IMG/VR virus record: IMGVR_UViG_3300045988_020078 | Length of the DNA: 5,589 nt | Reading direction: 5' to 3' (one strand) | Source of the DNA: a virus | Shown here: one piece after another, positions 1 to 5,589 of the stretch | Position numbering within the stretch: position 1 is the first letter of the stretch | Layout: each line of letters opens with the position of its first letter | Made by a program: the position numbers and the translations under genes | The notes under the pieces: generated by a model | The model's database searches: none | Told to the model about the DNA's origin: nothing | What the model saw: the letters and a program-made list of their open reading frames with translations, nothing else

Positions 1-119
1 AAGATTTAAAGCTTTTTTAGAATTTTAATTGATATATTAGTAACTCGGTTTTGCTCCTTTGTTTTGAAAGCGCTTTAGCGCCTTGCCGTGCGTAGCGTAT
101 GCGGAGCTCGGCTAAATCC
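1..119. repeat. Left copy of an exact 119-nt terminal redundancy (identical to 5471-5589); overlap from linearising a circular 5470-nt genome
   Basis: Direct comparison: nt 1-119 (aagatttaaagctttttt...gagctcggctaaatcc) match 5471-5589 base for base. Offset is 5470. Confidence 0.95.
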
Positions 120-142
120 TTTCCTTTTTAGCGCTGTGCGCG

Positions 143-1147
143 TTATGCTTTCGGCTCACGCCACTTTTGTTTTAGCTTGTCTTTTTCTTTCTGAATGTTG
201 AGATAGGTTTCATAATCCACGCTTGTGTTCTGTTCGAGATTGACTAAACTTTGTATTGCGCTGCGTCTGCGTTTGGCTTTAACCTCTCTCAGCTCGTCGG
301 AATGTGCCCTAAAATAGTTTTCTGTGTCTTGGCTGGTATCTTTATCTAGAATCTTATCAAAATAGCGTGGAGGCCTTTTCTCGCGTCCTCCTGCGCATAT
401 GATGCTATCTGTTTTCAAGATTTCATCTTTATGTTCATTCAGATACTTTTCGCCGATTCCTTTTGACATGATTCGGAATTCTGGTTCTCGACCTTCCATC
501 CAGTATTTAGCCGCTTGCTCTTCGCCTATGGCTTTCTTGTTGACGTACTGTGCCACATATGCGTAGCTGCCCGGCTGCGCTGGTGAAAAGTCTATCATGC
601 CTTTGCCCCAGATTTTTTGTAACCACTCGCTTTTAAAATAGCTGTTGCCCTTTTGGTTTTTGTACCATTGTGCATCCGGTGGTTTTAGTCCGAATACTAT
701 CGCGTGGTAGTGTGGTCTCTTTGTTCTGTCTCCATATTCGGCTGCTAGGAAATACTTTATCGGCTTCTTGTACGCTTTCCGTAGCCGTTTCAGAAATAGT
801 TGCACGTCTCGCTTGCTTACTGTCTGACTTTGAATGCTTCTGTAGCCTTTGATGATTTCGCCGTATGGAATATGTTCATCGTCATACGTTAGTGTTAGAA
901 AAATTACATCATCCCATTCTTTGGCTTCTAGTTCTATTCTGGTTGCCCATTGTTCTGCTATTTGTTTACGACAATACTCACACTTACCGCATGGTAACAA
1001 TGCGAATTTTTCTTTTTTGATTCCGTCCATGATGTCCGCTTGTAGTCCTTGTTTTGATAGGTTCTCCAGACTTCCCCACAGTTTTGGTTTTTTCGTATCC
1101 ATTTGAAATACTAATGGTTTTGTACATGGCATTTTTGTTACTGGCAC
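143..1147 (-). CDS. VP4: Microviridae replication initiator (VP4, phiX174 gpA-like HUH rolling-circle endonuclease)
   Basis: The 334-aa ORF has RCR motif 1 FLTLTY (aa 83-88). The HUH motif is HYH followed by AIVFG (aa 146-148, nt 704-712, checked as CAC TAC CAC). The two-tyrosine catalytic motif YVAQYVNKK (Y197 at nt 557-559, Y201 at nt 545-547) is nearly identical to phiX174 gpA YVAKYVNKK. There is also an N-terminal CxxP...PCGKCxxCR cysteine cluster typical of microvirus VP4. The start is ambiguous. The track start at 1147 is GTG, preceded by AAGGAAG with a 3-nt spacer. The first ATG is at 1132 (MPCTKPL...), which matches the usual VP4 N-terminus better. Stop is TAA at 143-145. Confidence 0.93.
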   Translation of the reverse strand: MPVTKMPCTKPLVFQMDTKKPKLWGSLENLSKQGLQADIMDGIKKEKFALLPCGKCEYCRKQIAEQWATRIELEAKEWDDVIFLTLTYDDEHIPYGEIIKGYRSIQSQTVSKRDVQLFLKRLRKAYKKPIKYFLAAEYGDRTKRPHYHAIVFGLKPPDAQWYKNQKGNSYFKSEWLQKIWGKGMIDFSPAQPGSYAYVAQYVNKKAIGEEQAAKYWMEGREPEFRIMSKGIGEKYLNEHKDEILKTDSIICAGGREKRPPRYFDKILDKDTSQDTENYFRAHSDELREVKAKRRRSAIQSLVNLEQNTSVDYETYLNIQKEKDKLKQKWREPKA

Positions 1148-1174
1148 AAGCTTCCTTGTCTATCTTGTGCCAGT
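1140..1174 (-). promoter_or_regulatory. Perfect inverted repeat / stem-loop over the Rep translation-initiation region
   Basis: CTGGCACAAG (1141-1150) is the exact reverse complement of CTTGTGCCAG (1164-1173), and A1140-T1174 extends the stem to 11 bp. The loop is 13 nt (1151-1163). On the minus strand the loop reads ATAGACAAGGAAG, so it carries the only SD-like element upstream of rep. The stem contains the GTG at 1147-1145, and the ATG at 1132 lies 8 nt (7 nt from the A1140-T1174 extended stem) 3' of the stem. Confidence 0.55.
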
Positions 1175-1207
1175 TGACACCCCGCTTTCTTTATATATTA
1201 ACTTGTT

Positions 1208-1228
1208 GTAGTCGTAGTAGTAGTAGTG
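1208..1228. repeat. Trinucleotide microsatellite GTA GTC GTA GTA GTA GTA GTG
   Basis: Read directly at 1208-1228. It is non-coding, directly abuts the first TGTTGAAAC repeat and overlaps its first 2 nt. Confidence 0.8.
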
Positions 1229-1406
1229 TTGAAACTGTTGAAAACTCGTTTTTTTAACGTTATTACGTTTATTTATTGCCTTTTTGCTTGTTGAAAACTT
1301 TGTTGAAAACTTGTTGAATTGTTGAAAGTTCGTCATTATGACGAAAACCTTTGTGCAACTTTATGTTGAAAACCTGTTGAAAGTGTTGAAAACTCAAGTT
1401 TTCCAC
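1227..1406. repeat. Iteron-like array of TGTTGAA(A)(A)N repeats in three clusters, with one inverted copy
   Basis: Plus-strand copies: TGTTGAAAC 1227-1235; TGTTGAAAAC 1236-1245, 1289-1298, 1301-1310, 1364-1373 and 1384-1393; TGTTGAA 1312-1318; TGTTGAAAG 1320-1328 and 1375-1383. A degenerate TGTTGTA lies at 1204-1210 and a partial GAAAAC at 1343-1348. The inverted copy is GTTTTCCAC at 1398-1406. Spacing within clusters is 8-12 nt. Cluster starts are about 62 and 75 nt apart. Confidence 0.9.
1329..1345. other. Small perfect hairpin inside the repeat region (TTCGTCA-TTA-TGACGAA)
   Basis: The 7-bp arms at 1329-1335 and 1339-1345 are exact reverse complements, with a 3-nt loop. It lies between repeat clusters 2 and 3. 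Confidence 0.5.
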
Positions 1407-1434
1407 ATTCTCTATTTTCTGGATTATTGTTACT

Positions 1435-1464
1435 AAAAAAGGGGGATGTTTTGCCATCCCCCTT
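1435..1464 (-). terminator. Rho-independent terminator immediately downstream of VP2
   Basis: The minus strand reads AAGGGGGATG-GCAAAA-CATCCCCCTT, followed by the rest of a T6 run (plus-strand A6 at 1435-1440). The stem is a GC-rich 8-10 bp with a 6-nt loop, starting 7 nt after the VP2 stop (1471-1473). In the plus direction the tail (CCTTTCTTAGTTTCC) is weaker. Confidence 0.65.
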
Positions 1465-1470
1465 CCTTTC

Positions 1471-2328
1471 TTAGTTTCCTTTGTATGCGTTGAATGCGTC
1501 CATATTCGGCATAATCGGCACTCTTCGGTTGTATTTTTTGTAGTTTCCTGCTGTGTCTTTGGCTGCTTTGCCGGCCTTTTCTACTGCGTCTTGGGCTTTT
1601 TCTCCTGCTTTTGCAAGACCTGAACCTAACTTGCTGGCTGCGTAGCTGTATTGTTGCGCTTGTTTTGCGCTTGAGGTTGCCAGCTCGCTTGCTGCCTGTT
1701 CCCAGCTTTTCGCACTCTTAAGCTGCTTTGCGCTGCTGGCCTGTTTTGCCAGCTGTAAGTATTTGTCTGCTAGCTCTGCTGTGTTGTTGCCGTACTCGTA
1801 CATTGCGGATACGCTTGCAGCTTGTGCGCTCTGCTGGTTGTAATGTTGGCTTCCAATGCTTGCAGATGCTCCCGATGGTGCGCTTGTTGCGCCGTTCGTC
1901 GCTGCCAGAATAGGATTGATGCCCGCTGCAATCATGTCTTTTACAGTGTCCTGATAGGCTGTCCCGCGCATTTCCTTTTGAAATGCTCGTTCTGCTGCTG
2001 CTTCTGCGCTGTTGTATTTTTTGGCGCTTGCTTGGCTTCCAGCATTTGCGAGGTTGCTCAGCAGTCCGCTCATCATTTGCAGTGCGTTTGCGGTGTTTAC
2101 ACTGCTTTGATTCCCGAACGTTGTGATGCCTGTTGGCGTGCTGATTTGTGTTGCGCCAATCTGCTGCGGTGCTGTTAGGCTTCCGGTCGTGGTCTCGTTT
2201 CCTGTGCTGCTCTCGCTGCCTGCCCCTTGGCTGTTTTTGGCGCTGCTTTGGTTACTGCTTGTTATGATGCCTGTTAGCATGCTTAATCCTTGCATGAGGT
2301 ACGGAAAAAGTTTCAATAATGTTTCCAT
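1471..2328 (-). CDS. VP2: Microviridae minor capsid / DNA pilot protein (VP2, functional analogue of phiX174 H)
   Basis: The 285-aa ORF lies directly downstream of VP1, the conserved VP1-VP2 order. It has an N-terminal hydrophobic segment (LSMLTGIITSS) and a low-complexity Q/A/S/T-rich body. It contains the AAGINPILAA motif I recall as conserved in gokushovirus VP2, and an A/K/Q-rich helical C-terminus. ATG is at 2328-2326 and TAA at 1471-1473. No SD is visible upstream. Confidence 0.75.
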   Translation of the reverse strand: METLLKLFPYLMQGLSMLTGIITSSNQSSAKNSQGAGSESSTGNETTTGSLTAPQQIGATQISTPTGITTFGNQSSVNTANALQMMSGLLSNLANAGSQASAKKYNSAEAAAERAFQKEMRGTAYQDTVKDMIAAGINPILAATNGATSAPSGASASIGSQHYNQQSAQAASVSAMYEYGNNTAELADKYLQLAKQASSAKQLKSAKSWEQAASELATSSAKQAQQYSYAASKLGSGLAKAGEKAQDAVEKAGKAAKDTAGNYKKYNRRVPIMPNMDAFNAYKGN

Positions 2329-2330
2329 TC

Positions 2331-2356
2331 AAAAATAGCCCCGCTTTTGCGGGGCT
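2331..2356 (-). terminator. Intrinsic terminator / attenuator hairpin between VP1 and VP2
   Basis: The minus strand reads AGCCCCGC-AAAA-GCGGGGCT followed by ATTTTTG. This is a perfect 8-bp stem (2337-2344 with 2349-2356), a tetraloop and a T5 tail (2331-2335). The tail ends 2 nt before the VP2 ATG. Confidence 0.55.
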
Positions 2357-2366
2357 TCCTCTTTTC

Positions 2367-4046
2367 TTAGATTCTTTCGATGCCGGGAATGCTGTAGATT
2401 GGCATTTCGCGATACCAGTCTTCAGTGAAGTAGAAGTCACACAAGAACTGGTGGCTTACGTTGCTTGTCACAGCAATTGTTCGGTCGATGTTCTGTGTTC
2501 CTTCCTGGATCCATTCCGCTGAGAGACGCGGCAGATTTTTATAGTAGTCTGCATAGTGCCATGCGTCCAAACTGGTCTGATAGTTCGACCGCATTTCTCC
2601 GGTTACGTAAGAAGGTTTGTATCGGTAATCCGCCCATGCCTCCTGATAGCCGAAGATTTCGTTATCTTCGGTTGTGCCCTGTGCATAGATTTCACGGTTA
2701 TATACCGGCTGTTCGCCCAGTGCTGCCAGTCGCGGGTCGTAGTAGGTGAATCGCCCGCCACGTGTCCACTTGGTTGCAAGTCCCTGTTGGTAGCTGTGTT
2801 CTACTCGTACTACTGCCAGACCGATGATGTAGCCGTATTCGGTCGCTGCATAGTCCACCATCTGCTTACTGCACGTGGTTAGGCTGTATGCTGCCGTATT
2901 GCCCAGTGCCTGACCGGTTGTGGTGTCCGTCTGGCTCGTCTGGACAACCTGATTGACATTGATTGCGATGCGCTGCCCGCCGATGTACTCAGGAATCTGT
3001 AGACGGCTGTCCGGACTTGTTACGCCCCATGTACCAGACAGGAATTCACGGTATCGCGTGCCGTTTCGTGCATCTGCTTCGAAGATGTGCTGCAGTGTGA
3101 TGCTCATGCGCAAGTCTGCAATGCTGATTGCACTTACTCCGCTGAGGTCTGCCATCATCCAGCCGCCATCACCTACGCTGCCAGTAGCGCCGTATGTTCC
3201 GCTAAATTCCAATTGCGCTTTTTCGCCGGGTTTGTTGTACTCCTTTTGGTATGTAATCGTGCCGGCTTTGTTGCTTGTCTGTGTTGCTCCAACTGTCATT
3301 GTTATTGAAGTTGCAGTGTCTAAGTATTCTCCGTTTGATTGCCCCAGTCTGATTGGTGCATTGCCGGTCAGGCTGATTTCCATAGGGTCAGATTTCAACG
3401 GGTATGGCAAACAGGATGTGAAGTAGTCGTGGAACTTTCCCGCTTTGGCTGGTTTTCTCGCATAGATGGCTGCTTCGTTGGTGCTCGTGGTATTTTTCGG
3501 TTCATTTACGCTTTCTGTTTTTACCGTTTCGGGATTTGTTACGTTTTCGGCATCATCTGTTTTTTTATAGCCCAGCATCAATGGTGCTTCAAGGTTCTCG
3601 TCTCGAAACCATTCGTTGTAAATCATGGCGTATGCACGCGCCGGCAGCGCGTTTACCTTGATTTCGTTTTTGATTCCGGTCGGCAGTCCGAAATAGTCGC
3701 CGATGCTGCCATTGGCAAGACCACTTATTCCGCCGATTTTGCATGTGGGTGTGCTGTATTCGGTCTTTTCTGCCCAGTAGTTCGTATCGTTCTCACCGAA
3801 CATATTTTCCCAGTGTTCCCACAGCAGACGGCATGGTACAAAGAAGAAATAGGTGTCCATGTAGCAGTTATCCATGATAGGATAGATGGGAGTGCTCATG
3901 CGGATAAGTCCGTTCAGGCGCACTTGTGCAGTATCGCCCGGTAGTACTTCGTCACAGTAGATTGGCACTAGCTCGCCTTCGTTGATGGTCGTTAACAGCT
4001 GGTGGCTTCGGTCAAATTTGCTTCGCGGTCGTTCCATTCGCGGCAC
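2367..4046 (-). CDS. VP1: Microviridae major capsid protein (VP1, phiX174 F-like)
   Basis: This is the largest ORF (559 aa). Its N-terminus, RSKFDRSHQLLTTINEGELVPIYCDEVLPGDT, closely matches the conserved gokushovirus VP1 N-terminal block (RSxFDxSHxxKTTxxxGxLIPIxxDEVLPGDT). Size and position are typical. The codon at 4046 is GTG, and the first in-frame ATG is at 4037 (MERPRSKF...). Neither has a clear SD. Stop is TAA at 2367-2369. Confidence 0.94.
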   Translation of the reverse strand: MPRMERPRSKFDRSHQLLTTINEGELVPIYCDEVLPGDTAQVRLNGLIRMSTPIYPIMDNCYMDTYFFFVPCRLLWEHWENMFGENDTNYWAEKTEYSTPTCKIGGISGLANGSIGDYFGLPTGIKNEIKVNALPARAYAMIYNEWFRDENLEAPLMLGYKKTDDAENVTNPETVKTESVNEPKNTTSTNEAAIYARKPAKAGKFHDYFTSCLPYPLKSDPMEISLTGNAPIRLGQSNGEYLDTATSITMTVGATQTSNKAGTITYQKEYNKPGEKAQLEFSGTYGATGSVGDGGWMMADLSGVSAISIADLRMSITLQHIFEADARNGTRYREFLSGTWGVTSPDSRLQIPEYIGGQRIAINVNQVVQTSQTDTTTGQALGNTAAYSLTTCSKQMVDYAATEYGYIIGLAVVRVEHSYQQGLATKWTRGGRFTYYDPRLAALGEQPVYNREIYAQGTTEDNEIFGYQEAWADYRYKPSYVTGEMRSNYQTSLDAWHYADYYKNLPRLSAEWIQEGTQNIDRTIAVTSNVSHQFLCDFYFTEDWYREMPIYSIPGIERI

Positions 4047-4062
4047 TTGCGCGAAATGGTTT

Positions 4063-4506
4063 TCACTGTTTCTGTTCGTTTTCCTTTACCTCCTCCTTCT
4101 TTTCTTTCTCTTCTTCTGTCGGCTTCTCTGTCGGCTTCGGCTGTTCGGTCTGCTGCATCTGCTGCAGCTGTTCCAGCGTTTTGGCTGCAGTTTCGGCTTT
4201 TTCGTGCATCGTCACGATATCTTTCGGCAGATTTTCGAGGTCGGTTCCTTCGGTGTATACCACGCTTTTGGCTTTGATACTGGTATCTCCAGCTTCCAGT
4301 CTTGCGATTGCGCTTGCAAGGTCGTAGCCCTCGCCCGCTCGCTGGATTTTTTCGTATGTGTTCTCATCTGGCTGCTGTATGTAGTCGGTAGTGCCGTTTG
4401 GTCGTTTGACTGCTTTCCACGTTGGCGCGGTCTTGCTGCCCGGATTGTTCTTCACTCTCTCGGTTGGCATTCCGTAGTATCTCACCATTGCATCAGGACT
4501 TAGCAT
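4063..4506 (-). CDS. Putative internal scaffolding protein (VP3-like)
   Basis: The 147-aa ORF lies immediately upstream of VP1 with a 16-nt gap, the VP3 position in gokushovirus-type genomes. It has a strong SD, GAAGGAGA, 6 nt before the ATG at 4506. The C-terminus is an acidic, low-complexity E/K-rich tail. The call rests on size and synteny. I do not recognise a strong family motif. Confidence 0.55.
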   Translation of the reverse strand: MLSPDAMVRYYGMPTERVKNNPGSKTAPTWKAVKRPNGTTDYIQQPDENTYEKIQRAGEGYDLASAIARLEAGDTSIKAKSVVYTEGTDLENLPKDIVTMHEKAETAAKTLEQLQQMQQTEQPKPTEKPTEEEKEKKEEVKENEQKQ

Positions 4507-4747
4507 TGGTCGTCTCCTTCAGGTCGATGAGCCGTGCGATGTGTTCAGGCTCCGCCTCGCTCATGTTGCCGGTTTCGGTGTCGAATTCGCCTAGCTCTAC
4601 GAGCGAAATATCTTCGATTTCGCTCGGTTTGCTTTCGTTGGCCTTCCATCGTGCCGTCCGGACTGCCTGTGCCCTGTTGTTCTGCAGGAACGGCTGAGAG
4701 TAGCCGTTGGTCAGTGAATCGTGGAATGAGTAGAATTTCAGCTTCAT
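4493..4747 (-). CDS. VP5/ORF5-like small non-structural protein (proposed phiX174 gpC analogue in gokushoviruses)
   Basis: The 84-aa ORF starts MKLKFYSFHDSLTNGYSQPFLQNNRAQAVRTA. This fits the MKxxxxxxxDxxxxxYxxPF...A.R pattern I recall for gokushovirus VP5. The SD AAGGAG lies 7 nt before the ATG at 4747. Its end overlaps the VP3-like start by 14 nt, suggesting translational coupling. Confidence 0.55.
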   Translation of the reverse strand: MKLKFYSFHDSLTNGYSQPFLQNNRAQAVRTARWKANESKPSEIEDISLVELGEFDTETGNMSEAEPEHIARLIDLKETTNAKS

Positions 4748-4759
4748 GTTTTTTCTCCT

Positions 4760-4876
4760 TTACTCTTTGTCTTTGCTTGCATCCTTCAGTGCGTGGTAGA
4801 TTTCGTCGAGCTTTTCAAGGATGTCCATCATCAGCGCGATTGCTTCCTTGACGTCCTTGACCTTAATCAGTGCCAT
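4760..4876 (-). CDS. Hypothetical 38-aa helical, slightly acidic protein (below the ORF-track cutoff)
   Basis: Hand translation gives MALIKVKDVKEAIALMMDILEKLDEIYHALKDASKDKE, ending in TAA at 4760-4762. The SD AGAGGTGA (plus-strand tcacctct, 4881-4888) has GAGG 7 nt before the ATG at 4876. The ORF fills an otherwise empty gap in a tightly packed operon. There is no TM segment and no recognisable family. Confidence 0.4.
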   Translation of the reverse strand: MALIKVKDVKEAIALMMDILEKLDEIYHALKDASKDKE

Positions 4877-4907
4877 TAAGTCACCTCTTTTCTTTGTTTT
4901 GTATCGT

Positions 4908-5024
4908 TTACAGCCGGATACCGCCCCGCGATACCTTCGGTCGTACGTTGATGTTTTTTACTCGCTTGGCAGTCTGAGTAAAGCGTTTCTGGTCGCCCTG
5001 ACCTGCACCGCTTCTGTGTGCCAT
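4908..5024 (-). CDS. Small highly basic DNA-binding/packaging protein (phiX174 J / chlamydiaphage ORF8 analogue; below the ORF-track cutoff)
   Basis: Hand translation gives MAHRSGAGQGDQKRFTQTAKRVKNINVRPKVSRGGIRL, ending in TAA at 4908-4910. It has 10 K/R against 1 acidic residue. The C-terminal RGGIRL resembles the endings I recall for gokushovirus DNA-binding proteins. The SD AAGGGGG lies 7 nt before the ATG at 5024. That ATG is 2 nt after the peptidase stop. Confidence 0.65.
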   Translation of the reverse strand: MAHRSGAGQGDQKRFTQTAKRVKNINVRPKVSRGGIRL

Positions 5025-5026
5025 TT

Positions 5027-5407
5027 TTACACCCCCTTTCTGTATTTGTTTTCGCGTATGTCAATGTGTACAAAATTAGTATATCGGATAACTCCGCCTT
5101 TGTCAAGTATGCTATCTGCATATTCTGCAACTTCTTTTGAACTTTTTCCCTTTACTACGATATCAGCTGCCATCCCTTTGCAATGGTAAGATGCTTTTGC
5201 TCCGCCCACGTTTTTGTTGTGTTTTACGGTTCTAAAACCGCTGTTAATGGTTACTGGCAGATTGAAGTGGTTTCGGATTTTTTCTAATGCTTCTATCAGT
5301 TGACTGTCGATGAGAATGTTGTCTGTTCCGTCTTTACATGCAAACTCGTTTGCTTTAAAGTGTTCGGATACTCTTACATTGTCCTCTTTGCTGTATGCTA
5401 ATAACAT
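5027..5407 (-). CDS. Zinc D,D-/L,D-peptidase of the LAS fold, M15 family (Peptidase_M15_3 / M15A-like); putative peptidoglycan hydrolase
   Basis: It carries the signature SYHCKGMAAD, matching SxHxxGxAxD (nt 5162-5191; H codon checked at 5183-5185), plus a downstream FVHID histidine (nt 5066-5068). The N-terminal SEHFKANEFACKDG block is typical of M15_3 proteins. I place the start at ATG 5407-5405 (MLLAYSKE..., 126 aa), because AAGGAG (5416-5421) lies 8 nt upstream. The track start at 5461 has no SD and sits inside the predicted -10 element. Stop is TAA at 5027-5029. Confidence 0.88.
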   Translation of the reverse strand: MLLAYSKEDNVRVSEHFKANEFACKDGTDNILIDSQLIEALEKIRNHFNLPVTINSGFRTVKHNKNVGGAKASYHCKGMAADIVVKGKSSKEVAEYADSILDKGGVIRYTNFVHIDIRENKYRKGV

Positions 5408-5451
5408 GGTATTTACTCCTTTTCTGTTAAATACATTGCTACTTTTATTAC

Positions 5452-5480
5452 ATTCTATCATATTTTTTGGAAGATTTAAA
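5452..5480 (-). promoter_or_regulatory. Candidate sigma70-type promoter for the peptidase-to-capsid operon
   Basis: The minus strand reads TTTAAA (5480-5475, also 10-5), a 17-nt spacer, then TG-A-TAGAAT (the -10 at 5457-5452, with an extended -10 TG). It lies in the AT-rich segment between the rep stop and the peptidase, about 45 nt upstream of ATG 5407. Called by eye only. Confidence 0.35.
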
Positions 5481-5589
5481 GCTTTTTTAGAATTTTAATT
5501 GATATATTAGTAACTCGGTTTTGCTCCTTTGTTTTGAAAGCGCTTTAGCGCCTTGCCGTGCGTAGCGTATGCGGAGCTCGGCTAAATCC
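5471..5589. repeat. Right copy of the 119-nt terminal redundancy (circular-genome overlap)
   Basis: Identical to nt 1-119. The window ends inside the repeat. Confidence 0.95.

Follow-up and report, generated by a model that had tools for sequence, protein, structure and literature searches.

Candidate DnaA boxes, TAG triplets and an AT-rich element form a conserved cassette beside rep in gut gokushoviruses

A repeat array in the gap between VP2 and VP4

The window, i.e. the whole stretch of 5,589 nucleotides that was analysed, contains a circular microvirus genome of 5470 nt in which VP2 and VP4/Rep are both encoded on the minus strand. The gap between them is long and holds no open reading frame matching a known family, including the minus-strand frames at 1160-1336 and 1269-1457, in agreement with the extended non-coding VP2-Rep region described in an earlier note on this DNA. 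A cassette composed of the following elements is located in this gap:

143-1147, minus strand: VP4/Rep
1140-1174, minus strand: hairpin whose arms pair perfectly over 11 nt, with ATAGACAAGGAAG as its coding-strand loop, overlapping the VP4 start
1148-1470: VP2-VP4/Rep gap of 323 nt, without family-matching ORF
1186-1202, plus strand: AT-rich element TTTCTTTATATATTAAC, a candidate DNA-unwinding element, 5' of the triplet tract
1203-1226, plus strand: DnaA-trio-like tract TTG TTG TAG TCG TAG TAG TAG TAG (5'-TAG-3' equals 3'-GAT-5')
1227-1244, plus strand: tandem pair of candidate DnaA boxes abutting the trios, TGTTGAAAC at 1227-1235 and TGTTGAAAA at 1236-1244
1245-1288, plus strand: AT-rich spacer with AACGTTATTACGTT; conserved in length (~54 nt from box to box), variable in sequence
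1289-1328, plus strand: box cluster 2, with TGTTGAAAA at 1289, TGTTGAAAA at 1301, TGTTGAATT at 1312 and TGTTGAAAG at 1320
1329-1345, plus strand: small palindrome (inverted repeat) TTCGTCATTATGACGAA between clusters 2 and 3
1351-1359, plus strand: TTGTGCAAC, between clusters 2 and 3, widely conserved
1364-1392, plus strand: box cluster 3, with TGTTGAAAA at 1364, TGTTGAAAG at 1375 and TGTTGAAAA at 1384
1399-1407, minus strand: inverted candidate DnaA box, TGTGGAAAA on the minus and TTTTCCACA on the plus strand, 11.9 bits
1439-1464, minus strand: terminator-like GC hairpin with T-run just past the VP2 stop, bounding the module on the box side
1471-2328, minus strand: VP2

Exact copies of TGTTGAA occur nine times, all on the plus strand and within 1227-1390, with starts at 1227 and 1236, at 1289, 1301, 1312 and 1320, and at 1364, 1375 and 1384. 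Start-to-start distances inside the clusters are 9, 12, 11, 8, 11 and 9 nt. The 5589 bases contain no further exact copy; the chance expectation is 0.97, and a count of nine was reached in 0 of 200 dinucleotide shuffles. An inverted copy with one mismatch, TGTGGAAAAC, follows at 1398-1407 on the minus strand. Thus, the mapping confirms the earlier description of at least nine same-strand repeats in clusters of two, four and three copies, of their absence elsewhere in the genome and of an inverted copy at the array end. The start of the array has to be corrected, since it had been placed at 1204, where no box copy is present and which falls within the triplet tract at 1203-1226. This tract and the AT-rich element beside the array had been overlooked in the earlier reading.

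The repeat unit corresponds to a DnaA-box variant

In B. subtilis, DnaA has been shown experimentally to bind TTTTCAACA, a variant of the DnaA box whose reverse complement is the repeat unit TGTTGAAAA; TTTTCAACA is listed three times among 150 bound boxes. In the same set, GTTTCAACA is listed once and position 6 is A in 45 of the 150 boxes. When scored with the PSSM of B. subtilis DnaA, which may not be that of the host, the tandem pair beside the trios reaches 7.45 bits (TGTTGAAAC) and 10.7 bits (TGTTGAAAA), the latter exceeding the median of bound B. subtilis boxes, which is 9.45 bits as calculated from 47 of the 150 tabulated sites after re-entering them. Six of the eight sites in the genome with at least 8.27 bits lie within 1236-1407, and six to seven boxes are packed into 230 nt as compared to a maximum of five in 500 simulations. 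Most boxes represent the TTTTCAACA variant, and all boxes of the window deviate from TTATCCACA by at least two mismatches, with the exception of the inverted TTTTCCACA. At homologous positions in related genomes, TGTTGAAAA is replaced only by TGTGGAAAA or by the perfect box TGTGGATAA, and the inverted copies are without exception TTTTCCACA.

Other assignments considered for the repeats were Spo0A 0A boxes (TGNCGAA), a XerCD/dif integration site of the kind used by temperate gokushoviruses, a small protein-coding gene or a non-coding RNA. A single base separates TGTTGAA from the 0A box TGTCGAA, the sequence TGACGAA is present at 1339, and the array is overlapped by two ORFs, one of 58 aa and one of 62 aa. 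However, position 4 is T in 324 and G in 38 of the 362 boxes inspected in relatives and never C or A, and the 0A box was rejected on these grounds. A dif site was likewise dismissed, as the best matches to the E. coli and B. subtilis sites carry 10-12 mismatches in 28 positions, equalling the shuffled null. An Rfam scan of the whole window with E values up to 1 returned nothing relevant, and no reading frame is conserved across the relatives, the open strand in lineage B (see below) being antisense to all genes. The repeats exist at the level of DNA and not of protein, as had been proposed from the different frames of the copies, and the assignments named above appear scarcely credible.

Arrangement of the cassette and comparison with the formal rule for a basal unwinding system

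The box pair at 1227-1244 is preceded by the trio-like tract and the AT-rich element. The latter is short, that is about 17 bp; among all 15-bp windows of the genome, duplex stability is lowest for the one starting at 1186-1190, and an AT-rich stretch is found at the matching position in every aligned module. The segment ACTTGTTGTAG..GTAGTAGTAG hardly varies among 42 modules, which were retrieved by a pattern containing only the boxes. The run TAG TAG TAG TAG at 1215-1226 abuts the weaker box of the pair and is separated by 9 nt from the stronger one. In the relatives, TGTGGAAAA is found at the positions of the tandem pair, the three box-proximal TAGs are invariant while the fourth triplet varies, and the G/purine-rich spacer between trios and box usually measures exactly 4 nt.

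The layout is rigid across 139 unique modules, in which spacer lengths are kept and spacer sequences diverge. The boxes of cluster 2 are fixed at offsets of 87, 99, 110 and 118 from the trio anchor, the second of them being TGTGGATAA, i.e. a perfect DnaA box, or TGTGGAAAA in relatives, and the first box of cluster 3 alternates with TGTGGAAAAC. In some lineages the palindrome TTCGTCATTATGACGAA is swapped for other sequences, and the inverted box is likewise present in some lineages only.

The formal rule for the basal unwinding system (BUS) of bacterial oriC asks for a box within two mismatches, a spacer of at most 16 nt and at least three NAN trios (PMC8287927). In the phage genome, the rule is satisfied once, at the array, and the strict rule alone is satisfied in 13.6% of random genomes. 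The box in question is TGTTGAAAA at 1236-1244, with two mismatches to TTATCCACA, and the consecutive central-A trios, at least three of which have to lie 0-16 bp from the box, are those at 1215-1226. [quoted passage not shown] Mutagenesis in B. subtilis has shown that trios 1-3 are necessary and sufficient. The chromosomal location of BUS beside dnaA/dnaN is not shared by the cassette, which lies between VP2 and VP4, and as it is not placed at a chromosomal origin, it would be BUS-like in its working rather than an oriC.

The cassette is conserved in two lineages and in both orientations

The cassette of ~220 bp is present in 118 gut gokushovirus genomes, which fall into two deeply divergent lineages (A and B) and encode Reps that are 34-96% identical to that of the window. 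Since the motif search in related microviruses recovered a conserved array, the latter is not a chance feature. In one lineage the cassette is located upstream of rep in antisense orientation and in the other downstream in sense orientation; in one genome (L004) it is precisely inverted. Because of these placements and orientations and the precise inversion, we infer that the cassette acts on duplex DNA. In controls, which favour our interpretation, no such cluster or TAG tract was found in 11 of 12 evenly sampled microviruses, nor in Chp2 and phiMH2K. On the other hand, the lack of the module in classical gokushovirus isolates counts against an explanation by DnaA.

Beyond the gokushoviruses, the same box cluster is found in a tailed dsDNA phage (L108), where it resides within an origin region composed of iterons and AT-rich DNA. 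This cluster, TGTGGAAAACG-TGTTGAAAACAC-TGTTGAAAG-TGTTGAAAC, is nearly identical to that of the cassette, and the initiator of this phage is an unrelated HTH_36 protein. Other microviruses as well as dsDNA viral contigs also contain textbook modules of the type AT-rich/TAGn/GGGG/TGTGGATAA. Contigs of ~95 kb that match TAGTAGTAG..TGTGGAAAA were discarded, because these are single matches in coding regions and not modules, as were most other matches to three TGTTGAA copies in viral contigs, which represent coding repeats. As a separate observation, ORF p4 of phi-CA82 overlies such a module, and its annotation should be corrected.

The array always adjoins rep and its repeats are organized like iterons, which could suggest iterons or an operator for the VP4 Rep or for another DNA-binding protein of the phage. 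However, iterons co-vary with their Rep, whereas motif and layout are unchanged here across Reps that are 34-45% identical. The change of side relative to rep between the lineages, the presence of the same cluster in L108 with its unrelated initiator, the detection of VP5-like proteins in lineage A only, and the match of the motif to an experimentally bound DnaA box that alternates with the perfect DnaA consensus argue in the same direction. The copies are probably not Rep iterons, and recognition by a phage protein is a very unlikely explanation of the array.

A fixed-strand hairpin lies next to the cassette

Of 114 genomes, 109 carry exactly one hairpin of the type found at 1140-1174 on their coding strand. 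Its stems covary and come in 38 distinct versions, and the loop TA(T/GA)CAAG is conserved. The loop strand pairs are ATAGACAAGGAAG and its complement as well as TATCAAGTAA and TTACTTGATA. In 107 of the 109 genomes, the hairpin and the AT-rich end of the module are separated by 25-216 nt. In L004 with its inverted cassette, the boxes and not the AT-rich end are directed towards the hairpin, and strict adjacency of the AT-rich end is therefore not essential. Judged from its sequence and placement, the hairpin is a candidate for a strand-specific rolling-circle origin, that is the site nicked by Rep, and may act as partner of the module. The cultured gokushoviruses Chp2, phiMH2K and SpV4 carry neither a trio tract nor a consistent CTTGATA hairpin and are therefore uninformative with regard to the nicked strand.

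Complementary-strand signals are carried by phiX174 (pas), G4 (oric) and Ff phages (minus origin), and the array could correspondingly serve as a single-strand signal, either as a complementary-strand origin on the viral strand, e.g. a hairpin with DnaA box used by an ABC-type primosome, or as a packaging signal. Indeed, in the window and in some relatives the final box can pair with the inverted one at 1384-1407, placing a DnaA box in the stem of an imperfect hairpin formed by 1384-1394 and the inverted copy, and this structure resembles the A-site of the ABC primosome reportedly described by Masai and Arai. However, the strand that carries the cassette differs between the two lineages, L004 has it flipped, and the inverted box is missing from many members. 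In centroid folds of the ssDNA the array is unpaired and the z-scores originate from the flanking hairpins; the folding thus speaks against the complementary-strand origin that had been suggested earlier. In addition, separate structured elements on a fixed strand would be better suited for such roles. We give a single-strand signal hardly any chance.

Possible functions of the array

Clusters of DnaA boxes titrate DnaA at datA and in B. subtilis. The array may likewise represent a DnaA sink or regulatory site without unwinding, which titrates DnaA from the host oriC, tethers the DNA or controls transcription according to the level of DnaA-ATP. The dense cluster of boxes on the same strand would fit such a role, as would the box clusters without TAG trios in the microviruses PQ006258 and MK496725. 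Moreover, T5-like phages carry conserved sets of DnaA boxes outside of any origin, including the TTATCAACA variant; ~8 boxes are located in the injection-stop region, and control of transcription by the DnaA-ATP level has been proposed (bioRxiv 10.1101/866236). However, titration does not account for why the TAG tract is invariant, why the spacer is fixed at 4 nt, why the AT-rich element lies at the right end and in the right polarity, and why its end is so steadily placed by the rep-proximal hairpin. The cassette keeps no constant position relative to promoters, since it precedes rep in one lineage and follows it in the other, and no sigma-70-type promoter was found in 1050-1550 of the window. 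Altogether, we consider a mere sink or regulatory array unlikely.

Our preferred reading, which we hold to be probable, is that the array comprises ~10 binding sites for DnaA of the host and that together with the (TAG)n trio tract and the AT-rich element it forms a cassette of ~220 bp copying the BUS of oriC. Among the roles contemplated in the earlier note, binding of a host factor, most likely DnaA, is thus favoured, whereas Rep iterons, a rep operator and a complementary-strand origin are disfavoured. Mechanistically, the three phased clusters of boxes would be occupied by DnaA-ATP when the phage DNA is in its double-stranded replicative form, and the box pair adjacent to the trios would hand a DnaA oligomer onto the TAG strand, upon which the neighbouring AT-rich element would melt. 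The bubble beside the fixed-strand hairpin may then help the HUH Rep to gain access to the origin, serve for loading of the host helicase, or do both, thereby coupling phage replication to the DnaA status of the host.

It is a more tentative proposal, and one that we regard as possible though rather doubtful, that the cassette is a working mini-oriC. That is, opening of the replicative form by DnaA would license nicking by Rep, or load helicase for a DnaA-dependent, plasmid-like mode of replication and persistence of the duplex, rendering replication DnaA-dependent and tied to the cell cycle in an entire group of abundant gut gokushoviruses. The cassette would then represent a mobile origin-opening module that other microviruses and tailed phages carry as well.

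In search of the host, a scan of genome contigs with TTGTTGTAGNNGTAGTAGTAG was saturated by coding repeats for Thr/Asn linkers and yielded one true match, a microvirus contig of 5.8 kb that is binned into the MAG of an uncultured Prevotella, which is weak host evidence. An exact-protein look-up of VP5 retrieved metagenome contigs only, and PLSDB gave no match. VP5 and VP3 are preceded by Shine-Dalgarno-like AAGGAG/GGAG sequences. A host among the Bacillota is hinted at by these sequences, by the tolerance for boxes of the B. subtilis type and by the resemblance of the trio tract to that of C. difficile.

Microviridae are the textbook case of DnaA-independent rolling-circle replication; to our knowledge, rolling-circle phages such as phiX174 need no DnaA, which weighs against our reading, and we know of no information on the origins of gokushoviruses. 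A literature search revealed no link between Microviridae and DnaA boxes, in line with the earlier remark that an equivalent of the array is not on record in this family, and a module of DnaA boxes, trios and AT-rich DNA has not been described before in ssDNA phages. The cassette, conserved in its place beside rep, points to use of the host initiator by many gut gokushoviruses, and cassette and conserved-loop hairpin together supply a candidate gokushovirus origin. These gut phages are very persistent and might be stably carried in this way, and comparison of phage boxes and trios with the oriC of potential hosts may offer a handle for host prediction. If our interpretation is true, the BUS is a portable module of mobile elements that extends beyond chromosomes.

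Comparison with known systems

The box set of T5-like phages resembles the cassette in that conserved, precisely arranged boxes including C6-to-A variants reside in non-coding DNA; it differs in that the boxes form pairs inside inverted repeats, that neither trios nor an unwinding element are described and that membrane tethering is proposed (bioRxiv 10.1101/866236).

The replicons P1 oriR, F, pSC101 and R6K contain DnaA boxes in origins that also use an initiator of their own. In these cases and in the origin of L108, boxes for host DnaA accompany an AT-rich region and an origin specific to the element, as in the cassette. However, replicons of the P1 oriR/F/pSC101/R6K type replicate by the theta mode and employ iteron-binding Reps, whereas here a rolling-circle Rep of the HUH type is combined with a full trio tract.

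phiX174 belongs to the same virus family and its Rep to the same superfamily, but it is devoid of DnaA boxes, and its viral-strand origin (CAACTTG/ATATTAATAAC) is no hairpin and is located inside gene A/rep. In lineage B, the loop complement TTACTTGATA contains the phiX174 core ACTTGATA; here, this 8-mer is on the non-coding strand.

In E. coli oriC, AT-rich 13-mers are followed by TGTGGATAA, and the polarity of the cassette matches this order. The arrays of low-affinity sites in E. coli oriC (tau, I and C sites), for which the strong boxes R1/R4 act as nucleation points, have their counterpart in closely spaced, weak sites of the same orientation after a stronger site, as seen in relatives, where TGTGGAAAAC or TGTGGATAAC is followed by two to three copies of TGTTGAA. 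The cassette differs from E. coli oriC by spacings of 8, 9, 11 or 12 nt, where the latter has 11 throughout; neither IHF nor Fis sites were recognised in the cassette, and GATC-rich 13-mers are not present.

The closest parallels are provided by the bacterial BUS. The cassette departs from the latter in being carried by a 5.5-kb rolling-circle ssDNA phage and not beside dnaA or dnaN, in the prevalence of the weaker C6-to-A box variant, in its short AT-rich element and in its denser box clusters with 8-12 nt spacing, and its partner would be the Rep-proximal hairpin rather than a helicase-loading region. In contrast, an AT-rich element, TAG trios, a short G-rich spacer, a tandem box pair and further upstream box clusters are common to both, and the 4-nt G/purine-rich trio-box spacer of the relatives resembles the bacterial GC cluster. 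With B. subtilis incC, which consists of DnaA-box 6/7, DnaA-trios and an AT-rich 27-mer (Richardson 2016/2019, Pelliciari 2021/2023), the cassette shares parts, order and polarity. Three fixed box-proximal trios and a free fourth are found as in the B. subtilis data, and the trio tract of C. difficile oriC2 is almost identical to that of the cassette.

The repeat array and its genomic setting

The window corresponds to a circular gokushovirus genome of 5470 nt, since positions 1-119 recur as 5471-5589 in an exact 119-nt terminal direct repeat (assembly overlap). Its closest GenBank records are human-gut gokushoviruses (86-87% identity), and the minus strand carries all genes:

5461-5027, minus, M15 peptidase
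4747-4493, minus, VP5
4506-4063, minus, scaffold-like protein
4046-2367, minus, VP1
2328-1471, minus, VP2
1147-143, minus, VP4/Rep (PF23343)

VP2 and VP4 are separated by 323 nt, and the repeat array sits in this gap. It is real and highly non-random: TGTTGAA occurs nine times in the window as compared to an expectation of 0.97, a number reached in 0 of 200 shuffles. As the earlier note had described, the copies share one orientation (plus strand), form clusters of two (1227/1236), four (1289/1301/1312/1320) and three (1364/1375/1384), are absent elsewhere in the genome and are followed by one inverted copy, which proved to be a near-copy (TGTGGAAAAC, 1398-1407). Neither an Rfam search of the whole window nor a protein-family search with the small overlapping ORFs gave a match, and no reading frame is conserved across the array in the relatives compared. 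Directly past the VP2 stop, the coding strand has a 10-bp GC-rich hairpin with a T-run behind it (1439-1464), which resembles an intrinsic terminator.

The repeats as probable DnaA boxes in an oriC-like cassette

The most likely reading of the array, judged by its sequence, is that it supplies the DnaA boxes of an oriC-like unwinding cassette. Reverse-complemented, TGTTGAAAA becomes TTTTCAACA, which is listed three times among 150 sites bound by B. subtilis DnaA in vitro (PMC4447404). The same table has a single entry for GTTTCAACA and many for TTATCAACA, and 45 of its sites have A at position 6. A PSSM derived from this table assigned 14.2 bits to the consensus TTATCCACA, 11.9 to TGTGGAAAA, 10.7 to TGTTGAAAA, 8.1 to TGTTGAAAG and 7.45 to TGTTGAAAC, the median of 47 bound boxes re-entered from the table being 9.45 bits. 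Across the whole genome, eight sites reach 8.27 bits or more with this B. subtilis matrix, and six of them fall within 1236-1407. Box density is beyond chance, with seven boxes of at most two mismatches in 230 nt as compared to a maximum of five in 500 simulations.

In an unbiased set of 42 related modules, gathered with a pattern that specified three boxes only, TGTNGAA has T at position 4 in 324 cases, G in 38 and never C or A, which excludes Spo0A boxes. Every inverted copy has the sequence TTTTCCACA. At positions aligned as homologous, the alternatives to TGTTGAAAA are TGTGGAAAA and, in several genomes, the perfect DnaA box TGTGGATAA. The complete cassette is laid out as follows:

1186-1202, plus, AT-rich element TTTCTTTATATATTAAC
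1203-1226, plus, triplet tract TTG TTG TAG TCG TAG TAG TAG TAG
1227-1244, plus, box pair
after the box pair, plus, AT-rich spacer of 44 nt
after the 44-nt spacer, plus, four boxes
between the four-box and three-box clusters, plus, small palindrome and conserved TTGTGCAAC
past TTGTGCAAC, plus, three boxes
past the three boxes, single inverted box

No 15-bp duplex of the genome is less stable than that beginning at 1186-1190. Published search rules for basal unwinding systems (box with at most two mismatches, spacer of at most 16 nt, at least three NAN trios), applied with strict trios, are satisfied exactly once in the genome, at the cassette; as the rule alone is satisfied in 13.6% of random genomes, this match counts as supporting evidence only.

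Conservation of the module

Alignment of the 42 box-retrieved modules revealed that ACTTGTTGTAG..GTAGTAGTAG is nearly invariant and that the boxes are kept while the sequences of the inter-cluster spacers diverge. Later scans selected for TAGTAGTAG, and only the 42 box-retrieved modules are free of this bias. None of the three TAGs nearest the boxes varies among 118 genomes, while the fourth triplet is TAG, TCG, GAG, CCG, ACG or AAG; trios and first box are usually separated by exactly 4 nt of variable, G/purine-rich sequence. Box offsets from the trio anchor in 139 unique modules are 25 and 33; 87, 99, 110 and 118; and about 162, 173, 182 and 191, with inter-cluster gaps conserved in length (54 and 44 nt) and spacings inside clusters of 8, 9, 11 or 12 nt only.

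Distribution and orientation of the cassette

Among about 3459 GenBank Microviridae records, 45 contain the cassette; all of these come from mammalian gut, and in none is the element annotated. It also occurs in well over 100 IMG/VR microvirus contigs. These genomes split into two deeply divergent lineages. Lineage A (11 genomes including the window, Rep at least 80% identical to that of the window) carries the cassette in the VP2-VP4 gap with the box strand antisense to the genes. Lineage B (107 genomes; 34-45% identity to the window in Rep, 38-48% in VP1) carries it downstream of VP4, in sense orientation in 106 genomes and antisense in one, MG945447 (L004). Comparison of 4471-4689 of this genome with 1017-1234 of L030, another lineage-B genome, revealed a precisely inverted 218-bp cassette between collinear flanks. 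The L004 cassette is also nearest to lineage A in sequence (81% identity to the window), which suggests that cassettes have been exchanged between the lineages.

Since the cassette is found both ways round and on both sides of rep, it must act on duplex DNA and cannot serve as a viral-strand signal, and the complementary-strand origin considered in the earlier note is thereby disfavoured. That note had also left open whether Rep or a host factor binds the repeats. The motif is unchanged across Reps of only 34-45% identity, and the same box cluster, TGTGGAAAACG TGTTGAAAACAC TGTTGAAAG TGTTGAAAC, occurs in a tailed-phage contig (L108, about 2200-2700); both observations point to recognition by a host factor and away from Rep. 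In L108, an HTH_36 replication-protein gene contains the whole arrangement, in which five ~18-nt iterons (GATGAGGAAnAAAGTTCC), an AT-rich stretch and additional boxes come after a TGTGGAAAACG/TGTTGAAA cluster; the region looks like an origin within a gene.

A host within Bacillota is hinted at by Shine-Dalgarno-like sites, by box usage of the B. subtilis type and by a trio tract resembling that of Clostridioides. A scan of genome contigs for the cassette was swamped by coding repeats and yielded one true match, L239 (CALBJK010000280.1), a complete module-bearing microvirus contig of 5840 nt binned in an 'uncultured Prevotella sp.' MAG; this sole match is a weak pointer to Prevotella as host.

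The cassette contains two small palindromes, AACGTTATTACGTT (1257-1269), whose core TTTAACGTT..ACGT is common to many lineage-B modules, and TTCGTCATTATGACGAA (1329-1345), replaced by other sequences in some lineages; both might bind additional factors. Downstream of VP4 (1-142 and 5471-5589; coding sense, minus strand) lies a second conserved non-coding element, GGATTTAGCCGAGCTCCGCATACGCTACGCACGGCAAGGCGCTAAAGCGC. Microviruses that are otherwise unrelated share it at 92-95% identity. Its orientation relative to the genes is the same in lineages A and B, and it folds into a hairpin with two compensatory base-pair changes; Rfam gave no match to it.

A hairpin beside rep

A perfect inverted repeat of at least 9 nt lies within 170 nt of the cassette on its AT-rich side in 100 of 112 genomes, and on its box side in 13. 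On the AT-rich side it forms a coding-strand hairpin with the loop TA(T/GA)CAAG:

1140-1174, minus, window hairpin, loop ATAGACAAGGAAG, arms of 11 nt without mismatch, overlaps the VP4 start

The lineage-B loop is TATCAAGTAA. Exactly one such hairpin is present, beside rep, in 109 of 114 module-bearing genomes, and in none of the 114 is it on the non-coding strand. Its stems comprise 38 different sequences, evidence that they covary. The distance to the AT-rich cassette end is 25-216 nt (median 112) in 107 of the 109 genomes, whatever the cassette orientation; thus, the strand of the hairpin is fixed and the melting end of the cassette is turned towards it. The inverted cassette of L004 indicates that immediate adjacency is not absolutely required. 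The hairpin is probably the strand-specific origin or nick site, for which the DnaA cassette would serve as duplex opener. The complement of the lineage-B loop, TTACTTGATA, includes ACTTGATA, the core of the phiX174 viral-strand origin AACTTG/ATATT; in lineage B, however, it lies on the non-coding strand.

GC-rich alternating purine-pyrimidine palindromes, gcgcgcacgcgcgc..., lie between the hairpin and the AT-rich cassette end at lineage-B loci (e.g. L030, L013, L039) and in L003 (2548-2580) and L004 (4728-4778); the window is devoid of them.

Analogous modules and controls

Further microvirus lineages bear analogous modules with canonical TGTGGATAA boxes, two of the following four having an AT-rich stretch plus a TAG x5-6 tract:

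KT264804 (L390), about 1035-1200, AT-rich stretch, TAG x5, GGTGC, TGTGGAAA TGTGGATAAC, further boxes
phi-CA82 (L391), about 1690-1830, TAG x6 and boxes, beneath annotated ORF p4, probably a mis-annotation
PQ006258 (L392), 3775-3835, five tandem TGTGGATAA directly past rep
MK496725 (L403), about 3990-4110, six boxes

Many dsDNA viral contigs display a textbook order of AT-rich stretch, TAG repeats, GGGG-like spacer and a tandem TGTGGATAA or TGTGGAAAA pair with more box clusters; (TAG)3-5 modules are found in L248/L257/L272, L256, L263, L265, L270, L271, L276, L299/L310, L317, L322 and L332. They are intergenic, with RecT, exonuclease or chaperonin-like genes close by and dnaA absent from the vicinity. 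We know of no description of such phage-borne modules.

Of 12 evenly sampled microviruses, 11 lack TAG x3 and do not exceed 1-3 PSSM sites per 230 nt. Chp2 and phiMH2K have no such box clusters by PSSM, AT-rich SpV4 has up to five sites in 230 nt, and the TAG x3 tract is absent from all three. In about a dozen gut viral contigs of ~94-97 kb (L283, L302, L308, L316 etc.), TAGTAGTAGATACTTGTGGAAAA lies in a conserved coding region with no further boxes and is therefore a chance pattern match.

Putative function and comparison with bacterial oriC

From its parts, we infer that the cassette would be bound and unwound by DnaA. The putative bubble might give Rep access to its site, might serve theta-like or plasmid-like replication by loading the host helicase, or might do both. 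A role of the boxes in titration or regulation alone is given a minority probability. The oriC-like reading places a known kind of element on an unexpected replicon. In line with the earlier note, which knew of no equivalent in Microviridae, our literature search found no paper tying this family to DnaA boxes. The nearest phage precedent found is a DnaA-box set in the T5 injection-stop region (bioRxiv 10.1101/866236).

In the bacterial basal unwinding system, DnaA boxes are followed by a short GC-rich spacer, by DnaA-trios (3'-GAT-5', i.e. 5'-TAG-3'), which the box strand carries on its 5' tail, and by the unwinding element; the cassette parts are arranged likewise. The polarity is also that of E. 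coli oriC, in which, reading the sequence directly, AT-rich 13-mers precede TGTGGATAA at R1. In B. subtilis experiments, trios 1-3 proved both necessary and sufficient, whereas trio 4 tolerated mutation; this is mirrored by the three fixed proximal TAGs and the variable fourth triplet of the phage modules. Similarly, their 4-nt G/purine-rich spacer mirrors the bacterial GC cluster between trios and box, which averages about 4 bp. Finally, the trio tract of C. difficile oriC2, 5'-CACCTACTACTATTACTACTATGA-3', reads TAG TAG TAA TAG TAG TAG GTG on the other strand and is almost identical to the phage tract.

Follow-up and report, generated by a model that had tools for sequence, protein, structure and literature searches.

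We find that a gut gokushovirus genome encodes a zinc peptidase of the Peptidase_M15_3 family, with the LAS fold and intact ligands, which is most likely a late-expressed lysis enzyme, and that its gene is an exchangeable one-gene cassette, fixed in position, among gokushovirus lineages. A holin-like neighbour, usual at the tailed-phage homologues of this enzyme, is almost never present in 165 peptidase-bearing microviral genomes, and the export of a 14.5-kDa protein without a signal sequence across the cytoplasmic membrane is a real puzzle. Gokushoviruses are among the most abundant phages of the human gut, and the M15 peptidase has been a standing candidate for their exit from the host since 2012. 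Its occurrence in gut gokushoviruses, known since then, is not new, and the window (the whole stretch of DNA analysed, 5,589 nt) itself brings no new kind of gene. The comparisons sharpen the lysis question, and add to prior work the contrast in holins, a linked small ORF (s38) and the mobility of the peptidase cassette.

Roux et al. 2012 (PMC3394797) described M15_3 peptidases in 11 human-associated Microviridae, five of them gokushoviruses, inferred horizontal gene transfer, proposed an endolysin role and speculated on Gram-positive hosts. Kirchberger et al. 2022 (PMC9239249) later listed peptidases among the accessory genes that are linked to lysis and exchanged by recombination between microviruses, and the GenBank genome KX513876, 87% identical in nucleotides to ours over 87% of the genome, carries the annotation 'peptidase M15'. 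These sources bear out the remark, in an initial annotation made from the sequence alone, that M15-type peptidases occur in some metagenomic Microviridae. Its point that gokushoviruses have no lysis gene of the phiX174 E type likewise agrees with Kirchberger & Ochman 2020 (PMC7062461); the peptidase is accessory and missing from many gokushoviruses (PMC7062461).

The window is a complete circular genome with a true length of 5,470 nt (Table 1). Pfam and PHROG profile searches identify it as a gokushovirus, with a Phage_F capsid (E 1e-148), ORF5, Chlamy_scaf, Rep and pilot protein genes all on the minus strand. The Gokushovirinae type is a circle of ~4.5-6 kb in which a single strand encodes Phage_F capsid, VP2, Rep VP4, VP3 scaffold and VP5, as here, and the nearest database records are Gokushovirinae. 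The late block runs from the peptidase through J, s38, VP5, VP3 and VP1 to the terminator-like hairpin. In the Dulem viruses, ORFs homologous to the J/VP8-like ORF are annotated 'DNA binding protein'.

Table 1. Features of the gokushovirus genome, in coordinates of the 5,589-nt window.
Feature	Position	Strand	Description
Conserved non-coding element	1..144	-	Between Rep stop (143) and peptidase; 1-119 repeated at 5471-5589
Rep/VP4 replication initiator	143..1147	-	Upstream of non-coding element and peptidase; profile matches
VP2 DNA pilot protein	1471..2328	-	PHROG match; hydrophobicity of the coding strand peaks in its N-terminus, LLKLFPYLMQGLSMLTGII (KD19 1.36)
Terminator-like GC-rich hairpin and T-run	2337..2356	-	VP1/VP2 gap; 8 bp stem, 7 GC pairs, tail ATTTTTGAAT
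VP1 capsid	2367-4046	-	Late block (2367..4747), 3' of peptidase; ORF calls and profile matches
VP3-like scaffold	4063-4506	-	Late block, 3' of peptidase; ORF calls and profile matches
VP5/ORF5	4493-4747	-	Late block, 3' of peptidase; ORF calls and profile matches
s38	4760..4876	-	38 aa, pI 5.2 (acidic), non-hydrophobic, heptad-patterned; MALIKVKDVKEAIALMMDILEKLDEIYHALKDASKDKE
J/VP8-like basic DNA-binding protein	4908..5024	-	38 aa, pI 12.0; PHROG 10695 E 2.9e-6
Peptidase gene	5027..5407	-	126 aa, pI 9.1, 14.5 kDa; single-domain Peptidase_M15_3 / LAS-fold zinc peptidase
Shine-Dalgarno AAGGAG	5416..5421	-	8 nt upstream of ATG 5407
Promoter-like site TTTAAA-17-TAGAAT, TG-extended	5452..5480	-	Upstream of peptidase; consensus-like match only
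Assembly overlap of circular genome	5471..5589	.	Exact repeat of 1-119, 100% identity, 119 nt

The peptidase lies in a minus-strand ORF (5027-5461) with an internal ATG at 5407, which the Shine-Dalgarno sequence fixes as the start, so that the longer ORF to 5461 is not needed and the 126-aa product falls exactly on the coordinates first annotated; two homologues (P0001 and P0003, 91-93% identical) have the same ATG and N-terminus MLLAYSKEDN. Profile searches place the protein where the initial annotation had put it, far beyond chance: Pfam Peptidase_M15_3 (PF08291; MEROPS M15, clan MD, LAS) matches at E 3.9e-26 and 91.7 bits (cut-off 23.2) over profile positions 2-108 of 108, and PHROG 894 'endolysin' at E 6.6e-39. 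The proposed SxHxxGxAxD motif and downstream His were found as S73-x-H75-x-x-G78-x-A80-x-D82 and H114 (FVHID). H75, D82 and H114, the predicted zinc ligands, are invariant in an alignment of 32 homologues, as are R59 and D116. Evolutionary rates show that the gene is under purifying selection (dN/dS 0.06-0.10 against L003, L004 and L005).

The suggested structural comparison also agreed. An AF2 model (pLDDT 85, pTM 0.80) has PDB 1LBU as its top Foldseek match (E 6e-5), followed by Hedgehog-N, LdcB/VanY, ChiX and the RB49/ECD7 endolysins, with the cytoplasmic VanXYc and VanY among weaker matches; no TM score exceeds a moderate 0.49, and the fold is of the LAS / Hedgehog-N type. The 1LBU enzyme, the Streptomyces albus G zinc D-Ala-D-Ala carboxypeptidase (MEROPS M15A), is the only significant solved relative by sequence (E 4.5e-6), its chain positions 138, 154 and 161 aligning with the region of R59, H75 and D82. 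At 27% identity over 88 columns and a TM score of 0.48 its specificity is not transferable to the viral protein, and, unlike the latter, it is a secreted bacterial enzyme with an additional N-terminal wall-binding domain. Similarity to the E. coli L,D-endopeptidase MepK (Peptidase_M15_2 / DUF882) is weak (Pfam M15_2 E 3e-8; NCBIfam E 2.5e-13), the score of 50.3 bits falling below the MepK equivalog cut-off of 185 (NF053624), and the VanX-type signature is absent from the protein. MepK is Tat-exported and periplasmic, whereas the viral protein has no signal. Zinc-dependent hydrolysis of a murein peptide bond would be the expected reaction.

M15_3 peptidases of other gut Gokushovirinae/Alpavirinae (KX513876, KX513868 and KT264792) share Pfam family, virus group, habitat and a location between Rep and the small late genes with ours, which is a different allele: amino acid identity is 50% to KX513876, 73% to KT264792 and 91-93% to unannotated metagenomic proteins. 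This genome differs from the known gut relatives in having the J-like gene between the peptidase and s38. KX513876 and our genome are 85-90% identical in nucleotides everywhere save 5072-5441, and the peptidase has been replaced exactly between them. Conversely, the peptidase cassette is 98-99% identical in nucleotides to that of L154, an otherwise unalignable genome with a capsid only 40% identical (99% in the upstream element, 98% at the 3' end of the peptidase). The initial view that the gene is built in, not a stray insertion, thus holds as regards purifying selection and fixed position, but the gene is also an exchangeable cassette. Conserved sequence flanks the cassette as it moves between lineages. 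The upstream non-coding element is itself conserved across 67 loci (median identity 88%, 99.3% in L154), keeping 88-99% nucleotide identity even to genomes whose coding genes do not align; it gave no fold signal (z 0.74) and no Rfam match.

The peptidase was initially described as the first gene after the putative main promoter. Its place at the head of a tightly packed late block stands, its stop (TAA, 5029-5027) being followed, as first noted, by a 2-nt gap and the ATG (5024) of the J-like ORF. The promoter does not fare as well, because promoter-like sites are not above chance (four in the window against 5.8 expected from shuffled sequence). A strong internal match at 5106-5078 falls on conserved codons (ILDKGG…YT). 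A transcript of the genes from the peptidase to VP1 would terminate at the hairpin between VP1 and VP2.

We searched for membrane segments with a 19-residue Kyte-Doolittle mean (KD19) over ORFs with ATG, GTG or TTG starts and at least 20-30 aa, a simple window and length limit that shorter or unusual peptides would escape. The peptidase has no signal-peptide or SAR segment (N-terminus MLLAYSKEDNVRVSEHF, maximum KD19 0.57), and the N-terminal extensions of its homologues are all hydrophilic. No TM-like ORF with KD19 of at least 1.6 was present among minus-strand ORFs of at least 20 aa in the window, wrap-around included, nor was an E-type overprinted TM protein in any minus-strand frame, embedded ORFs included; the coding strand reaches its highest value in the N-terminus of VP2. 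A canonical holin-endolysin cassette is thus not what the window holds: the gene for the muralytic enzyme is present, and a TM (holin) protein, adjacent or elsewhere in the genome, was not found. These scans reproduce the initial observations that neither the peptidase nor any other coding-strand ORF offers a membrane or signal segment, which make the route to the murein a puzzle, and the literature searched gave no account of how a gokushoviral M15 peptidase crosses the membrane.

Several hydrophobic candidates were set aside. VP2 N-termini are generally Gly/Ala-rich and moderately hydrophobic (median KD19 1.27 in 153 genomes), a general trait of VP2 that speaks against a peptidase-specific membrane factor. 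Two hydrophobic ORFs that recur in some relatives, one overprinted in VP1 (…LLSVLCVYAIITAISR…) and one overlapping the 3' end of Rep (…LSSKVLGIIILIA…), occur neither in the window nor in most genomes. Plus-strand hydrophobic ORFs, such as 3982-4503 and 4821-5189, are antisense mirror images of coding sequence, and in the close relatives L001, L085 and L086 the plus-strand ORF that spans the peptidase, J and s38 is interrupted, to 43-80 codons.

Holins accompany this enzyme family in tailed phages but almost never in some 160 genomes of microviruses. Single-domain M15 endolysins of tailed phages (FP_oengus and SP6-like Klebsiella/Salmonella phages) are 45-48% identical to our peptidase over their full length, of similar size and with the same catalytic residues, yet they adjoin holins or other TM proteins, whereas the microviral gene has none. 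The closest homologues in cultured phages come from phages infecting Faecalibacterium, one of which, FP_oengus, has the order endolysin (48% identity), hypothetical protein, holin. Tailed-phage homologues carry the endolysin annotation, and of 36 non-microviral loci no fewer than 28 carry a TM (holin-like) ORF of at least 50 aa within 800 nt on the same strand. By comparison, 109 of 122 microviral loci have no coding-strand ORF of at least 30 aa with KD19 of at least 1.6, and in the other 13 it is mostly overprinted in VP1. A non-overlapping TM ORF (KD19 at least 1.8) occurs in 3 of the 165 peptidase-bearing microviral genomes, and in 1 of the 159 that bear s38.

The small ORF s38, absent from the initial annotation and unannotated in peptidase-bearing microviral genomes, is a real gene under strong constraint: dN/dS is 0.08 in its own reading frame, compared with 1.2 and 2.5 for the alternative frames, and D24, I26, Y27 and H28 are invariant. 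Homologues are 28-42 aa long, non-hydrophobic and coiled-coil-like, forming a family of 1,697 clusters seen only on microvirus-sized contigs, without a Pfam domain. An exhaustive HMM search of 1.84 billion representatives returned 36 short stand-alone proteins (50% identity representatives) and no informative fusion. Pfam, PHROGs, NCBIfam and PADLOC gave no match to a function, and a PDB profile search gave insignificant coiled-coil matches only, with a weak resemblance to GCN4-type coiled coils.

In 159 of 165 peptidase-bearing microviral genomes, no more than ~500 nt separate s38 from the peptidase, and a peptidase was present in all 74 of 74 s38-bearing loci. Three gene orders occur (peptidase-s38 in 103 genomes, peptidase-J-s38 in 45 and s38-peptidase in 4), and in a further 7 of the 159 genomes s38 is at most 520 nt downstream of the peptidase with no J-like ORF detected between them; the gap between the two genes is often 0-4 nt. 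Between lineages, s38 is 60-84% and the peptidase 62-69% identical, against about 40% for the capsid. Among peptidase-bearing genomes without s38, the Dulem viruses have a small TM ORF after VP2 and L076 an overprinted one, and two of the six genomes scored as s38-negative actually carry a truncated s38. The complementary distribution of s38 and TM ORFs is suggestive, in 2-3 lineages only. As the sample comprises few related gut lineages, with close peptidase-free relatives outside the genomes compared, the linkage of s38 to the peptidase may be phylogenetic, from shared ancestry.

We consider it probable that the peptidase is a lysis enzyme acquired from tailed-phage modules, carried on a cassette, expressed late and replacing an E-type inhibitor. 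Gut gokushoviruses would have taken the gene from tailed-phage lysis modules, and it would then have travelled among gokushovirus lineages as a one-gene cassette; heading the late block, it would be co-produced with the capsid proteins. The product would be active as a LAS/M15 zinc peptidase on the stem peptides or cross-links of peptidoglycan, standing in for the inhibitor that gokushoviruses lack. Muralytic activity, late timing and a function in release are all what we infer. The need is one shared with phiX174 and other users of single-gene lysis proteins, namely to get a microvirus out of a cell that has a wall, on minimal coding capacity. However, phiX174 E is an overprinted TM protein inhibiting MraY, whereas this genome has no TM ORF and a soluble hydrolase as candidate. 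An accessory murein hydrolase from another subfamily, Gp7 of the Rhodobacter microvirus Ebor, was the first for which in vitro activity was demonstrated (PMC11980548). It is not described there as M15, and Ebor also encodes Gp1, a 45-aa predicted membrane protein that is a possible holin-like partner of Gp7.

For the lysis enzyme that we favour, our working guess is a non-canonical, phage-encoded export helper, not a classical holin, with s38 as the first candidate and the VP2 N-terminus as the second. We know of no endolysin lacking a holin, signal or SAR sequence that gives timely lysis. Holin-free lysis, whether through the non-membrane partner s38 or through a precursor-cleaving 'protein antibiotic' peptidase, seems to us rather unlikely; if true, either route would be a strategy undescribed for any phage group, would widen the known lysis repertoire of phages and could amount to a minimal two-gene lysis module.

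In the first of these routes, which we rate as unlikely, s38 would be a binding partner through which the peptidase is delivered, released or activated, with no classical holin pore. Gp1 of mycobacteriophage Ms6, a small non-membrane chaperone that assists the export of LysA, offers a comparison. Consistent with such a helper are the constraint on s38 as a small stand-alone protein of microvirus-sized contigs, its near-constant company with the peptidase in three gene orders, the far better conservation of both than of the capsid, and the small TM ORF found instead in the few peptidase-bearing microviruses without s38, tailed phages having TM proteins in the flanking position. However, the linkage and the complementarity are open to the readings of shared ancestry and few lineages given above, and s38 has no fusions and no homology to proteins of known function in the databases searched. 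Moreover, recent exchanges moved the peptidase and left s38 behind; thus, s38 could be an ordinary gene of the backbone or of assembly, adjacent to the peptidase through shared ancestry.

The second route, an inside-out one, is distinctly unlikely: the peptidase would stay cytoplasmic and hydrolyse peptidoglycan precursors, starving the synthesis of the wall, so that growing cells would lyse without a holin. Small phages typically lyse through a block of murein synthesis, and the logic would be that of phiX174 E, Q-beta A2 and phage M LysM, but enzymatic. D-Ala-D-Ala, UDP-MurNAc-pentapeptide and inner-leaflet lipid II are candidate substrates, as for the soluble M15 enzymes VanX/VanXY. Precursor cleavage accounts for the missing holin and signal across more than 150 genomes, and the one significant solved relative by sequence and fold is a D-Ala-D-Ala carboxypeptidase, with VanXYc and VanY among the weaker fold matches. 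Against it, homologues 45-55% identical and with the same catalytic residues occupy holin cassettes of tailed phages, implying action on the mature wall; the protein scores below the MepK equivalog and has no VanX-type signature, and the computed evidence does not separate the candidate substrates.

An entry enzyme, packaged or capsid-associated and opening the wall locally at infection, especially in a thick-walled Firmicute host, is very doubtful, and the initial suggestion that entry is equally possible found no support in the present analysis. To our knowledge, characterised microviruses deliver DNA via a pilot-protein tube without a murein hydrolase, which counts against such a role. The peptidase is basic, like the packaged J protein, but shows neither a virion-targeting feature nor homology to structural proteins; its homologues are release endolysins adjoining holins, and a tight structural fit is hard to square with alleles that are freely exchanged between capsid lineages. 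In favour are the trace amounts of Ebor Gp7 in virions (PMC11980548), and the Faecalibacterium phages as source of the closest cultured-phage homologues together with the speculation on Gram-positive hosts (PMC3394797). That the gene is a passenger, a decaying remnant of horizontal transfer without a role, is barely credible and was already disfavoured: its accessory status (PMC7062461) would fit, but the low dN/dS, the invariance of all catalytic residues, the strong Shine-Dalgarno sequence and its retention in over 160 genomes that, at ~5.5 kb, have little coding space to spare speak against it.

A search of GTDB genomes with the peptidase profile found no prophage among those scanned, and returned, besides distant matches, a single contig of microvirus size that had been binned with a Bacteroides MAG. 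Strong Shine-Dalgarno sequences of the AAGGAG type argue weakly against a Bacteroidota host.

The peptidase gene of the window encodes an intact LAS/M15 enzyme under selection, whose homologues are release endolysins. AAGGAG lies at the correct distance 5' of the ATG at 5407, and the 126-aa product matches the whole Peptidase_M15_3 profile (E 3.9e-26; 91.7 bits, where 23.2 would suffice) as well as PHROG 894, 'endolysin' (E 6.6e-39). Sequence search recovered a single solved structure, 1LBU, the Streptomyces albus Zn D-Ala-D-Ala carboxypeptidase (E 4.5e-6), in an alignment spanning the NSGFR…SYHCKGMAAD segment, and H75, D82, H114, D116 and R59 are invariant across 32 aligned homologues. The AlphaFold2 model (pLDDT 85, pTM 0.80) places the protein in the LAS fold family by prediction, with 1LBU as top match (E 6e-5), followed by Hedgehog N-domains, LdcB/VanY, ChiX, and the RB49 and ECD7 L-Ala-D-Glu endolysins. 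Profile, invariant H75/D82/H114 and LAS-type model bear out the initial annotation, which had called the gene a zinc M15/LAS peptidase. Its dN/dS is 0.06-0.10 against three homologues. Homologues fill 775 clusters of the protein collection, the closest on contigs of ~5.6 kb, and GenBank matches include endolysins of Faecalibacterium phages (48% identity) and of many Vibrio and enterobacterial phages.

M15 peptidases in gokushoviruses are already known, as the initial annotation suspected: they have been published since 2012 and are annotated in GenBank relatives. Among human-associated Microviridae, Roux et al. 2012 (PMC3394797) found 11 with an M15_3 peptidase gene, five of them gokushoviruses, noted an affinity to Faecalibacterium, showed that the closest homologues adjoin holins in (pro)phages, inferred repeated horizontal transfer, and proposed an endolysin role. 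Kirchberger et al. 2022 (PMC9239249) counted peptidases among lysis-associated accessory genes and described swapping of the peptidase region between distant microviruses; M15 peptidases are also reported from marine Occultatumvirinae. Gp7 of the Rhodobacter microvirus Ebor (2025; PMC11980548) is the first ssDNA-phage murein hydrolase with demonstrated activity in vitro, and Ebor also encodes a predicted 45-aa membrane protein. Our literature search found no test of a gokushovirus M15 peptidase, nor any treatment of the missing holin. The interest is confined to the putative holin-free mechanism and to a linked 38-aa gene, s38, which appears to be previously undescribed.

Positions 1-119 of the window recur exactly at 5471-5589; this terminal direct repeat is an assembly overlap, so the window holds an entire circular genome, 5,470 nt long. 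The nearest GenBank records, KX513876 and MT121961, are human-gut Gokushovirinae (86-87% nucleotide identity over 87-88% of the genome). Every substantial ORF lies on the minus strand, and the peptidase stands first in a gene block closed by a strong hairpin and T-run 3' of VP1.

Features of the window and of related loci, with positions in the sequence named
Feature	Sequence	Position	Strand	Basis
Rep/VP4	window	143-1147	-	Pfam, PHROGs
VP2-Rep intergenic region	window	1148-1470		
TGTTGAAAAC repeats	window	1236-1393		five perfect copies in 160 nt
Pilot VP2	window	1471-2328	-	Pfam, PHROGs
Capsid VP1	window	2367-4046	-	Phage_F, E 1e-148
VP3-like scaffold	window	4063-4506	-	Chlamy_scaf match
VP5/ORF5	window	4493-4747	-	ORF5 match
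s38, 38-aa ORF	window	4760-4876	-	ORF listing
J-like ORF, basic, 38 aa	window	4908-5024	-	ORF listing
Peptidase ORF	window	5027-5407, extendable to 5461	-	ORF listing
Candidate promoter	window	5078-5106	-	TTGACA-17-TATACT
Non-coding element	window	~1-144 (also about 20-160)		
Plus-strand hydrophobic ORFs (rejected)	window	3982-4503; 4821-5189	+	
Cassette-like identity	L154	1-127; 5222-5365		
~75-aa ORF	L003	1071-1295		
~75-aa ORF	L197	893-1120		
~75-aa ORF	L046	2921-3148		
~75-aa ORF	L010	789-1031		
Small TM peptide after VP2	L167	2607-2783		annotated
Small TM peptide after VP2	L168	2593-2700		annotated
TM ORF overprinted in VP3	L076	3982-4128		
ORF overlapping Rep 3' end	L018	2104-2283		
Peptidase and start of s38 homologue	L002	9882-10416		

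The repeats in the VP2-Rep intergenic region look like an iteron cluster; with one mismatch allowed, TGTTGAAAAC has seven matches in the window against 0.43 expected. In the related locus L154 the corresponding region is found downstream of Rep instead of upstream. Separately, towards its 3' end the peptidase gene contains an 11/12 match to the sigma-70 consensus, placed 54 nt before the ATG of the J-like gene; judged by its sequence, it could be a promoter for J, s38 and the capsid genes independent of the peptidase, but it overlies conserved codons.

The initial annotation saw no signal or TM segment in the peptidase and no membrane-protein ORF on the coding strand, and both observations are accurate. 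The N-terminus is not hydrophobic, and the N-terminal extensions of longer-called homologues are hydrophilic and basic. No minus-strand ORF of at least 20 aa in the window, embedded and wrap-around frames included, reaches the TM-like threshold (Kyte-Doolittle mean of 1.6 over 19 residues); the most hydrophobic segment is the VP2 N-terminus, at 1.36. Related loci for comparison were taken from IMG/VR. At least 28 of the 36 non-microviral loci have, on the same strand and no more than 800 nt from the homologue, an ORF of at least 50 aa with one or more TM-like segments, the remainder mostly holding the homologue at a contig end; Faecalibacterium phage FP_oengus has the order endolysin, hypothetical protein, holin. 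By contrast, just 13 of the 122 microviral loci have a coding-strand ORF of at least 30 aa above the threshold, mostly overprinted inside VP1, and holin absence is therefore a property of the whole group, not peculiar to this genome.

Two long hydrophobic ORFs on the plus strand mirror Lys/Glu-rich coding sequence and were rejected as artefacts; that lying opposite s38, J and the peptidase is broken in close relatives. A 50-59-aa ORF overlapping the Rep 3' end recurs in seven loci (L009, L010, L011, L012, L017, L018 and L021), with an N-terminus that is basic and a hydrophobic stretch, LSSKVLGIIILIA, enlarged in L018 to a clear TM segment; the window has no counterpart.

Sequence comparisons indicate that s38 is a genuine gene: its in-frame dN/dS is 0.08, versus 1.2 and 2.5 in the remaining two frames, and an SD is present upstream. 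Its homologues, of 28-42 aa, share an invariant D-x-I-Y-H core and a heptad pattern (…ILEKLDEIYHAL…). A profile search gave 1,697 clusters; the 120 best of these are short proteins, for the most part from microvirus-sized contigs, all 'hypothetical protein' and free of any Pfam domain. Searching 1.84 billion representatives exhaustively returned 36 short proteins, all of them stand-alone, and not one fusion. Acidic (pI 5.2) and non-hydrophobic, with generic GCN4-type coiled coils as its sole resemblance, s38 is not a membrane protein.

All 74 loci retrieved via s38 contain the peptidase, the single seeming exception, L154, being a contig that begins inside the peptidase gene. Conversely, of 165 microviral genomes that bear the peptidase, 159 have s38 near it, in three arrangements: directly after it (103; no more than 60 nt apart and often just 0-4 nt), after peptidase and J as in the window (45), or before it (4), with a further 7 having s38 within 520 nt. 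The other six lack an s38 HMM match, two of them having a truncated s38. Between the lineage of the window and the main lineage, s38 (60-84% identity) and the peptidase (62-69%) are far better conserved than capsid (~40%), Rep (~36%) and VP2 (~30%). These patterns fit, without proving, a role for s38 as functional partner of the peptidase, in a sample of few related gut lineages that all bear the peptidase.

Among peptidase-bearing microviruses without s38, Dulem viruses 189 and 195 (L167 and L168) have a small TM peptide annotated after VP2, and the IMG/VR genome L076 has an overprinted TM ORF; these are possible holins, in only a few lineages. In the main lineage s38 and the J-like gene are separated by a conserved ~75-aa ORF (M..K.WN.RDQTE…IELEL..R) to which nothing in the window corresponds.

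The initial reading of the peptidase is a reasonable one, and we lean towards a view in which the enzyme would be made late, together with the capsid proteins, would degrade murein and would serve as the lysis enzyme of these phages. Membrane passage may then involve a non-canonical helper, for which s38 is the first candidate and the VP2 N-terminus the second; VP2 N-termini are in general Gly/Ala-rich and moderately hydrophobic. By analogy with VanX/VanXY, the peptidase might instead work inside the cell on precursors, which would make export unnecessary and would match the way small phages tend to block wall synthesis. A third possibility is that it acts at entry.

Alignments show the peptidase ORF to be an exchangeable, mobile cassette. 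KX513876 is 85-90% identical to the window in nucleotides throughout, except at 5072-5441, where the peptidase ORF with its RBS is replaced exactly, and its peptidase is only 50% identical. L154, with a capsid only 40% identical and core genes without nucleotide similarity, matches the window at 99.3% over a 144-nt upstream non-coding element and at 98.4% over the final 128 nt of the peptidase. This element directly follows the Rep stop and is present in 67 gathered, otherwise divergent loci (88-99% nucleotide identity, median 88%); it has no predicted structure or Rfam match, and may be an origin, promoter or recombination anchor. The conserved flanks, formed upstream by the element and downstream by s38, J or the 3' end of the peptidase, are plausible substrates for homologous exchange of peptidase alleles. 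Recent exchanges left s38 behind.

At the very end of a 42,252-nt contig, L002 (ENA ERZ27260629 k99_7785), a 75%-identical peptidase immediately precedes the first part of an s38 homologue. The contig also holds a tyrosine integrase, a Tn916-Xis-like gene, a dUTPase and a radical-SAM gene, and represents a chimeric assembly or, alternatively, a temperate tailed phage with a microviral-type cassette.
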